A DNA stretch of 64,000 nucleotides. Origin: Minisyncoccota bacterium (lineage in GTDB: Bacteria > Patescibacteriota > Minisyncoccia > Phycocordibacterales > UBA9973). Below, in pieces: positions 1 to 64,000 of the stretch. Where the stretch lies: assembly GCA_035353995.1 (NCBI GenBank), contig DAOQAL010000001.1, positions 4,020 to 68,019 on the forward strand. Direction: 5' to 3'. The translations under genes were made by a program, and so were the position numbers. The first letter of the stretch is position 1; every line of letters begins with the position of its first letter. Below the pieces are notes generated by a model. That model made no database searches. It was not told where the DNA came from and saw only the letters and a program-made list of their open reading frames with translations.

Positions 1-2
1 CA

Positions 3-995
3 ATGCTTGAGGATACATTGAAAGCCATCCAAACAAAATTCGGTGAAGGTTCCATTATGAAGATGGGAGATGCTCCCAAGGTTAATATAAATGTAATTCC
101 AACTGGCTCCCTAGGCCTTGATATGGCACTTGGCGTTGGTGGTATTCCAAGAGGACGAATAATAGAAATATTTGGACCAGAATCATCAGGAAAAACTACA
201 TTGGCTTCCCATATAGTTGCCGAAGCACAGAAATTGGGAGGAGTATGTGCATATATTGATGCAGAACATGCAATGGATCCAGAATATACAAAGAGACTTG
301 GCGTAAAAATAAATGATTTGTTGATTTCTCAACCAGATACAGGAGAACAAGCTCTTGAAATAGTTGAAAGTTTAGTAAGAACAGGAAAAATTGATGTAAT
401 TGTTGTTGATTCAGTGGCTGCCCTTACACCAAAAGATGAAATTGAAGGAGATATGGGAGCTTACCATGTAGGAAAACAAGCAAGACTAATGTCTCAAGCA
501 TTAAGAAAGCTTACAGCAATAGTTGCAAAGTCAAAAACAGTTGTTATTTTCATAAATCAAATTCGTATGCAAATAGGAGTAATGTTTGGCAATCCTGAAA
601 CTACTCCAGGAGGTAAAGCTCTAAAATTCTATACTTCAATACGATTAGACATTAGAAAAATAGCTCAAATTAAAAAAGGAGAAGAATCAGTAGGATCAAG
701 AACAAGAGTTAAAGTTGTTAAAAACAAAGTTGCTGCTCCTTTCAAACAAACAGAATTTGATATTATTTTCAATGAAGGTATATCAAAAGAAGGTGAAATA
801 ATAGCATTGGGTGAAAAGTTCAATATTCTACAAAAAAGTGGAAATTCATATTCATACACTCCCGCAGGAGATGGTAAAGAGGAAATAAAGCTTGGTAGAG
901 GATATGATTCTACAAGAACATTCTTAAAAGAAAATCCTAAGATAGCAGATCAGATTTTAAAGGAAATTCGCAAAAAATTTGCAGAAGAAAATTAA
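3..995 (+). CDS. recA: Recombinase RecA (N-terminus at or just before window start)
   Basis: The translation carries the RecA Walker A ([11 protein letters not shown]) and the conserved core IDAEHA...[28 protein letters not shown]. The N-terminus begins near the FGEGSIM region, so a few residues may lie upstream of the window. Confidence 0.9.
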
Positions 996-1013
996 ATCTG
1001 GTAGTATTTTCTC

Positions 1014-1598
1014 ATGCTTGTATATAATGAAATTCGTGAGAAAAAAATAATTATTTATAATGATGAGCCGTGTGAAGTAGTAGAAAGTCATGTTGCAAGA
1101 ACGCAACAGAGAAAGCCTCAAAACCAAGTTAAACTAAAAAGCTTGATTTCTGGTAAAACAATAGCAGCCACTTTCCATGTTTCTGATACTGCAGATGAAG
1201 CAGACATTGAAAAAAGAGATGTCATGTTTTTGTACCAGAACAGGGGCGAATTTTGGTTCTGCGATCCAAATAATAAAGGCGACAGATTTAAAATTGATGC
1301 TTCAACTATTGATTCATCAACTGCTAAGTTTTTGAAACCAAATGAAAATGCTTCTGCTTTAGTATGGACAGATGAAGACGAAGAAGAAAAAATAATTGGA
1401 GTAAAATTGCCAATTAAAATGGAATTTAAAGTTAAAGAAGCTCCCCCAGCAGTAAGAGGAGACACATCAAAGAGTGGAAATAAAATAATTACTTTGGAAA
1501 ATGGTTCTACACTAAATGCTCCAATGTTTATAAATGAAGGAGATGTAATAAGAGTAAATACAGAAACTGGAGAATATGTAGAACGTGCAAATAAATAA
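1014..1598 (+). CDS. efp: Translation elongation factor P
   Basis: A 194-aa protein with the three-OB-fold EF-P layout: N-terminal KOW-like segment (IIYNDEPCEVVESHV...VKLKSL), ~185 aa size class, own terminator downstream. The beta3-beta4 loop (ARTQQRKPQNQ) is atypical. Confidence 0.75.
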   Translation: MLVYNEIREKKIIIYNDEPCEVVESHVARTQQRKPQNQVKLKSLISGKTIAATFHVSDTADEADIEKRDVMFLYQNRGEFWFCDPNNKGDRFKIDASTIDSSTAKFLKPNENASALVWTDEDEEEKIIGVKLPIKMEFKVKEAPPAVRGDTSKSGNKIITLENGSTLNAPMFINEGDVIRVNTETGEYVERANK

Positions 1599-1610
1599 AC
1601 ACAATAAAAA

Positions 1611-1635
1611 ATCCCCCATATGGGGGATTTTTTAT
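1611..1635. terminator. Intrinsic terminator hairpin between convergent efp and rpsR
   Basis: ATCCCCCA-TA-TGGGGGAT stem-loop flanked by A-run and T-run; usable on both strands. Confidence 0.5.
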
Positions 1636-1640
1636 TTAAA

Positions 1641-1841
1641 TTATTTTGCTACGAATGGAAGAAGTCCTAGGTATCTTGCGTGTTTTATAGCTTCTGTAAG
1701 CTTACGCTGGTTTTTGGAAGTAATACCAGTTCTCTTATGATTCATAATTTTACCGTTTGGATTTAAGAATTTCTTTAAAATAACGGTATCTTTATAATCT
1801 ATATATTTTATATTGTTTGCTGAAAAATAATCTTGTTTCAT
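1641..1841 (-). CDS. rpsR: 30S ribosomal protein S18
   Basis: A 66-aa protein with IDYKDTVILKKFLNPNGKIMNHKRTGITSKNQRKLTEAIKHARYLGLLPF, matching the S18 signature. Confidence 0.85.
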   Translation of the reverse strand: MKQDYFSANNIKYIDYKDTVILKKFLNPNGKIMNHKRTGITSKNQRKLTEAIKHARYLGLLPFVAK

Positions 1842-1865
1842 TTGCTAAATTAAATTTATTAATAA

Positions 1866-2315
1866 TTAAAATGGAATATCTTCTGGGTTAATATCTTCTT
1901 CAGGATACTCAATTGCATCAAGTTCCTCGGCCTTTCCTCCAACATTTTGAGCTTCTGAATCTTTTGGTGATGAAGGACTTCCTGAATTCTTTGGTCCAAA
2001 TTGTGTACGATCTGCAACTATTTCTGTTCTGTATTTCTTTTCTCCACTATTTTTATCATCCCAACTTCTTGTCTGCATTCTACCTTCTACTAAAATTGAA
2101 TTTCCTTTTTTCATATACTGAGCAACTGTTTCAGCCTGTCTTCCGAAAACTACAACATTGTGATAATCAGCAGATTCTTGTTTGGCACCATTTTTGTCTT
2201 TCCAAACGCGATTTGTTGCTAAAGAAAATGAACATACCTTTATTCCAGAGGGTAAAGATCGTAGTTCTGGATCGCGGGTTAGATTTCCTATTACAATTGC
2301 TTTGTTTAAATACAT
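1866..2315 (-). CDS. ssb: Single-stranded DNA-binding protein
   Basis: OB-fold N-terminus (AIVIGNLTRDPELR...YHNVVVFGRQAE), Gly/Ser-rich linker and acidic C-terminal tail ending EEDINPEDIPF. Sits between rpsF and rpsR as in the S6-SSB-S18 cluster. Confidence 0.85.
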   Translation of the reverse strand: MYLNKAIVIGNLTRDPELRSLPSGIKVCSFSLATNRVWKDKNGAKQESADYHNVVVFGRQAETVAQYMKKGNSILVEGRMQTRSWDDKNSGEKKYRTEIVADRTQFGPKNSGSPSSPKDSEAQNVGGKAEELDAIEYPEEDINPEDIPF

Positions 2316-2352
2316 AATTTTTGTCCGCTTTTGGCGGAAAATTATTTAATAA

Positions 2353-2874
2353 TTAATTTGCTATCATTGCGTCAATTTCCTTGTCGATCTCTTCTTTGTT
2401 TATAGGTGCAGTATTTTCTTTATCTTCCCCTTCTTTCTGTGTTGGTTGTATTTTTCTGCGTGAGGAATCTTTTACAAACCTCTTTGAAGCTATTGTATTT
2501 TCTTTTATTGTTTTCAATGTCAAAAATCTAATTATATTAGGATCAAGGTCTAATTTCTTTTTCAATTCTAATACTTTACTTGGATCCATAAAAAATTTCA
2601 TCCAACCAAAATAAGCTGTGTCATATTTGTGATGAATGTTCTGAATAACTTTCTGCATTTGATATGCCAAATTCATTTGTGTTGGCATTTCGTCAGAAAT
2701 AACCTTTCCACCAAAAGATGAAATAAGTTCTTTTAAATTACCATAAATAGCTGGAACCTCTTCCTCTTTTAATGTAGGAACCAAAAGATAGCCTACTTCA
2801 TAGACTCTTTCTTCTGTCTCAATAACATCACTATCTAGTGATTCATTTTTATCATTATTTTCAATTTCTTGCAT
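2353..2874 (-). CDS. rpsF: 30S ribosomal protein S6 (with N- and C-terminal extensions)
   Basis: S6 core YEVGYLLVPTLKEEEVPAIYGNLKELISSFGGKVISDEMPTQMNLAYQ. It is the first gene of the rpsF-ssb-rpsR arrangement. Confidence 0.75.
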   Translation of the reverse strand: MQEIENNDKNESLDSDVIETEERVYEVGYLLVPTLKEEEVPAIYGNLKELISSFGGKVISDEMPTQMNLAYQMQKVIQNIHHKYDTAYFGWMKFFMDPSKVLELKKKLDLDPNIIRFLTLKTIKENTIASKRFVKDSSRRKIQPTQKEGEDKENTAPINKEEIDKEIDAMIAN

Positions 2875-2966
2875 GGACTATATACTAGCAAAAAACTTTT
2901 AGAAAGTAAACCCCACCACTTTTTATACCAATATGTATTATATGTAGAAAGTTAAATATATTTACA

Positions 2967-4601
2967 TTATATTGCATCAAATTCTAAGAAGAAAGTTGAT
3001 CCTTTACCCTTGCCTTCGGACTCTACCCAAACCTTTCCATTGTGTGCTTGGACTACCAATTTTACAGAATAAAGACCATAACCGGTACTATTTACATTCA
3101 TTTTTACAGAATTTTTACCTCTACCACCTTCTGTGAACAAATTCTTTTTATCTCCAGGCACAATACCTACTCCTGTATCTTTAACAAAGAAAACTATTTT
3201 ATTTGTAGATGTAGTAATTTCTTTTTCTAAGTCAATCTTTATCTTTCCGGATGCTGTATAGTTTATTGCATTGTCTATGAGGTTTGATATTACTTCTTTC
3301 ATCCAAAAAGCGTCGCCTTTAATTAAATATTTTTCATCTTGAAAATTTGTTTCAAGCTCAAGACCTTTATTTTGTATAATATCTTTTTTTTCACTAATAA
3401 CATTTAGCGCTATATCTTTTAGATCAATCATTTTCATTTCAAATTGAACAATACCCTTTTGTAAATTTGAAGCATTTAAAATCAAATCAACTGTCCTGAT
3501 TCCAAGGTTGTCTGATTCAAGACCTTTTTCTGATATTTTTTTAAGTTCTGGAGAAATAGTGCCAAAACTTCCCTGTAATATTTCTGAGAAAATATATTTT
3601 GTATGAGTAAAAGAACCTTTTACTTTATGATTGATAAGATGCATTAAACTTTCTTTTTGTTGAATCAACTTTTCCAAATCTTTATTTAATTTTTCAATTT
3701 GTATTCTTTGATCAGACTCTTTTTTTAAGTTTTTGAATAGAAGAAATGATAAAATAACAGAAAATGATACTGTCAAAATAGTTAAAAATTGATCAGTTGG
3801 ATTTGAGACAAAAATTAATTGAATACCAGTCAAAATCAAAAGTCCAATAACAAAGAAATACGTACTAATAAGTTTTAAATTGAAAATATCCAATGTAAAA
3901 ATTGAATAAGTAGTAGCAATTAAAAATATCGGAATTATAAATAGAGCATACAAATTTGTATCATAATTACCAGAGTAAGAAGCCAAGTATTCTGTTATAC
4001 CAAAAGTTGCCAAAAACAAAAACATTGAACCGATCATAGCTATTGCTGTTTTTTTAGTATAATCTATTTTTTTCTGAATAAATGGACGAACAATATAAAG
4101 AAACATAATTGAAACAATAAAAATTTCTAAAACTAATTTATAAATATCAAGAAAATTATTGTTATAGACTTCGCATAGGGCATGATCAAAACCTAAAACT
4201 GATTTTTGCATCACCGTTATAATTAATGGTGGCAAACTGGCTGCAAAAATAGCTATTTTTTGCCAAAGAAGTAAATCCTTTTTTTTAATAAAAAGAAGAA
4301 TAAAATAAAAACCAAGCAAATAAAATAAAATCTCAAAATATACTAAAAGAGACCAAGTTGTATAAACAATAAAATAATTATTGGAAACCCAAGCAAATAA
4401 ATCACCTATTAACCAAAGCGAAAATACAATTGTAAAAGAAAAGAATGCTCCTGCCAAAGTTCTTCCTTTTGATTTTAAAAATACTAAAAGTCCCAAAAAG
4501 ATACTGAAAAATACTGGAACTAAATGAGAATAATATATTAAATTACTATTTATAAAATCAGCCTGAGATGCAAGTATACATGTGTTAAATATTGTATTCA
4601 T
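2967..4601 (-). CDS. Membrane sensor histidine kinase (orphan, no response regulator nearby)
   Basis: About 290 aa of N-terminal polytopic membrane segments, a coiled-coil/DHp region with a candidate phosphoacceptor His (LMHLINHKVKG), then an HATPase_c domain with N box NLIDNAINYT, G1 VKDTGVGI and G2 GYGLYSVK. Confidence 0.75.
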   Translation of the reverse strand: MNTIFNTCILASQADFINSNLIYYSHLVPVFFSIFLGLLVFLKSKGRTLAGAFFSFTIVFSLWLIGDLFAWVSNNYFIVYTTWSLLVYFEILFYLLGFYFILLFIKKKDLLLWQKIAIFAASLPPLIITVMQKSVLGFDHALCEVYNNNFLDIYKLVLEIFIVSIMFLYIVRPFIQKKIDYTKKTAIAMIGSMFLFLATFGITEYLASYSGNYDTNLYALFIIPIFLIATTYSIFTLDIFNLKLISTYFFVIGLLILTGIQLIFVSNPTDQFLTILTVSFSVILSFLLFKNLKKESDQRIQIEKLNKDLEKLIQQKESLMHLINHKVKGSFTHTKYIFSEILQGSFGTISPELKKISEKGLESDNLGIRTVDLILNASNLQKGIVQFEMKMIDLKDIALNVISEKKDIIQNKGLELETNFQDEKYLIKGDAFWMKEVISNLIDNAINYTASGKIKIDLEKEITTSTNKIVFFVKDTGVGIVPGDKKNLFTEGGRGKNSVKMNVNSTGYGLYSVKLVVQAHNGKVWVESEGKGKGSTFFLEFDAI

Positions 4602-5419
4602 TTTTTTAATTGATTATGGATAATTTCTTCACCAACTTTCTCATCATAAAAATTCCAAATTACTTCTTCTTCTGCATCCATAGGCGGAATAGGAACGATC
4701 AAAGGTTTTAATCCGGTAAGATTATAAACTTCTTCCAAAGAAGGTAATAATATTTCCTTAGCAAAAACTGCGTCCCTGCCAGACAGTAAAAAGTTTTCAA
4801 AAAGAATTCCGTGACAAGTATATAATAACATTTCTTTTTTATAATATTGTTTTGCTTCTCCACCATTTCTTTTTAGCCACTCTGAAGCATCATAAAAAAT
4901 CATATTAGGACTTTTACATTTAGATATATCAAATAGTCTTTTATGAAAAGATGTTAATGATTCACCCCATTTAGTTAAAACATTTTTTAAAGAGTTCCCA
5001 TCATATTTTTTGAAATCTACTACATTTATTTTGCGATACTGGCTTTCTCCATTTTTACTTATACCTTTATCTAAATGAATTACTCCAAGTGAATGCTTGA
5101 ATGAATTGTTAGAAGTAAATTTATCATCTAAGTACTCCGAAAAAATTGGAATTAAACCAAAATCTTCAGTAATTCTTAAAAACCATTTAGTATCAAAATT
5201 TGGTGTTGCAACTTGCTTAGTACTAATACCATATTTGCCAAGTTTTTTTAATGGCTCTGGAATATCTCCATTCAATAAATCTTCAATTTTTTTTACTAAT
5301 TTTTTATCTTTTTGTCTTTCTTCTAAGGTTTTTATTGCAACAGAAAGTTGAGTATATACTGTTCCGTTAAAGAGATCTCGATTGGATATTATTTTATTAT
5401 AATCCCATTTTTCTTCCAT
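4598..5419 (-). CDS. Hypothetical protein, translationally coupled (ATGA overlap) to the histidine kinase
   Basis: A 273-aa ORF that is long for this AT-rich background. Its stop overlaps the kinase start by 4 bp. No family recognised from the sequence. Confidence 0.45.
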   Translation of the reverse strand: MEEKWDYNKIISNRDLFNGTVYTQLSVAIKTLEERQKDKKLVKKIEDLLNGDIPEPLKKLGKYGISTKQVATPNFDTKWFLRITEDFGLIPIFSEYLDDKFTSNNSFKHSLGVIHLDKGISKNGESQYRKINVVDFKKYDGNSLKNVLTKWGESLTSFHKRLFDISKCKSPNMIFYDASEWLKRNGGEAKQYYKKEMLLYTCHGILFENFLLSGRDAVFAKEILLPSLEEVYNLTGLKPLIVPIPPMDAEEEVIWNFYDEKVGEEIIHNQLKK

Positions 5420-5432
5420 ATTTTATAATTTC

Positions 5433-5816
5433 TTAATCTCCAATGGGCAATGGACTAGTACAAACTTCCCCTATTTCTTGATCTGCGACACATTCAATAG
5501 GTTCACAATTTATTTGCCCAGTTTCACACACGACAGAACAGTCCCCATCAGGACATTTATTAAAATCACTTGCTCGTAAATTATATTTTTTAAAAAAAGA
5601 AAAATTATTTGGTGGACAGCTATCTGGTTCTGAGCAATCACGGAAAGAACACACTTCCTTATTTGGATCACAAGGAATTTCTATTATAAAATCGTAAGCT
5701 TTTTTATGAAAAAAGAAATAAAAAGAAACTGCAGTAGCAATTAAACAACATGATAATAAACTTAAAACTAACCAATCAATCTTCATTCGACCGTCTTCAG
5801 TTTTTGTTGTTTCCAT
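5433..5816 (-). CDS. Small membrane-anchored cysteine-rich protein
   Basis: N-terminal TM helix (WLVLSLLSCCLIATAVSFYFFF) followed by about 80 aa carrying ~14 Cys in CxxC/CP/DC spacings, so a probable extracytoplasmic disulfide-rich domain. Confidence 0.45.
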   Translation of the reverse strand: METTKTEDGRMKIDWLVLSLLSCCLIATAVSFYFFFHKKAYDFIIEIPCDPNKEVCSFRDCSEPDSCPPNNFSFFKKYNLRASDFNKCPDGDCSVVCETGQINCEPIECVADQEIGEVCTSPLPIGD

Positions 5817-5828
5817 ATTTTTATTATA

Positions 5829-6749
5829 TCACAAAAATAATATCAAACTTCCAAATATCATAATTAATATTGCTATAAGTTTTGGAATTAAAATACGTTT
5901 TGAAAGATTTTCTTTTGCTATTTTTGGTAAGAATTTAGTACAAAAAATAGTTAAACAAAGAACTATAGCTGGCTGAAAACTCTCAACTAGAAAAACCATT
6001 GTTACAGGAACAAGAAGAAGAGCAAAGTTAGCCAAAAGATTTCCTGAAACTGTAAGAATTTCGCTTCCCACATTAAGGAAAAAAATCTTTATACCACCTT
6101 TACTATTCATATGCATAAATTCTCTGCGATATTTTGGAATAAATATAAAAATAAATAAACCAGTAATACCAAGACCAAAATATTCCCAAAAAGAAGATAC
6201 CCAAAAATTACCATCTATTGTTACAAATTTAAAAATAACACCAGATATTGCTATTATAAGACAACAAAAAATCATATATAAAATGGGCTTTATTTTGACT
6301 TTTTTGCCTATGCCAGAAAAATTTATAGAAAGTATTACCAATCCAAAAATAATAATTATTGAACCCAAAATTTGATTTAATGTTAATGTTTCTCCTAGAC
6401 AAAAATATCCCAATATATAACCAAAAATAGGCACAGCTAAAAACCAAGGAACAACTGAGGATGTTTCTTCTATCTCAAGAGTAAATAAATAAAAAATAAC
6501 CCATACAATTGTCAAAATACCAGTAATAAATAATAAAATTATATCTAAAATTGGTATATCAAAAATATTATTAACAAAAATACTAATAACAGTAGCGATA
6601 AAAAGACCTATCAAACTTGAAAAAAGCACTAGACCACCAGAGCTTCGCTCTTTTTCTTTTTCTGAAAAATTAGATACTAAATAATTATCGACAATATTTA
6701 CTATGGCCCATAAAAATGTAGCAATAAAAGAAATAAGAAACCATTTCAT
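5829..6749 (-). CDS. EamA/DMT-family permease (10-TM, two EamA-like halves)
   Basis: A 306-aa polytopic membrane protein with internal duplication typical of the drug/metabolite transporter superfamily. Confidence 0.55.
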   Translation of the reverse strand: MKWFLISFIATFLWAIVNIVDNYLVSNFSEKEKERSSGGLVLFSSLIGLFIATVISIFVNNIFDIPILDIILLFITGILTIVWVIFYLFTLEIEETSSVVPWFLAVPIFGYILGYFCLGETLTLNQILGSIIIIFGLVILSINFSGIGKKVKIKPILYMIFCCLIIAISGVIFKFVTIDGNFWVSSFWEYFGLGITGLFIFIFIPKYRREFMHMNSKGGIKIFFLNVGSEILTVSGNLLANFALLLVPVTMVFLVESFQPAIVLCLTIFCTKFLPKIAKENLSKRILIPKLIAILIMIFGSLILFL

Positions 6750-6785
6750 AAAAATATTATAACTTAAATAGCATTAAATAAGAAA

Positions 6786-7628
6786 TTATATTCCAAAAAG
6801 TTTTTTTGCATTTTTAACTATGCTTTCTGCAACTTCATCTTCCGGTAAATTTTTTATTTCTGCTATTTTCTTCACAATCTCTCGCACGTAAACTGGTTCG
6901 TTTCGTTTTCCTCTGTATGGCACTGGCGCAACGTATGGAGAATCAGTATCTGTAAGAATAAATTCGAGTGGAGTTTCCCTAATTACGCTTTCATAGTCTG
7001 CAATTTTTAAATTTGGTTTATATGTAACCGGCCCTGCAAAAGATATATACACACCCATTTCTACAAATCTTTTCATATCTTCGACAGTACCTGCAAAAAA
7101 ATGAGACACAGCTCCAACCGTAGCATATTTTTTCAAAAGTTCAGCAACGTCAGCATAAGCATTCTTATCTTCTTCCCCATTTCGGATATGAAGCATAAGA
7201 GGTTTACCAACTTCGTTTGCAAGTTTAATTTGCTCAATAAAAGTTTCTTTCTGTTTTTCTAATAAATCTTTTTTAAGATGAAAATAATCCAGTCCACATT
7301 CTCCTATCGCTACAACTTTTGGATCTTTTGCCATTTCTAAATATTTTTCATAATTAAATTCTTCTTTGCGTGTCATAAAACCACCACCTTCTTCTTCGGC
7401 TTCGTCATGATAAGTTTCTTCTAGCTGAATTGGATGGAGACCTATGCAAGCGTAAACTCCTTCCGTATATTTATGCGCAATATCTATTGCCCGAAGCGAA
7501 GTGCTTTCTTGACTACCTACGTTAAAAAGCCACGTGTCAGCATCAAGTGCTCGTTTTATTACTGCGTCACTATCTTCTGCGAAGGCTTTGAAATTTATAT
7601 GGCAATGTATATCAATGTATTTTGGCAT
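6786..7628 (-). CDS. tatD: TatD-family metal-dependent hydrolase/DNase
   Basis: Carries DIHCHINF (the His pair of the TIM-barrel metal site), IGECGLDY, MLHIRN and DTDSPYVAP motifs characteristic of TatD/YcfH. Confidence 0.85.
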   Translation of the reverse strand: MPKYIDIHCHINFKAFAEDSDAVIKRALDADTWLFNVGSQESTSLRAIDIAHKYTEGVYACIGLHPIQLEETYHDEAEEEGGGFMTRKEEFNYEKYLEMAKDPKVVAIGECGLDYFHLKKDLLEKQKETFIEQIKLANEVGKPLMLHIRNGEEDKNAYADVAELLKKYATVGAVSHFFAGTVEDMKRFVEMGVYISFAGPVTYKPNLKIADYESVIRETPLEFILTDTDSPYVAPVPYRGKRNEPVYVREIVKKIAEIKNLPEDEVAESIVKNAKKLFGI

Positions 7629-7711
7629 AAAAATATAATAACATTTGTTTTGAGAAAATAAAAAAAGCCAGCCCTATATTATTTACACAGGGTAGTCCTG
7701 TGTAAATTTTA

Positions 7712-9157
7712 TTATTTTCGTAAAAATAAAGGTGCTTCGGGTTTTTTGTTTTCGCGGATTAGCTTTTGAATTTTTTGTGAAGTTTCTGGAAGCATTGGCT
7801 CTATGGCAAGAGAAGCTTTATATAAATGCAAAAGTAAATAATGAACATCTTTTTCTGCCCCTTTCTTGTCTACTTTTATTTTTTTGAATGGTTCGTTTTT
7901 TTGTATGTATTGATCAAGAGCACCAAGGCATTCCCAAATCCAATTTATGAATTTATTAATATCATACTTTTCTAAACTTTCTTTTTTTTCAGCAAAATAA
8001 TCAATTTTCATTTCTTCTTCATTTAGTTTTACGCCATAATTTACTGCCATAGTCATAATCCTACTTACTAAATTCCCCAAGCCATTAGCTAAACCTGCAT
8101 TGTAAGCATCTTTAAAACGTTCTATGGTAAATGGACTGTCTTCAAAACTAGAAACTTCCCGCAAAAGGAAATACCGAAGCGCATCCGTGCCATATTCGCT
8201 CACTATATCTCTTGGATCTACAATGTTGCCCAATGTCTTTGACATTCGCACTCCACCATCCCCTGTAATAAAGCCATTTACGATTATTTGATGCGAATTA
8301 GGTAAACCCGCAGAAAAGAGCATTACTTGCCACATAGCACCCTGAAAACGCGTATTATCCTTTCCACAGTACTGTGTAGGAGTGCCATTTTTCCAGTATT
8401 TTTCAAAATTTTCAGAATTTTTTGGCCATCCCAATGTAGAAATATAATTTACTAATGCGTCAAACCAAACATACATTACTTGTGTATCATCCCCTGGTAC
8501 AGGTATACCCCAAGGCATTTTTTCTTTTAATCTTGAAATAGAAAAATCTTGCAAACCATTTTTTACAAAATTTTTAATTTCATTAAAACGAAATTCAGGA
8601 ACAATAAAATTTGGGTTTTCCTCATAAAATTTTAAAAGTTTATCTGTAAAAGCTGAGTATTTGAAAAAATAATTCTCTTCATTTATTATTTTTAATTTCA
8701 TACCTGGATGACAAGGACATTCACCATTCACTAATTCAGAATCTGTCTTTTCACTTTCACAACCTGCACAATATTTTGCTTCATAATTTTTTTTGTAAAT
8801 AAAATTATTATCATATACTAACTTCCAAAAACTCTGTGCTGCATATTGATGATCAGCACTTGTTGTTCTTACAAAATGTATATCTTCACTTACGCCAAAT
8901 ATTTTGAGTTGTTCTTTAAAAGTTTCAAAACCTTGATCAACAAAATCTTGTACAGAAATTTTTTTCTCAGTTGCTTTTTCGTAAATTTTTATTCCATGCT
9001 CATCTGAACCAGTATTAAAATAAACATCAAAACCTTGAAGTTTTTTCAATCTTGCTATTGTGTCAGCACGCACAAATTCCAATGCATGCCCCATATGCAG
9101 AGGAGCATTTACGTAAGGAAGTGTTGTTGTAATATAAAAACTTTTTTTATTATTCAT
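7712..9157 (-). CDS. metG: Methionyl-tRNA synthetase (likely start at MNNKKSF; the ORF track extends 13 codons further)
   Basis: Class I HIGH motif (LHMGHALE), KMSKS variant (RMSKTLGN) and a Zn knuckle (CAGCESE...CPCHPG). Shaped like MetRS, with no C-terminal tRNA-binding extension. Confidence 0.85.
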   Translation of the reverse strand: MNNKKSFYITTTLPYVNAPLHMGHALEFVRADTIARLKKLQGFDVYFNTGSDEHGIKIYEKATEKKISVQDFVDQGFETFKEQLKIFGVSEDIHFVRTTSADHQYAAQSFWKLVYDNNFIYKKNYEAKYCAGCESEKTDSELVNGECPCHPGMKLKIINEENYFFKYSAFTDKLLKFYEENPNFIVPEFRFNEIKNFVKNGLQDFSISRLKEKMPWGIPVPGDDTQVMYVWFDALVNYISTLGWPKNSENFEKYWKNGTPTQYCGKDNTRFQGAMWQVMLFSAGLPNSHQIIVNGFITGDGGVRMSKTLGNIVDPRDIVSEYGTDALRYFLLREVSSFEDSPFTIERFKDAYNAGLANGLGNLVSRIMTMAVNYGVKLNEEEMKIDYFAEKKESLEKYDINKFINWIWECLGALDQYIQKNEPFKKIKVDKKGAEKDVHYLLLHLYKASLAIEPMLPETSQKIQKLIRENKKPEAPLFLRK

Positions 9158-10244
9158 TGTTACTTTTAATGGAGATTTTTTTTCTTTCAATATCATTCAT
9201 TATTTCCATAAATAATAATGCCCCTGGAATTGCTAAGATTAACCCCCAGAACCCAGCCAATTCAAGACCAATCAAAACAGCCAAAATCATTACCAAAGGA
9301 GAAAGACCTGTTACTCTTTTTATTATTAAAGGAGAGAATAGATAAACTTCAAATTGGTGAATAATTAAATATGCTCCAGCTACCATAAGTGCGCTTGAAA
9401 AACCACCTGAAAGATACGAGAATGAAACAGCTGGAATAACAGCAATTACAATTCCATAAGGAATCAATTCCATAATTCCGGCTATTATTGAAAGCATAAG
9501 AGCATACTGTATTCCCATTACTGACAAAACTAAGTAAGTCAAAATTGTTATCAAAAGTGCCAAGAGCAATTGCCCTTTAACCCATAAGCCAATTTTCTTG
9601 CTTGTTCTTTCCCATAACCCTACTATATATTCTTCATGTTTAAGTGGTAATATAACTCGTAAAAATTTTTCAATTCCTTTTTCTTGAATTGAAAGATAAA
9701 AAGAAACTATTACAATCAAAACTACGTTAAAAATACTTCCAAATGCAACAGAAAGAGTTGTAAAAAATCCATTTGATAGGTTTGTAATAAATGCTTTAGA
9801 AGTTTCCAAAAGAGTGCTTATGGATACACTATCTGATGATAAGCCAGCAACAATATCTTTTGCTCCAGAAAATGCTTCACTACTTAAATAATTTAAGAAA
9901 TCCACACCAGGAGCATATTCGGAAATAAATACAGCAAAATTATAAACTTCTGTAATTAGAAGAGGAGCAAAAATATAAAAGATACCTGCTAAAACAACCA
10001 AGGTTAGTACATAAAGAATTACTACACCCAAAACTCTACCAATTTTTATTTTTTTGAAAAAAGGAACTGCAGAATCAACAAAAGATGCTATAACAATGGA
10101 CGTTAATACGACTAAAACTAAATCTCTTAATTGCCATATTAAATAACAGCCAACCAGAATTAGAACTGCTCGGATTATTGTTCCACTAGAAATAGAAATA
10201 GACCCTGTGCCACTTTTTTCATTCATACGAGTATAATAACACAA
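9150..10244 (-). CDS. AI-2E (PerM/UPF0118) family membrane transporter
   Basis: A 364-aa protein with 7-8 TM segments. The C-terminal half shows the characteristic AI-2E pattern IAGIMELIPYGIVIAVIPAV. Confidence 0.55.
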   Translation of the reverse strand: MCYYTRMNEKSGTGSISISSGTIIRAVLILVGCYLIWQLRDLVLVVLTSIVIASFVDSAVPFFKKIKIGRVLGVVILYVLTLVVLAGIFYIFAPLLITEVYNFAVFISEYAPGVDFLNYLSSEAFSGAKDIVAGLSSDSVSISTLLETSKAFITNLSNGFFTTLSVAFGSIFNVVLIVIVSFYLSIQEKGIEKFLRVILPLKHEEYIVGLWERTSKKIGLWVKGQLLLALLITILTYLVLSVMGIQYALMLSIIAGIMELIPYGIVIAVIPAVSFSYLSGGFSSALMVAGAYLIIHQFEVYLFSPLIIKRVTGLSPLVMILAVLIGLELAGFWGLILAIPGALLFMEIMNDIERKKISIKSNNE

Positions 10245-10265
10245 AAATAGCCAACGTAGAACTAC

Positions 10266-11534
10266 TTAAAATTTTAATATTTTTGAGAATTTGTCCTTTT
10301 CTTTAAATGGACCAATGAGAGCTAAATTTAATTTTTCATCTTTAAATATCTCATTTGCCATTTTTTTTATTTCTTTTGAAGTAACTTTTCTTATTTCTTT
10401 TGCTTTTTCTTCTGCGTTTTTAATTTCTTTTTTAAGAAGTTCTTGTCCACCGTAAAAATTTGCTATATCATCGCTTGATTCGAGAGATAGTTTCATATTT
10501 CCTATCAAACATTCTTTTACTTTATTTAATTCTTCTTCTGAAACTAATTCGGTTTTTAATTTTTTACATTCATCAATAACAGCTTGTATAACTTCTTCGA
10601 TTCTTTTATTGTCTACACCAGCAGAAATTTCAAAAAATCCATGATCAGTATAAACATCATCATAAGCACGAACATAGTAGCCTACTCCCATTTCTTCGCG
10701 CAATTTTTGAAAAAGTCTTGAACTCATTCCTCCACCCAAAACTCCACCCAAAACAGATAATGCAATATTTTTTTTATTAAATAAATCATAAGTGCGAACA
10801 CCAAGAACAAAATGTGTTTGATCGGTATCTTTGAATTTTAATAATGTTTCAGGTGCAGATTGTTGTTCTTTTACTTTTTCTTTTTTAGCTTTTTTACCAC
10901 GAGAAATTTTACCAAATATTTTATTTGCTTCTTTTATAACTTCTTTTTGAGAAAGCTTACCTGCAACAACTAAAACAGTAGCTTCTGGTAGATAGTGAGC
11001 TTTTTTATATTTTACAAAATTTTCTCTTTTCATTTTCAAAATATTTTCTTTCTCTCCTGCAATATTCCAGCCAGCTGGTTGATCTCCGTATAAAAGTTTC
11101 ATAAAAAGATCTTGCACGTGTCTATTTGGCAAATCTTCATACATATTTATTTCTTCAATAATTACTCCTTTTTCTTTTTCAATTTCGGCTTCTGGAAAAG
11201 TAGAATTTAAATAAATGTCAGATACTATATCAAAAATTTTCTTAAAATGTTTAGCGTCAGATTTTGCATAATATCCTGTATATTCTTGTGCTGTAAAAGC
11301 ATTATATTGAGAACCAATAGCATCTAATTCTTTTGAAATATCTATTGCTTTTGGTCTTTTTATTGTCCCCTTGAAACACATGTGCTCAAGAAAATGTGAA
11401 ATACCATTATTATTTTTTTCTTCATATTTAGAACCAGCTTCTACTAACATCAAAACAGTAACCGTTGGATTATCTTTCATCGGCACTGTTATAACTTTCA
11501 AACCATTTTTTAAAACTTTTTTTGTATATTTCAT
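10266..11534 (-). CDS. M16-family zinc metallopeptidase (insulinase/pitrilysin-like)
   Basis: Inverted zincin motif HFLEHM (HxxEH) near the N-terminus, 422 aa, two-lobe M16 size. Confidence 0.8.
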   Translation of the reverse strand: MKYTKKVLKNGLKVITVPMKDNPTVTVLMLVEAGSKYEEKNNNGISHFLEHMCFKGTIKRPKAIDISKELDAIGSQYNAFTAQEYTGYYAKSDAKHFKKIFDIVSDIYLNSTFPEAEIEKEKGVIIEEINMYEDLPNRHVQDLFMKLLYGDQPAGWNIAGEKENILKMKRENFVKYKKAHYLPEATVLVVAGKLSQKEVIKEANKIFGKISRGKKAKKEKVKEQQSAPETLLKFKDTDQTHFVLGVRTYDLFNKKNIALSVLGGVLGGGMSSRLFQKLREEMGVGYYVRAYDDVYTDHGFFEISAGVDNKRIEEVIQAVIDECKKLKTELVSEEELNKVKECLIGNMKLSLESSDDIANFYGGQELLKKEIKNAEEKAKEIRKVTSKEIKKMANEIFKDEKLNLALIGPFKEKDKFSKILKF

Positions 11535-11680
11535 TTGTTTATTCTAATACATTTACAATATATCCTTATATTTATCTAAAAAAACTTTTTAAAGTGTTTA
11601 ATAAAATCAAAATCTTTTTGCATATATTTAATATTAGCACAAAACATTATCTAAAATCTAAACTCCCCAATTAAACAAAA

Positions 11681-11705
11681 TTAAGCAAGGACGGTCCTTG
11701 CTTAA
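11681..11705. repeat. Perfect 25-nt palindrome TTAAGCAAGGACGGTCCTTGCTTAA (REP-like), immediately downstream of the transposase gene
   Basis: 12-bp arms around a single central G. A second copy lies on the other side of the gene at 12409-12432. Confidence 0.7.
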
Positions 11706-11711
11706 TTTTGC

Positions 11712-12380
11712 TTAATTTGTAAAATAATCTTCAACAAAATCTTTAAAGGATGAAACGCCTCCGAAATAATCTGGAAAGTTTTGCGGTTCTATTATATTCT
11801 TCTCTGCCCTTTCAACTTCTAAATAATCTTGATAACTGGAATACCTATAAGATTTTAAAAACTTTTTTATCTCAACGGATGGCTTTTTTATTTGCTTCTT
11901 CCATTCTGGAAATTTTATTTCTAAAGGATTTATATGAATGTATCCAAATAATTGTCTCATATAATTATCATCAAATCCAATTAATTTTGATTTAAATAAT
12001 CCTCCAAATAAAGCCCCCGATCTTTGATATTTAATATTAAAAAACATAGCATAACTAGTCCCAAGTTTTTTCATAAACCTAGTTATTCCACCATCAACTT
12101 CTTGTCTAACCAATAGATGAAAGTGATTACTCATCAAACACCATGCACCAATAGAAACTAATGGCTCACCTTTATCCAAAACTAAAACTTCATCAAGGGT
12201 TTTATGTTGCTGATTTATTAAATTATCAAGGCGAAAAGATCCTTTTTGCGTGTTGGAAATATATAAAAGCATAATAAATCGTTCGTAATCTCTATTTGAT
12301 TTAAAAATTACTCTTTTATCTATTCCACGATTGTAAATATGATAATACTCCCCTGTCACGAATGGATCTTTTCTAAGCAT
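11712..12380 (-). CDS. IS200/IS605-type Y1 (HUH) transposase, RAYT-like
   Basis: Y1_Tnp signatures: N-terminal YHIYNRGIDKRVIF, the HUH motif in WCLMSNHFHLLV, and catalytic Tyr candidates downstream (YIHINP...). It is flanked on both sides by the same palindrome. Confidence 0.75.
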   Translation of the reverse strand: MLRKDPFVTGEYYHIYNRGIDKRVIFKSNRDYERFIMLLYISNTQKGSFRLDNLINQQHKTLDEVLVLDKGEPLVSIGAWCLMSNHFHLLVRQEVDGGITRFMKKLGTSYAMFFNIKYQRSGALFGGLFKSKLIGFDDNYMRQLFGYIHINPLEIKFPEWKKQIKKPSVEIKKFLKSYRYSSYQDYLEVERAEKNIIEPQNFPDYFGGVSSFKDFVEDYFTN

Positions 12381-12408
12381 CTATAGATTATAGTAAATGA
12401 ACAACACA

Positions 12409-12446
12409 TTAAGCAAGGACGGTCCTTGCTTACGGTCCTTGCTTAA
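12409..12446. repeat. Second copy of the REP-like palindrome with a tandemly duplicated right arm (TTAAGCAAGGACGGTCCTTGCTTA + CGGTCCTTGCTTAA)
   Basis: Same 24/25 nt as the copy at 11681-11705, followed by an extra CGGTCCTTGCTTAA half-site. Confidence 0.7.
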
Positions 12447-12448
12447 TT

Positions 12449-13774
12449 TTATGAAATTTCTTTTTTTATGAAATCAATAAGATTTGCAACCTTAACTCTC
12501 TCTTGTTTAGCAGTATCCCTATCGCGAACTGTCACTGCATCATCTTTTAGGGTATCAAAATCAACCACTATACAAAATGGTGTGCCTATTTCATCTTGTC
12601 GGCGATAACGTTTTCCAATATTGCCATTATCATCCCAAATTACTCGTCCAAATTCTTCTTTTAGTGGGGCAAAAACTTTTGTATTTGCGTATTCAACAAG
12701 TTCAGTTTTGTTTTTAAGAAGTGGAGAAACTGCACAAATTATTGGAGCTATACTTGGTTTAAATTTTAAATATGCTCTTATTTCTCCATCTTTTTCATCT
12801 TCTGCATAAGAAGAAAGTAAAAGTGCAAGAATTGCTCTATCAACACCAAATGTAGGTTCAATAACATGTGGAGTTATTTTTCCTTCACCTTCTTCATCTA
12901 CAAATTCAAGACCGTGGTTTTTCAAATCAAAATCAGTTCTATAAGCAAGACCGAAAAGTTCTTTTTGTCCAAAAGGATATTCAAATTCAAAATCAACTGT
13001 TCTACTTGAATAATGTGCTCTATCCCCTTCCTCTATTTCTACTTCATGAATTTTATTCATATCAATACCAACTTCTTCAATCCATTCAAGCATTTCTCCT
13101 TTCCAATATTCAAAATATTTTTCCCAATCTTCTTTTCTTGTGAAATATTCTATTTCCATCTGTTCAAATTCTCGAACTCTAAAAATAAAATCACGCGGAG
13201 TTATTTCATTTCTAAATGCTTTACCTATTTGAGCAATACCAAATGGAAGTTTAGGATGAAAAGCATCAACTGTATTTTTAAAATTAACAAAAATACCTTG
13301 TGCTGTTTCTGGACGGAGATATGAAATTGCAGAAGAATCTTCAGAAGCACCAATTTTAGTTTCAAACATCATATTGAATTTTTTTATTTCACCTAATTTA
13401 TTGCCACATTTAGGACATTTTTTAGGATCATCAATTTGATCTGCCCGAAATTTTTTATTGCACTTTTTACACTCAACCATTGGATCAGCAAAATTTTCAA
13501 CATGCCCAGCTTTTTGCCATACTTCTTGTCGCATTAATATAGAAGCATCAATTCCATACATATCTCTACGAGAATCTACAAATTTTTTCCACCAAGAATT
13601 TTTTACATTATTTTTAAGAGCGACGCCAAAATGTCCCCAGTCATATATACCTCCAAGTCCACCATAAATTTCTGAACCAGGAAAAATAAAACCACGTCTC
13701 TTGCAAAGAGATACTATTTTTTCCATCAAATCATTATCAATTTTTTCTTTTTTATCCATAATTATTTTATTCAA
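12449..13774 (-). CDS. glyQS: Glycyl-tRNA synthetase, dimeric alpha2 type
   Basis: N-terminal KRRGFIFPGSEIYGGLGGIYDWGHFG is the GlyRS hallmark. Class II motifs follow, with an inserted Zn-ribbon CKKCNKKF...CPKCGNK. Confidence 0.85.
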   Translation of the reverse strand: MNKIIMDKKEKIDNDLMEKIVSLCKRRGFIFPGSEIYGGLGGIYDWGHFGVALKNNVKNSWWKKFVDSRRDMYGIDASILMRQEVWQKAGHVENFADPMVECKKCNKKFRADQIDDPKKCPKCGNKLGEIKKFNMMFETKIGASEDSSAISYLRPETAQGIFVNFKNTVDAFHPKLPFGIAQIGKAFRNEITPRDFIFRVREFEQMEIEYFTRKEDWEKYFEYWKGEMLEWIEEVGIDMNKIHEVEIEEGDRAHYSSRTVDFEFEYPFGQKELFGLAYRTDFDLKNHGLEFVDEEGEGKITPHVIEPTFGVDRAILALLLSSYAEDEKDGEIRAYLKFKPSIAPIICAVSPLLKNKTELVEYANTKVFAPLKEEFGRVIWDDNGNIGKRYRRQDEIGTPFCIVVDFDTLKDDAVTVRDRDTAKQERVKVANLIDFIKKEIS

Positions 13775-15695
13775 TTACTCTAGCACCTGTTGGCACGAAA
13801 GATGGGTCACTTGTTAGTAAAGTATTTAATGATGATTTATTTACTTTAACATCAACATTAGCAAAATCATCATGTCCGGTCAAAGTCGTATCATTTATAA
13901 TCACTGGCATTGAACCGACTTGAGAAAGAGAAGGGGTAAAACCAATTTGGAAACTTACTTCTCTCTCTGTATCTGTAATGCCAGTACCGCGTGGCACTCC
14001 TCCTATACTCCATAATATTTCTCTCGTAGAAGCATTGTAAGATAAATCTTCTGTTGGAGGAGAAATTGTTCCAATAAACTTTGCCCATTTAGGCAAAGTA
14101 GAACGCACTTGTGTTCCTGAAATATTGTTTGATGTATTAGAAAGTGACCATACTATTGTATAAGTTGTTTCTCCTTCTGCTTTAGGAGGAATGCTTCCTG
14201 TATTTGTGAATGGGCCTGAATAATATAAAGCTTTTGTATTAAGACCAACATTCGAAATAATTTTAATTATCTTTGATTCTGAATTATCTAAACTCTTAAC
14301 TTCATCACCTAACAATGGTTGTTTTGCAGATATTGAAACATCTATTTGTATTGTCGGTTCAGAAAGCATTCCACTTGATGCTGTATAAAGAGGCAATGAT
14401 GACAAAGAAAAGTTTACAGAACCAGAATCTCCTGGATTTACTTCTGCAAATTTATTTTGATTATTTTTATCCCAGATAATAGTATCTATTGAAGAATTAT
14501 AATAACCTTGATTTACTTCTATTGTTTTACGATTTACAGCATTACCAGAAATTTTTGCACGAATTTCCATATCACTAACAGCTGTATCGAAGTTATTAGC
14601 CCAATTTATTTCTCCTGTAATCGTCGTGCTTGAATCTATTGCATATTCTCTCTGATATACGCCATTTACAACTAATTTTGCTTCTATAAATGGTTGTTTT
14701 ATAGCAACCGTATGTCCTAAAGAATTAAATACAATTCCTATCATAGATTTATCTGAGTCGCTTTGTGAACCACTAAAAATATGAAATGTTTTTTCTTCTC
14801 CATCAGAGACATCAATCATTTTTCCAACAATAGAAATATCTCTTTCTGTGCCGGGAGAAAGATCGCCTAAGCTCCATACATTATTACCCAATGATGGAGA
14901 TGGTGTAGCAGATTCAAATTGAAAACCTACAGGATAATCTAATTTAACTAAAATATTTGAAGCCGACTTGGTAGCATTTAATACTGCTTTCACATTTAAA
15001 ACAATATCTTGATTCTGAGTAACTTCTGTAGGAGCTTCTATAGACAGATCAATAGGAGCAGAACTTATTGAAACATCATATAATTTATCTTTTAAGAATA
15101 TAGCATTTGAATTTTGAACTCTATATTCTAAAGAAACTTTAATTTGGCGTGTGCTTCCTTGTTCACCAAAAAGAATAACTTTTACATTGCTTGTTTTTAC
15201 TCCGCCAGAAGGTATTGTTCCAAGTGATTCACGAACACGTTCAACTTCACCAGATAAATCACCTGAAGAACTTTTTGGATATTCTATAAGCAAATCAGCT
15301 AATTCAAGCGGTGAATTATTTTTATTTGTAATCTCTACTTGTAATGGAAGTTCTTCACCTCCTGCAGTAAATGTATTTCCAAGAATAGCAATTTCAATAT
15401 TACTGTTTGAAACAGTATTGCCACCAGCAAAAAACATATACGAAGCGTAACCGATAGCCAAAATAAAAAATGCTATTGAAAAAATAAAAAATTTTTTAAA
15501 CATAGATGTTTTTTTGAAGAATTTTTCTTGTAAATTCGCTGTACCTTTCTTTTCGTTTTCCCAAGAGTCTGGCACGTCTTTTTCTGCAAAATGTAAAAAA
15601 TTACTGCGAAGCTCTCTCTTTGTTTCATAATTTCTACTATTAAGTTTCGTTTTTATCTCTTCTATTCTATTTAACTTTTCATCGTCCTCTTGCAT
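13767..15695 (-). CDS. Large membrane-anchored extracytoplasmic protein, function unknown
   Basis: A 642-aa protein: about 70-aa charged N-terminal region, one TM helix (FFIFSIAFFILAIGYASYMFFA), then about 540 aa of Ser/Thr/Asn-rich, probably beta-rich ectodomain. Confidence 0.45.
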   Translation of the reverse strand: MQEDDEKLNRIEEIKTKLNSRNYETKRELRSNFLHFAEKDVPDSWENEKKGTANLQEKFFKKTSMFKKFFIFSIAFFILAIGYASYMFFAGGNTVSNSNIEIAILGNTFTAGGEELPLQVEITNKNNSPLELADLLIEYPKSSSGDLSGEVERVRESLGTIPSGGVKTSNVKVILFGEQGSTRQIKVSLEYRVQNSNAIFLKDKLYDVSISSAPIDLSIEAPTEVTQNQDIVLNVKAVLNATKSASNILVKLDYPVGFQFESATPSPSLGNNVWSLGDLSPGTERDISIVGKMIDVSDGEEKTFHIFSGSQSDSDKSMIGIVFNSLGHTVAIKQPFIEAKLVVNGVYQREYAIDSSTTITGEINWANNFDTAVSDMEIRAKISGNAVNRKTIEVNQGYYNSSIDTIIWDKNNQNKFAEVNPGDSGSVNFSLSSLPLYTASSGMLSEPTIQIDVSISAKQPLLGDEVKSLDNSESKIIKIISNVGLNTKALYYSGPFTNTGSIPPKAEGETTYTIVWSLSNTSNNISGTQVRSTLPKWAKFIGTISPPTEDLSYNASTREILWSIGGVPRGTGITDTEREVSFQIGFTPSLSQVGSMPVIINDTTLTGHDDFANVDVKVNKSSLNTLLTSDPSFVPTGARVIE

Positions 15696-15744
15696 ATTTC
15701 AATTATACATCGTGAATTCGTTTTTAACAAAACTTGACTTAATA

Positions 15745-16326
15745 TTACAAATGACTTTCACTAATAGCCTTATTTATCTCTGAAAGAATTTTTGTTCTCT
15801 TTTTGTCAGCTTCTAATACAAGTTTTTCATCAAAAGGAGTTTTAATTATCGTATTCAAAGAATTACTTGCACCGATATAACCTAAGTTGCTCAAAATTCT
15901 CAAAACTATTATGGCTTCAATATTTTGCAATTCATTTTTTGATTTTGATTTTTCTAAAAAAGACAAACCATTTAATAAATCATCGAATAAAGAAGAATTT
16001 GGCTCTTCACCAGCAAGTAACCTTTTTAGTAAATTTGATATGTTCGCAAAAATCATAAGTTTTTGTTTTTCTTTTTTTATTTCTTCAAGCTCTGGCGTTT
16101 TCAATGCATTTGTAATTCTCCAGTAATCTTTTCCACGTACAAAATCAATTTTTACATGAGAAAAATCTTGCAAAACGAAACGAAGTTTAGAAGAAATTTT
16201 TCTAATACCTTGAGCACTAGCATAAATCATTCCTAAGTCGCGAGTAAAAATAGCGTAGCTACGATCAGCCTCTTTAGTATTTCTACTGCTAAGTATTATA
16301 CCCTCCGTATGATAAATATGATGCAT
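15745..16326 (-). CDS. recO: DNA repair protein RecO (short form)
   Basis: N-terminal OB-fold signature TEGIILSSRNTKEADRSYAIFTRDLGMIYASAQGIRKISSKL...RGKDYWRIT matches the RecO consensus (EGIVLR..YGE.D.I..L.T...G...A.A.G.R...S). At 193 aa it lacks the Zn module. Confidence 0.6.
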   Translation of the reverse strand: MHHIYHTEGIILSSRNTKEADRSYAIFTRDLGMIYASAQGIRKISSKLRFVLQDFSHVKIDFVRGKDYWRITNALKTPELEEIKKEKQKLMIFANISNLLKRLLAGEEPNSSLFDDLLNGLSFLEKSKSKNELQNIEAIIVLRILSNLGYIGASNSLNTIIKTPFDEKLVLEADKKRTKILSEINKAISESHL

Positions 16327-19300
16327 TATTTCTCAATCTTTATTCGAAAAACAAGATTGTCGATTTTGATTTCCTCGCCTTGGTTTTCAGAAAATTTTAT
16401 TTCGGATGCCAAAACTGTTTTCTTTATATCTTTTTCAAATTTTTTAATTAATTTTTCTCCATCTTCTTGTGTCTTAATAAAGAGAACAATATTATCATTC
16501 GGTGTAAGTCCAGCCTTTTTACGCATATCTTGTACTGCTCGCACAAATTCTCTATAATTTCCTTCTTCTTTTAATTCTAGCGTTATTTCCATATCAAGTA
16601 AAACTTCTGTTTCAATATTTTTATTTTCTAGAACATCTTTTACATTTAATTCATCTTTTATAAGTTCTAAATATTTTTTATCAAGAGATAAATTTTTTAT
16701 TTCCATCTTTGCAAGAGGTTGTCTTACCGGAATTCCTCCTTTTTGTCTTTTTTCAAGTCCAATAGAAACAATTTTTCTTACATCTTCCATATTTTTTATT
16801 ATTTCTTGGTCTACTTTTTTATTTTCTGGCCAGCTTGCAAGATGTATACTTTCTTCATCTTTAAAGTTTTTTAACTTCAACCATATATCTTCGGCAGTAA
16901 ACGGAGCAAATGGAGCTATAATCTTAGATAGATTTTTTAAAACGAAGTACAAAGTCTGTCTAGCTTCACCATAATCCTTAAGAGTAATAGGCCTACTTGC
17001 TTCTTCTTTAATTCGATCACGAGAACGACGTAAATACCAAGTAGAAAGATCATTTATAAAATCACGAATTGCTCTTGTTGGCTCTAGAACTCTATAATTA
17101 TCCATATTTTCTACACAAAGAATATTTAATTCATCTAATTTAGACACAATCCACTGATCTAAAATATTTTCTGATTTTTTATATTCCAATTTTTCCAATT
17201 CAATGTCTCTATATAGTTCATAAAAAGCAAGCACATTATAAAGTAAACCAAAAACTTGTCGATGAAGTTCAACAACAGTTTTTTCATCAAAGTTTTTTGA
17301 TTCACCAGGCTGGTTTACTCCGTACATCCAAAGACGAAGAGTATCTACTCCATATTTATTAATCATTGACCATGGATCTACAACATTTCCAATAGACTTA
17401 GACATTTTTTTACCATTTGCATCCAAAAGTAAACCTAAACAAATAACATTTTTATATGCTTTACCTCGCCCCATTAATGTTCCCACAGCATGCAAAGTGT
17501 AAAACCATCCACGAGTTTGATCTATTGCTTCAGAAATAAAATCAGCCGGATATTTCAAATTTTTATTTTCAAAAAGTCCACCTTTAGCAAAATCGAATGG
17601 ATAATGATCCTGAGAAAACGGCATAGTTCCCGAATCAAGCCAAACATCCATTACTTCTTTTGTCCTTTCTAATTTTCCTCCACAAACTTGCCCTGAGCCT
17701 GTTGAATTAGAACAAATAAGTTCCGCCTCATCAATATAAGGTTTGTGTAAGTCTGGCATATAATCCTCGTCATGTGGCAGAGAAACAAATCCGAATTCTT
17801 TTATTTCTGCATTGTTTATAGAAACCAGAGGATCATGTTTGCTAGATAAATCCGAAAAAGAAAGTCCTTTCACAATAAAACTAATTGCTCGACTGGTTGA
17901 ACCTTGATGTCCTATAATTAAAATATTTTTATTATTATATTTTTTCTCAATTTCGTATAAGAATTCACCAACCCTTTTTACTAACTCCGCAAAACTTTCA
18001 CCACCAGGAAGAGATTCTTTCGGACTATCTAAGTAATCAAGGTCATAATATTTTTTAAATTCAGAGCGATCCTTTTTGTCAAAAACATTACTGGTTTCCA
18101 TCTCTTTTATACGGTCATCAAAAATTACTTTTTCAATTGGAAATCCAGTTTGTTTACAAAAGATCTCGGCTGTTTCTTTTGTACGTTCAAAAGGTGAAGA
18201 TATAATAATATCAATTTTTTCTTTGAAGTTTTTTGCACTTTCTATAACTTGCTCTTTGCCATTTTCTGTTAGTTTTGCACTATGATGTATATCTCTGGAA
18301 TTAACATTATCTTTAGCTATATTATTCATTGCTTCACCATGTCGCATAACAAAATATCTATTGCCTGATTTTTTAGTTTTTTCTTTCAAGTCAGCCACAC
18401 TGCCTATAACTTCTAATTTTCCACATTTACTGCATGTCCAAACAGGAAGTGGTGTTCCCCAATATCTCTCTCTGGAAATTGCCCAATCTTTTATTTCACG
18501 AAGCCATTCACCAAAACGTCCTTCTTTTATATGTGCTGGTTCCCAATTAATACCTTCGTTCTCTTTTACAAGTTTGTCTCTCAAAGATGACATTTTTATA
18601 TACCAAGAATCTCGTGCGTAATAAATAAGCGCAGTTTTACATCTCCAACAATGTGGATATGAGTGTTCGTATTTTTCTTTTTTTAATAAAAGTTCACGAT
18701 GTGCTAAGTCTTTTATAATATCTACAGCTACATCTTCATCACGAACAAATCTTCCTTCAAGAAAACCTGTTCCTGCTAAAAATTTTCCATCAAGACCAAC
18801 TAAATGATGTTTTGGTAAACCAATTTCTGTGCCCAGCATGAAGTCATCTTGTCCATACATTACAGCAGTATGCACAACTCCAGTTCCATCTTCAGTAGTA
18901 ACAAAACTAGCTGGATAAACTTTAAATGATTTTTCTAAATTCTCACCTTTTTTCTCAAGTTGTTCTTTCAAAAATGGATAAAGTGGTTCATATTCTAAAC
19001 CAATTAAATCTTTACCTTTAACCACATTTAATACCCTCTCCTCATGTGCCTCACCCATTAAATAAAGATCCATAAGATTTTGATTTTTAGGACCATTTTT
19101 ATCAACAACGGTATCTGGTGAAAAAATATATGAATTTCTAGTTCCATCATTTTCTGTTTTTGTAATAATCCAATATTTAACATTTTTATTTATAGCAAGC
19201 GCAACATTTCCTGGCAAAGTCCAAGGGGTAGTAGTCCATGCTATTATGTATGTATTTTCTGTTGTAGTGAAATTATCTATTTTCTGTCCAACTTTTAATT

Positions 19301-19934
19301 TAAATTTTACATAGACAGATAAATCTTTTACGTCTTGATAGCCTTGAGCAAGTTCATGGGAAGAAAGAGCTGTTCCACATCGTGGACACCATGGTACAAC
19401 TTTATAATCTTTATAAAGTAATTTTTGTTTATCTACTTCTTTTACTACATTCCAAACAGATTCAATATAATTATTGTGATATGTAACGTATGGATTTTTT
19501 TGATCAACCCAAAAACCAATTCGCTCTGTAAATTTTTCCCAAAGATCTACGTATTGCCAAACACTTTCTTTACATTTTTTATTAAATTTAGCAACTCCGT
19601 ATTCTTCAATTTCTTTTTTTGATTTTAAACCGAGTTCTTTTTCAACTTGCAATTCTACAGGCAAACCATGAGTATCCCAACCTCCTTTTCTGCGAACATA
19701 ATACCCTTTCATTGTTTTGTAACGTGGAATAACATCTTTAAAAGCTCTTGCTTCTAAATGATGAATTCCAGGTTTACCATTTGCAGTAGGTGGACCTTCG
19801 TAAAAAACGAAATCACCACTTGGTGCTTCTTTTTCTAAAGATTTTTCAAAAATTTTATTTTCTTTCCAAAATTTTAAAACTGCTTCTTCTTTTTTTGCTA
19901 TCTCACTTTTGTTTTTGTTTTCTTCTTTGTCCAT
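16326..19934 (-). CDS. ileS: Isoleucyl-tRNA synthetase with an embedded histidine-phosphatase-like domain
   Basis: Carries PPTANGKPGIHH (HIGH region), a CP1 editing region with TTPWTLP, WCPRCGTAL and WTCSKCG zinc knuckles, KMSKS (KKMSKSIGN) and an anticodon-binding C-terminus. It is 1202 aa because of an insertion of about 200 aa at residues ~525-725 (see findings). Confidence 0.9.
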   Translation of the reverse strand: MDKEENKNKSEIAKKEEAVLKFWKENKIFEKSLEKEAPSGDFVFYEGPPTANGKPGIHHLEARAFKDVIPRYKTMKGYYVRRKGGWDTHGLPVELQVEKELGLKSKKEIEEYGVAKFNKKCKESVWQYVDLWEKFTERIGFWVDQKNPYVTYHNNYIESVWNVVKEVDKQKLLYKDYKVVPWCPRCGTALSSHELAQGYQDVKDLSVYVKFKLKVGQKIDNFTTTENTYIIAWTTTPWTLPGNVALAINKNVKYWIITKTENDGTRNSYIFSPDTVVDKNGPKNQNLMDLYLMGEAHEERVLNVVKGKDLIGLEYEPLYPFLKEQLEKKGENLEKSFKVYPASFVTTEDGTGVVHTAVMYGQDDFMLGTEIGLPKHHLVGLDGKFLAGTGFLEGRFVRDEDVAVDIIKDLAHRELLLKKEKYEHSYPHCWRCKTALIYYARDSWYIKMSSLRDKLVKENEGINWEPAHIKEGRFGEWLREIKDWAISRERYWGTPLPVWTCSKCGKLEVIGSVADLKEKTKKSGNRYFVMRHGEAMNNIAKDNVNSRDIHHSAKLTENGKEQVIESAKNFKEKIDIIISSPFERTKETAEIFCKQTGFPIEKVIFDDRIKEMETSNVFDKKDRSEFKKYYDLDYLDSPKESLPGGESFAELVKRVGEFLYEIEKKYNNKNILIIGHQGSTSRAISFIVKGLSFSDLSSKHDPLVSINNAEIKEFGFVSLPHDEDYMPDLHKPYIDEAELICSNSTGSGQVCGGKLERTKEVMDVWLDSGTMPFSQDHYPFDFAKGGLFENKNLKYPADFISEAIDQTRGWFYTLHAVGTLMGRGKAYKNVICLGLLLDANGKKMSKSIGNVVDPWSMINKYGVDTLRLWMYGVNQPGESKNFDEKTVVELHRQVFGLLYNVLAFYELYRDIELEKLEYKKSENILDQWIVSKLDELNILCVENMDNYRVLEPTRAIRDFINDLSTWYLRRSRDRIKEEASRPITLKDYGEARQTLYFVLKNLSKIIAPFAPFTAEDIWLKLKNFKDEESIHLASWPENKKVDQEIIKNMEDVRKIVSIGLEKRQKGGIPVRQPLAKMEIKNLSLDKKYLELIKDELNVKDVLENKNIETEVLLDMEITLELKEEGNYREFVRAVQDMRKKAGLTPNDNIVLFIKTQEDGEKLIKKFEKDIKKTVLASEIKFSENQGEEIKIDNLVFRIKIEK

Positions 19935-19949
19935 AAAAAATATTTATTA

Positions 19950-20160
19950 TCAAATAAAAAAATCGTCCACGTACAACAATAAAAATTGTTATACAAGGAC
20001 GATTTTTTCGCTAGCGGTGAGCATAGTCGAATCGTGGTACCACCTTGTTTCTCTCCTTTACGGAGACTCAATTACAGCTATAACGGGCATACCCGCCGAG
20101 CTCTACTTGCCTTTCGGCTTTCTCCTCGGTGCTCCAGAGTGATAACTCCTTCAATGCTTT
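19950..20160 (-). promoter_or_regulatory. T-box riboswitch-like leader of ileS (Ile specifier)
   Basis: On the minus strand: promoter TTGTAA-17-TATAAT, Stem I region containing AUC-A (rc of + 20141-20143), T-box core AAGGUGGUACCACG (rc of + 20033-20046), and a terminator hairpin (+ 19964-20001) followed by a U-run directly before the ileS ATG. Confidence 0.6.
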
Positions 20161-20239
20161 AGTTTGATTATACTCACAAATTCGAGAAATTACAACAAAC
20201 ATTAACCCCCTTGCATTTTAAAAAAGAAGATGGCATACT

Positions 20240-20803
20240 CCCAAATAGAGTAACTGTTCTTTTTGCCTCAAATTCGCGACTTGAGAGATTCTCGGGAACG
20301 AGAAACCCTGTCTTTGTGCCCCACAAAAGTGGGTGGAAAGTTAGAAGAACAGTCTCCTTAATATTAGATTACCCGCAAAAAGCGGTTCAATGATGGATGC
20401 AAATTTCTGTTTTTACGAAAAATCTCGCCAACCGTACCCGGGAAAAGGGACTTATCTCGAGAAAAGCCCCTGTGTATAAGCGGTAACGGAAATGAATCAC
20501 ACACTGGAAAAACATTGCCATAAACCGAATAGGTGCACACTTTGGAATGCCAGTGTGGTCAGGTGTCAAAGCTGGACAAAATTGTGTCCAGAAAAATACG
20601 TGTCGCAGGCGCTGTCATACGGTATACCTAGTTTAGATTCAGCATTCATCCAAGCTCAATTATCCTTTCCGGTGGGAGGCGCTGAGCACGCATTACAGGC
20701 ATTACCCGGAAATTATTCTTCCCAGCCAGCCATAACCATAATGGTTCATGAAATTTCGCCGGAGAAGAGCAGAGCCGTCCCAAGTTATCGGACGGCTTTT
20801 TTT
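20240..20803 (+). ncRNA. Unassigned GC-rich structured RNA candidate (about 550 nt), with promoter TTGCAT-17-CATACT at 20211-20239 and a plus-strand intrinsic terminator at 20774-20803
   Basis: GC content is clearly above the flanking coding DNA. There are multiple local hairpins, including a GNRA-type UCUCG-GGAA-CGAGA, CCCAC-AAAAG-UGGG and CUGGACA-N6-UGUCCAG, plus a long-range complementarity 20262-20276 / 20346-20360. No credible ORF. The ending GCCGTCC-N9-GGACGGC-TTTTTTT works as a terminator only on the plus strand. Strand and identity are uncertain. Confidence 0.35.
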
Positions 20804-20821
20804 ATTTTATCTACTTCCGGG

Positions 20822-22573
20822 TTACATTTTTTCTGGAGTTTTTATACCAAGAAGCCAGAGACCATTTTTCATAGTCTGATAAAAAGATTTAACAAGTTCT
20901 AAATGATAAATAATATATTTATTATCATTTTCTAAAATTTTTGTATTTCCATAAAAAGTATTAAATGCGCTAGCAAGTTCTACAAGATAAGTAGCTATAT
21001 AATGTGGAGCAAATTCTTTATAAGAACGATTTACTATTTCTACAAATTGATAAAGCATTTTTTCTAAATCTGTAATTTCTTTTGGAATTTCTTTGCCATT
21101 TTTTAAATTAAATTCTTTGGATTTTTGAATAATTGAATTTGCACGAACAGCCGTATATTGTAAATAAGGCCCAGAATCACCCTCAAAAGAAATTGATTTT
21201 TCAAAATCAAAAATAATATCACTTCCGATTGAAGATTTTAATATGGAATATTTTAAAGATGAAACTCCAACAATTTCAGCAATATTTTCTTTTTCTATAT
21301 CAGAAAATTCTCGTTTAGAAATTTTTTCTCTAATCATATTTAACGAATCGTTAAGTAATGATTCACCAGTTACTATATTTCCTTTTCTAGATGACATCTT
21401 TCCATCTGCCAAACGCATCATACCGTGAGTAATATGTTTCATTCTCTTTTCTAAATCAGGATGCATAATAGAAATTGCTTTTTGTACAACTCTCATATAT
21501 TCAGCTTGTTCACTAGCAGTTGTTACAATAGATAAATCTAATTTTTTTCCAAATAAATTTTTCTTAAATTTAGTTAGTGTTAAACCCAATTCTTTGGCTT
21601 CGTACGTTGGTAATTGTTGAGAATTTACAAACACTCTCGTATGCAATTTTGGGTCATATTTCTCACCATGAAAAACGATAGCCCCATCAGATTCTTCAAA
21701 AATATTTCCTATATTTTTTTCCACAATCTTTTTACCGATTTCAGCCATTTCAGATTCAAAATAATATTTATCAAATTTTGTACCAAGCAATTTATATATT
21801 TCTTCAAATGCTTCTAGAGTTATTTTTCTTCCCCAATTATATATTTTATTTATTTCATCATCAGTTTTATCGTAAATTTTTTTATTTATTATATCAATTT
21901 CTTTTTTAGCATTTTCATCATTTTCGTAAGCATCATTTCCTTTTACATAAATTTCTCCTATAAAACGCGCTTTTTCTGCAATCGTTTTTTTTGTATCAGG
22001 TAAACCAAATTTTTTTAATCCATAAATAGCTTTTGCTACATGAGGACCGACATCGCCTTGATAATTTGCGCGAATCACTTCTGCTCCAGAAAATTCAACA
22101 ATTCTAGAAATTGATTCCCCTATTGCATTACTCATTAAGTGCCCAATATGAAATGGTTTAAAAGGATTTGGTTGAGTATATTCAATCATAACTTTTTTAC
22201 CTAACAATGTTTTTTCTTTTCCCCAATTCTCTTTTTGTTTTAAAATTTCTTTTACACTATAGGTAAAAAATTCTCGTGATAAATAAAAATTTATAAAACC
22301 AGGACCAGCAATTTCTATTTTTTCTATTTCTTTAATTTTATTTTTTAGTAACTCTTCAACTATTTTTACAGCAAGATCTCTTGGTGTTTTTTCTAATTGT
22401 TTTGAACAAGCAAGAGCTACATTAGTAGAATAGTCCCCATTATTAAAATTCTCTGGATGCTCAACTACAAATTCACTATCCCATTCTATTTCAAGATTTT
22501 TTAAAGCATCCCTGATTAAATTTTTTATTCGTTCTTTCATCTTATTTATGACCAGTCGTTCCAAAACCTCCAC
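20822..22573 (-). CDS. argS: Arginyl-tRNA synthetase
   Basis: Add-1 N-terminal domain, HIGH motif PFHIGHLMS, and a DALR-type anticodon-binding C-terminus ending in M. 583 aa. Confidence 0.9.
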   Translation of the reverse strand: MEVLERLVINKMKERIKNLIRDALKNLEIEWDSEFVVEHPENFNNGDYSTNVALACSKQLEKTPRDLAVKIVEELLKNKIKEIEKIEIAGPGFINFYLSREFFTYSVKEILKQKENWGKEKTLLGKKVMIEYTQPNPFKPFHIGHLMSNAIGESISRIVEFSGAEVIRANYQGDVGPHVAKAIYGLKKFGLPDTKKTIAEKARFIGEIYVKGNDAYENDENAKKEIDIINKKIYDKTDDEINKIYNWGRKITLEAFEEIYKLLGTKFDKYYFESEMAEIGKKIVEKNIGNIFEESDGAIVFHGEKYDPKLHTRVFVNSQQLPTYEAKELGLTLTKFKKNLFGKKLDLSIVTTASEQAEYMRVVQKAISIMHPDLEKRMKHITHGMMRLADGKMSSRKGNIVTGESLLNDSLNMIREKISKREFSDIEKENIAEIVGVSSLKYSILKSSIGSDIIFDFEKSISFEGDSGPYLQYTAVRANSIIQKSKEFNLKNGKEIPKEITDLEKMLYQFVEIVNRSYKEFAPHYIATYLVELASAFNTFYGNTKILENDNKYIIYHLELVKSFYQTMKNGLWLLGIKTPEKM

Positions 22574-22970
22574 GACTATTATTATTCATAGATTCAACTT
22601 CTTCCCATTCTGCTAAATCAATTTTTATAAAAACGCCCTGCCCTAATCTTTCTCCTTTTTCTATTTCAACACTATTATCATTTAAATTATAAACTTGTAA
22701 TAATATTTCATCTGATTCTCCACAATAATCATTGTCTATATAACCAGTAGTAACTAAAAGTCCTTTCTTTTTTAACGTGCTAGATCTATCTTTAATTTCA
22801 AGCATATATCCTTTTGGTGTAGCGATAATAATATTAGTTGGAAGTCTTTCCAAGGTTTTTGGTTGAATTACAGTATCTACACGAGAATACAAATCAAAAG
22901 CCACAGCTCCCTCTGTATGATATATCGGCAATGGTAAAGTTTTATCTATACGTTTAATTTTGACTTTCAT
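22542..22970 (-). CDS. dut: dUTP diphosphatase
   Basis: dUTPase motifs: AVAFDLY (motif 1), RSSTLKKKG (motif 2), GYIDNDYCGE (motif 3) and C-terminal RGGFGTTG (motif 5). Confidence 0.8.
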   Translation of the reverse strand: MKVKIKRIDKTLPLPIYHTEGAVAFDLYSRVDTVIQPKTLERLPTNIIIATPKGYMLEIKDRSSTLKKKGLLVTTGYIDNDYCGESDEILLQVYNLNDNSVEIEKGERLGQGVFIKIDLAEWEEVESMNNNSRGGFGTTGHK

Positions 22971-22971
22971 A

Positions 22972-23679
22972 TTATTTTTTAATTACTTTTTTAACTTTCT
23001 CATAAATTATTTCGTGAATTTTTTCTCTTGTCATTATCTTTCCTTTTTCTGCACACTCTATTTTTATAAAATTCGGAACTTCTTTTTCTAATTTTAGCGC
23101 ACTCTTTCTTGAATTAATTAAATGTTGTACATCACTTTCTGCTACATCTTTTCCTCTTTTTAGATATTCTCTTTGCATTTTACTACTGCTTCTATGCTCT
23201 AAAAGCTCCAGAACAATTTTTATTGGCAAACTTAAATAAAAAGTAATGTCTGGTCTTGGAATTCCAAAAACTTCGTACTCCATGCGATCAAGCCATTTTA
23301 GAAAATCATCTCTTCTTTTTGCATCTTTTGTTTTTCCTCCTTGGTGAATTTGATTAGCTGAAACATATCTATTAGCAATTACGATATACCCCTTCTTTAA
23401 CCAATTTCGCATTTCATCACTAGATTCCCAACGATCAGCTGCATATAAAACAGAAGCAATTTTCGGATGTACATTTAGAAAATTATAATATTGTTCTGAT
23501 AAACAATGACCGATAAAAGCACCAAAGAAATTTTTATAATATTCTGGAAAATCAACAACCTTTACTTTAAAACCATCTTTTTTTAAACGCTTAGTCAAAT
23601 AAGCGACTTGCGTAGCTTTTCCACTACCATCAGTACCATCAATAACTATTAATTTACCCTTAAATTTTTGTTTCTTCAT
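22972..23679 (-). CDS. tmk: Thymidylate kinase
   Basis: P-loop LIVIDGTDGSGKATQ, a DRW/DRY-type region (ADRWESS) and a lid region. It is adjacent to dut. Confidence 0.85.
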   Translation of the reverse strand: MKKQKFKGKLIVIDGTDGSGKATQVAYLTKRLKKDGFKVKVVDFPEYYKNFFGAFIGHCLSEQYYNFLNVHPKIASVLYAADRWESSDEMRNWLKKGYIVIANRYVSANQIHQGGKTKDAKRRDDFLKWLDRMEYEVFGIPRPDITFYLSLPIKIVLELLEHRSSSKMQREYLKRGKDVAESDVQHLINSRKSALKLEKEVPNFIKIECAEKGKIMTREKIHEIIYEKVKKVIKK

Positions 23680-23681
23680 TT

Positions 23682-24011
23682 TTAAAAATTAAAAATCTTA
23701 ATAAATCTTTTTATAACAATAAAACAATATCCCCACAAAAATGGAAGCCATATTGGCATTAAACTAAAAAGAGAATTCCTTTCAAAGGTTTCAACTTTTA
23801 CATTAGTGAAAATAAATTCGTATAATATTATTATAAAAAATCCTATAAAAAATAACTTAACTTCTTTTCTTTCTCTTTTTATAAAGAGAGAAGTCATTAT
23901 AATAAAAATATATGCAAGAGAAAGAAGATAATCATCATGAATAACAGTGATAAGCCATATCATCAATACGACAGGAATCATATTTGCAAAAAAAATTAAT
24001 ACTTTTTTCAT
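23682..24011 (-). CDS. Small 3-TM membrane protein, unknown
   Basis: 109 aa, hydrophobic, tightly packed between tmk and glyA. Confidence 0.35.
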   Translation of the reverse strand: MKKVLIFFANMIPVVLMIWLITVIHDDYLLSLAYIFIIMTSLFIKRERKEVKLFFIGFFIIILYEFIFTNVKVETFERNSLFSLMPIWLPFLWGYCFIVIKRFIKIFNF

Positions 24012-24057
24012 AAATTATGATATTTTTCCTGTTTTAATTTTTTCTCTATTTCAATCA

Positions 24058-25257
24058 TTATTTTTTTCTTAAAATCTTATTTATTTTTCTAGCAATTACT
24101 ATCATGCTTTTTTCTTTTTTACCTCTAGTGGTTTCAGCATAAGTACCAAGTCTAATTCCTGAAGGATCCATTGCACTTCTTCCTTCGCCAGGAATAGTAT
24201 TCATATTCACAATAATTCCTGCTTTTTCAAGTCTTTCGCTAGCATCTTTTCCTGGAATACCAGCGCCATTCATCCATGTATCTAATAAAATTAAATGCGA
24301 ATCAGTTCCACCAGAAATTACATGCCAACCTAATTTTTGAAGTTCTTCAGCAAGTACTTTTGCATTTTTAACAACTTGCTTTGCATATTTTTTGAATGCC
24401 ATCGTATCTGCTTCTTTCAGTGCAATAGCAACTCCAGCAATATTATTTTCATGAGGTCCTCCAAAAAGACCTGGTATTACCATTTTATCTATTTTTTTAT
24501 CAAAATCTCTTCTAGCACCTGGCAATGTATCTGGGCTGTCTTTTTTTACAAAAAGAATTGCCTGTCGTGGGCCACGAAGAGATTTATGAGTAGTTGTCAT
24601 AACAGAATCTGCGTATGGGAATGGAGATGGATATACACCTCCTGCAACTAGTCCGGCAAAATGCGACATATCTATATGAAGAAGGGCACCACAAGCGTCA
24701 GCAATTTCTCTAAATTTTTTAAAATCAACAATTCTTGGATAAGCAGTAAAACCAGCAACGATGATACTAGGCATTTCAGTCATTGCAATTTGTTTTAATT
24801 TTTCATAATCAATTACTTCTGTTTCCGGGTCAACTTCAAATTGAACAGGTTTCCAAAGTTTTCCTGTCATTGATAAATGATGACCATGAGTCAAATGCCC
24901 ACCAGAAATAAGTTTCATTCCCATAATTTTATTTCCAATTGGTACCAATGCGGAATATAAAGCAAAATTTGCTGGACTTCCAGATAAAAGTTGAACATTT
25001 ACATGCCAATCTTCTTTTTTTAATTTAAAAAGTTTTAAAGCTCGTTCGATACAAAGAAGCTCAACCTTATCAATTACAGAATTGCCACCATAATATCGCC
25101 TGCCAGGATATCCTTCAGCATATTTATTTGTAAGTTCAGAACCTAATGCTTGTAAAACATCTTTTGAAACATAATTCTCTGAAGCGATTAGATTTATAAC
25201 ATTTTTTTGTCTTTTCGCTTCACTTTTAATAAGTTTTTCTATTTGTTTATCTCGCAT
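24058..25257 (-). CDS. glyA: Serine hydroxymethyltransferase
   Basis: N-terminal NLIASENYVS...NKYAEGYPGRRYYGG and the PLP-lysine context TTTHKSLRGPR. Confidence 0.9.
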   Translation of the reverse strand: MRDKQIEKLIKSEAKRQKNVINLIASENYVSKDVLQALGSELTNKYAEGYPGRRYYGGNSVIDKVELLCIERALKLFKLKKEDWHVNVQLLSGSPANFALYSALVPIGNKIMGMKLISGGHLTHGHHLSMTGKLWKPVQFEVDPETEVIDYEKLKQIAMTEMPSIIVAGFTAYPRIVDFKKFREIADACGALLHIDMSHFAGLVAGGVYPSPFPYADSVMTTTHKSLRGPRQAILFVKKDSPDTLPGARRDFDKKIDKMVIPGLFGGPHENNIAGVAIALKEADTMAFKKYAKQVVKNAKVLAEELQKLGWHVISGGTDSHLILLDTWMNGAGIPGKDASERLEKAGIIVNMNTIPGEGRSAMDPSGIRLGTYAETTRGKKEKSMIVIARKINKILRKK

Positions 25258-26105
25258 ACTCCAATTTTATCACATTTTACTATTATTGTACCAAGTTGAT
25301 CTGTGCGAAGAACTTTTACTCCCAAATCAGAGAAAATGCCCAAAATTTCAGGTGCTGGATGATTATATTTATTATTTTTCCCAACAGAAATTAAAGCATA
25401 TTCTGGAGAGACAATTTTTAAAAAGTTTATAGAAGAAGAATACTTTGATCCATGATGTCCTGCTTTTAAAATGTAACTTTGAAGTTTTTCTTTAGAATTT
25501 TCTTTTAAAATTAAATCTTCTGTTTTATTAGTGGCATCTCCAGTAAGCATAATTTTTACATTTCCATAAGAAAGCCTAGCTACGATAGAACCTTCGTTTG
25601 TTGGCCAGCTTGTAACATTACGATCTGGAAATAAAATATCAATCTGTGCACCATCTCCTAAATCAAGTTTCATTCCTTTTTTTGCTAAGATATTTGGGAT
25701 TTTCTTTTTTATTATTTCTTCTTCAAGATTTTTATAAGTTCTAGAATCACTCCATGTACCAGATTCAAAAATTGTTCCAACTTTATAAACTTTCAAAACA
25801 TCCAAAATTCCACCAATATGATCTTGATCTGGATTTGTAATAATTATTGCATCGAGACTTCTATCAAAAGCAGGCATTTCTTTTTTAAGAGCACTTAAAA
25901 TTTTTTCAGATGGTCCACCATCGATAAGAACTTGTACTCCAGAAGGCGACTTTATCAAAAGTGAATCACCTTGCCCAACATCGAACATTGAAAAACTAAA
26001 TTTTTTATTAGAATTTTGCAAGTCTGCTCTTATAACAAGAAATGCAAAAAATAAAAGAATGAAAGTAAAAATTAATAAACTATATTTTTTAAAACTTTCT
26101 GACAT
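25239..26105 (-). CDS. ComEC C-terminal metallo-beta-lactamase domain protein (separate ORF)
   Basis: Signal/TM N-terminus, then MBL motifs: DVGQGDS, ITNPDQDHIGG (HxHxDH variant), and GHHGSK near the C-terminus. It follows the ComEC channel ORF. Confidence 0.65.
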   Translation of the reverse strand: MSESFKKYSLLIFTFILLFFAFLVIRADLQNSNKKFSFSMFDVGQGDSLLIKSPSGVQVLIDGGPSEKILSALKKEMPAFDRSLDAIIITNPDQDHIGGILDVLKVYKVGTIFESGTWSDSRTYKNLEEEIIKKKIPNILAKKGMKLDLGDGAQIDILFPDRNVTSWPTNEGSIVARLSYGNVKIMLTGDATNKTEDLILKENSKEKLQSYILKAGHHGSKYSSSINFLKIVSPEYALISVGKNNKYNHPAPEILGIFSDLGVKVLRTDQLGTIIVKCDKIGVCEINK

Positions 26106-26146
26106 ATTGTAATTTTATCATGTAAATATTTATTGATAGAAATTGT

Positions 26147-27661
26147 TTATGAATTCAAAAACAAAAATTTTTTTATACTTCTACCAAAAAGAATGTAGGT
26201 AAAATAGCCATAAATAGCTATCGTTAATAGAAGCGGAAAATTGCTTATAGATAAAGAAGCAAATGGTAGTCTGGCTAAAGAATCAATAACCCAAAGCTCG
26301 TAAGATAACAATATTTGAGCTATGGCTCCTAAAGGAATTGCAAGCACATACCAAACCATACCAAATACTCCTGTTAAAAAACCAAAAAACATAGTCATAG
26401 GAATAAAAGGTAATACTAAAATATTCGCAGGCAGAGCAACTAAAGACAAATTTCCCATTTTGTATAAAATAAAAGGCAAAACAAAAATGTAAGTAGCACT
26501 TGTTACTGATATGATATCTCGCAAACCAAATCTAGTAGTGATCCAAGTAAAATATTTTTCAAATCTTGGAGAAATAAAAATCACAGCAATCGTTGCCAAG
26601 AAAGATAATTGAAAAGATACATCATAAATCAAAAGAAACGGATTAAAAATAAGCATAACTACACCAGCAAAAATCAATGCACGCACAACATCATAATTTC
26701 GTCCAGTTGCACGTGCTAAAAGTGCCAGCACCGACATAACTCCCGCTCTAATAGCAGTAGAACTTGCTCCAGTCATTAAAATAAAAAGAAAAATTGAAAA
26801 AATTCCGAATCCAATTGCAAAATTTTGTGGTCCGATACTTCCAAAACTTAGTGGTGCTAAAATGAACATAAAAAGTTTCATAATCCATTCGGCAATAATT
26901 GTAATATTGTATCCAGAAAGAGCAACAATATGAATTGTTCCAGTATTAATAAAGTTTTTTCGTAATTCTTCACTAAAAGAGGCACGCTCCCCTAAAATAA
27001 GCCCACCCATTAAAAGATTTTCCGGTTCAACTATTTCTGTATTTATTTTTTCTAAAAATTTTTCTTTTACTTGAAAAAGCGTGGCTTTAATTTTATTTCC
27101 TTCTCCACTTGCCAAGAATTTTATTTTTGGATATTTCATTAAAAAATGAATTCCATCTTTTCTTAAATAATTTACATAGTCAAATACTTTACCTTGATCA
27201 GTGGTAAAATTTTCCGGTTTTTCCAATTTGCCGAACAAACTTACCTTCTCACCATATTGATATATTTCATTTCTTCCAGTCGTAACTAAAATTTTATTAC
27301 CAGTTTTTGTTTTTATTACCAAGCTCTGCGTATTTTCTTTTTGACTTGGTTCGTCAATTACAATTCCAGATAAATTTATTTTTTCTCCTACAATAACAGT
27401 CTGACCGCTTATTTCATCCAATAAAATTGGGTCTATTTTGTCAGAAAAATTAAATCTTAAAATTCCCAAAAAAGTTGCAAGTATAAAAAACCCAAAAACA
27501 ATTCCATATTTATTTTTAGAAATTAAAATAAAAAATAAAAGTATGGCAAAAGATATAATGCCAAAAAGTATTGTCGTATAAAAATTTATAGAAACAAAAG
27601 AACGCAAAAATACTCCAAAAATAAAGCCGAAGCATATTGCAAAAAAAATTTTGTCTCGCAT
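26147..27661 (-). CDS. comEC: ComEC/Rec2 DNA-uptake channel (DUF4131 + Competence domain), without the MBL domain
   Basis: N-terminal TM pair plus OB-like region, then the polytopic Competence domain with GTIHIVALSGYNITII (the ComEC VSG(L/F)H-type motif). Confidence 0.7.
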   Translation of the reverse strand: MRDKIFFAICFGFIFGVFLRSFVSINFYTTILFGIISFAILLFFILISKNKYGIVFGFFILATFLGILRFNFSDKIDPILLDEISGQTVIVGEKINLSGIVIDEPSQKENTQSLVIKTKTGNKILVTTGRNEIYQYGEKVSLFGKLEKPENFTTDQGKVFDYVNYLRKDGIHFLMKYPKIKFLASGEGNKIKATLFQVKEKFLEKINTEIVEPENLLMGGLILGERASFSEELRKNFINTGTIHIVALSGYNITIIAEWIMKLFMFILAPLSFGSIGPQNFAIGFGIFSIFLFILMTGASSTAIRAGVMSVLALLARATGRNYDVVRALIFAGVVMLIFNPFLLIYDVSFQLSFLATIAVIFISPRFEKYFTWITTRFGLRDIISVTSATYIFVLPFILYKMGNLSLVALPANILVLPFIPMTMFFGFLTGVFGMVWYVLAIPLGAIAQILLSYELWVIDSLARLPFASLSISNFPLLLTIAIYGYFTYILFGRSIKKFLFLNS

Positions 27662-27674
27662 TTTAATTTAATCT

Positions 27675-28199
27675 CTAAAGAGAAAAATCAAAAAGTCTTT
27701 CGTATTCTTTTACATTACCCCTAAATAATAAAAAATGTTTTCCTGATGAAAACGAAGTAGCAATTTCATCACATCTTTCATTTAAAGAAACACCATCGTG
27801 CCCTTTTACTTTTACCCATTCTATTTTATATTTCATTTTTAAATTATTTTCTAACTTAAAAAGAATTTCCCATAAGTCCTGATTTAAAACAGGATCTTTT
27901 GAAGCAGTTCTCCAATTATTTTTTATCCAAGAATAAATCCACATAGTAATTCCATTAAGCAAATAAGCGGAATCTGTGTGAATAATTATATTTTTTATTT
28001 TTGGTTTCCTTTTTTCAATTTCTTTCAATGCTTCTATTGCTGCTGTCATTTCCATTCTATTATTTGTAGACTGTGCATCCCTTGCACCAAGCTCTATAAC
28101 TTTTCCTTCGGGCATTACTATAATGCTACCCCATCCTCCAGGACCAGGATTTCCAAGAGAAGATCCATCCGTATAAATTATAATTTCATTTTTTTTCAT
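27675..28199 (-). CDS. rnhA: Ribonuclease HI
   Basis: IYTDGSSLGNPGPGGWG, TNNRMEMTAAIEAL and HTDS are the RNase H DEDD-site motifs. The C-terminus is extended. Confidence 0.85.
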   Translation of the reverse strand: MKKNEIIIYTDGSSLGNPGPGGWGSIIVMPEGKVIELGARDAQSTNNRMEMTAAIEALKEIEKRKPKIKNIIIHTDSAYLLNGITMWIYSWIKNNWRTASKDPVLNQDLWEILFKLENNLKMKYKIEWVKVKGHDGVSLNERCDEIATSFSSGKHFLLFRGNVKEYERLFDFSL

Positions 28200-28223
28200 A
28201 AATATATTATATATTAAAACTTA

Positions 28224-29882
28224 TTATCCTGTTATATCGACTATCCTTAATCTTAATTCTTCTTTCCCTTTAAATCTCGATAAATCAAGCGTTGCAAACA
28301 AATCTACTTTTTTATTTTCTTCCAAAGGAGCACTAAACGAGTCTGTTGATGAAAAAAATGAAATTCCATTTTTTTTATTTCCAGATGAATCCGAAAAAAT
28401 TATTTCTAGATGTTCTCCAGAACCATTTTTCCCAAATTTTTTTATTTTTTCTATATTTAAACTATTAAATCGAAAAACGGGTTTAGGATTTTCTAAACCA
28501 AAAGGTGCAAGTTTTTCAACTTCTTTATAATTTTTCATATTTACAAAAGAAAGATCTTTTCTCAAAATAAATTCTTCTATTTCTGTTTCATTTTTATTTG
28601 TTTTTATTTTTTCATAAAAATTAGAAAGTGTTTCTTCTAGAAGGTGTATTTTCTCATCATAAACAGTAAAACCTCCAGCTAATTCATGCCCACCAAATTC
28701 TATAAAATGGTCTGTAGCTGCTGTCATAAGTTCAACAACAGAAACTGAGCCATCAGATCGGCAAGATCCTTTTATTAAATTATTTTCATCTCTACCCCAA
28801 ACAAAAACAGGCTTTTCGTATTCATCTGCTATTTTTCCAGCTACAAGTCCAAGTACGCCAATACGCCAAGATGGATTTCCAATTACAATCACATCTCTCA
28901 TTTCTCTTTTTTCAAAATTTCTTTTTACTTCACGAACAATACCTGCAACTACAACTTTTCTATTATCATTTATTTTCAACAAATGATTAACTAAATTTCC
29001 AGCTTCAATTTCATCATCTGTAGAAAGAAGTTCATATGCTCTAATAGGATCATCCATGCGAGAGGCTGCATTTAATTTTGGTGTAACCATAAAACCAATA
29101 TCATCTTCTGTAATATATCTTTTATCTATATTCATTTTTGATAATAGTTTTTGTAAACCCAAGCGGTGAGTTTTTTTTAGTACCGTCATGCCAAAATATG
29201 AAATTACACGATTCTCGCCTACAAGAGGAACCATGTCAGAAAGAGTTGCAAGAGCAACCATATCTAATGCCCACTTTTCCCAGCCTTCATTTATTTTATA
29301 AAACTCTCCATACTTTTTTATAAAACCTTGAATCAATTTAAAAACAACACCAGCACCACAAAGCATTTTTTCTGGATAATTATCAATTTTAGGATTTAAA
29401 ATTGCATAAGCTCGAGGAATATTTTTTTGCGATAAATGGTGATCTGTAATAATTACATCTATACCATTACTTTCTGCTTGCGCAACTTCTTCAATTGCAG
29501 TAATACCAAGATCGATTGTAATTAATAATTTTACATTTTTGTTTATAAATTCTTTTATTGCATCAATACTAAGCCCATAACCTTCAGAATTTCTTTGTGG
29601 AATATATACTTCGAAATTTTTAAAGTTAATTTTTTTGAATAGATCTTGTAAAATAACAGCACCAGGAATTCCATCAGCATCATAATCAGAATAAATTATT
29701 ATTTTTTCTTTTGCCTCTATTGCTTCAAAAATTCGGACACAAGAACACTCCATATCTTTCATCAAAAAAGGATCATGCATATCTCTTTCGTAATTTGGAT
29801 TTAAAAAAGCTTCTGCTTTTTCTTTATCAAGAATTCCTATTTTTTTCAAAAGTATCTGTAACAGTTCAGAATATTTTTCCAT
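28224..29882 (-). CDS. recJ: Single-stranded-DNA-specific exonuclease RecJ
   Basis: DHH motifs (DYDADGI, ITDHH) and the DHHA1 region (GGHELAGG). Confidence 0.85.
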   Translation of the reverse strand: MEKYSELLQILLKKIGILDKEKAEAFLNPNYERDMHDPFLMKDMECSCVRIFEAIEAKEKIIIYSDYDADGIPGAVILQDLFKKINFKNFEVYIPQRNSEGYGLSIDAIKEFINKNVKLLITIDLGITAIEEVAQAESNGIDVIITDHHLSQKNIPRAYAILNPKIDNYPEKMLCGAGVVFKLIQGFIKKYGEFYKINEGWEKWALDMVALATLSDMVPLVGENRVISYFGMTVLKKTHRLGLQKLLSKMNIDKRYITEDDIGFMVTPKLNAASRMDDPIRAYELLSTDDEIEAGNLVNHLLKINDNRKVVVAGIVREVKRNFEKREMRDVIVIGNPSWRIGVLGLVAGKIADEYEKPVFVWGRDENNLIKGSCRSDGSVSVVELMTAATDHFIEFGGHELAGGFTVYDEKIHLLEETLSNFYEKIKTNKNETEIEEFILRKDLSFVNMKNYKEVEKLAPFGLENPKPVFRFNSLNIEKIKKFGKNGSGEHLEIIFSDSSGNKKNGISFFSSTDSFSAPLEENKKVDLFATLDLSRFKGKEELRLRIVDITG

Positions 29883-29918
29883 TTGGAAAGTATATCACAC
29901 TGTGTTTTTCAATATTCG

Positions 29919-29946
29919 TTGACATTAATGAGTATTTTGGTATAAT
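29919..29946 (+). promoter_or_regulatory. Perfect-consensus sigma70 promoter TTGACA-N16-TATAAT
   Basis: TTGACA at 29919-29924, a 16-nt spacer, and TATAAT at 29941-29946. It drives the small plus-strand gene below. Confidence 0.55.
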
Positions 29947-29990
29947 AAAAGAGGAAAAAATATAGTATTAACCTCTTAAAAAAAATTCAA

Positions 29991-30314
29991 ATGTGTAATC
30001 CTATTCCTAAAAAGTGGAACCCCAAAAAAGCGGTTCTCGGTACATCGTATTGTTTCGATGAAAACAAAACAGTAGGAAGCATTTACTGGACCCCGGTAAG
30101 AGAAAAATTTACCAGGGGAGAGAAAGTCTCAGACGAGGATTTGAGAAAAGGAGATCCCGGCGACAAACTAAAAAACATAGTTGTCCGAGATGGAATACTT
30201 ATTTCCAAAAAAAATGGTTGCTTCGTATTTACGGGATACAAAATCGTTGCGTGTCCCAATGGTAGATTCAAAAAAAGTACCCGGAGAAAAAGAATCTTTG
30301 AAATACCGAAATAG
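29991..30314 (+). CDS. Small hypothetical protein (107 aa, 5 Cys, basic C-terminus) with its own promoter and terminator
   Basis: A 107-codon ORF that is long for the AT-rich background, framed by a consensus promoter and an intrinsic terminator. GC is slightly above the local average. No family recognised. Confidence 0.45.
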   Translation: MCNPIPKKWNPKKAVLGTSYCFDENKTVGSIYWTPVREKFTRGEKVSDEDLRKGDPGDKLKNIVVRDGILISKKNGCFVFTGYKIVACPNGRFKKSTRRKRIFEIPK

Positions 30315-30335
30315 CAACCTGCTTTTATACAAAAA

Positions 30336-30366
30336 GGCGATCCATGGACGCCTTTTTTATTTTTTT
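30336..30366 (+). terminator. Intrinsic terminator (GGCGA-TCCATGGA-CGCC + T-run)
   Basis: A GC stem built around the TCCATGGA palindrome, followed by TTTTTTATTTTTT. Confidence 0.5.
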
Positions 30367-30387
30367 AAATTTTGTTATATTTAAAGT

Positions 30388-30786
30388 ATGAAAGAAGAAA
30401 ATTGTATTTTTTGTAAAATAATAAAAGGAGAAATTCCAAGTACTAAAATTTATGAAGACGAGAATTTTTTAGCTTTTTTGGATATTAAACCTGTTTCATA
30501 CGGACATACTTTAATTATTCCCAAAAAACATTGTATATGGATGCAAGATGCAGATGATGAAACAGTATCCAATATTTTTGTTTTAGCAAAAAAAATAATG
30601 ATTGCTTTAAAAAAGGGGCTTGCTTGTGACTATGTACAACTTTCAGTTGTAGGAAATGAAGTTCCTCATTTTCATATACACTTAATTCCTCGTTACAATG
30701 GTGATAACTTTAGAAATTTACCTACTATTGAATACAAAGAAGGTTTAATAAAAGAAACTGCAGATAAAATTACTCAAGTGCTTTAA
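30388..30786 (+). CDS. HIT-family (histidine triad) nucleotide hydrolase
   Basis: CIFCKI N-terminus and the histidine triad HFHIHLIP. Confidence 0.8.
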   Translation: MKEENCIFCKIIKGEIPSTKIYEDENFLAFLDIKPVSYGHTLIIPKKHCIWMQDADDETVSNIFVLAKKIMIALKKGLACDYVQLSVVGNEVPHFHIHLIPRYNGDNFRNLPTIEYKEGLIKETADKITQVL

Positions 30787-31840
30787 TGCCAGGCAATGTG
30801 CCGTTGGCAAGATAGTCCAAAGTTGCGCCACCACCAGTTGAAACAAAAGAAAATTTCTTTTCTAATTTTAATTTAGAAATTACAGAAACAATATCTCCGC
30901 CACCTATTATGCTTTCTGCTTTTGAATTAGCAATAGCTTTTAGTATTTTTTTTGTACCAACATCTCCCCCATCTTCATATTTTCCCAAGGGCCCGTTCCA
31001 TAAAATTAATTTTGATTTTTTTATATATTCTTCTACTAATTTTATAGATTCTTTTCCTATATCTAAAATAATTTCATTTTTATCTACTTCTTCTATTTTT
31101 TTATTTACTAAAATATTTCCGCTTTTTACAATAACATCCACTGGCAAAATTAATTTTTTATCTTTCAAGATAGAAGAAATATCATAATCTGAATTATCTA
31201 CTAATGATTTTCCAATTTCATATCCTTTTGCTTTCAAAAAATCATTTAATATTGCACCACCGACAAAAACATAGTCAGCTAATTTAATATATTTTTTTAT
31301 TAAAGGTATTTTAGTAGAAAATTTTGCACCTCCTAAAATAAACAAAAAAGGATGCTTCGAATTTTTAACAACATTGGAAAGATTTTTTACTTCTTCTTCA
31401 AATTGAAAACCGGCATAACTTGGTAAATATTTTGGAATTCCAACAACAGAAGCGTGTTCTCTATGTGAGACAGAAAAAGCTTCATTTACATAGATATCTC
31501 CTGTTTCAGCAAGCTCTTTTGCAAATTTAGGATCATTTTTTTCCTCACCAGGATATTTTCTTATGTTTTCTAATAAAGTTATATTCTTTTTTATATATTT
31601 TTTAAGACAAAGAGCAACTGGTTTCATACTTTCTGTTCCTTCTTTTCCCAAATGAGAAATTAAAATAACTTTTGCTCCTTTTTTTTGCAAAAATTTTATA
31701 GTTGGTAATGCTTTTTTAATTCTAAAATCATCTAAAACTTTCTTATTTTTTATGGGAACATTAAAATCTACTCTAACTAATATTTTTTTGTCTTTTATAT
31801 TTTTTAAATTTTTAATTGATTTCATTTTTTTATTTAACAA
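30770..31840 (-). CDS. pgk: Phosphoglycerate kinase
   Basis: N-terminal RVDFNVP, then ILISHLGKEG, the C-terminal GGGD..S nucleotide loop and STGGGA. Confidence 0.9.
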   Translation of the reverse strand: MLNKKMKSIKNLKNIKDKKILVRVDFNVPIKNKKVLDDFRIKKALPTIKFLQKKGAKVILISHLGKEGTESMKPVALCLKKYIKKNITLLENIRKYPGEEKNDPKFAKELAETGDIYVNEAFSVSHREHASVVGIPKYLPSYAGFQFEEEVKNLSNVVKNSKHPFLFILGGAKFSTKIPLIKKYIKLADYVFVGGAILNDFLKAKGYEIGKSLVDNSDYDISSILKDKKLILPVDVIVKSGNILVNKKIEEVDKNEIILDIGKESIKLVEEYIKKSKLILWNGPLGKYEDGGDVGTKKILKAIANSKAESIIGGGDIVSVISKLKLEKKFSFVSTGGGATLDYLANGTLPGIKALE

Positions 31841-31855
31841 AAATATTTACAAATT

Positions 31856-32614
31856 TTAAAGAGTATTTTCTGCTATATTCAAAATTTCTAAAAACTTTTC
31901 AGAGTTTAAACTTGCTCCACCAACCAATGTTCCATCTACTCCACCATCTTTTAAGAAACTACAACAATTTTTTACGTCAACTGAGCCACCATAAAGAATT
32001 TTAGGCATCTTTATTTTTGTACCAAATTTATCTATAAGAACTTTTTTTATAAAAACAGTCATCTCGCGAGAATCATCAGGGTTTGAGTCCTTACGATTTT
32101 GTGTGGTTGATAAAGCCCAAACTGGTTCATAAGCAATAATTATTTTTTGAATTAAATCTTTATGTATACCATTTAAAGACTCTTCAATTTGATTTTTTAC
32201 AAAATTAAAATATTCATGATTTTCGTCTCTCTCTGTTTCTCCAACACAAAGTATAGGTTTTATACCAAAAAAAAGAGCTGCTTTTATTTTTTTATTTACA
32301 TCTTTATTACTTTCTCCTAATTTACGTCTTTCTGAATGACCAATAATTACAAATTTAACTCCAATGTTTGAAAGCATTTCTGCAGAGATCTCTCCAGTAA
32401 AAGCTCCTCTTTCTTCATAAAAAAGATTTTGTGCACCAAGTACTATTTTTCTAGAAAACTTTTTTAGTTTACACAAATATAAATATGGCGGGCATATTAC
32501 AATTTCGATTTTTTTAAAATTATTTTTTTTAGAAATTTTAGTAAAAAGACTTTCCGCTTCTTTTAAAGAAGAGGGATTCATTTTCCAATTAGCAACAATA
32601 ATTTTTTTAGACAT
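31856..32614 (-). CDS. tpiA: Triosephosphate isomerase
   Basis: ANWKMN, IIGHSERR, catalytic AYEPVWAL and GGS..V motifs. Confidence 0.9.
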   Translation of the reverse strand: MSKKIIVANWKMNPSSLKEAESLFTKISKKNNFKKIEIVICPPYLYLCKLKKFSRKIVLGAQNLFYEERGAFTGEISAEMLSNIGVKFVIIGHSERRKLGESNKDVNKKIKAALFFGIKPILCVGETERDENHEYFNFVKNQIEESLNGIHKDLIQKIIIAYEPVWALSTTQNRKDSNPDDSREMTVFIKKVLIDKFGTKIKMPKILYGGSVDVKNCCSFLKDGGVDGTLVGGASLNSEKFLEILNIAENTL

Positions 32615-32661
32615 AAGTCTATTATATCATAGAGTAATATATACAAAATTTAATATATATT

Positions 32662-34449
32662 TTATTTTATTTCTTCCCAGTTTTCGATATTCCATCCACC
32701 CTTCGGGCCACTAGTAAAGTTTATATTTGCTAAACCAGAATCATAATCTACAACAGTAGAACCTTCTAAAATCATATTATAAGCTGTGGCTTCTTTTGCT
32801 CTAGCACTACCTGAAAATTTCAAAGTTCCCTTTTGTGCATTTAATACTACAGAACCAGCGTTACCAGAAATATCAATAGCATCCTTAGTACAAAATGAAG
32901 CATCACAGTTACTGGTTGTAACAAATAATATATAACTATCTTCTTCACCCGTTCCATTCAATTGACTGCTACCAGCAAGATTTAACCGACCATCAGAAAC
33001 AATAATTCCACTAGTATTCCCATAAGTTGACGTATCAAGAACAATTCTTGAATTACCTAACACTGAAACATTTCCTTCTACCCAAACTGTTCCAGTAATG
33101 TAAAGTATATGACTTCCACCTACATTTAAATCACCAGTAATTTTTTTAGGACCTAATGTAGATGTTCCATAATCAGGTGTTGTATAACTACCAGTATATG
33201 TACCTCCAATAGTTGCATCATCTTTCCATTGCTCTATATTTGCATCAGAAATAGGCATAGCAATATAAACTGGATCAGTTTGTGGAGTACAAGATTTATT
33301 ATTACCCGTTCCTGTCTGACAATATATAAGACCAGTTGCTTCTGTATAATTTACAGTATGAGCTTGCGCACTTCCAGAACCACCTGTTCCTATACTTAAT
33401 TGATTATACTTACTGCCACTAGTACCAACAATTGACCCTGTGAATCCTCCTAAGAAAATTTTAAAAAAATAATCTAAACCAGAAGGAGAAGTATTATTCC
33501 ATGTACTTCCCAAGCGTCCTATTTTTCCAATTCCATTGCCATATCCACCGTCCGAAGCACCAATTACATAATATTTTGAACTAGAAGTATTTGTATCAAT
33601 AATAATCCAATACGTAGTACCTACATCTAGCGTAGGACCAGTTGCAAAAGATATATCAATCCACCCATAAGAACTTGTTACATTAGAAGCAAGTAGAGTA
33701 CCTTTTGTATATACTGTTGACCCTGGAACACCATTTAAATTATTTACAATTTTTACTGTTGCATCACTAGGACTACCAACTTTTTTTATATAAATTTGTG
33801 CTTTATTTAAAGGTGCAGAATTTTCAACTTGAAAACTCTGTGCTACATCTTGTGTGCTATTCGTATTTGCAAATGAAACATTGTAACCTGGAACACCATC
33901 ACCATTTGCTTGATCTGCATTAAGTGAAGGGCTATTTGCAGAAATTGCAGTTCCAGAAATAAAACTTGAAGTTCCTCCTTTTATTGGACCATTGGCATAT
34001 ACACTACCATTAACACCAGAACTTCCTTGCATTTCTATTCCACCTTGTCCAACTTGAACTCCATAACTAAAAGACACTCCTGACCCCGCAGAAAGAGATA
34101 TATCTACTTTTCTTTGATAATCAGAAAAATCTCCAATAGAAATAATTTCTTTTTTATTACTACCAATAGTAGTTATAGCAGTAGTTGCAGAATTAGAATC
34201 TAATGTAATTGTTTCACTTGATTCAAGTGGTTTATTTGTTAATAAACGATACAAAGCATCTTCTACACCTGACTCAGCTAAAAAATAAGCTTTTTTAGAA
34301 TCTAAATTCTCTGATACAGATTTAACTTCTCTAATTGCAGGAGAAACAAGACCAGATACTATAACTAAAGAAATAAAAAGAAAAAAAACAACAACAATAA
34401 GCATTGCTGCACCTTTTTGTCTTTTATATTTTAATAAATCTTTTTTCAT
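32662..34449 (-). CDS. PilX-N-like giant minor pilin / pilus tip protein candidate
   Basis: N-terminus KRQKGAAMLIVVVFFLFISLVIVSGLV resembles the PilX_N domain. It is followed by about 540 aa of Gly/Ser/Thr/Asn-rich (beta-helix-like) sequence. It is the last gene of the pilin block. Confidence 0.5.
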   Translation of the reverse strand: MKKDLLKYKRQKGAAMLIVVVFFLFISLVIVSGLVSPAIREVKSVSENLDSKKAYFLAESGVEDALYRLLTNKPLESSETITLDSNSATTAITTIGSNKKEIISIGDFSDYQRKVDISLSAGSGVSFSYGVQVGQGGIEMQGSSGVNGSVYANGPIKGGTSSFISGTAISANSPSLNADQANGDGVPGYNVSFANTNSTQDVAQSFQVENSAPLNKAQIYIKKVGSPSDATVKIVNNLNGVPGSTVYTKGTLLASNVTSSYGWIDISFATGPTLDVGTTYWIIIDTNTSSSKYYVIGASDGGYGNGIGKIGRLGSTWNNTSPSGLDYFFKIFLGGFTGSIVGTSGSKYNQLSIGTGGSGSAQAHTVNYTEATGLIYCQTGTGNNKSCTPQTDPVYIAMPISDANIEQWKDDATIGGTYTGSYTTPDYGTSTLGPKKITGDLNVGGSHILYITGTVWVEGNVSVLGNSRIVLDTSTYGNTSGIIVSDGRLNLAGSSQLNGTGEEDSYILFVTTSNCDASFCTKDAIDISGNAGSVVLNAQKGTLKFSGSARAKEATAYNMILEGSTVVDYDSGLANINFTSGPKGGWNIENWEEIK

Positions 34450-34459
34450 TTTTAATAAA

Positions 34460-34963
34460 TTAATAATTTCTTCTTAAAACTACTGTATTATAAAAATCAT
34501 AATTACGATTACGATTATCGTTTTTAGACCTAACTGTTAAAACTACTTTGATTGCTTTTCCTTCTGTAGTTGTTATTTGATTAAAGGTTAAATTTTCTAC
34601 AATAATATTTGAATTATTCAAATTGCCAATAAGAGACCCATTTTCAAGCAATGTTATATTTTCACCAGAAAAGGCAAATTCAACTAATTTTTCATTTCCT
34701 GCTTCATCTTTAGTATTAAGTATTAATGTATTTTGATTTTCTAAAGAATTTATTTGATAAGCTTGTTTAATTTCCCTTGAGATTTTTTCCATAATTTCTC
34801 CACTCTGTATAACTTCTCTACCAATTTTTGTTTCTTTAAAAGATTTTGTCATTATTATCATTGCATTTATAACTGTAATTGAAATTACCAACAAAAGAAC
34901 AATATAAAAAACTGTTTCAAGAATAGTGGCTCCTTTTTTTGTTTTTATATTTTTTTTAATCAT
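34460..34963 (-). CDS. Prepilin-type minor pilin (start taken at MIKKNIKTKKG-ATILE)
   Basis: Class III signal: positively charged leader, G|ATILE with Glu at +5, then a hydrophobic helix. Confidence 0.6.
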   Translation of the reverse strand: MIKKNIKTKKGATILETVFYIVLLLVISITVINAMIIMTKSFKETKIGREVIQSGEIMEKISREIKQAYQINSLENQNTLILNTKDEAGNEKLVEFAFSGENITLLENGSLIGNLNNSNIIVENLTFNQITTTEGKAIKVVLTVRSKNDNRNRNYDFYNTVVLRRNY

Positions 34964-35475
34964 AGAAATATATTTGAAATATAGAATGACAAACTTTTCG
35001 ACATGTTTTTTGAACCTTCTTGCCAACTAACATTTACTGTAACTAATTTTGTTCCAGGATCATCTGTTCCAGAATCTGATATATCTCCAGTAGCAGAATC
35101 TCTATTCACAGATGATATGGTTATTGTTCTTGTAAAAATTCCAACTTGAGATGGAATAGCTGAAAGAGACCATGCGCTATCTGCATAAACTGGATAATAA
35201 GTTGTAAGATTATCCAAGCTTGAAATATTGTCCCAACTATTATCTCTAATTATTCTTACTACTTCAGCGCCTTCCTCCAATAAGAAACTCGCTTGGGAAA
35301 TATGCACTGATTGATGAGAAACTAAAATTGCTCTACTTGAAACAGCCATAGCAGAAAAAACAGATGCAACGATTATTGAAATCGCTATTAAAATCTCAAT
35401 CATCAAAAAACCATTGTTTCTTTTTATTTTAGCAATACAATTTTTTTTATTTACTTTTTTAAAAAAACTTTTCAT
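34960..35475 (-). CDS. Prepilin-type minor pilin
   Basis: Leader ...KRNNG|FLMIEILIAISIIVASVF with Glu +5. 171 aa. Confidence 0.65.
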   Translation of the reverse strand: MKSFFKKVNKKNCIAKIKRNNGFLMIEILIAISIIVASVFSAMAVSSRAILVSHQSVHISQASFLLEEGAEVVRIIRDNSWDNISSLDNLTTYYPVYADSAWSLSAIPSQVGIFTRTITISSVNRDSATGDISDSGTDDPGTKLVTVNVSWQEGSKNMSKSLSFYISNIFL

Positions 35476-35481
35476 TTTAAA

Positions 35482-35949
35482 TTAATTTGTGCTTACTGAA
35501 CCAGTAGCAGATATCGTAATTATTTTAACTAAAGTAGGATTTGAGGAAATAGAAACAGTAACTGTTCCAGTATTGCTTGGCGTTCCACTTAGTCTATTAA
35601 AATAAAAATCATTTGCACCACCAGAAAGACTTATATCAGAAATTGTCGCTGGATAAATAACATTTATTACTTCATTATTTGCAGAACTGGAATTAAAAAC
35701 CGTACCTTTAAAAATTATAATTTTATCTGAATCAAAATGCACGCCATATTCTGAAGAATTTAAGGAAGCCAAAGTTTGAGACTTTGCTTTACTGGAAGCA
35801 GACACAATATCTTCAGTAGTGTTTTTTAAAACTTGCAATTGTCTCATTTTTGAAAATTGAGGTATTGCAATAGCAGTTAGTATACCAATAATTGCTATAA
35901 CAATTAAAATTTCTATTAACAAAATTCCTTTTTGATAAAAATGTTTCAT
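35482..35949 (-). CDS. pilA: Type IV major pilin (PilA-like)
   Basis: MKHFYQKG|ILLIEILIVIAIIGILTAIAIPQF is the canonical type IVa pilin N-terminus. 155 aa. Confidence 0.75.
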   Translation of the reverse strand: MKHFYQKGILLIEILIVIAIIGILTAIAIPQFSKMRQLQVLKNTTEDIVSASSKAKSQTLASLNSSEYGVHFDSDKIIIFKGTVFNSSSANNEVINVIYPATISDISLSGGANDFYFNRLSGTPSNTGTVTVSISSNPTLVKIITISATGSVSTN

Positions 35950-35955
35950 GAATTA

Positions 35956-37200
35956 TTAAATATTGCCCATTACAGAATAAAGTGGAGAAAACATTGAAAC
36001 AGCAAAAAAACCAACAGCACAACCAATGATTATCATAAGTACTGGTTCAATAATAGTTGAAAGATTTTTTGTTTTATTTTCTATTTCCCCCTCGTAGAAA
36101 ACAGCAACTTGAAATAACATATCTGATAATTTTCCAGTTTCTTCTCCAACTTGAATCATTTCTGACATCATAACTGGATAAAGTTTTGGATTAGAAACAA
36201 AAATTTGAGAAAAAGGCAAACCTTTTTGAATTGAATCTCTACCATCTTCTAATGCTTTTTTATAATAAACATTTTGAACAACATCTTCAGCAATTTCAAT
36301 TGCTCTTGTTATAGGAACACCTGACATTAATAAAGAAGAGATAGTTCGAGCAGTGCGAGCTGAATTTAATTGTCTAGACATTTCACCGATAGCTGGAAGT
36401 TTAAGTATAGTAAAATCAATATATTTAGCCATAAATTTTGCTTTAACAAGAAGAACTATTGTCACAACAATAGCAATCAATGAAGACAAAGCAAGTATTA
36501 AATGATTTGAGAAAAAATCACCCAAGGCTATTATAAATTTTGTAGAAGATGGCAATTCCGAGCCAACGTCTTCAAATGTTTTTGCAAGAGTAGGAACAAC
36601 AAAAGCTAGCATCAAAATTCCAATTATAAGCATTGCTGTAAAAATTACACTAGGATAAATCATTGCTCCTTTAACTTTTTTAGTTATTGAATGTGATTTT
36701 TCTAAGTTAGCTCCAACTTCAGATAAAGATCCTGCAAGATTACCAGATTCTTCTCCAGCACGAACCATTGAAACAAAAAGTTTTGAAAAAGTATTTGGAT
36801 ATTTTGCTAAACCAGAAGACAATGTTCCACCAGAATTTATTTCATTTTCTAAACCTGTTAAAATATTATTTAATTTTGTATTCTTAGTTTGTTTTTTTAG
36901 AACAGATACTGCACGTGACAAAGAAAGACCAGCGCTAATCATTCCACTTAAATTTTTTGTGAAAAGAATTTTTTCTTGTACTTTTACTTTGCCAAATAAT
37001 TTCTGAGTCAAACCATTTAAATCCATAAGTCCTCCCTTTTTTTGTGAAACTAAAACTGGAACAAGACCACGAGATCTTAGTTCTCTAGAAAGGGAAAACC
37101 TATCGGCAGACTCCATAGTTCCTTCAATAATTTGTCCGTCCTTATTTTTTGCTTTGTAAAAAAAATTCATAAAATTAAAACAAAAACTATTCGGAAACAA
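35956..37200 (-). CDS. pilC: Type IV pilus platform protein PilC (GspF family)
   Basis: Two T2SSF repeats, 3-TM topology, about 400 aa, overlapping pilB. Confidence 0.85.
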   Translation of the reverse strand: MFPNSFCFNFMNFFYKAKNKDGQIIEGTMESADRFSLSRELRSRGLVPVLVSQKKGGLMDLNGLTQKLFGKVKVQEKILFTKNLSGMISAGLSLSRAVSVLKKQTKNTKLNNILTGLENEINSGGTLSSGLAKYPNTFSKLFVSMVRAGEESGNLAGSLSEVGANLEKSHSITKKVKGAMIYPSVIFTAMLIIGILMLAFVVPTLAKTFEDVGSELPSSTKFIIALGDFFSNHLILALSSLIAIVVTIVLLVKAKFMAKYIDFTILKLPAIGEMSRQLNSARTARTISSLLMSGVPITRAIEIAEDVVQNVYYKKALEDGRDSIQKGLPFSQIFVSNPKLYPVMMSEMIQVGEETGKLSDMLFQVAVFYEGEIENKTKNLSTIIEPVLMIIIGCAVGFFAVSMFSPLYSVMGNI

Positions 37201-38935
37201 CTCTTAAAACTTCTTCAAGAGAAGTAAGCCCTTGAACAGCTTTCAAAATTCCATCTTCAAGCATTGTAGACATACCTTCTTTTACTGCTTGAGCTTCTAT
37301 TTGATCTTGAGAACCTCCACTAATAATTAGTTCTTTTATACTTGATGTAACTTTAAGGACTTCATGAATACCAAGTCGTCCTGAATATTCTTCCTCTGAA
37401 CCACTTACCTTACCAGGTTTATAAAATGGAACTTTATCCCAAGAATCTTTTGGGCCAACAATGTTTTCTTTTTTAAGAAACTCTAAAACTCTATCAAGAT
37501 TAATTATTTTTGCTAAATTTTTTAACTCAGGATCAGATAAAAAATATTTTTCTTTATTTCCTGTAAGTCTACGAACCAATCTTTGTGCAATAATAGTTTT
37601 AACAGTAGAAACTAGCAAAAATGGTTCTACTTTCATATCTATCAATCTTGGAATTGCACCTGAAGCAGAATTTGTATGTATTGTTGAAAGAACAAGGTGC
37701 CCAGTAAGTGCCGCGTTTACAGCCAATCCAGCTGTCTCTGTATCACGAATCTCACCAACCATTATTATATCTGGATCTTGTCTAAGCAAGGTTCTAAGAC
37801 CATTAGCAAATGTCATACCAATCTCTGGTCTAACTTGTGTTTGATTTACTCTTTGCATTTGATATTCTATAGGATCTTCAATTGTAGAAATATTTACTTC
37901 TGGTTTATTCAAAATATCAAGCATAGTATAAAGTGTTGTAGTTTTTCCGGATCCAGTTGGACCAGTTGCAAGAACCATTCCAATTTTTTGTTTTAAAGAA
38001 TCGTGAATTTTTTCCAATCCATCACCATGAAAGCCTATTCCCTCTAAAGAAAGTCCGTGTGAATTTTCTTTCAAAATTCTTATAACTGTTTTTTCACCAA
38101 AATAAGTTGGTAATGTAGAAACACGAAAAGAAATTTTTTCTCCATTCTGATCTATTTTAAATCTTCCATCTTGAGGCAATCTTTTTTCATCAAGTTTTAA
38201 ATTTGATAAAACTTTTATACGAGCTGTTATGCCTGGAGCTGCTGTTTTATCCAATGCCATTGCATCATGCAAAATACCATCAATTCTATATCTTACATTT
38301 AGCTCAGTTTCACCAGGTTCAATGTGTATATCCGAAGCATTTTGTAAAATTGCATGAAAAATTAAAGAATCAACAATTTTAATTATTGGCAAATCCTCTG
38401 CCATTTCTTTTAATTCTTCTTCTGACTTTTCTCCTTCATCTTTTGAAATTGTTTTTATTGAAGCAGTTTCTTTCTGTATAATATTTCCAAACTCAGCCTG
38501 TAAACTTTTCCTATACTGAACAAGAGCAGATTTTATTGAAGCCGTATCTGTAAGTCTTGGTAAGATTTTTAATCCTGATCTTTTTTTAACAAAGTCTGTC
38601 ACAGGTATATCATCAACATCAAGCATTGCAACTTCAAGGCTTGTTTCACTTTTTTTATAAGCAATAATATTATGATTTCTAGCAATAGGTTCTGGTATAA
38701 GAGACAATACAGCAATATCAATTTTTTGATCCACTAAACTAACAAATGGTATACCGAGAACAAAAGCTTCTAGTCGTCTGAGATCAGCTTCAGAAATTTT
38801 TCCATCAGAGAGTAAAATGTCACTAAGTTTTTGTTTTTTTTCTTTAGCTTTTTTAACAGCTTCATCAATATCAGAACGAGAAATAAGTTTTGACTCTAAA
38901 ATAAATTTTATTAATTGCCCTTCGTCAATTTGCAT
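37187..38935 (-). CDS. pilB: Type IV pilus assembly ATPase PilB (GspE family; start taken at MQIDEGQLIKF)
   Basis: N-terminal GSPII_E_N domain, Walker A ATGPTGSGKTTTLY, Asp box, Walker B and His box. Confidence 0.85.
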   Translation of the reverse strand: MQIDEGQLIKFILESKLISRSDIDEAVKKAKEKKQKLSDILLSDGKISEADLRRLEAFVLGIPFVSLVDQKIDIAVLSLIPEPIARNHNIIAYKKSETSLEVAMLDVDDIPVTDFVKKRSGLKILPRLTDTASIKSALVQYRKSLQAEFGNIIQKETASIKTISKDEGEKSEEELKEMAEDLPIIKIVDSLIFHAILQNASDIHIEPGETELNVRYRIDGILHDAMALDKTAAPGITARIKVLSNLKLDEKRLPQDGRFKIDQNGEKISFRVSTLPTYFGEKTVIRILKENSHGLSLEGIGFHGDGLEKIHDSLKQKIGMVLATGPTGSGKTTTLYTMLDILNKPEVNISTIEDPIEYQMQRVNQTQVRPEIGMTFANGLRTLLRQDPDIIMVGEIRDTETAGLAVNAALTGHLVLSTIHTNSASGAIPRLIDMKVEPFLLVSTVKTIIAQRLVRRLTGNKEKYFLSDPELKNLAKIINLDRVLEFLKKENIVGPKDSWDKVPFYKPGKVSGSEEEYSGRLGIHEVLKVTSSIKELIISGGSQDQIEAQAVKEGMSTMLEDGILKAVQGLTSLEEVLRVVSE

Positions 38936-38953
38936 ATTCTTATTATAACAAAA

Positions 38954-38978
38954 AATTCCCCTTCTGGGGAATTTTTTG
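38954..38978 (-). terminator. Terminator hairpin between the CARDB-protein gene and pilB
   Basis: AATTCCCC-TTCT-GGGGAATT palindrome with T/A runs on both sides. Confidence 0.45.
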
Positions 38979-38996
38979 TTATCTATAAAATAAATT

Positions 38997-41900
38997 TTAT
39001 CTTTCAATATATTTTTGAATCTTTTTACAAGCTTTACAATCAGGTCCTCCACAATCTATTCCTGTTTCTTCACCATCTTGTATACCATTGGAACAAGAAG
39101 AAGATCCTGAACTTGAACAAGAAACTGTAGCACCACCATTTATACCTTCACAGTCCCATGTTAATTTAGTTTCATCTTGATTAGTACTATAACCAGCCAA
39201 ACAACTGAACAATTCTGTTCCACAAACACCGTCAACTTTTTCTCCTTCCTTTACAACATTAACAGAGATAGAAGAAGTTGAATTTGCAAAATTTGTTTTT
39301 TCACAAGTAATTTTAAAAGTATGAGTTCCAAGAGTTAAACCTGAAATACTTTCAGTGTGAGTACCATCGCTAGCTGATTTTGATCCAGACCATTCACCTG
39401 AAGCTGTACATCTATCAGGAGAACCAGAAACAACCCAAATTAGTTTAGTTGTATTTGTAGGAAGAACCATTGTCATAGGTTCAGCAGAAAGATTTACACT
39501 CATTGATGTTTGAGATCCGTCTCCAACAGTTATCGTAGCAAGATGTCCACAGTTATTATTTTCATTTGATTCAACAATGTCACCATTTGTATCACTGCTA
39601 TTGCTCTTATCAGCACAAATACGAGCATAGTATTTACCAGCTGTAGTAAATGTATGAGATTTTGTCATTACATTACTCTGTCCAGAACCAAGTGCATTCA
39701 TCCACGTTGCAGGAGTTACATCAGTAAATGTTGTTCCATCTGTTGAAAATTGAATAAAATTATAAAAACCTTGACCTGTAGAGACAGAACCTATATTAGA
39801 TATTGTTGATGAAAAACTTGTATTTACGCCAACGTCAACAGAAGTTGGTGTAACGCTACTTGCAGTTAAATCAGGCAGTTGCGAATTATTACTTATTACT
39901 ATTGTTGTCCAATGTCCACAGTTATTATTTTCATTTGATTCGTCTATTGTACCTGTATTTGCTGGTCCTGTTTTATCAGCACATGCTCGGAAATAATATG
40001 TTCCCGTTGAACCAAAAGTATAATTTGCATTAGTTATATTACTTGCCTGAGAATCTAGTTCAGGCATAAGTGTTGCTGGTAAATTTTCTATAGGTGTATT
40101 GTCTGCATAAGCTTTTGGTAATAAATTAGTTAATATGTTATTTTTTTGTATTGAAGCAGAAGCATTTGTTGAAATTTGGAAGAAATTATAGAAACTTGCT
40201 CCAGTAGAAGCAGATCCAATATTTTTTACAGTTGAAGAAAGTTTTACTGATACATTTGGCTGAGCTGAAGTAGGTGTGCCATAAGTATTTATAGTAAGAT
40301 CTGGTTTTGAAACTGATGATGTCGCTGTAATCGTTGTCCAAGGTCCACAGTTATTATTTTCATTTGATTCACTAACTACACCTGCATTTGCTGGCTCTGT
40401 TTTATCGGCACATGCTCTGAAATAATATGTACCTTCTGGAGAGAAAGTATATTTCGCAATTGTATTACTACTCTGACCAGCTAATAAGGCATTCATTTTA
40501 GTTGATGGTAAGTTTATATATTCTCCAACAGTACCACCACCTTCTTCAGCAAAAACTTTAGTAAAGATAGAACCAATTAAACTTTTTTTATGATTAAATG
40601 TTGATTGTTTTTGTTCAGGATCTGTTAAAGATATTTGAAAGAAATTAGAAAATTGTGAGCCAGTAGGTCCTGTTTCTTTATTTCCTATATTTTTTACTTT
40701 ACAAACTAATGTTGTCTCTTGACCTGCTTCTGCAGAGACAGGAGTACAAGAAGTATTTATAGTAAGATCTGGTTTTGAAATAATATCTATATAAGTACTA
40801 TCGTCTGCTGTACTTTGAGCACTATGACATAAAACACTATAAGTAGTTGCTGATGTTATTTGATCTGTAAAAGTACAATTTTGTCTTGGATATGTACATG
40901 AGGTAGTGTAGTTTACTGGTAAAGGACTAGAAGGACTTACTAAATCACAATAAGTTGCATTAGTAGAAGACCAGTGCACAGTAAATTGTTGATTTGGTGG
41001 AATACTACTAATAGCAACACCATTTGTATCATAAGTTCCAATATCAACTGTTGGACCTGATATTGTTACAAGAGCACTTCCTGTGGCTGTTGCACTTGGT
41101 ACATTTGTACCAGAATCGTAAGAACAACCAGAATGATTAGAACATTCTGTAAAATTAAATCCTGAGCAAGAATTTGTCACTGCATCAACCCAAGAACAAT
41201 GGTGATATCCACCATAAGTTCCATAACATTGTTCTTCTGTATTTGTTGAAGAATTACACTGTCCGTAGTCTGCCTCTTGTGGAACACGATATCGATTACA
41301 ATAACCAGGAGTTGCTACATAAGATCCAGAACAACCAGGCGAAGTTACTTGTTGATTACGTGTACAAGAAACACTATAAGAAGTTGAAGTTGCTGGAGTA
41401 ACAACAAAAGAACCTGTCTTGCCAGTTCCATGACCACCAGAATCACAAACATCTGCACCAGTAGATGTCCAGCTAATAGTTGATGATTCTTTAGGATCAA
41501 TTGTTGATGGAGTTGCTATAACAGTAACTGTTGGTGAAGCAATAACATTAACAATAACTGCACTTGATACGGACCCTCCTTCATTTAAACATGACAAAGT
41601 ATAAGTATAAGCTCCAGCAGTATTAATCACACCAGTAGAAACACCAGAATTTGAAGTACCACTGCCACTTATGCCATTACCAGATAAATTACAAGAAGTT
41701 GCACCAGTAGATGTCCAGCTAATAGTTGATGAGTTACCAGCACCGATTGTTGATGGAGTTGCAGCTATATTAATAGTTGGCGCATTAACAACTATATATG
41801 AAATAGTATCAGATCCATATAAACCAAATGCCATTAAATTAAAAATAGCATCATAAACTCCAGCTATGCTTGGAGTTGCTCCTACATATACACCATCAAG

Positions 41901-42206
41901 ATAATCTACAGTTGGGCTAAAAGCACCAGAAAATATTGTATGTTCTGTTTCTGTTGTAACCTTTGAAGAAGCAGAAGAAGAAGCTGGTGTACCAGTAGAA
42001 GACATATCACTAAAAAATGTTATTGGTACGCCTGGGAAGAAAATTGTTTGGAAAAGCTCTACAGTACCAGATGCACAAGCACCACTTTTGGGATTACATC
42101 CTAAATCAACGGTATCTGCATTGGTAAAATTAACCAAACAAAAACTACTAAATAAAAATATAAAAACAAAAACTAATAAAAAATTAAAAACTTTATGTAA
42201 TTTCAT
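38997..42206 (-). CDS. Large secreted surface protein with at least three CARDB-like repeats and a Cys-rich C-terminal module
   Basis: Signal peptide (MKLHKVFNFLLVFVFIFLFSSFC). Repeats of about 130 aa share PDLT(I/A)..., KNIGS.STG, FYNFFQIS and YYFRACADKT...ESNENNNCG(H/P)W motifs (CARDB consensus ...ESNE.NN). The C-terminus has ~12 Cys (CGTELFSC...CEGINGG...CSSSGSSSCSNG...CGGPDCKAC). Confidence 0.6.
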   Translation of the reverse strand: MKLHKVFNFLLVFVFIFLFSSFCLVNFTNADTVDLGCNPKSGACASGTVELFQTIFFPGVPITFFSDMSSTGTPASSSASSKVTTETEHTIFSGAFSPTVDYLDGVYVGATPSIAGVYDAIFNLMAFGLYGSDTISYIVVNAPTINIAATPSTIGAGNSSTISWTSTGATSCNLSGNGISGSGTSNSGVSTGVINTAGAYTYTLSCLNEGGSVSSAVIVNVIASPTVTVIATPSTIDPKESSTISWTSTGADVCDSGGHGTGKTGSFVVTPATSTSYSVSCTRNQQVTSPGCSGSYVATPGYCNRYRVPQEADYGQCNSSTNTEEQCYGTYGGYHHCSWVDAVTNSCSGFNFTECSNHSGCSYDSGTNVPSATATGSALVTISGPTVDIGTYDTNGVAISSIPPNQQFTVHWSSTNATYCDLVSPSSPLPVNYTTSCTYPRQNCTFTDQITSATTYSVLCHSAQSTADDSTYIDIISKPDLTINTSCTPVSAEAGQETTLVCKVKNIGNKETGPTGSQFSNFFQISLTDPEQKQSTFNHKKSLIGSIFTKVFAEEGGGTVGEYINLPSTKMNALLAGQSSNTIAKYTFSPEGTYYFRACADKTEPANAGVVSESNENNNCGPWTTITATSSVSKPDLTINTYGTPTSAQPNVSVKLSSTVKNIGSASTGASFYNFFQISTNASASIQKNNILTNLLPKAYADNTPIENLPATLMPELDSQASNITNANYTFGSTGTYYFRACADKTGPANTGTIDESNENNNCGHWTTIVISNNSQLPDLTASSVTPTSVDVGVNTSFSSTISNIGSVSTGQGFYNFIQFSTDGTTFTDVTPATWMNALGSGQSNVMTKSHTFTTAGKYYARICADKSNSSDTNGDIVESNENNNCGHLATITVGDGSQTSMSVNLSAEPMTMVLPTNTTKLIWVVSGSPDRCTASGEWSGSKSASDGTHTESISGLTLGTHTFKITCEKTNFANSTSSISVNVVKEGEKVDGVCGTELFSCLAGYSTNQDETKLTWDCEGINGGATVSCSSSGSSSCSNGIQDGEETGIDCGGPDCKACKKIQKYIER

Positions 42207-42372
42207 ATAAAAATTGTTAATAATATTAAAATAAACTTTGCATTTTAATAATAACATATTTTAAACAACCTATTATATAAATGTTAATAACTAAACAAAA
42301 AAAAGGGGCATGGACAAAATCCAACCCCGATTTTTTATATAGTCTCCATATCTCAAAACAACGAGAATAGAG

Positions 42373-43368
42373 TCAGTTCAAATTTTCAAAAGTCCACCTT
42401 GATATGGGAGGGTTACCACCTCCTTCAGCAGATAAAACCATACCTTCTGCTGAAATTGAGACCAATTTAGTAAACCAGCCACCCCAATTTAGGTATGTTT
42501 CACATAAAATTTCTTCCCAATGCCAACGTCCATTTCCGGCAAGCGTCCCATCGGAAATGTGGAAAGCTACATATGATCCATCAGAATAAAAGTATGTTAC
42601 TTCATCAGCTAAATTTGATGGTAATGCAATTGTATCAAGAGAATTCCAATCATAACCACACTCCCACACGACTGCGTGTTTTCCACCATGTGTAAGATGA
42701 TAGTCCTTATCAATAACAATTACATTAATCGTTAAAACTGGCGGAGTGTAAGAGCCAATTTCGTTGGTAAATGTGATCTCGTAGGTTGTTGTCTCTGATA
42801 GTACAACAGTCATTGAATCGTTAGTTTGGACTGTAGTGTCTTTACCATTGATTTTCAAAATAGCTGAAGTAGCATTCTCCGATGACCAACAAATTGTTGT
42901 ACTGTCGCCAGGATTCCGTTCTGTTGAAGGTTTTGCAATGATAGAGCCTATTGGTTCTTCTATAACGTATACTACTTTAACGGTAGCATTTCTTACCTCA
43001 ACTTTACCCCCTTTTATTAATGTAATAGAAAAAATAGTATCGGAGGTGATAGGGCCAGAGTAAAAAAGTTCGTTTTCATCAATAGATGTGGTATCAGATC
43101 CTGCAGATACTAAAATTTGTTCTGCATTGGATATGACTTTAATAGTTATAGGGTTACCTTCAAAGACGGAAACTGTTATTGTTGTTTCCCCTTTGGGAAA
43201 AAGGACATTGTTAACGGAAATTGCCGTCACGGAAAGAGTTTCCTCCACAATCGGAGGATCAATTGAATCTTTCTCGCATCCTGAAAAAAACAGGATGCAA
43301 AGGGCAAGAAACGGACTCAGGTAACGCCTGAGCGTTTCTTTCCTAAGTTCATTCTTTCTTGCTTTCAT
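42373..43368 (-). CDS. Lipoprotein (lipobox LFFSGC) with Ig-like beta-rich domains; GC-atypical
   Basis: Signal peptide plus a Cys lipobox; 331 aa. Local GC is about 40%, against about 28% in the flanks. Confidence 0.5.
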   Translation of the reverse strand: MKARKNELRKETLRRYLSPFLALCILFFSGCEKDSIDPPIVEETLSVTAISVNNVLFPKGETTITVSVFEGNPITIKVISNAEQILVSAGSDTTSIDENELFYSGPITSDTIFSITLIKGGKVEVRNATVKVVYVIEEPIGSIIAKPSTERNPGDSTTICWSSENATSAILKINGKDTTVQTNDSMTVVLSETTTYEITFTNEIGSYTPPVLTINVIVIDKDYHLTHGGKHAVVWECGYDWNSLDTIALPSNLADEVTYFYSDGSYVAFHISDGTLAGNGRWHWEEILCETYLNWGGWFTKLVSISAEGMVLSAEGGGNPPISRWTFENLN

Positions 43369-43519
43369 GTGAGACTTTATTTTGTTTTGTGATTTTCAAG
43401 GGTTTAAAAGTATTCTATATATTTTAAATATTGCTTTAAAATAGCGAAATAAAACACTTTTTAACTTGACAATTCATTCAAGATATATTCTACCATTATT
43501 ATTGAACCTGTCAAATTGG

Positions 43520-43537
43520 TTATCCACTTTATCCACA
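43520..43537 (+). promoter_or_regulatory. Two tandem DnaA-box-like 9-mers (TTATCCACT, TTATCCACA) in the nusA upstream region
   Basis: One perfect and one 8/9 match to the TTATCCACA consensus, as a direct repeat with 0-1 nt spacing. Their function is uncertain. Confidence 0.3.
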
Positions 43538-43661
43538 GGTGCAAAAATATTAAAAAATTGATATTTTTTGCTATTGCTTTTTAAAAAATTAAATGGTACA
43601 TTAAAGTCATATGAGTCCTGTCGCAACAGGGCTTTTTTACAAAAAATTTAATAAAAATACA

Positions 43662-44885
43662 ATGTTGGACATAAAAACATTTAAGTCGGCCCTAGAACAA
43701 CTAGAAGAAGAAAGAAAAATTCCAAAAGAGAAAATTTTGGATGCTATTGAACAAGCTATGGCTGCTGCTTATAAAAAAGATTATGGTAAAAAGGGACAAA
43801 TTATTCGTGCTAAGTTTGATCTAGAAACTGGGAAAACAGATTTTTTCCAGATAAAAATCGTTGTTGATGAATCTATAGTAAAGATAGAGGAAGAAGGAGA
43901 TGAAGAAAAAGAGTATTCTATAAAAGATGAAAATGACGAACGTGTGCATTTCAATCCAGAGCATCACATCATGATAGAAGATGCAAAAAAAATAAAAAAA
44001 GATGTACAGCTTAATGATGAAGTGGTATTTCCACTTGAATCAAAAGACGATTATGGTCGTATTGCAGCACAAACAGCAAAACAAGTAATTGTACAAAGAA
44101 TACGAGAAGCAGAACGCACTTCTATTATTGATGAATATGGTACAAAAGAAGGAGAAATAATCGGTGGTATTGTACAAAAGATAGAAAGAGGAAATGTATA
44201 TATCGATTTCAATCGTGCTACAGGAGTTTTACCAGCAGAAGAACAAATCCCTGGAGAATATTTACAAAGAGGACAAAGAATACGAGCTTATTTATATTCT
44301 GTAGAAGATACACCAAGAGGAATCAACTTAAGACTTTCACGTACTCATCCAAAATTTATAGAAAAACTTTTCTCTGTTGAAGCTCCAGAAATTCAAACTG
44401 GAGTTGTAGAAATAAAATCAATAGCTAGAGAAGCTGGAGCAAGATCAAAAATCGCTGTTCATTCAAACGATGAACATATTGATCCTGTAGGATCTTGTGT
44501 TGGACAAAAAGGAACAAGAGTAAACACAATTACTGGAGAATTAGGTGGAGAAAAAATTGATATTATTCCATGGTCAGAAGATCCAAAAGTTTTTGTTTCT
44601 AATTCCCTATCACCTGCAAAAGTTTTGTCTATAGAAGTTGATGAAAAAGAACACAAAGCAGTAGTAGAAGTTTCTGATGATCAATTGTCTCTTGCAATAG
44701 GAAAAGGAGGACAAAATGTTCGTCTTGCAGCAAAACTTACAGGTTGGAGAATAGACATAAAAGGTAATGGAGGAGTTGAAGTTGCTTCAACAGATGGAGA
44801 TAAAGTTGAATTAAATGAAAATGAAGGAGGAGAAGAAGTAAAAGAAGAAAAAGAAAAAAAATCAAAAACAAAAAAGTCAAAATAG
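43662..44885 (+). CDS. nusA: Transcription termination/antitermination factor NusA (start taken at MLDIKTF)
   Basis: NusA N-terminal domain, S1 domain (GEIIGGIVQKIERGNVYIDF), two KH domains (GSCVGQKGTRVNTI; IGKGGQNVRLAAKLTGWRIDI) and an acidic/K-rich tail. Confidence 0.85.
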   Translation: MLDIKTFKSALEQLEEERKIPKEKILDAIEQAMAAAYKKDYGKKGQIIRAKFDLETGKTDFFQIKIVVDESIVKIEEEGDEEKEYSIKDENDERVHFNPEHHIMIEDAKKIKKDVQLNDEVVFPLESKDDYGRIAAQTAKQVIVQRIREAERTSIIDEYGTKEGEIIGGIVQKIERGNVYIDFNRATGVLPAEEQIPGEYLQRGQRIRAYLYSVEDTPRGINLRLSRTHPKFIEKLFSVEAPEIQTGVVEIKSIAREAGARSKIAVHSNDEHIDPVGSCVGQKGTRVNTITGELGGEKIDIIPWSEDPKVFVSNSLSPAKVLSIEVDEKEHKAVVEVSDDQLSLAIGKGGQNVRLAAKLTGWRIDIKGNGGVEVASTDGDKVELNENEGGEEVKEEKEKKSKTKKSK

Positions 44886-44987
44886 TCCACTTAAGTTGGT
44901 AAATACAACTAAGCGGGATAAATTATTATTAGTAATTATTAATTTGCTTCGTCGTATATAAATAAAGACGTAGCCTAATAAAAAAAT

Positions 44988-46988
44988 ATGAATTCATATT
45001 TATTGTTTGCGATTATTAGTGCAGTTATTGCAATAGTCTATGGATTATTCCTTGCAAAAACAATCATAAAAAAAAGCGCGGGAAATGAGAAAATGCAATC
45101 AATAGCAAATGCTATTTCTGAAGGTGCAAAAGCTTATTTAAATAGGCAATACAAAACTATTGGTATTATTGCTGTTATTCTTTTCTTTGTTTTGTGGTTT
45201 GCTTTAGGAATAAATTCTGCTATCGGTTTTATTTTTGGAGCAATTCTTTCAGCTCTTGCTGGATATATAGGAATGAATGTTTCTGTTAGAGCAAATGTAA
45301 GAACAACAGAAGCTGCAAGGGGTGGTTTGAAAAATGCTCTTAGTCTTGCTTTTAAAGGAGGAACAGTAACAGGACTTTTAGTTGTCGGACTTGCACTTCT
45401 TGGAGTATCTGTACTTTATGGAGTACTTGGCGATGTAAAAGCATTAATTGGTCTTGGTTTTGGAGCATCTTTAATTTCAGTATTCGCAAGATTGGGTGGA
45501 GGAATTTTTACAAAAGCAGCAGATGTTGGTGCTGACCTTGTAGGAAAAATCGAAGCTGGAATTCCAGAAGATGATCCAAGAAATCCAGCAGTTATAGCAG
45601 ACAATGTTGGAGATAATGTTGGAGATTGTGCAGGAATGGCTGCTGATCTTTTTGAGACTTATGCAGTTACTTCTGTTGCAACTATGCTTTTAGGTTCATT
45701 ATTGTTTGCTGGTTTTGATAACGCAATTTTCTATCCTCTTGCATTGGGAGGAGTTGCAATTATATGTTCAATTATCGGAACTTGGTTTGTAAAACTTGGA
45801 AAGAAAAATAATATTATGGGTGCTCTTTATAAAGGACTAATTGCTGCTGGACTTTTAGCAGCTGCAGCTTTTTATCCTATAACAAAACTTTTAATGGCTG
45901 ATAATCCTGGAGGATATTCTGTTTCTGATTTATTTATTTGTTCAATTACAGGTTTATTAGTAACTGGAGCTATCGTAATAATTACAGAATATTACACATC
46001 TACAAAATACTCACCTGTAAAATCTATCGCCAAGGCTTCAGTTTCCGGACATGGAACAAATGTAATTCAAGGATTGGCAATTTCAATGAAAGCTACAGCA
46101 CTACCACTTATTACTATTGTTCTAGGAATCTTAGTTACTTATTATTTTGGAGGATTATACGGTATAGCAGTAGCTGCAATGGCAATGCTTTCTATGACAG
46201 GTATTATAGTTGCTATTGATGCTTATGGACCAATCACAGACAATGCTGGTGGTATTGCAGAAATGGCAGAACTTCCAAAAGAAGTTAGAGATGTTACAGA
46301 TCCATTAGATGCTGTTGGAAATACAACAAAAGCAGTTACAAAAGGTTATGCAATAGGTTCTGCTGGACTTGCAGCGCTTGTTCTTTTTTCTACTTATACA
46401 GAAGAGATACAAGCAATAACAGGCGAAGCACTTAAATTTGATTTGAGTAATCCAAAAGTAATTATTGGATTATTTATTGGAGGACTTTTGCCATATTATT
46501 TCGGAGCACTTTGTATGGAAGCAGTAGGAAAGACAGCTGGAAAAGTTGTTGAAGAAGTTCGAAGACAATTTAAGGAAATAAAAGGAATAATGGATGGATC
46601 TGGAAAACCAGAGTATGGAAAGTGTGTTGACATAGTCACAGGAAGTGCAATCAAACAAATGATTATACCTGCTCTTATACCAGTATTGGCTCCTATATTG
46701 GTTGGATTTTTACTTGGACCAGTAGCATTGGGTGGTTTACTTGTAGGATCAATAATAACAGGACTCTTTGTCGCTATTTCCATGACATCAGGAGGAGGCG
46801 CTTGGGATAATGCAAAAAAATATATTGAATCTGGAAATTATGGAGGCAAAGGTGGAGATGCTCATAAAGCAGCAGTAACAGGAGATACAGTCGGTGATCC
46901 TTACAAAGACACAGCTGGTCCAGCTATTAACCCTATGATTAAGATTCTAAACATTGTTGCTTTGCTGATAGTTGCATTCTTAATCTAA
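44988..46988 (+). CDS. hppA: Membrane-integral proton-translocating pyrophosphatase, K+-independent type
   Basis: [30 protein letters not shown] and the GNTTKA motif (Lys, not Ala, at the K+-dependence determinant). 16 predicted TM helices. Confidence 0.9.
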
Positions 46989-47009
46989 TAATTAATTAGA
47001 CCAAATAAA

Positions 47010-47036
47010 AACCCCGCAAAACGGGGTTTTTATTTT
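47010..47036 (+). terminator. Intrinsic terminator after hppA
   Basis: AAAACCCCG-CAAAA-CGGGGTTTTTATTTTT. Confidence 0.6.
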
Positions 47037-47140
47037 TATATTTTTATGTAATAAAATATATGTCACAAACGTCATAAAAGATGTATAATAAAATATTGCA
47101 AAAGGTCAATTATCAATTTAATAATTATTATTAGTAATTT

Positions 47141-47863
47141 ATGAAAAAATATTTAAGTACACTTTTCGTTATTGCTCTAACATTTTCTATTTCAACATCA
47201 TTTGCTCAAGCAGAAAATGGTAATTCTTCTAATTCAGAAGAAAAAGGAGGAATAAAAAGTGAAATAAAAGATATAAAAGCTAGTTTGCAACAAGAAAAAG
47301 AAAATGTAAAAGATACGATACAGGCACAAAAGGAAGAAATGAAAACAGAAATCGAGAGAATAAGAACTGAAGCAAAACAAAAAATGGATGCCTTAAAAGC
47401 AAAAGTCCAAATAGAAACAGACAAAGTAAAAGTGAAGTTAGCAGAAACAAGAATTACAGGCAGAGAGCAAGCATTGGAACGATTTGATCAAGCAATTGAA
47501 AGAATAAATAGCTTAAAAGACAGAACTAACGAAAAAATTATAAAGCTTGAAGTAGCTGGCTTTGATGTACAGACTGCAAAAGATAGTGTATCGATAGCTG
47601 AAGAAAAAGTATTAGAAGCTAAATCAAAAGTTGCAGAAGCAAGTACAATACTTTCAGGTTCAACTAATCAATTAACAAAAGAACAAAAAACTAAATTAGT
47701 TGAGTTAACACAAGAAACACAAAATCTTATAAAAGAGGCTCATTCTGCATTAAATGACGCTGTAAAATACATGAAAACATTAGTGGAAGAAAAAATAAAA
47801 TCTGAAGCTAATACAAATAACGAAAACGAAGAAGAAACTGGGAATAATCAAGAAGTTCAATAA
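47141..47863 (+). CDS. Secreted coiled-coil protein (K/E-rich), unknown function
   Basis: Signal peptide ending ...SFAQAENG, then about 200 aa of heptad-like KE-rich sequence. Confidence 0.45.
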   Translation: MKKYLSTLFVIALTFSISTSFAQAENGNSSNSEEKGGIKSEIKDIKASLQQEKENVKDTIQAQKEEMKTEIERIRTEAKQKMDALKAKVQIETDKVKVKLAETRITGREQALERFDQAIERINSLKDRTNEKIIKLEVAGFDVQTAKDSVSIAEEKVLEAKSKVAEASTILSGSTNQLTKEQKTKLVELTQETQNLIKEAHSALNDAVKYMKTLVEEKIKSEANTNNENEEETGNNQEVQ

Positions 47864-47881
47864 TTATTATTAACCCGACAA

Positions 47882-48145
47882 ATGTCGGAAAACAAAAAAA
47901 TTATGGAACCAGAAAAAAAATCACATGGAGCACTTATTGGCTCAATAATAATAATAGTCATTCTTATCATTGGTGGCATATATATATGGCAAAGTAAGGT
48001 AAAAGAAATACAGCTTGAAAAAGAAAAAGTAGAATTGCAATCAAAAGAGGCTGAACAAGCATATTTGAAAGAACTACAAGAGCTAGAAGAAGATGTAAAT
48101 TCAGCAAATACAAATGTAGATGTAGATGCTAATAAACTTGAATAA
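47882..48145 (+). CDS. Small single-TM protein with a coiled-coil tail
   Basis: 87 aa with a TM helix (LIGSIIIIVILIIGGIYIW), followed by a terminator. Confidence 0.4.
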   Translation: MSENKKIMEPEKKSHGALIGSIIIIVILIIGGIYIWQSKVKEIQLEKEKVELQSKEAEQAYLKELQELEEDVNSANTNVDVDANKLE

Positions 48146-48157
48146 TAGTTCAAACAA

Positions 48158-48186
48158 AAAACCCCGATTGCTCGGGGTTTTTTGTT
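48158..48186 (+). terminator. Intrinsic terminator
   Basis: AAAAAACCCCG-ATTGCT-CGGGGTTTTTTGTTTTT. Confidence 0.6.
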
Positions 48187-48243
48187 TTTATGTAAAAAAA
48201 AATTATATTTGAAAATAAACTATTTTTAGTATAAGATTTAAAA

Positions 48244-49356
48244 ATGACAAAAATAAACATAAAAAAACTACCAAAAAGCGAAATAGAGATTGAAGGAGAA
48301 ATAGAAGCTAATGTTTTTGAGTCTTATTTTGAAAAGGCATTAAAGAAACTTGGCGAAACAGTAGAAATAGATGGTTTTAGAAAAGGAAAAGTTCCTGAGA
48401 ATGTTTTGCTTTCCAAAATTCCTGAAATTCAAGTTTTAGAAGAAATGGCGGAAATGGCCCTTTTTGAATATTATCCTAAGATGGTTGAAGAAGAAAAAAT
48501 AGAACCTATATCAAGACCAGAAATTTCAATAACAAAAATTGCACGTAAAAGTCCTTTAGGTTTTAAAATAAAAACTGCAGTGATGCCAGAGTTAAAACTT
48601 CCAGATTACAAAAAAACATCAAAAGATATTTTGTCTAAATTAACAGATAAAGAAAAAAGCACAGAGGTTACAGATAAGGAAGTTGAAGATACTATTTTGG
48701 ATATTAGAAAATCCAGAGCACCAAAAGTGCATATGGCAGATTTAAATAAAGATAAAGAGGAACATGTGCATGATGAAAACTGTAAACATGATGAAAAAGA
48801 AGAAGGAAAAGATGGAGAAAAAGAAAAAGAAATAGAATTACCAGAATTTAATAATGAATTTGTACAGGCACTTGGACCCTTCAAGGATACAGAAGATTTT
48901 AAAGCAAAGTTGAAAGAAAATATAAAACTTGAAAAGATAAATCAAATCAAAGAAAAAACAAGATTAAAAATCGTAGAAAAAATAATAGAAGAAACAGAAG
49001 TAGAAATGCCTGAAATTTTAATTGATGTTGAACTAGATAAAATTATATACAGAATGGAATCTGATATTACAAATATGGGTCTTAAATTTGAAGAATATTT
49101 GAAACATATAAATAAAACCATTGAAGATATAAGAAAAGAATTTAGAAAAGATGCAGAAAAAAAAGCAAAACTAGGCCTTGTATTAAATGAAATATCAAAA
49201 ATAGAAAAAATAACAGCTGATCCTGAACAAGTAGCAAATGAAGTTGCCATGATATTAGAGCATTACAAAGAGGCTGATCCAGAAAGAGCTCAAATGCATG
49301 CCGAAAATGTACTAACAAATGAAGCTGTATTTAAATTCCTAGAAGAACAAAAATAA
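48244..49356 (+). CDS. tig: Trigger factor lacking a recognisable FKBP/PPIase domain
   Basis: N-terminal ribosome-binding domain with the GFRKGKVP signature, and a C-terminal arm region (LPEFNNEFVQALG...). The middle is a K/E/H/D-rich low-complexity segment instead of an FKBP fold. It lies upstream of clpP. Confidence 0.7.
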   Translation: MTKINIKKLPKSEIEIEGEIEANVFESYFEKALKKLGETVEIDGFRKGKVPENVLLSKIPEIQVLEEMAEMALFEYYPKMVEEEKIEPISRPEISITKIARKSPLGFKIKTAVMPELKLPDYKKTSKDILSKLTDKEKSTEVTDKEVEDTILDIRKSRAPKVHMADLNKDKEEHVHDENCKHDEKEEGKDGEKEKEIELPEFNNEFVQALGPFKDTEDFKAKLKENIKLEKINQIKEKTRLKIVEKIIEETEVEMPEILIDVELDKIIYRMESDITNMGLKFEEYLKHINKTIEDIRKEFRKDAEKKAKLGLVLNEISKIEKITADPEQVANEVAMILEHYKEADPERAQMHAENVLTNEAVFKFLEEQK

Positions 49357-49392
49357 TTGTTTTTATTCAAAAACAAGTAGCAAAAAAGCCGT

Positions 49393-49968
49393 TCATAAGA
49401 GAACGGCTTGTCTTTTTAATTTCCTCATCGTTACCTGAGCGCACATGAATTCGTCAGCATTGTAAGGGCTTAGCATACCATTTGATGAAATGGTAATGAA
49501 GTTGTCGGTTTCGGCAGCTCCAATCTCCGCCAGAGAATTGGTATTCCAAAACTCCATATCCTTATCCAACTCCAATAGAGCTGGCTTAAAGGCAAAGACT
49601 TCATAGCCTCCTTCATAGTTACTCCTAAACAGGATAGAAATTACAATAACATCAAAAACGGAACTGTCTCCTCTATTGTTCCGTTGTACATCCAATGAAA
49701 CAACAGCTTCAAAGACGCTGTCCGTGTGGAATTCATTTGTCAGAACGTTTACTTTCGAGATGTGCGAAGTGAAAACGTTGCCCATGCCATAACTGGTACT
49801 CCAAACTACTTCAACCGGAGCATTCACCAATTCAATAGTTGAAACTTTTTTTGTTTCGGGGACATTAAAACATTTCTGATACTGATCCGGAGTATATTTC
49901 TCGCAAGAGATCATAGTTATCCCAATTCCTAAAATCAGGATAATTGATAAGAGTTTTACCTGTTTCAT
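49393..49968 (-). CDS. Lipoprotein (lipobox ITMISC), GC-atypical
   Basis: Signal plus Cys lipobox; 191 aa. Local GC is about 40%. Confidence 0.45.
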   Translation of the reverse strand: MKQVKLLSIILILGIGITMISCEKYTPDQYQKCFNVPETKKVSTIELVNAPVEVVWSTSYGMGNVFTSHISKVNVLTNEFHTDSVFEAVVSLDVQRNNRGDSSVFDVIVISILFRSNYEGGYEVFAFKPALLELDKDMEFWNTNSLAEIGAAETDNFITISSNGMLSPYNADEFMCAQVTMRKLKRQAVLL

Positions 49969-50132
49969 CTTTGCAATTTTTTGGATTGTTAGAAATATGT
50001 TTTATTGGCTTTATGAAGAACTCTTATTATTATAGCATAATAATAATTAGATTGTCAATATCTTGCATATTTATCTTAAAAAGATAAAATTAATAGGTAA
50101 AATTTTATCAGTTTTAATTTCCTTAAACATAA

Positions 50133-50732
50133 ATGTTAATACCAACAGTTATTGAAAAGTCACAATTTGGAGAAAGAGCTTATGATATTTATTCAAGACT
50201 TTTAAAAGAGAGGATAATTTTTCTTGCAGGACCAATTGATGACAACACTGCAAATATAATTATTGCTCAACTTCTTTTTCTTGAATCAGAAGATCCAAAG
50301 AAGGATATAAGTTTTTATATTAATTCTCCTGGCGGATCTGTTACGAGCACAATGGCAATAGTAGACACAATGAATCATATCAGACCAGATGTTTCTACTT
50401 TTTGTGTTGGACTTGCAGCATCGGGTGCAGCGATTATTTTATCGTCTGGGAAAAAAGGGAAAAGATTTATTTTGCCAAATGCTGAAGTTATGATTCATCA
50501 ACCATTGGGTGGAGTAGAAGGACAAGCTACAGATATTGCAATTACAGCAAAACATATTTTGAAAACTAAAGACATATTAAATAAATTGCTTGCAAAAAAT
50601 ACTGGAAAGCCAGTAGCTCAAGTAGAAAAAGATGTAGAACGAGATTTCTTTATGGATGCTGAGGAAGCTAAAAAATATGGAATAATAGATGAAATCGTTT
50701 TAAAATCAAAAAAAGCAGAAAATAAAAACTAG
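50133..50732 (+). CDS. clpP: ATP-dependent Clp protease proteolytic subunit
   Basis: Ser-His-Asp triad contexts [16 protein letters not shown] and the N-terminal [18 protein letters not shown]. Confidence 0.9.
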
Positions 50733-50993
50733 TTTTCATACAAAATAGGTAAAAACAATGTATAAAAATACATTGTTTTTATTTTATGAACGTAAATTTC
50801 GAAATATGGACAAAAAATATAATATTTGTTATATTAAATACGTTAGATTTTAAAAATTTATTTAAACTTGGTTTATAAGAATATTCCATATATGAGAAGT
50901 TTTTCAAAGGGAAATTTTCAAATCTTTATTTACGAGAAAAAGAAAATAGAACCATAATATAGTGGTTTGTTTTTGTAAGCCAAAAACAGGCTT

Positions 50994-52526
50994 ATGAGTA
51001 TAACATTAACGGCAGTGCTTATTGGAGCTATAGCGCTCCTTTTGGGCGTTCTGATAGGTTACTATTTGAGATTGGTTATTGCTTTAGGAAAAAGAAGATC
51101 AATTGAAATTGATATAAAACAAATGATGGTTGGTGCAAAGGAAGAAGCACAAAGAATAGTCGATGAAGCAAAAAACAAATCAGAGAGTAGGCTTGCAGAA
51201 TTAAAAGAAGAAGAGAAAAAGAAAGAATTAGAATTCAAAGATACTGAAAAAAGACTCATTAAAAAAGACGAGCTTTTAGATGCACGACAGGCTGAAATGA
51301 ATAAAGAAGCAGAGACAATAAAAACTAAGGTTGAAGAAGTAAAAAAAGTTCAAGAAAGAGTCCTAAAAGTTGAAGAAGAAAAGAGAGAAGAACTTGAGAG
51401 AGTTTCAAAATTATCTGAAGATGAAGCAAAAGGAGAACTTTTGAGAGATATAGAAAAAAAATACGAAGAAGATTTTTTGGTAAAAATACAAAAGTTAGAG
51501 AACAATAACGAAGAAAAATTAGAAGAAAGAGCTAAAGAAATTTTAGCTACTTCAATTCAACGCTTAGCAGTAAGTACAGCATCCGATTTGATGACAACAA
51601 CTGTTGCAATACCAAATAATGAAATAAAAGGAAAAATAATCGGAAAAGAAGGACGAAATATAAGAGCTTTCGAAAGAGTAGCTGGTGTAGAACTTATTGT
51701 TGATGATACGCCAGGATCAATTGTTATATCTTCTTTTGACCCTGTTAGGAGACAAGTAGCACGTGTTGCTCTTGAGAATTTAATTCTAGATGGACGTATT
51801 CAACCAGCAAAGATTGAAGAATTAGTAGAAAAAGCTAAAGAAGAAATAAATAAAATAATAAAAGAAAAAGGAGAACAAGCAGTTTATGAATGTGGAATAT
51901 TTAATTTTGATCCAAGAATCGTTGCTATTATAGGAAGATTATATTTCCGTACGAGTTATGGACAGAATGTTTTGCAACATTCAATTGAAATGGCTCATAT
52001 AGCAGGTATGTTAGCAGAAGAACTTGGCGCAGATGTTGCTATAGCAAAAGCCGGAGCTCTTGTACATGATATAGGAAAAGCTTTAGACCATGAAGTTCAA
52101 GGAACACATATTGATATAGGAATGAGAATTTTACAAAAATTCGGAGCAGATGAAAGAATAATAACAGCAATGAAATCTCATCACGAAGATTATCCTTATG
52201 AATCTATAGAATCAATAATAGTTCAAACTGCTGATGCTATATCTGGAGGAAGACCTGGAGCACGTAGAGATTCAGTAGAAAATTATTTAAAACGTTTGCA
52301 AGAATTGGAAGCACTTGTAAATGCATTTCCTGCTGTTGAAAAATCATACGCTCTTCAAGCAGGACGTGAAATTCGAATATTTGTTACACCAGAAAAAATA
52401 TCAGACACTGAAGCAAAATTAATGGCTCGCGATATTGCTACAAAAATAGAACAAGAACTAAAATATCCTGGTGAAATAAAGGTTACTATGATTCGTGAAA
52501 CTAGAATAATAGAATATGCTAGATAA
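50994..52526 (+). CDS. rny: Ribonuclease Y
   Basis: N-terminal TM helix, coiled coil, KH domain (GKIIGKEGRNIRAFERVAGV) and HD domain (HSIEMAHIAGMLAEE...VHDIGK). Confidence 0.85.
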   Translation: MSITLTAVLIGAIALLLGVLIGYYLRLVIALGKRRSIEIDIKQMMVGAKEEAQRIVDEAKNKSESRLAELKEEEKKKELEFKDTEKRLIKKDELLDARQAEMNKEAETIKTKVEEVKKVQERVLKVEEEKREELERVSKLSEDEAKGELLRDIEKKYEEDFLVKIQKLENNNEEKLEERAKEILATSIQRLAVSTASDLMTTTVAIPNNEIKGKIIGKEGRNIRAFERVAGVELIVDDTPGSIVISSFDPVRRQVARVALENLILDGRIQPAKIEELVEKAKEEINKIIKEKGEQAVYECGIFNFDPRIVAIIGRLYFRTSYGQNVLQHSIEMAHIAGMLAEELGADVAIAKAGALVHDIGKALDHEVQGTHIDIGMRILQKFGADERIITAMKSHHEDYPYESIESIIVQTADAISGGRPGARRDSVENYLKRLQELEALVNAFPAVEKSYALQAGREIRIFVTPEKISDTEAKLMARDIATKIEQELKYPGEIKVTMIRETRIIEYAR

Positions 52527-52669
52527 AAAAATACCTCTTGCCCTTAAAAAACCCTTAGTATATAATATATAAGTAGTAATTTTATAAGAAAAGACCCACA
52601 TTCCTCCCGTATAACAATGGGAAAATGGTGTGGCAAGGTCGAAATATTATAAAGAAGACTTTAAATAAT

Positions 52670-52942
52670 ATGAATAAACAAGGATTAATAGAATGGGTAC
52701 ATGGTAAACTTGGTGGTACTAAAGTACAAGCTGAGGAAATCGTTGATGGATTGTTTGATACTATCATCGCAACAATGAAAAAAGGTGGTGAAGTTTCAGT
52801 TGCCGGATTTGGAATTTTCTCAGTAAAAGCTAGAGCTGCAAGAATGGCTCGCAATCCAAAAACTGGAGAGCAAGTTAAAGTAGCTGCTACTAAAGTTCCA
52901 AAATTCAGAGCTGCAAAAGCTTTGAAAGATGCTGTAAAATAA
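52670..52942 (+). CDS. hup: DNA-binding protein HU (start taken at MNKQGLIEW)
   Basis: HU fold signature GFGIFSVKARAARMARNPKTGEQVKVAATKVPKFRAAKALKDAV. Confidence 0.85.
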   Translation: MNKQGLIEWVHGKLGGTKVQAEEIVDGLFDTIIATMKKGGEVSVAGFGIFSVKARAARMARNPKTGEQVKVAATKVPKFRAAKALKDAVK

Positions 52943-52973
52943 TCTTTTATCTCGAGATAAAAGAACGATAATC

Positions 52974-53004
52974 AAAAATCCCCTTTAAAGGGGATTTTTG
53001 TTTT
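52974..53004. terminator. Bidirectional terminator between hup and lexA
   Basis: AAAAATCCCC-TTTAAA-GGGGATTTTT. Confidence 0.55.
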
Positions 53005-53009
53005 AATAT

Positions 53010-53573
53010 TTAGTATTTCCTAATTACTGCTTTCAGTTTTGCTAAAATATTTAAACTCCTAGATGGATAAATTGGTTTAAAATTTTTATTTGCCGGCTCT
53101 AGCCAAACTTTATTTCCACTTCTTCGAAAATATTTCATTGTAAACTCTCCGTCAACTTCAGCAATTACAATTTCTTTATCTTTCGCTTGATTTGTCTTCT
53201 CAACAAGAACCATATCCCCTTTTTCTATATGTGCATCAATCATTGAATCGCCATCTACTTCAAGCATATAAGTAAGAGATTTATTACTAATTAAAAAATT
53301 ATCTAAATTTATTGTATCTGATATTTCTTCAACATCAGAAGGTATACCAGCTTTTACTAATCCAAGTTTTGGAATTTCACCAAATGTTTCTGTTGGAATA
53401 AGTCTACCTAAATGATCTTTTGCAACTAATCCAGCTTCTGTTAGTTTATCAACAATTTTTGCAACTGCATTTTTAGATTTGAAATTAAAAAGTTTAAGCA
53501 TCTCAGAATATGTTGGCATTCTATTATTGCTTTCGTAAAAACTTTCCAATTTTGTTTGGTAAATATTTTTCAT
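53010..53573 (-). CDS. lexA: LexA repressor
   Basis: N-terminal wHTH, then the S24 peptidase domain with the Ser-Lys dyad context (EVDGDSMIDAHI...KYFRR) and an A-G-like cleavage region (LVKAGIP). Confidence 0.85.
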   Translation of the reverse strand: MKNIYQTKLESFYESNNRMPTYSEMLKLFNFKSKNAVAKIVDKLTEAGLVAKDHLGRLIPTETFGEIPKLGLVKAGIPSDVEEISDTINLDNFLISNKSLTYMLEVDGDSMIDAHIEKGDMVLVEKTNQAKDKEIVIAEVDGEFTMKYFRRSGNKVWLEPANKNFKPIYPSRSLNILAKLKAVIRKY

Positions 53574-53587
53574 TCTTTAATAAAAAT

Positions 53588-53794
53588 TTAAAAAGAAGAA
53601 AATATGGGAAAAAATTTCCAAGTTAAACTCTTAAAGAAATTTTGTCTTTTTAGATAACGCATTCTTCTTAACATTAACTTATGATCTCTGGCCTCTTTGT
53701 GATATTCTTCCCCTCTCATTATCTTAAGATCTATTTGTCTGTTAACTTTTTGAATTTCTTTTTCAAGCATTTTTAAATATTGTTTTTGTGACAT
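53588..53794 (-). CDS. Small basic protein (68 aa), unknown
   Basis: ORF between the GIY-YIG gene and lexA on the same strand; K/R-rich. Confidence 0.3.
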   Translation of the reverse strand: MSQKQYLKMLEKEIQKVNRQIDLKIMRGEEYHKEARDHKLMLRRMRYLKRQNFFKSLTWKFFPIFSSF

Positions 53795-53831
53795 AAATGA
53801 TTTTTAATGAACGTAGTGAATATAAAAATCT

Positions 53832-54107
53832 TTACCCAGTTAAATAAGATTTGAGCCTATTCCTCAGAAACATTCGACCTAGATAGGTCTTGAGATATTT
53901 CTCGCGATGCATAGCATCACGCTTATCTCGACAGGCCTCAGAATAAACAAGTTCTAGCGGCCTGCGATCTTTTGTGGAAGGAACAAGCCCTTTCGAATGT
54001 TGCTCAAATCTTGATTTCAAATTGTTCGCATAACCAACATAGAAATTGTTATCTCGTCTAGAAACTAAAACATAGACGTAATAAAATTTTGTAAAATTTG
54101 AAATCAT
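53832..54107 (-). CDS. GIY-YIG nuclease-domain protein (YhbQ/UPF0213-like), GC-atypical
   Basis: YYVYVLVSRRDNNFYVGYANNLKSRFEQH is the GIY...YVG motif, with conserved Arg and Glu. 91 aa, catalytic domain only. Confidence 0.7.
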   Translation of the reverse strand: MISNFTKFYYVYVLVSRRDNNFYVGYANNLKSRFEQHSKGLVPSTKDRRPLELVYSEACRDKRDAMHREKYLKTYLGRMFLRNRLKSYLTG

Positions 54108-54179
54108 TTAACCGGGTACTATTTCTATCTAAATATATACTCGCTTTGCTCGTTATATTAATAATATAAATAGTATAAG

Positions 54180-54193
54180 TGAACGAGCGTTCA
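54180..54193. promoter_or_regulatory. Cheo-type SOS (LexA) box TGAACGAGCGTTCA
   Basis: GAAC-N4-GTTC palindrome about 75 bp upstream of the GIY-YIG gene, which heads the GIY-YIG, small ORF and lexA gene string on the minus strand. Confidence 0.5.
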
Positions 54194-54222
54194 CCTGTCA
54201 ACTATATCCTGTGGATAACTAA

Positions 54223-55773
54223 TTATCCATTTACTTTTGGTCTATATTGTATGGCTTCGAGAATATGTTTTGCTTCTATCTCTGGAGAATTTTCTAAATC
54301 AGCAATAGTGCGAGCAATTTTTATAACTCTATGATAAGCACGAGCAGATAATGCTAATCGTTCAGCGCTGTCATCTAATAAGTCCCTAACCTCTTTTTTT
54401 AATTTTATTATGCTTGATAAATCTTTTACATTCATCTCACTATTTGTGCTTATATTCCTACCAAGTTTTTGAAAACGATTCCTCTGAATTTCTCTTGCTT
54501 GAGCAACTCTCTTTTTAATTGACTCGCTTTTCTCACCACTACCTTCTCCCCCAAGTTTTTTATAATCGATATTTCCAACTGAAACCCATAAATCAATTCT
54601 ATCCATAATAGGTCCTGATAATTTTCTTTTATATCTATCTAAATCTGAAGGTTTGCAAATGCAAGCTTTTTGTTTTGATCCCGCATTGCCACAGGGACAT
54701 GGGTTCATTGCAGCAATTAAAATAAAATTAGAAGGAAAAATTGCAGAACCTTTGGCTCGTGATATTGAAACAATATTATCTTCAAGCGGTTGACGCAAAG
54801 ATTCCAAAACTCTTTTTTCAAATTCTGGAAATTCATCCAAAAACAAAACTCCCCTGTGCGCTAATGTGACCTCGCCAGGTTTAGGAAAAACTCCACCACC
54901 AATTAAAGAAACGTAAGATGAAGTATGATGTGGTGAACGAAATGGTGGAGTAGAAACCAACTCCCCTCTTGTCGTTCCAGCAACAGAATGTATGCCAGTT
55001 ATTTCAAGAACTTCTTCAGAGTTCAAATCTGGCAAAAGACCAGAGAATGCACGAGCCAACATTGTTTTTCCAGTACCTGGAGGTCCATACATTGCAATAT
55101 TATGTCCACCAGCAGCTGCAATTTCGAGTCCACGCTTTGCTCCTTCTTGTCCTCTTACATCAGAAAAATCTGCACCTTTTCTTTCTTGTTGATATTTTAT
55201 TTCTGTTTTTGGTTGAACAACAATTGGTTTATTTTTAATTTCCGAATTATTTTTTGTTTCATTTATATGAGAAACTATTTCAGATAAATTTTCTACACCA
55301 AAAATTTTTATACCATCAACCAATGCTGCTTCAATTGCATTTTCTTTTGGTAAATAAATTTCTTCAAAACCACGAGCCTTTGCTTCTTGCACAAGCGGTA
55401 ATGCCCCACGAATTCTTCTTAATGTTCCATCTAATGCTAATTCTCCAAGAAAAATTCTTTTTTCAGGATTAAATTTTATATCTTCAGAAGCTATCATGTA
55501 AGAAAGTGCAATAGCTAAATCAAAAAATGGCCCTTCTTTTTTAAGATCGGCTGGTGAAAGAGAAACAATTATTTTTTGATTTTTTGCTTTTGGCGATTTG
55601 AATCCTGAATTCTTTATAGCTGAGCTAACTCTATCTTTTGATTCATCAACAGCTTTATCTGGCAAACCAACAACTGAAAAAGCATGAAGTCCTCGTGATA
55701 AATCCACTTCGACTGTTACGATAGTTCCGGTAAGCAGGTTTACTTGTGCTGAATAAACTCTTGCAAATGCCAT
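54223..55773 (-). CDS. comM: Mg-chelatase-like AAA+ ATPase ComM/YifB
   Basis: Lon-like N-terminal domain and AAA+ core (GPPGTGKTML), arginine finger and a C-terminal Mg-chelatase helical domain. 516 aa. Confidence 0.8.
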   Translation of the reverse strand: MAFARVYSAQVNLLTGTIVTVEVDLSRGLHAFSVVGLPDKAVDESKDRVSSAIKNSGFKSPKAKNQKIIVSLSPADLKKEGPFFDLAIALSYMIASEDIKFNPEKRIFLGELALDGTLRRIRGALPLVQEAKARGFEEIYLPKENAIEAALVDGIKIFGVENLSEIVSHINETKNNSEIKNKPIVVQPKTEIKYQQERKGADFSDVRGQEGAKRGLEIAAAGGHNIAMYGPPGTGKTMLARAFSGLLPDLNSEEVLEITGIHSVAGTTRGELVSTPPFRSPHHTSSYVSLIGGGVFPKPGEVTLAHRGVLFLDEFPEFEKRVLESLRQPLEDNIVSISRAKGSAIFPSNFILIAAMNPCPCGNAGSKQKACICKPSDLDRYKRKLSGPIMDRIDLWVSVGNIDYKKLGGEGSGEKSESIKKRVAQAREIQRNRFQKLGRNISTNSEMNVKDLSSIIKLKKEVRDLLDDSAERLALSARAYHRVIKIARTIADLENSPEIEAKHILEAIQYRPKVNG

Positions 55774-55812
55774 AAACTTTAATACACCTCTTTTTTTAAA
55801 AAGGTATTATTA

Positions 55813-56175
55813 TTAATTGCTATTTATATGTTTTTTACAGGTTCTAGCGGAAGGATTTGCCTCTAATCTAGCAAGTTCAATATCTTTTTTGCAAATATCA
55901 CACTTACCAAAAGACTCTTTTCCGATTCCTTTTAGTGCTTTAAGAACGTTAGCAAGCTTTGTTTGTAAAACTTTTGTCATGGAGCTTTTTGCTTCAAAAT
56001 CTTCAAATCTATCAGCCATATCATTCTGATCTGTCTCAACATAGCCAATTTCTTCTGGCGTAGCTTCCCATTCATTTGTTTCTGGATTTAACTTTCCCAT
56101 ATCTTTTAATCCATCGACTAAAGAATCCCTCTCTTTTTCTAATTTTTCTTTTAATTTATTTTTATCTAATTGCAT
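55813..56175 (-). CDS. DksA/TraR-family C4 zinc-finger protein
   Basis: Coiled-coil N-terminus and C-terminal CDICKKDI...ARTCKKH (CxxC-N17-CxxH/C) typical of DksA/TraR/YteA. Confidence 0.65.
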   Translation of the reverse strand: MQLDKNKLKEKLEKERDSLVDGLKDMGKLNPETNEWEATPEEIGYVETDQNDMADRFEDFEAKSSMTKVLQTKLANVLKALKGIGKESFGKCDICKKDIELARLEANPSARTCKKHINSN

Positions 56176-56209
56176 GCCCGTATAATATCATTTTAATTTT
56201 TAAAAGCAA

Positions 56210-57061
56210 CTATTTTTTTACCTTACTTGAAGCAAGACGTAGAATCAATTCTTTAACAGTATTTTCGTTATTTGTTATTACCAATGAATCATTTTCAACA
56301 AATACATACATAAGCACTATATTACCTTCATTATCATATAGGACACGTGCATTTTTATTTTGAACAATACCATCTTCAAATTTTTTTTCTAATAGATATT
56401 TTGTATTTGCATTTAAATTGATACCGAAGAAACTATGTAAATCATAAAACATTTTGTCTTCCCAAGAATGCATAACATCAAAAACATCGGCAATAGAACG
56501 CATTTTAATAAGAAAGAATAAATTTTTTGCTTGATTATTTGATACACCCATTAAAAAATTATCTTTGATAAATTCAATTTTCCCTGAATCAAGATTAAAT
56601 TCAGAAAGTTTAAGAAAATCTCTAAAACCTAAAACTGCATTGTTTTTTGTTAAGTAAATTGCCTCTACTCCACCAGCCTTAAATTCTGACATATTAACTT
56701 CATTTGAAATAGTATTTATTATCTGTTCCCTATTTAACTCTGAAACTTCTTTAAATTCTGTTTTATCTGTAAAGATTATCGGCACATATTGTGGCGTAAC
56801 TTCAACAGTAAAAATTTGTTTCTTAAAAAGAAATACTATAACGATTGCAATTACCGACAAAAATACTAATATTGTACCGACAATCATTAGTATTTTGTTT
56901 TTTTTATTTTCCGGAGAGAGTTCTTCTGCTTCTTCGTCACGATTTTCTTGTTCTTCAATAATTTGTTTTATAGATCCATTCTGGCTATCTCGAAGAGCCT
57001 TCGCCATATCATCAGCGAAGGTTTCTATTTCTATTTTTTTTATTTTATCTTCATTGTCCAT
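56210..57061 (-). CDS. Single-pass membrane protein, unknown
   Basis: Acidic N-terminal region, one TM helix (ILMIVGTILVFLSVIAIVIVFLF), and about 200 aa of extracytoplasmic domain. Confidence 0.4.
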   Translation of the reverse strand: MDNEDKIKKIEIETFADDMAKALRDSQNGSIKQIIEEQENRDEEAEELSPENKKNKILMIVGTILVFLSVIAIVIVFLFKKQIFTVEVTPQYVPIIFTDKTEFKEVSELNREQIINTISNEVNMSEFKAGGVEAIYLTKNNAVLGFRDFLKLSEFNLDSGKIEFIKDNFLMGVSNNQAKNLFFLIKMRSIADVFDVMHSWEDKMFYDLHSFFGINLNANTKYLLEKKFEDGIVQNKNARVLYDNEGNIVLMYVFVENDSLVITNNENTVKELILRLASSKVKK

Positions 57062-57063
57062 TA

Positions 57064-59175
57064 TTAATTTTTCTTAAAAAAGTCCTTGTCTGCGGCTTTT
57101 ATAGAAAGACCAATTTTATCATTCTCAGAATCAACTTTTATTACTTTTACAGGCACGATCATTCCTTCTTTCATTATATCTCTAACTTGCTCAACTCGGA
57201 ATGGTGCAATTTCAGAAATGTGAACTAAGCCATCTGTAAAATCATTTAATCTAACGAATGCTCCAAACTCTGCAATCCTAACAACTTCTCCTTTTAGAAT
57301 TTCTCCAACTTTAAATTCATGAGTCATTTCTTCAACAATTTTTTTGGCTTTTTCTGCTGAATCTCCTTTCCCTGTAAAGTATACTGTTCCATCATCTTCA
57401 ATTGTTATTTCAGCTCCAGATTTTTCTTTAATTTCTTTAATTGTTTTTCCACCTGAACCAATAACTAAACCAATTTTGTCTGGATTAATTTTTGTTGTTA
57501 GAATTTTTGGTGCATTAGGAGAAATTTCTGCACGTGGTTTTGAAATTTCTTTTTCTATTGTATCCAAAATAGATAATCTTGCTTTTTTAGATTGAATCAT
57601 TGCTTCTCCTAATATTTTTACTGGCACTCCTTCAACTTTTACATCAAGCTGAATTGCAGTTATACCTTCCCTAGTTCCAGCAACTTTAAAATCCATATCA
57701 CCATGATGATCTTCTGGTCCTTGTATGTCCGTTAAAACCTTATATTTATTATCATTTTCGTACATCAAGCCCATAGCAATTCCAGCGACAGGAGCTTTTA
57801 TTGGTACTCCTCCATCCATAAGTGCTAATGTTGAAGCACAAATAGAAGCCTGAGAAGTAGAACCATTTGATGCCATAGATTCAGAAACGATTCTAATCGT
57901 ATATGGAAATTCATCCACTTCTGGCAATATCATTGCAATTGCTTTTTCTGCTAATGCGCCATGTCCAATTTCTCTACGATTTGTGCTTCCCATTCTTCCA
58001 ACTTCTCCAGCTGAATATGGTGGAAAATTATAGTGATGCATAAATCTTTTTTCTGTTTTTGTTTCCATGCTATCTATTAAATTTTTATCTTCAGGACCAC
58101 CAAGAGTTAGTACAGAAAGAACGTGCGTTCCACCTCTATAGAAAATTCCTGAACCATGCAAAATACTAGAAATACCTCCAGCTTGTGCATACAATTCACG
58201 AAGTCCATCCATTGCTCTTCCATCTGGACGTTTATTTTCATTAATTGCTTTTTCATGAATCATTCTATTCTCTGTGCTATCAAATAAATCATCTTCTGTA
58301 GAAAAATCTTCTCTGTCTGGATAAGTGTCTTCTACTAATTTATTCCAAATATTATGCAACTCATCAATTTTCTTTTTTCCTGGACCTGAAAAAATAGCTT
58401 CTTCCATTTTTGGCAAAATATTTTCATTAAAAAGCTTTACTGATTCTGGTACGATTTCTGCCTTTTCGATAACTCTTTTTTCTTTTCCAATTTCTTTTGC
58501 AATATTTTTTTGGAAATTTTCTAATTTAGCTATCTCTTCTGTTGCAAATAGTAATGCTTTTTCTATTTCATCTTCTTTTGTCTGATGAGCAGATGCTTCA
58601 ATCATATTTATATTTCCATCTTTTCCACAAACAGTAAGATCAAATTTATATTTATTATCTTCTTCTCGTAAGCTTTGAGGAGGATTAATAACTAAATTAT
58701 CACTATCGTATTTACCAACACGAACACATCCTACAGGACCTGCCCATGGAATATTTGAAACTAAAAGCGCAAGAGATGCTGCATTAACTGCAAGTATTGT
58801 AGGATCATTATCATCAACAGACAAAACTGTTACTATTATTTGTACTGCATGACGCATTGATTGATCAAAAAGAGGTCTTAATGTTCTATCGATTACGCGA
58901 CTTGCTAAAATAGCGTCTTCTGATGGCCTGCCTTCTCTACGAGTAAATCTTGAACCTAAAATTTTTCCTGCTGCGTAAAACTTTTCAGCATAATCAACGG
59001 TTAGGTTGAAAAAACCAAGGCCTTGTTGCTTATCATGAGACATACATGCTGTTGCAAGCACTATTGTCTCGCCATATTTAAGCATCACAGATCCGTGTGC
59101 TTGTTCTGTTAAATTAGAGAAAACAGCAGTTAGCGTTTTCCCTCCAATTTCTACACTATATTCTTTCTTTTCCAT
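57064..59175 (-). CDS. pnp: Polyribonucleotide nucleotidyltransferase (PNPase)
   Basis: Two RNase PH domains, KH (GLVIGSGGKTIKEIKE) and S1 (GEILKGEVVRIAEFGAFV) domains. 703 aa. Confidence 0.9.
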   Translation of the reverse strand: MEKKEYSVEIGGKTLTAVFSNLTEQAHGSVMLKYGETIVLATACMSHDKQQGLGFFNLTVDYAEKFYAAGKILGSRFTRREGRPSEDAILASRVIDRTLRPLFDQSMRHAVQIIVTVLSVDDNDPTILAVNAASLALLVSNIPWAGPVGCVRVGKYDSDNLVINPPQSLREEDNKYKFDLTVCGKDGNINMIEASAHQTKEDEIEKALLFATEEIAKLENFQKNIAKEIGKEKRVIEKAEIVPESVKLFNENILPKMEEAIFSGPGKKKIDELHNIWNKLVEDTYPDREDFSTEDDLFDSTENRMIHEKAINENKRPDGRAMDGLRELYAQAGGISSILHGSGIFYRGGTHVLSVLTLGGPEDKNLIDSMETKTEKRFMHHYNFPPYSAGEVGRMGSTNRREIGHGALAEKAIAMILPEVDEFPYTIRIVSESMASNGSTSQASICASTLALMDGGVPIKAPVAGIAMGLMYENDNKYKVLTDIQGPEDHHGDMDFKVAGTREGITAIQLDVKVEGVPVKILGEAMIQSKKARLSILDTIEKEISKPRAEISPNAPKILTTKINPDKIGLVIGSGGKTIKEIKEKSGAEITIEDDGTVYFTGKGDSAEKAKKIVEEMTHEFKVGEILKGEVVRIAEFGAFVRLNDFTDGLVHISEIAPFRVEQVRDIMKEGMIVPVKVIKVDSENDKIGLSIKAADKDFFKKN

Positions 59176-59374
59176 ATTTTTTTACCCACCCACAAGGCGA
59201 GTTTCAGTTTACCTTCAGACTGTAATATTGTTCTCTACCTTATCTCTTAAAAGAAATCAGGTGAACACTACTATCTGTCTAAAGGCAAACTTATTAACTA
59301 ATAAATACTAGGCTTATAGTAGCATTTTAAAGGTAAAATGCAAAAGAAAAACTATTATATCTTTGATAAATCAA

Positions 59375-59410
59375 AGAGCCCCTATGCAAGCTAGCTTGCA
59401 TAGGGGCTCT
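59375..59410 (-). terminator. Perfect 16-bp-arm palindrome hairpin between the NYN gene and pnp
   Basis: AGAGCCCCTATGCAAGC-TAGC-TTGCATAGGGGCTCT. This could be a terminator or an RNase III-type processing stem in the rpsO-pnp leader. Confidence 0.45.
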
Positions 59411-59423
59411 TGTAAGCTAGGTT

Positions 59424-59930
59424 TTATTTAACTCCCATTAAATATTTCTTTGGATTTTCAGACATATCTATGAAATCATCTGCTGTTTCGCGAAGTTTTG
59501 CGGAAGTAGATTTTCCAAAAGACATGACTTCAACTTGAGTCATTGTTTCTAAGTATTGTACAAGTGGTACAAAGTCACCATCACCTGAAACTATTACGAT
59601 AGTGTCTAGCCTTGGTGCTGTTTTAATAGCATCAACGGCAAGACCAACGTCCCAATCTCCTTTTTTTGTTCCTGTATGAAAAATCTGTAAATCTTTTGTC
59701 TTGGTTTCAATTCCAAGCTTAGTAAGCGCTTCAAAAAAATGTTTTTCATCACCTGCTTCTGTCCTAATGACATAAGCTACTGCATGCACTAATTTTCTTC
59801 CAGCTACTGCTTCTTTCAAAACAGCACCGAAATTAACTCTTGCTTTATATAAATTTCGAGCGGAATGATATAAATTTTGTGTATCTATAAAAACTCCAAC
59901 TCTTTGTTCTTTGTGTTTAATTACTGTCAT
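59424..59930 (-). CDS. NYN-domain (LabA/PIN-like) protein
   Basis: VFIDTQNLYHSAR...DVGLAVDAI...IVIVSGDGDFVPLV is the NYN/LabA acidic-residue pattern. Confidence 0.75.
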   Translation of the reverse strand: MTVIKHKEQRVGVFIDTQNLYHSARNLYKARVNFGAVLKEAVAGRKLVHAVAYVIRTEAGDEKHFFEALTKLGIETKTKDLQIFHTGTKKGDWDVGLAVDAIKTAPRLDTIVIVSGDGDFVPLVQYLETMTQVEVMSFGKSTSAKLRETADDFIDMSENPKKYLMGVK

Positions 59931-60018
59931 ATATAAAAATTAAATTATTAAATTATAAAATCGACCAATAGAAAAAGTATAGCATAAAAGCTACATAAAA
60001 TTTATGTATCAAAAACAC

Positions 60019-60282
60019 TTAGTTTAAATCCATCTTCTTTAGAAGAGCATTGTAACGAGTTTTATCTTTACGTTCCAAATACTTTAAATGAGTACGCCTA
60101 TCAGCTACCATTTTTATAAGACCTCGGCGTGAATGATTATCTTTTTTATGTTTCTTTAAATGTTTTGTAAGTTCAGCGATTTGAGTAGACAAAACAGCCA
60201 CCTGCACCTCAGGAGAACCTGTATCTTTCTCGTGAATCCTGTTTTTCTTTATGATTAATTGCTTTTTCTTTGTTGCTAACAT
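60019..60282 (-). CDS. rpsO: 30S ribosomal protein S15 (start taken at MLATKKK)
   Basis: TGSPEVQVAVLSTQIAELTKHLKKHKKDNHSRRGLIKMVADRRTHLKYL is the S15 signature. Confidence 0.85.
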   Translation of the reverse strand: MLATKKKQLIIKKNRIHEKDTGSPEVQVAVLSTQIAELTKHLKKHKKDNHSRRGLIKMVADRRTHLKYLERKDKTRYNALLKKMDLN

Positions 60283-60360
60283 ACTTATTATACTAGCATA
60301 AACCGTTAAAAATTGCAAGACCCATGGTTACGTCGCACAATGTTGTGTTAAACTATAAGT

Positions 60361-61278
60361 GTGGCAACAGAAATAGACAATTTAAAAAGAGAGTTTTTGG
60401 AATATCTAGAAATTGAAAAAGGTTCTAGTTTAAAAACTGTTGAAAATTACGAAAGGTATTTAAATAGATTTTTAGAATTTGGAAAAATAACAAAACCAAA
60501 AGATATTACAGATTCAGTAGTTCGAGAATTTCGACTTTTTTTAAATCGTCAAGCATCTGGAAACAACAGAGCAACTGGTGAAACTTTAAAAAAGAAAACT
60601 CAAAATTATTATTTGATAGGTTTAAGAATTTTTCTAAAATATTTGGCAAAACATAAAATAGAAAGTTTGCCAGCAGAAAGAATAGAGCTTGCAAAAGTTC
60701 CAGAGCGTTCACTTGATTTAATAGATCCAGACGAACTGAACCGATTACTAGTAGCGCCGGATGGAAACAGTATCAAATCTCTTAGAGACAGAGCAATACT
60801 GTATCTTCTTTTTTCAACTGGACTTCGCGTATCTGAACTTTGCTCTTTGACGAGAGATATAAATTTTTCATCTGGAGAATTTTCAATACGTGGAAAAGGA
60901 GGAAAGGTTAGAGTCGTTTTTATTTCTGATGAAGCAAAAAAAACTATCAGCGATTATTTGAAAGAAAGAAAAGATATGGATGATGCTCTTTTTGTAAAAG
61001 TTGGAGATGAAAAAAGTAAAAATGAAAAAGAAGGATTGTCTCGTAGGTCGATAGAAAGAATTGTAAAACACTACGCTATAAAAGCTGGGATTTCAAAAAA
61101 AGTTACACCGCATGTTATAAGACATTGTTTCGCTACAGACTTACTTTCGAATGGAGCAGACATTCGTTCTGTACAAATAATGCTTGGACATTCAAACATA
61201 GCAACAACACAAATATACACACACGTTACAGATAAGCAATTACGTGAAGTACACAAAAAATTTCACAGTAGCAAATAA
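60361..61278 (+). CDS. xerC: Tyrosine site-specific recombinase XerC/XerD family (GTG start)
   Basis: N-terminal SAM-like domain, catalytic R...HxxR...Y (RHCFATDLL...GHSNIATTQIYTHV), and Arg in GLRVSEL. Confidence 0.85.
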   Translation: MATEIDNLKREFLEYLEIEKGSSLKTVENYERYLNRFLEFGKITKPKDITDSVVREFRLFLNRQASGNNRATGETLKKKTQNYYLIGLRIFLKYLAKHKIESLPAERIELAKVPERSLDLIDPDELNRLLVAPDGNSIKSLRDRAILYLLFSTGLRVSELCSLTRDINFSSGEFSIRGKGGKVRVVFISDEAKKTISDYLKERKDMDDALFVKVGDEKSKNEKEGLSRRSIERIVKHYAIKAGISKKVTPHVIRHCFATDLLSNGADIRSVQIMLGHSNIATTQIYTHVTDKQLREVHKKFHSSK

Positions 61279-61295
61279 ATTAGTATAATAAAGAA

Positions 61296-61943
61296 ATGCA
61301 ATATCACGAACATAAAAAATATTTCGAAGTAGCTTACAAAAATGGTGCTGATATCTGGACTCATTTACCTATAGAAGCACGAGGAGAAAAACTAACGGAA
61401 AGATTAAAAATGGGATCTTATATTTTAGATATTGGTTCAGGAAGAGGACTTTTTGCAAAACAATTAGCTGATAATGGTTACAAAGTTGTTGGTATAGATT
61501 TTGAAAAAAATATAGTTGAAAAAGCAAATTCTCAAATAAAAGATTGGGGACTTTTTGGAAAATTAAAATTTATTGAAGCTGATGTATTAGACATACCACT
61601 AACAGATGAAAGTTTTGATGGCATTTGCGATTTTGGTTTACTAGAAAATTTATATCATGAAGATTGGGAACAATATGCAAATGAAATAACAAGAGTTTTA
61701 AAACCTGGAGGATTTTATTTGAATGTTTCTTTATCTAGAGAGACTCAAAAATTTTTTGAATTTAATCCCAAAAATTCTCTAAGTGGAGAATTCCAAAAAT
61801 ATGGTGTTCATTATCATTTTTTTGACAAAGAAGAAATGGAAAAAATATTTGCTGGAAAATTAAAAATAATTTCTCAAGAAAACAAACATATCTCACAAAA
61901 ACCAGCTGATACTATTTTACTTGAAACACTTTTTCAAAAATAA
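61296..61943 (+). CDS. Class I SAM-dependent methyltransferase
   Basis: Motif I LDIGSGRGLF, motif post-I VVGIDF, and motif II/III region. Confidence 0.7.
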   Translation: MQYHEHKKYFEVAYKNGADIWTHLPIEARGEKLTERLKMGSYILDIGSGRGLFAKQLADNGYKVVGIDFEKNIVEKANSQIKDWGLFGKLKFIEADVLDIPLTDESFDGICDFGLLENLYHEDWEQYANEITRVLKPGGFYLNVSLSRETQKFFEFNPKNSLSGEFQKYGVHYHFFDKEEMEKIFAGKLKIISQENKHISQKPADTILLETLFQK

Positions 61944-62730
61944 AAGCTGTGAAACATATATGAAAATAATTTCTTGGAACACAAATGGATTACGTGCAAC
62001 TGCAAAACAAGGCTTCTTTATTCCATTATTTAAACAACAAAATCCTGATATTGTTTGTTTTCAAGAAACAAAAGTTGAACCAGATCAATTAGAAGAATCA
62101 GTGAGAAACATTCCAATGTTTCACTCTTACTTCTCATATTCAAAGTTAAAAAAAGGATATAGTGGTGTTGCAATTTATACAAAAGAAAAACCAAGAGAAG
62201 TTTTTTATGGAATGGGAATAAAAAAATTTGATGATGAAGGAAGAATGGTTGGAATAAAATGTAAAAATTTTACATTAATAAACTGTTACTTCCCTAATGG
62301 TGGTGCAGGTCCAGATCGACTAAAATATAAATTAGAATTTTATGAAAGTTTTTTAAAATTTATTTTAAAACTTCGTAAGAATGGTGAGAATGTTATTTTT
62401 TGTGGAGATGTAAATACTTCTCACAAAGAAATAGACTTAGCTCGCCCAAAAGAAAATATAGAGAATACTGGATTCTTACCCATCGAACGTGCTTGGATTG
62501 ATAAAGTAATAAAAAATAATTTTGTAGATATTTTTAGAAAATTTTATCCAAATAAAATTGGTGCATATACGTACTGGGATCAAAAAACAAGAGCTCGTGA
62601 TCGTAATGTAGGGTGGCGTTTAGATTATTTTTTTGCTGACAAAAAAATCACAACAAAAATAAAAAACACAGGTATGCTATCAAATTATTATGGATCAGAT
62701 CATTGTCCTATTTGGATTGAAATTAGTTAA
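61921..62730 (+). CDS. xth: Exodeoxyribonuclease III / AP endonuclease
   Basis: ISWNTNGLRA, CFQETK, GDVNTSH and the C-terminal DHCPIWIE are EEP-family Xth motifs. Confidence 0.85.
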   Translation: MKHFFKNKSCETYMKIISWNTNGLRATAKQGFFIPLFKQQNPDIVCFQETKVEPDQLEESVRNIPMFHSYFSYSKLKKGYSGVAIYTKEKPREVFYGMGIKKFDDEGRMVGIKCKNFTLINCYFPNGGAGPDRLKYKLEFYESFLKFILKLRKNGENVIFCGDVNTSHKEIDLARPKENIENTGFLPIERAWIDKVIKNNFVDIFRKFYPNKIGAYTYWDQKTRARDRNVGWRLDYFFADKKITTKIKNTGMLSNYYGSDHCPIWIEIS

Positions 62731-62954
62731 CAATATAGAGGGTTCCCTTTTGGGAAAATTATTAGATTAATAAAAAAAATATGATTGAAGGAAATTGGAA
62801 AAAACTTCCAGAAGAAATAAAAACTATAAAACCTAAAAAGTTAGAAAAACAAAAAACAGACTATGAGATAGAAGAAGAAATTGAACAGGAGAAAAAAGAA
62901 GATTCGGGATGGAAAAAGTTAGATCCAAAAAATTATAAAATTTAAGAGATATTT

Positions 62955-63770
62955 TTATATTTCTACAACCTCCGATTTTGTATTTTTCCCAAACCACTTT
63001 TCTGTTAGATTGGCGACATTTTTTGTCATATCTGTAAATAAAATTTTAGTTGTTCTTTTTTTAGATAATTGTTTTTCGATTTCAGGATGTCGCATAAAAT
63101 AATTTTTTAATTTTTTAGGAATGAGTTCATCTTGAGAAATAACTTTAACTTTCGATCCAGTGATTTTTCTTATTTCATTTTTGAAAAAAGGATAATGAGT
63201 ACAACCAAGAGCTATTGCTTCTGGTTTTTTATTTAACAATGGTTTCAAATATTTTACTAAAAATGGTTTCGCCAAAACCTTCTCCCCTTCTTCAGCAAGT
63301 GGCACTAAAATAGGTGCAGAGTTTTGAAAAACTTTTGTTATACAAATAGGTGAATTAATTTTCAAATTAACTTTTTTTATTTCTTCTGGAAAAGTATTTG
63401 AATCAATTGTGCCATTAGTTCCTAGCACTCCAACACTTTTAAATTTTCCGCACTCTTCAGCAGTTGGAATTAAAACTCCAAGTACTTTTCTATCTGGAAA
63501 ATTTTTTATTAAATATTCTTGTTGTATTCTACGTAATGCTCTTGCTGAAGCTGTATTGCAAGCAACAATAACAATTGCACAATTTTCTTTTCTAAATAAA
63601 AAATCTACAGCTTGTTTTGTAAATTCAAAAACAGTTTCGTAAGAACGATTTCCATACGGAACTCTTTTTGTATCACCTAAATATACATAATCATATTCTG
63701 GCATAGATTTTTTAATTGCTCTTGCCAGGATAAGTCCACCTAAACCAGAATCAAAAATTCCTATCTTCAT
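62955..63770 (-). CDS. murI: Glutamate racemase
   Basis: IGIFDSGLGGL, VIVACNTASA and the GCTHYP catalytic cysteine contexts. Confidence 0.85.
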   Translation of the reverse strand: MKIGIFDSGLGGLILARAIKKSMPEYDYVYLGDTKRVPYGNRSYETVFEFTKQAVDFLFRKENCAIVIVACNTASARALRRIQQEYLIKNFPDRKVLGVLIPTAEECGKFKSVGVLGTNGTIDSNTFPEEIKKVNLKINSPICITKVFQNSAPILVPLAEEGEKVLAKPFLVKYLKPLLNKKPEAIALGCTHYPFFKNEIRKITGSKVKVISQDELIPKKLKNYFMRHPEIEKQLSKKRTTKILFTDMTKNVANLTEKWFGKNTKSEVVEI

Positions 63771-64000
63771 ATTTTTTATCTTAACACATTTTTTTTATTT
63801 CTTGTTTTGCTTTTTTCTAAAATTTGTGTTATTATTATAATGTTTATAAACATAACTTATAAAACATATGCTCAAGAGAATAGAATGTTTAGTCTCAGCA
63901 CAAAGAGTTGGTTATAGTTATCTCCTTTGGATTGGCAAGACTGCTATTAGTTTGGGTTTAAAAGGTCTAGCTTTTATAAAAGACGATGGTAGCATACAGA

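Follow-up and report, generated by a model that had tools for sequence, protein, structure and literature searches.

Contents of the argS-ileS spacer

The window, that is, the whole stretch of 64,000 nt analysed here, derives from the genome of an uncultured member of the Patescibacteria (Paceibacteria, of the Nomurabacteria type), whose ArgS shares at most 74% identity with any among 185,579 species representatives; DNA of identical sequence is also present in a MAG (GCA_964524305.1) and a JGI metagenome (3300009694). Two genes on the minus strand, argS (20822-22573, its stop at 20822 as first recorded) and ileS (16326-19934), are separated by an 888-nt spacer that contains the T-box leader of ileS and a flagged segment at 20200-20810, the subject of this study. 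The initial annotation had described that segment as a GC-rich, structured, non-coding block of about 550 nt lying between argS and the ileS leader, and the compositional island is plainly there: in 150-nt windows the GC content is 0.41-0.49 across 20175-20850 versus 0.23-0.33 in argS and ileS, the mean of the full 64-kb window being 0.31. Patescibacteria have tiny genomes with hardly any spare DNA, so that a GC-rich, non-coding gene of 0.56 kb maintained under selection would call for explanation.

The ileS leader, an element separate from the RNA discussed below, occupies 19957-20195 on the minus strand, with the T-box at 19992-20163 and a terminator hairpin at 20008-19957. Its Rfam score of 55.3 bits (E = 4e-11) is under the gathering score of 93, and its promoter, TTGTAA-17-TATAAT at 20195-20167, matches the consensus at 10 of 12 positions. 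Divergent from this promoter, and 16 nt apart from it, is a putative promoter on the plus strand (20211-20239) composed of a -35 hexamer TTGCAT (20211-20216), a 17-nt spacer, a TG at 20231-20232 and a -10 hexamer CATACT (20234-20239). These hexamers are exactly where they had been reported, but their strength is less than was claimed: the -35 hexamer agrees with TTGACA at 3 of 6 positions only, which is why the site is missing from the list produced by a consensus scan, and the -10 hexamer agrees at 4 of 6, with the TG. Promoter-like sites are not enriched in the region (3 found, 3.2 expected from shuffles), and 20211-20239 is best regarded as a weak candidate for the promoter of the RNA, without statistical support.

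At the other end of the segment, an intrinsic terminator is found on the plus strand at 20771-20803 (stem 20771-20780/20790-20799, a loop of 9 nt and U7). Its GC core, GCCGTCC at 20774-20780 and GGACGGC at 20790-20796 with N9 between, and the following T7 (20797-20803) correspond exactly to the terminator first described at 20774-20803. It folds at -15.8 kcal/mol (z = -5.4), and it is confined to the plus strand, the corresponding minus-strand hairpin having no trailing T-run; our terminator scan missed it because the loop limit of that scan is 8 nt. The hairpin is 18 nt from the argS stop. Downstream of the RNA, on its own strand, there is no gene either in the window or in L004, the second genome carrying a homologue (see below); the neighbours are argS, ileS and ORF556.

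No match was returned by a Pfam search with six frames of the segment. One frame of 136 aa (20492-20902) extends into the 3' end of argS and has been called as a gene in a public MAG (L089, 2033-2443); among 1.84 billion representative proteins its matches are itself and a tandem-repeat artefact, with no homologue. The region of L004 homologous to the segment contains stop codons in all frames, and the alignment of the two genomes includes indels of lengths that are not multiples of three. With no Pfam match, no homologue and the frame closed in L004, a protein-coding reading of this frame was rejected; the initial opinion that the segment harbors no credible ORF is upheld, and protein homology gives no sign of a pseudogenised protein gene.

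Searches against known RNAs and mobile elements

At gathering thresholds, cmscan with Rfam 15 gave no matches over the whole 64 kb. At E <= 10 over 19850-20950 the segment was still unmatched by known families, the sole meaningful match being the adjoining T-box, and ARAGORN found neither a tRNA nor a tmRNA. Having no Rfam match, RNase P, tmRNA, SRP, 6S, OLE, ROOL, GOLLD and HEARO RNAs and ribosomal protein (r-protein) leaders were ruled out, which agrees with the earlier failure to fit the first three; the search of Rfam that had been advised thus yields no family for the segment. Two partial resemblances that had been pointed out, GGUCAGGU and ACAGGCAUUACCCGG, prove to be neither SRP nor RNase P motifs, GGUCAGGU being the junction that leads into a helix-18-like module described below. 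A decayed foreign element had also been considered. Comparisons with phages and plasmids (blastn) gave no match, five scans of viral contigs produced chance matches only, and neither flanking repeats nor linked mobility genes were found; the idea survives as one of the less likely alternatives weighed below, that of a relic.

Uneven folding of the segment

Over its full length, the RNA has fold z-scores of -2.8 (plus strand) and -1.8 (minus strand), but those of its domains are uneven, and "550-nt structured RNA" is therefore too strong a description. A 5' domain specific to the window (20248-20358, plus strand; -35.2 kcal/mol; z = -3.2, as against -2.4 for the minus strand) comprises an 11-bp closing stem, 20253-20263/20343-20353, around a GGAA-capped hairpin at 20290-20303 and another at 20320-20333. 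The long-range pairing noticed at first is thus present, displaced by about 9 nt from the coordinates then given, and the hairpin with a GNRA cap is genuine. This domain is without comparative support, since no homologue occurs in L004 or elsewhere. The linker that follows (20359-20493, plus strand) contains small hairpins, for example at 20373-20385, is not conserved and has no significant structure relative to shuffles (z = +0.3 on the plus and -1.8 on the minus strand). Next is the conserved core (20494-20645, plus strand), for which the fold of 20494-20640 gives z = -2.8, versus -0.6 for the minus strand, and then a window-specific 3' domain (20646-20772, plus strand) that cannot be aligned with L004 and whose fold (20641-20772; z = -0.85 on the plus and -0.08 on the minus strand) is equalled by shuffles. 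Folding better than that of shuffles is limited to the 5' domain, the core and the terminator; the original claim of a structured stretch of some 550 nt holds for these, and fails for 20359-20493 and 20641-20772. About half of the 560 nt is neither conserved nor folded beyond chance.

A conserved core in a second genome

Synteny of argS and ileS was found in 66 of 80 clade loci, most of which have a T-box motif upstream of ileS, and across loci the spacer measures anything between 27 and 5245 nt. When argS-ileS loci of related Paceibacteria (about 95) were examined, the segment proved to have a homologue in one further genome, L004 (Paceibacterota MAG JBAYKD01); it is lacking from about 93 of the 95, the nearest relatives of both carriers included. 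Homology is confined to the core, window positions 20490-20652 aligning with L004 9984-9833 on the minus strand (nhmmer, E = 8e-10). No further homologue was detected by a two-sequence profile applied with nhmmer --max to 80 GTDB species loci, nor by a covariance model (R1) over 1.03 Mb, and a single metagenome pattern scan with GCCNNNGTGGTNAGGTGTCAAA retrieved the contig of L004 itself and three chance matches in coding or unrelated DNA. In the genomes whose IleS is closest to that of either carrier, there is no homologue upstream of ileS, and the gaps there, of 34-270 nt, are too short to hold the RNA; a gap of 660 nt in this position at another locus (L042) is AT-rich and has no homologue of the RNA.

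The L004 RNA is about 370 nt long and is situated directly upstream of the ileS T-box promoter, back-to-back with it. It is without the 5' and 3' domains of the window, has a promoter-like site (TTGCAA-17-TAGTAT) at the position equivalent to that of the window, and ends in a strong terminator, a hairpin with a T-run, at about 9760-9725. Two ORFs lie between it and argS. The Cys-rich ORF556, which has no PADLOC or NCBIfam match, adjoins the L004 copy; at loci devoid of the RNA, this gene is often present between argS and ileS, and a tie between the two was therefore rejected.

The divergence of the two carriers gives a measure against which conservation of the core can be judged. Their ArgS proteins are 70% identical, and at four-fold third positions in conserved codons of argS the identity is 40.5%, versus 33.7% expected from composition; neutral sites are therefore near saturation, and neutral DNA would be expected to be unalignable between the window and L004. 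The RNA core is nevertheless 70% identical, versus 52% for the adjoining T-box leader. In the consensus structure, all 33 pairs are standard in both genomes, with six two-sided compensatory changes and two G-U changes, and slid controls are 27-51% paired. In 7 of 500 shuffles the observed value was reached, and with two members only the statistics of covariation are weak. The first element of the core is a long interrupted hairpin, P1 (20500-20557, plus strand; 20500-20502/20555-20557, 20504-20507/20550-20553, 20513-20516/20546-20549 and 20518-20520/20543-20545), whose 14 pairs are standard in both genomes and include three compensatory double changes and one G-U change. For the L004 RNA, the folding energy is -107 kcal/mol in the sense orientation (z = -4.5) and -87 kcal/mol in antisense (z = -2.3). 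By its G-U pairs and folding energy, the strand of the RNA is the plus strand.

Overall, these comparisons are suggestive of purifying selection on the core, and neutral decay would be hard to square with the two sequences. The comparative alignment that had been recommended therefore gives a divided result: the core has a homologue, with six compensatory changes, in L004, and none in about 93 of the 95 loci. The initial designation of an unclassified ncRNA stands insofar as Rfam and protein signals are absent and the core carries compensatory changes, and must be narrowed insofar as about 150 of the 560 nt are conserved, in so few of the loci.

A module resembling helix 18 of 16S rRNA

The second element of the core, on the plus strand at 20561-20629, resembles helix 18 of 16S rRNA. 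This likeness is the sole feature of the segment that can be classified, and it was missed when the sequence alone was first read. The module is bounded by an outer stem, AGGU/ACCU (20561-20564/20626-20629). Directly inside it is the triplet GUC (20565-20567), predicted to be able to pair with GGC (20608-20610) as 505-507 pairs with 524-526 in the 16S pseudoknot, and then AAA (20568-20570), containing the equivalents of A509 and A510. An inserted hairpin (20572-20577/20586-20591) occupies the interval between the 16S-equivalent positions 510 and 511. It is followed by an inner stem of 7 bp, AUACGUG/UACG(G)UAU (20596-20602/20618-20625), and a loop of 15 nt in the window with two internal pairs (20605-20606/20611-20612). 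The helix-18-type pairs, comprising the outer stem, the 7-bp inner stem and the two pairs within the loop, are all standard in both the window and L004.

Similarity to 16S rRNA is most evident in L004, where the core sequence AAAUACGUGCCAGCAGACGCGGUUAUACG and E. coli 16S 509-537 have 25 of 29 positions in common. The model R1, built on the module of the two RNAs, has as its sole match E. coli 16S 509-540 (26.2 bits, E = 7e-6), recovered with compensated stem pairs, the next best score being 6 bits. In the reverse direction, positions 499-530 of the Rfam SSU_rRNA_bacteria model match the L004 copy over 32 nt (18.9 bits, E = 3.6e-4); the same model does not match the window copy at E <= 10. By eye, the window loop equals that of 16S at 11 of 16 positions, and this drift, together with the failure of the SSU model to recognize it, makes strict mimicry of the 530 loop less likely. 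The window copy counts as helix-18-like by virtue of its own predicted structure and of its homology with L004. The universal sequence of the 530 loop, GUGCCAGCAGCCGCGGUAAUAC, is absent from both RNAs, being replaced by GUGCCAGCAGACGCGGUUAUAC in L004 (two changes) and by GUGUCGCAGGCGCUGUCAUAC in the window. The pseudoknot triplets have also changed, from GGC/GCC in 16S to GUC/GAC in L004 and GUC/GGC in the window, and all three pairs remain possible in both RNAs; the retention of these partners through changes suggests selection on the helix 18 fold itself.

In the ribosome, helix 18 is the substrate of RsuA, which forms pseudouridine 516, and of RsmG, which forms m7G527. In 16S rRNA the 505-507/524-526 pseudoknot is universally conserved, as are A509 and A510; of the r-proteins that contact the helix, uS4 does so at nucleotides 508-512 and uS12 from the other side (PMC2665224). 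Binding of S4, however, needs helices 3, 4 and 16, the pseudoknot being dispensable (PMC2665224).

Beyond this one helix, likeness to rRNA is not apparent. Outside helix 18, similarity to E. coli 16S and 23S rRNA does not rise above shuffles, whether assessed by nhmmer, by local alignment or by chaining with low gap extension, and the segment neither reaches the gathering score of SSU_rRNA_bacteria (50 bits) nor shows rRNA likeness past that helix. The size of the RNA, about 560 nt, and colinear matches seen by eye (CACACUGGAA, equal to 16S 312-321, and GCAUUACCCGGAAAUUAUU, approximating 548-565) had brought to mind the 5' domain of 16S rRNA. Descent of the whole RNA from that domain was rejected: z-scores are -2.2 and +0.6 for the window and 1.8 for L004, the last arising from helix 18 alone, and, with no significant 16S or 23S similarity past the hairpin, the RNA is not a decayed 5' domain. 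The host's own 16S gene was not found in the 5.7 kb to the contig end and 10 kb past the window ends, where tRNAs only (n = 4) were seen, and an rRNA gene is absent from every argS-ileS locus retrieved.

A proposed function and its alternatives

We consider it probable that the segment is a functional ncRNA gene, and a shade more probable that its core is related to helix 18 of 16S rRNA. With its single homologue it represents a new family, absent from Rfam and having two members so far, and the core model of the window and L004 can be used to find others. Transcription would proceed on the plus strand from the weak, sigma-70-like promoter at 20211-20239 to the terminator at 20771-20803, yielding an RNA of about 560 nt. 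This would be a rare accessory gene of Paceibacteria and not a housekeeping RNA; a housekeeping role, such as the buffering of an r-protein, is a poor match for an RNA that about 93 of 95 relatives lack. The selected part would be the core of about 150 nt (20494-20645), with P1 followed by the helix-18-like module, and the 5' and 3' domains specific to the window may represent lineage-specific scaffolding. Because the module reproduces the architecture of helix 18, the core is presumably either derived from a 16S fragment or mimicking one.

Known rRNA mimics bind ribosomal proteins, as in the leaders of r-protein mRNAs (S4, S8, S15, L1, L20 and others), which autoregulate. Such precedents, and the reading of helix 18 by uS4, uS12, RsuA and RsmG, would make a decoy acting in trans the most natural hypothesis: the RNA may present a look-alike of helix 18 to some factor that reads the shoulder of the 30S subunit, and so act as its decoy or sponge. 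Candidates for that factor include uS12 or uS4, RsmG or RsuA, and an rRNA-directed toxin. The need of S4 for additional helices and the drift of the window loop away from 16S count against a decoy, and we hold that mechanism, taken by itself, to be doubtful. As the best explanation overall, we tentatively favor a sporadic sRNA gene with its own transcription, whose core is derived from or mimics helix 18 and which acts as a decoy in trans, while recognizing that this combination falls short of being probable. Its strictest form, a free-standing, trans-acting decoy of the 30S shoulder whose core is a working copy of the 530 stem-loop pseudoknot and titrates such a factor or an rRNA-directed antibiotic, seems unlikely. 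Patescibacterial ribosomes are already unusual, and a look-alike that is functional could open a way to study how ribosomes are assembled, modified or protected in this uncultured phylum.

Among the alternatives, the one that survives best is an orphan ncRNA that is functional in some role unconnected with helix 18, the hairpin being rDNA raw material that was inherited. It might, for example, belong with a mobile or defence element, or have a structural role in the manner of the large sporadic ncRNAs. The patchy occurrence of the RNA, at 2 of about 95 loci and not in the nearest relatives of either carrier, agrees with this, as do the lineage-specific nature of the extra domains and the divergence of the window loop from 16S while stems and P1 are retained. 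However, no mobility or defence gene travels with the RNA, ORF556 being common where the RNA is absent; phage, plasmid and viral-contig matches are likewise lacking; and both copies have kept the pseudoknot partners of helix 18 through changes. We give this reading some weight, if clearly a minor one.

Another possibility is that a 16S rDNA fragment, or other foreign DNA, was inserted in the argS-ileS spacer and is now a decaying relic, functioning at most as a terminator or insulator for the convergent and divergent genes around it. The spacer, variable in length (27 to 5245 nt), accepts insertions, and the similarity to helix 18, the sporadic occurrence and the half of the window segment that is neither conserved nor folded beyond chance would all follow readily. 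Decay, on the other hand, is difficult to reconcile with a core that is 70% identical and carries compensatory changes with no broken pair, despite near-saturated synonymous sites, or with the persistence of 41-49% GC in a genome whose GC content is 31%, and past the hairpin of 32 nt the RNA resembles E. coli 16S and 23S no more than shuffles do. Nor would recent transfer between lineages account for the identity of the core, as its flanks should then align too, and they do not. A relic is thus improbable, somewhat more so than an ncRNA of unrelated role; were the core a co-opted or decaying rDNA fragment, it would document rRNA-derived sequence persisting outside an rRNA operon.

More improbable by far is an element acting in cis, either as a long, structured 3' UTR of argS on the minus strand or as a regulator coupled to the T-box of ileS by way of a shared divergent promoter region. 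The T-box promoter does adjoin the RNA in both genomes, the palindromic TTGCAA of L004 could serve as a -35 hexamer in both directions, and the argS stop is just 18 nt from the terminator hairpin; but structure and G-U pairs favor the plus strand, antisense to argS, two ORFs separate the RNA from argS in L004, T-box leaders work without the RNA at about 45 related loci, and there is no gene downstream on the strand of the RNA. Finally, a protein-coding gene or pseudogene in the 136-aa frame, although a gene caller reported one in the public MAG, can be set aside in view of the want of any Pfam match or homologue, the closure of the frame in L004, the out-of-frame indels and the overlap with the argS 3' end.

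Comparison with known systems

GC-rich intergenic regions in AT-rich genomes are an established route to orphan structured ncRNAs (GC-IGR, PMC8632094). With OLE, ROOL, GOLLD and HEARO RNAs, the RNA described here has in common a GC-rich island, a length of several hundred nucleotides, several domains and a sporadic spread. It differs from them in having no Rfam match, two members, about 150 conserved nucleotides and no context of phage or mobile elements. The T-box leader (RF00230), although adjoining, is on the opposite strand, and the RNA has none of its features.

Compared with helix 18 of E. coli 16S rRNA, both RNAs preserve the order of elements: outer stem, pseudoknot strand, AA, inner stem and loop. 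The elements themselves have diverged to different degrees. The outer stem, GCACC/GGUGC in E. coli, is AGGU/ACCU in the window and L004, and the pseudoknot triplet 505-507 is GGC in E. coli and GUC in both RNAs, followed by UAA in the former and AAA in the latter. At 510/511, where E. coli has no insert, the RNAs have one of 18-28 nt containing a hairpin of 12-20 nt, in whose stem every pair differs between the window and L004. The inner stem, of 7 bp and ended by G-U, reads CUCCGUG/UACGGAG in E. coli and AUACGUG/UACGUAU in the window and L004, and the loop, of 16 nt in E. coli, measures 15-16 nt in the RNAs and retains the 521-522/527-528 pairs. Unlike 16S rRNA, the RNAs have alterations in universally conserved loop bases, two in L004 and five in the window, and occur outside any rRNA gene, the 18.9 bits of L004 being far under the SSU gathering score of 50.

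An analogy in kind is with the leaders of r-protein mRNAs, which are likewise non-ribosomal RNAs bearing a copy of an rRNA element, in their case one that binds protein, and mimicry could plausibly be how this RNA works. Those leaders reside in the 5' UTR of the operon that they regulate and act in cis, whereas this RNA has its own terminator, no downstream gene, no adjoining r-protein gene and no match to the leaders in Rfam; with respect to S4 leaders in particular, helix 18 by itself is insufficient for S4 binding. A functional look-alike would accordingly extend rRNA mimicry from r-protein leaders acting in cis to a stand-alone RNA, and, if the decoy were true, it would be the first rRNA-mimic sRNA other than a cis-acting r-protein leader.

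The argS-ileS interval and its surroundings

The IleS proteins of this clade are 1140-1330 aa in length (window 16326-19934; P0001-P0240), and in essentially all of the 240 listed homologues a histidine-phosphatase domain (PF00300, His_Phos_1) lies between two tRNA-synt_1 matches. Among the loci compared (L001-L080), two IleS types with a mutual identity of only ~41-47% occupy one syntenic position downstream of argS, while the ArgS proteins of the genomes carrying them are still 60-74% identical. This disparity in sequence conservation suggests replacement of ileS inside the clade. The candidate RNA is found both in the window and in L004, a Paceibacterota locus, although their IleS types differ.

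The interval between argS and ileS is also frequently occupied by a family of Cys-rich proteins of ~556 aa containing many CxxC motifs, at times as tandem paralogues. It is represented in L004 (8051-9721) and in L001, L003, L008, L035, L042, L043, L053, L057, L062, L063 and L066. Its sole annotation signal is a sub-threshold Pfam match to a treble-clef zinc finger; NCBIfam and PADLOC searches gave no match. Small free-standing ORFs of 91-93 aa with a GIY-YIG nuclease domain were seen close to the dNK-dUTPase-argS cluster of one relative (L099 276-557) and elsewhere on the window organism's contig (L103 19664-19939).

No tRNA gene occurs in the whole 64-kb window (1-64000), and four clustered tRNA genes lie just past its high-coordinate end (L103 5955-7159). 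Beyond the low-coordinate end of the window, the 421-kb contig continues for just 5.7 kb. Of the 19 positions of AUGAAUCACACACUGGAAA (window 20492-20510), a stretch within the candidate RNA, 16 are complementary to E. coli 16S rRNA 1463-1481 in helix 44, a match that is not significant (E-value 0.36); this region of 16S rRNA is variable among bacteria, and the complementarity is a lead only.

A T-box leader divergent from the candidate RNA gene

In L004 (~10095-10135), a palindromic hexamer, TTGCAA, is a candidate -35 element shared by two divergent putative promoters, serving the T-box as TTGCAA-17-TATTAT and the RNA as TTGCAA-17-TAGTAT. A relative with 85% IleS identity (L096) retains the T-box promoter at ~2735-2775, without the RNA.

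Rfam yields no match at gathering score across the whole 64-kb window. The ileS T-box leaders of the window (19992-20163, minus strand; 55 bits) and of L004 (10155-10286; 39 bits) both score below the gathering value of 93, and standard annotation would therefore overlook them. The long terminator hairpin that follows the leader (window 19957-20008) surfaced through spurious matches to plant miRNAs. In the leader, Stem I is ultrashort, with 6 nt in place of the 76-nt Stem I segment of the Rfam model, and the terminal loop, UUAUCA, contains the Ile codon AUC.
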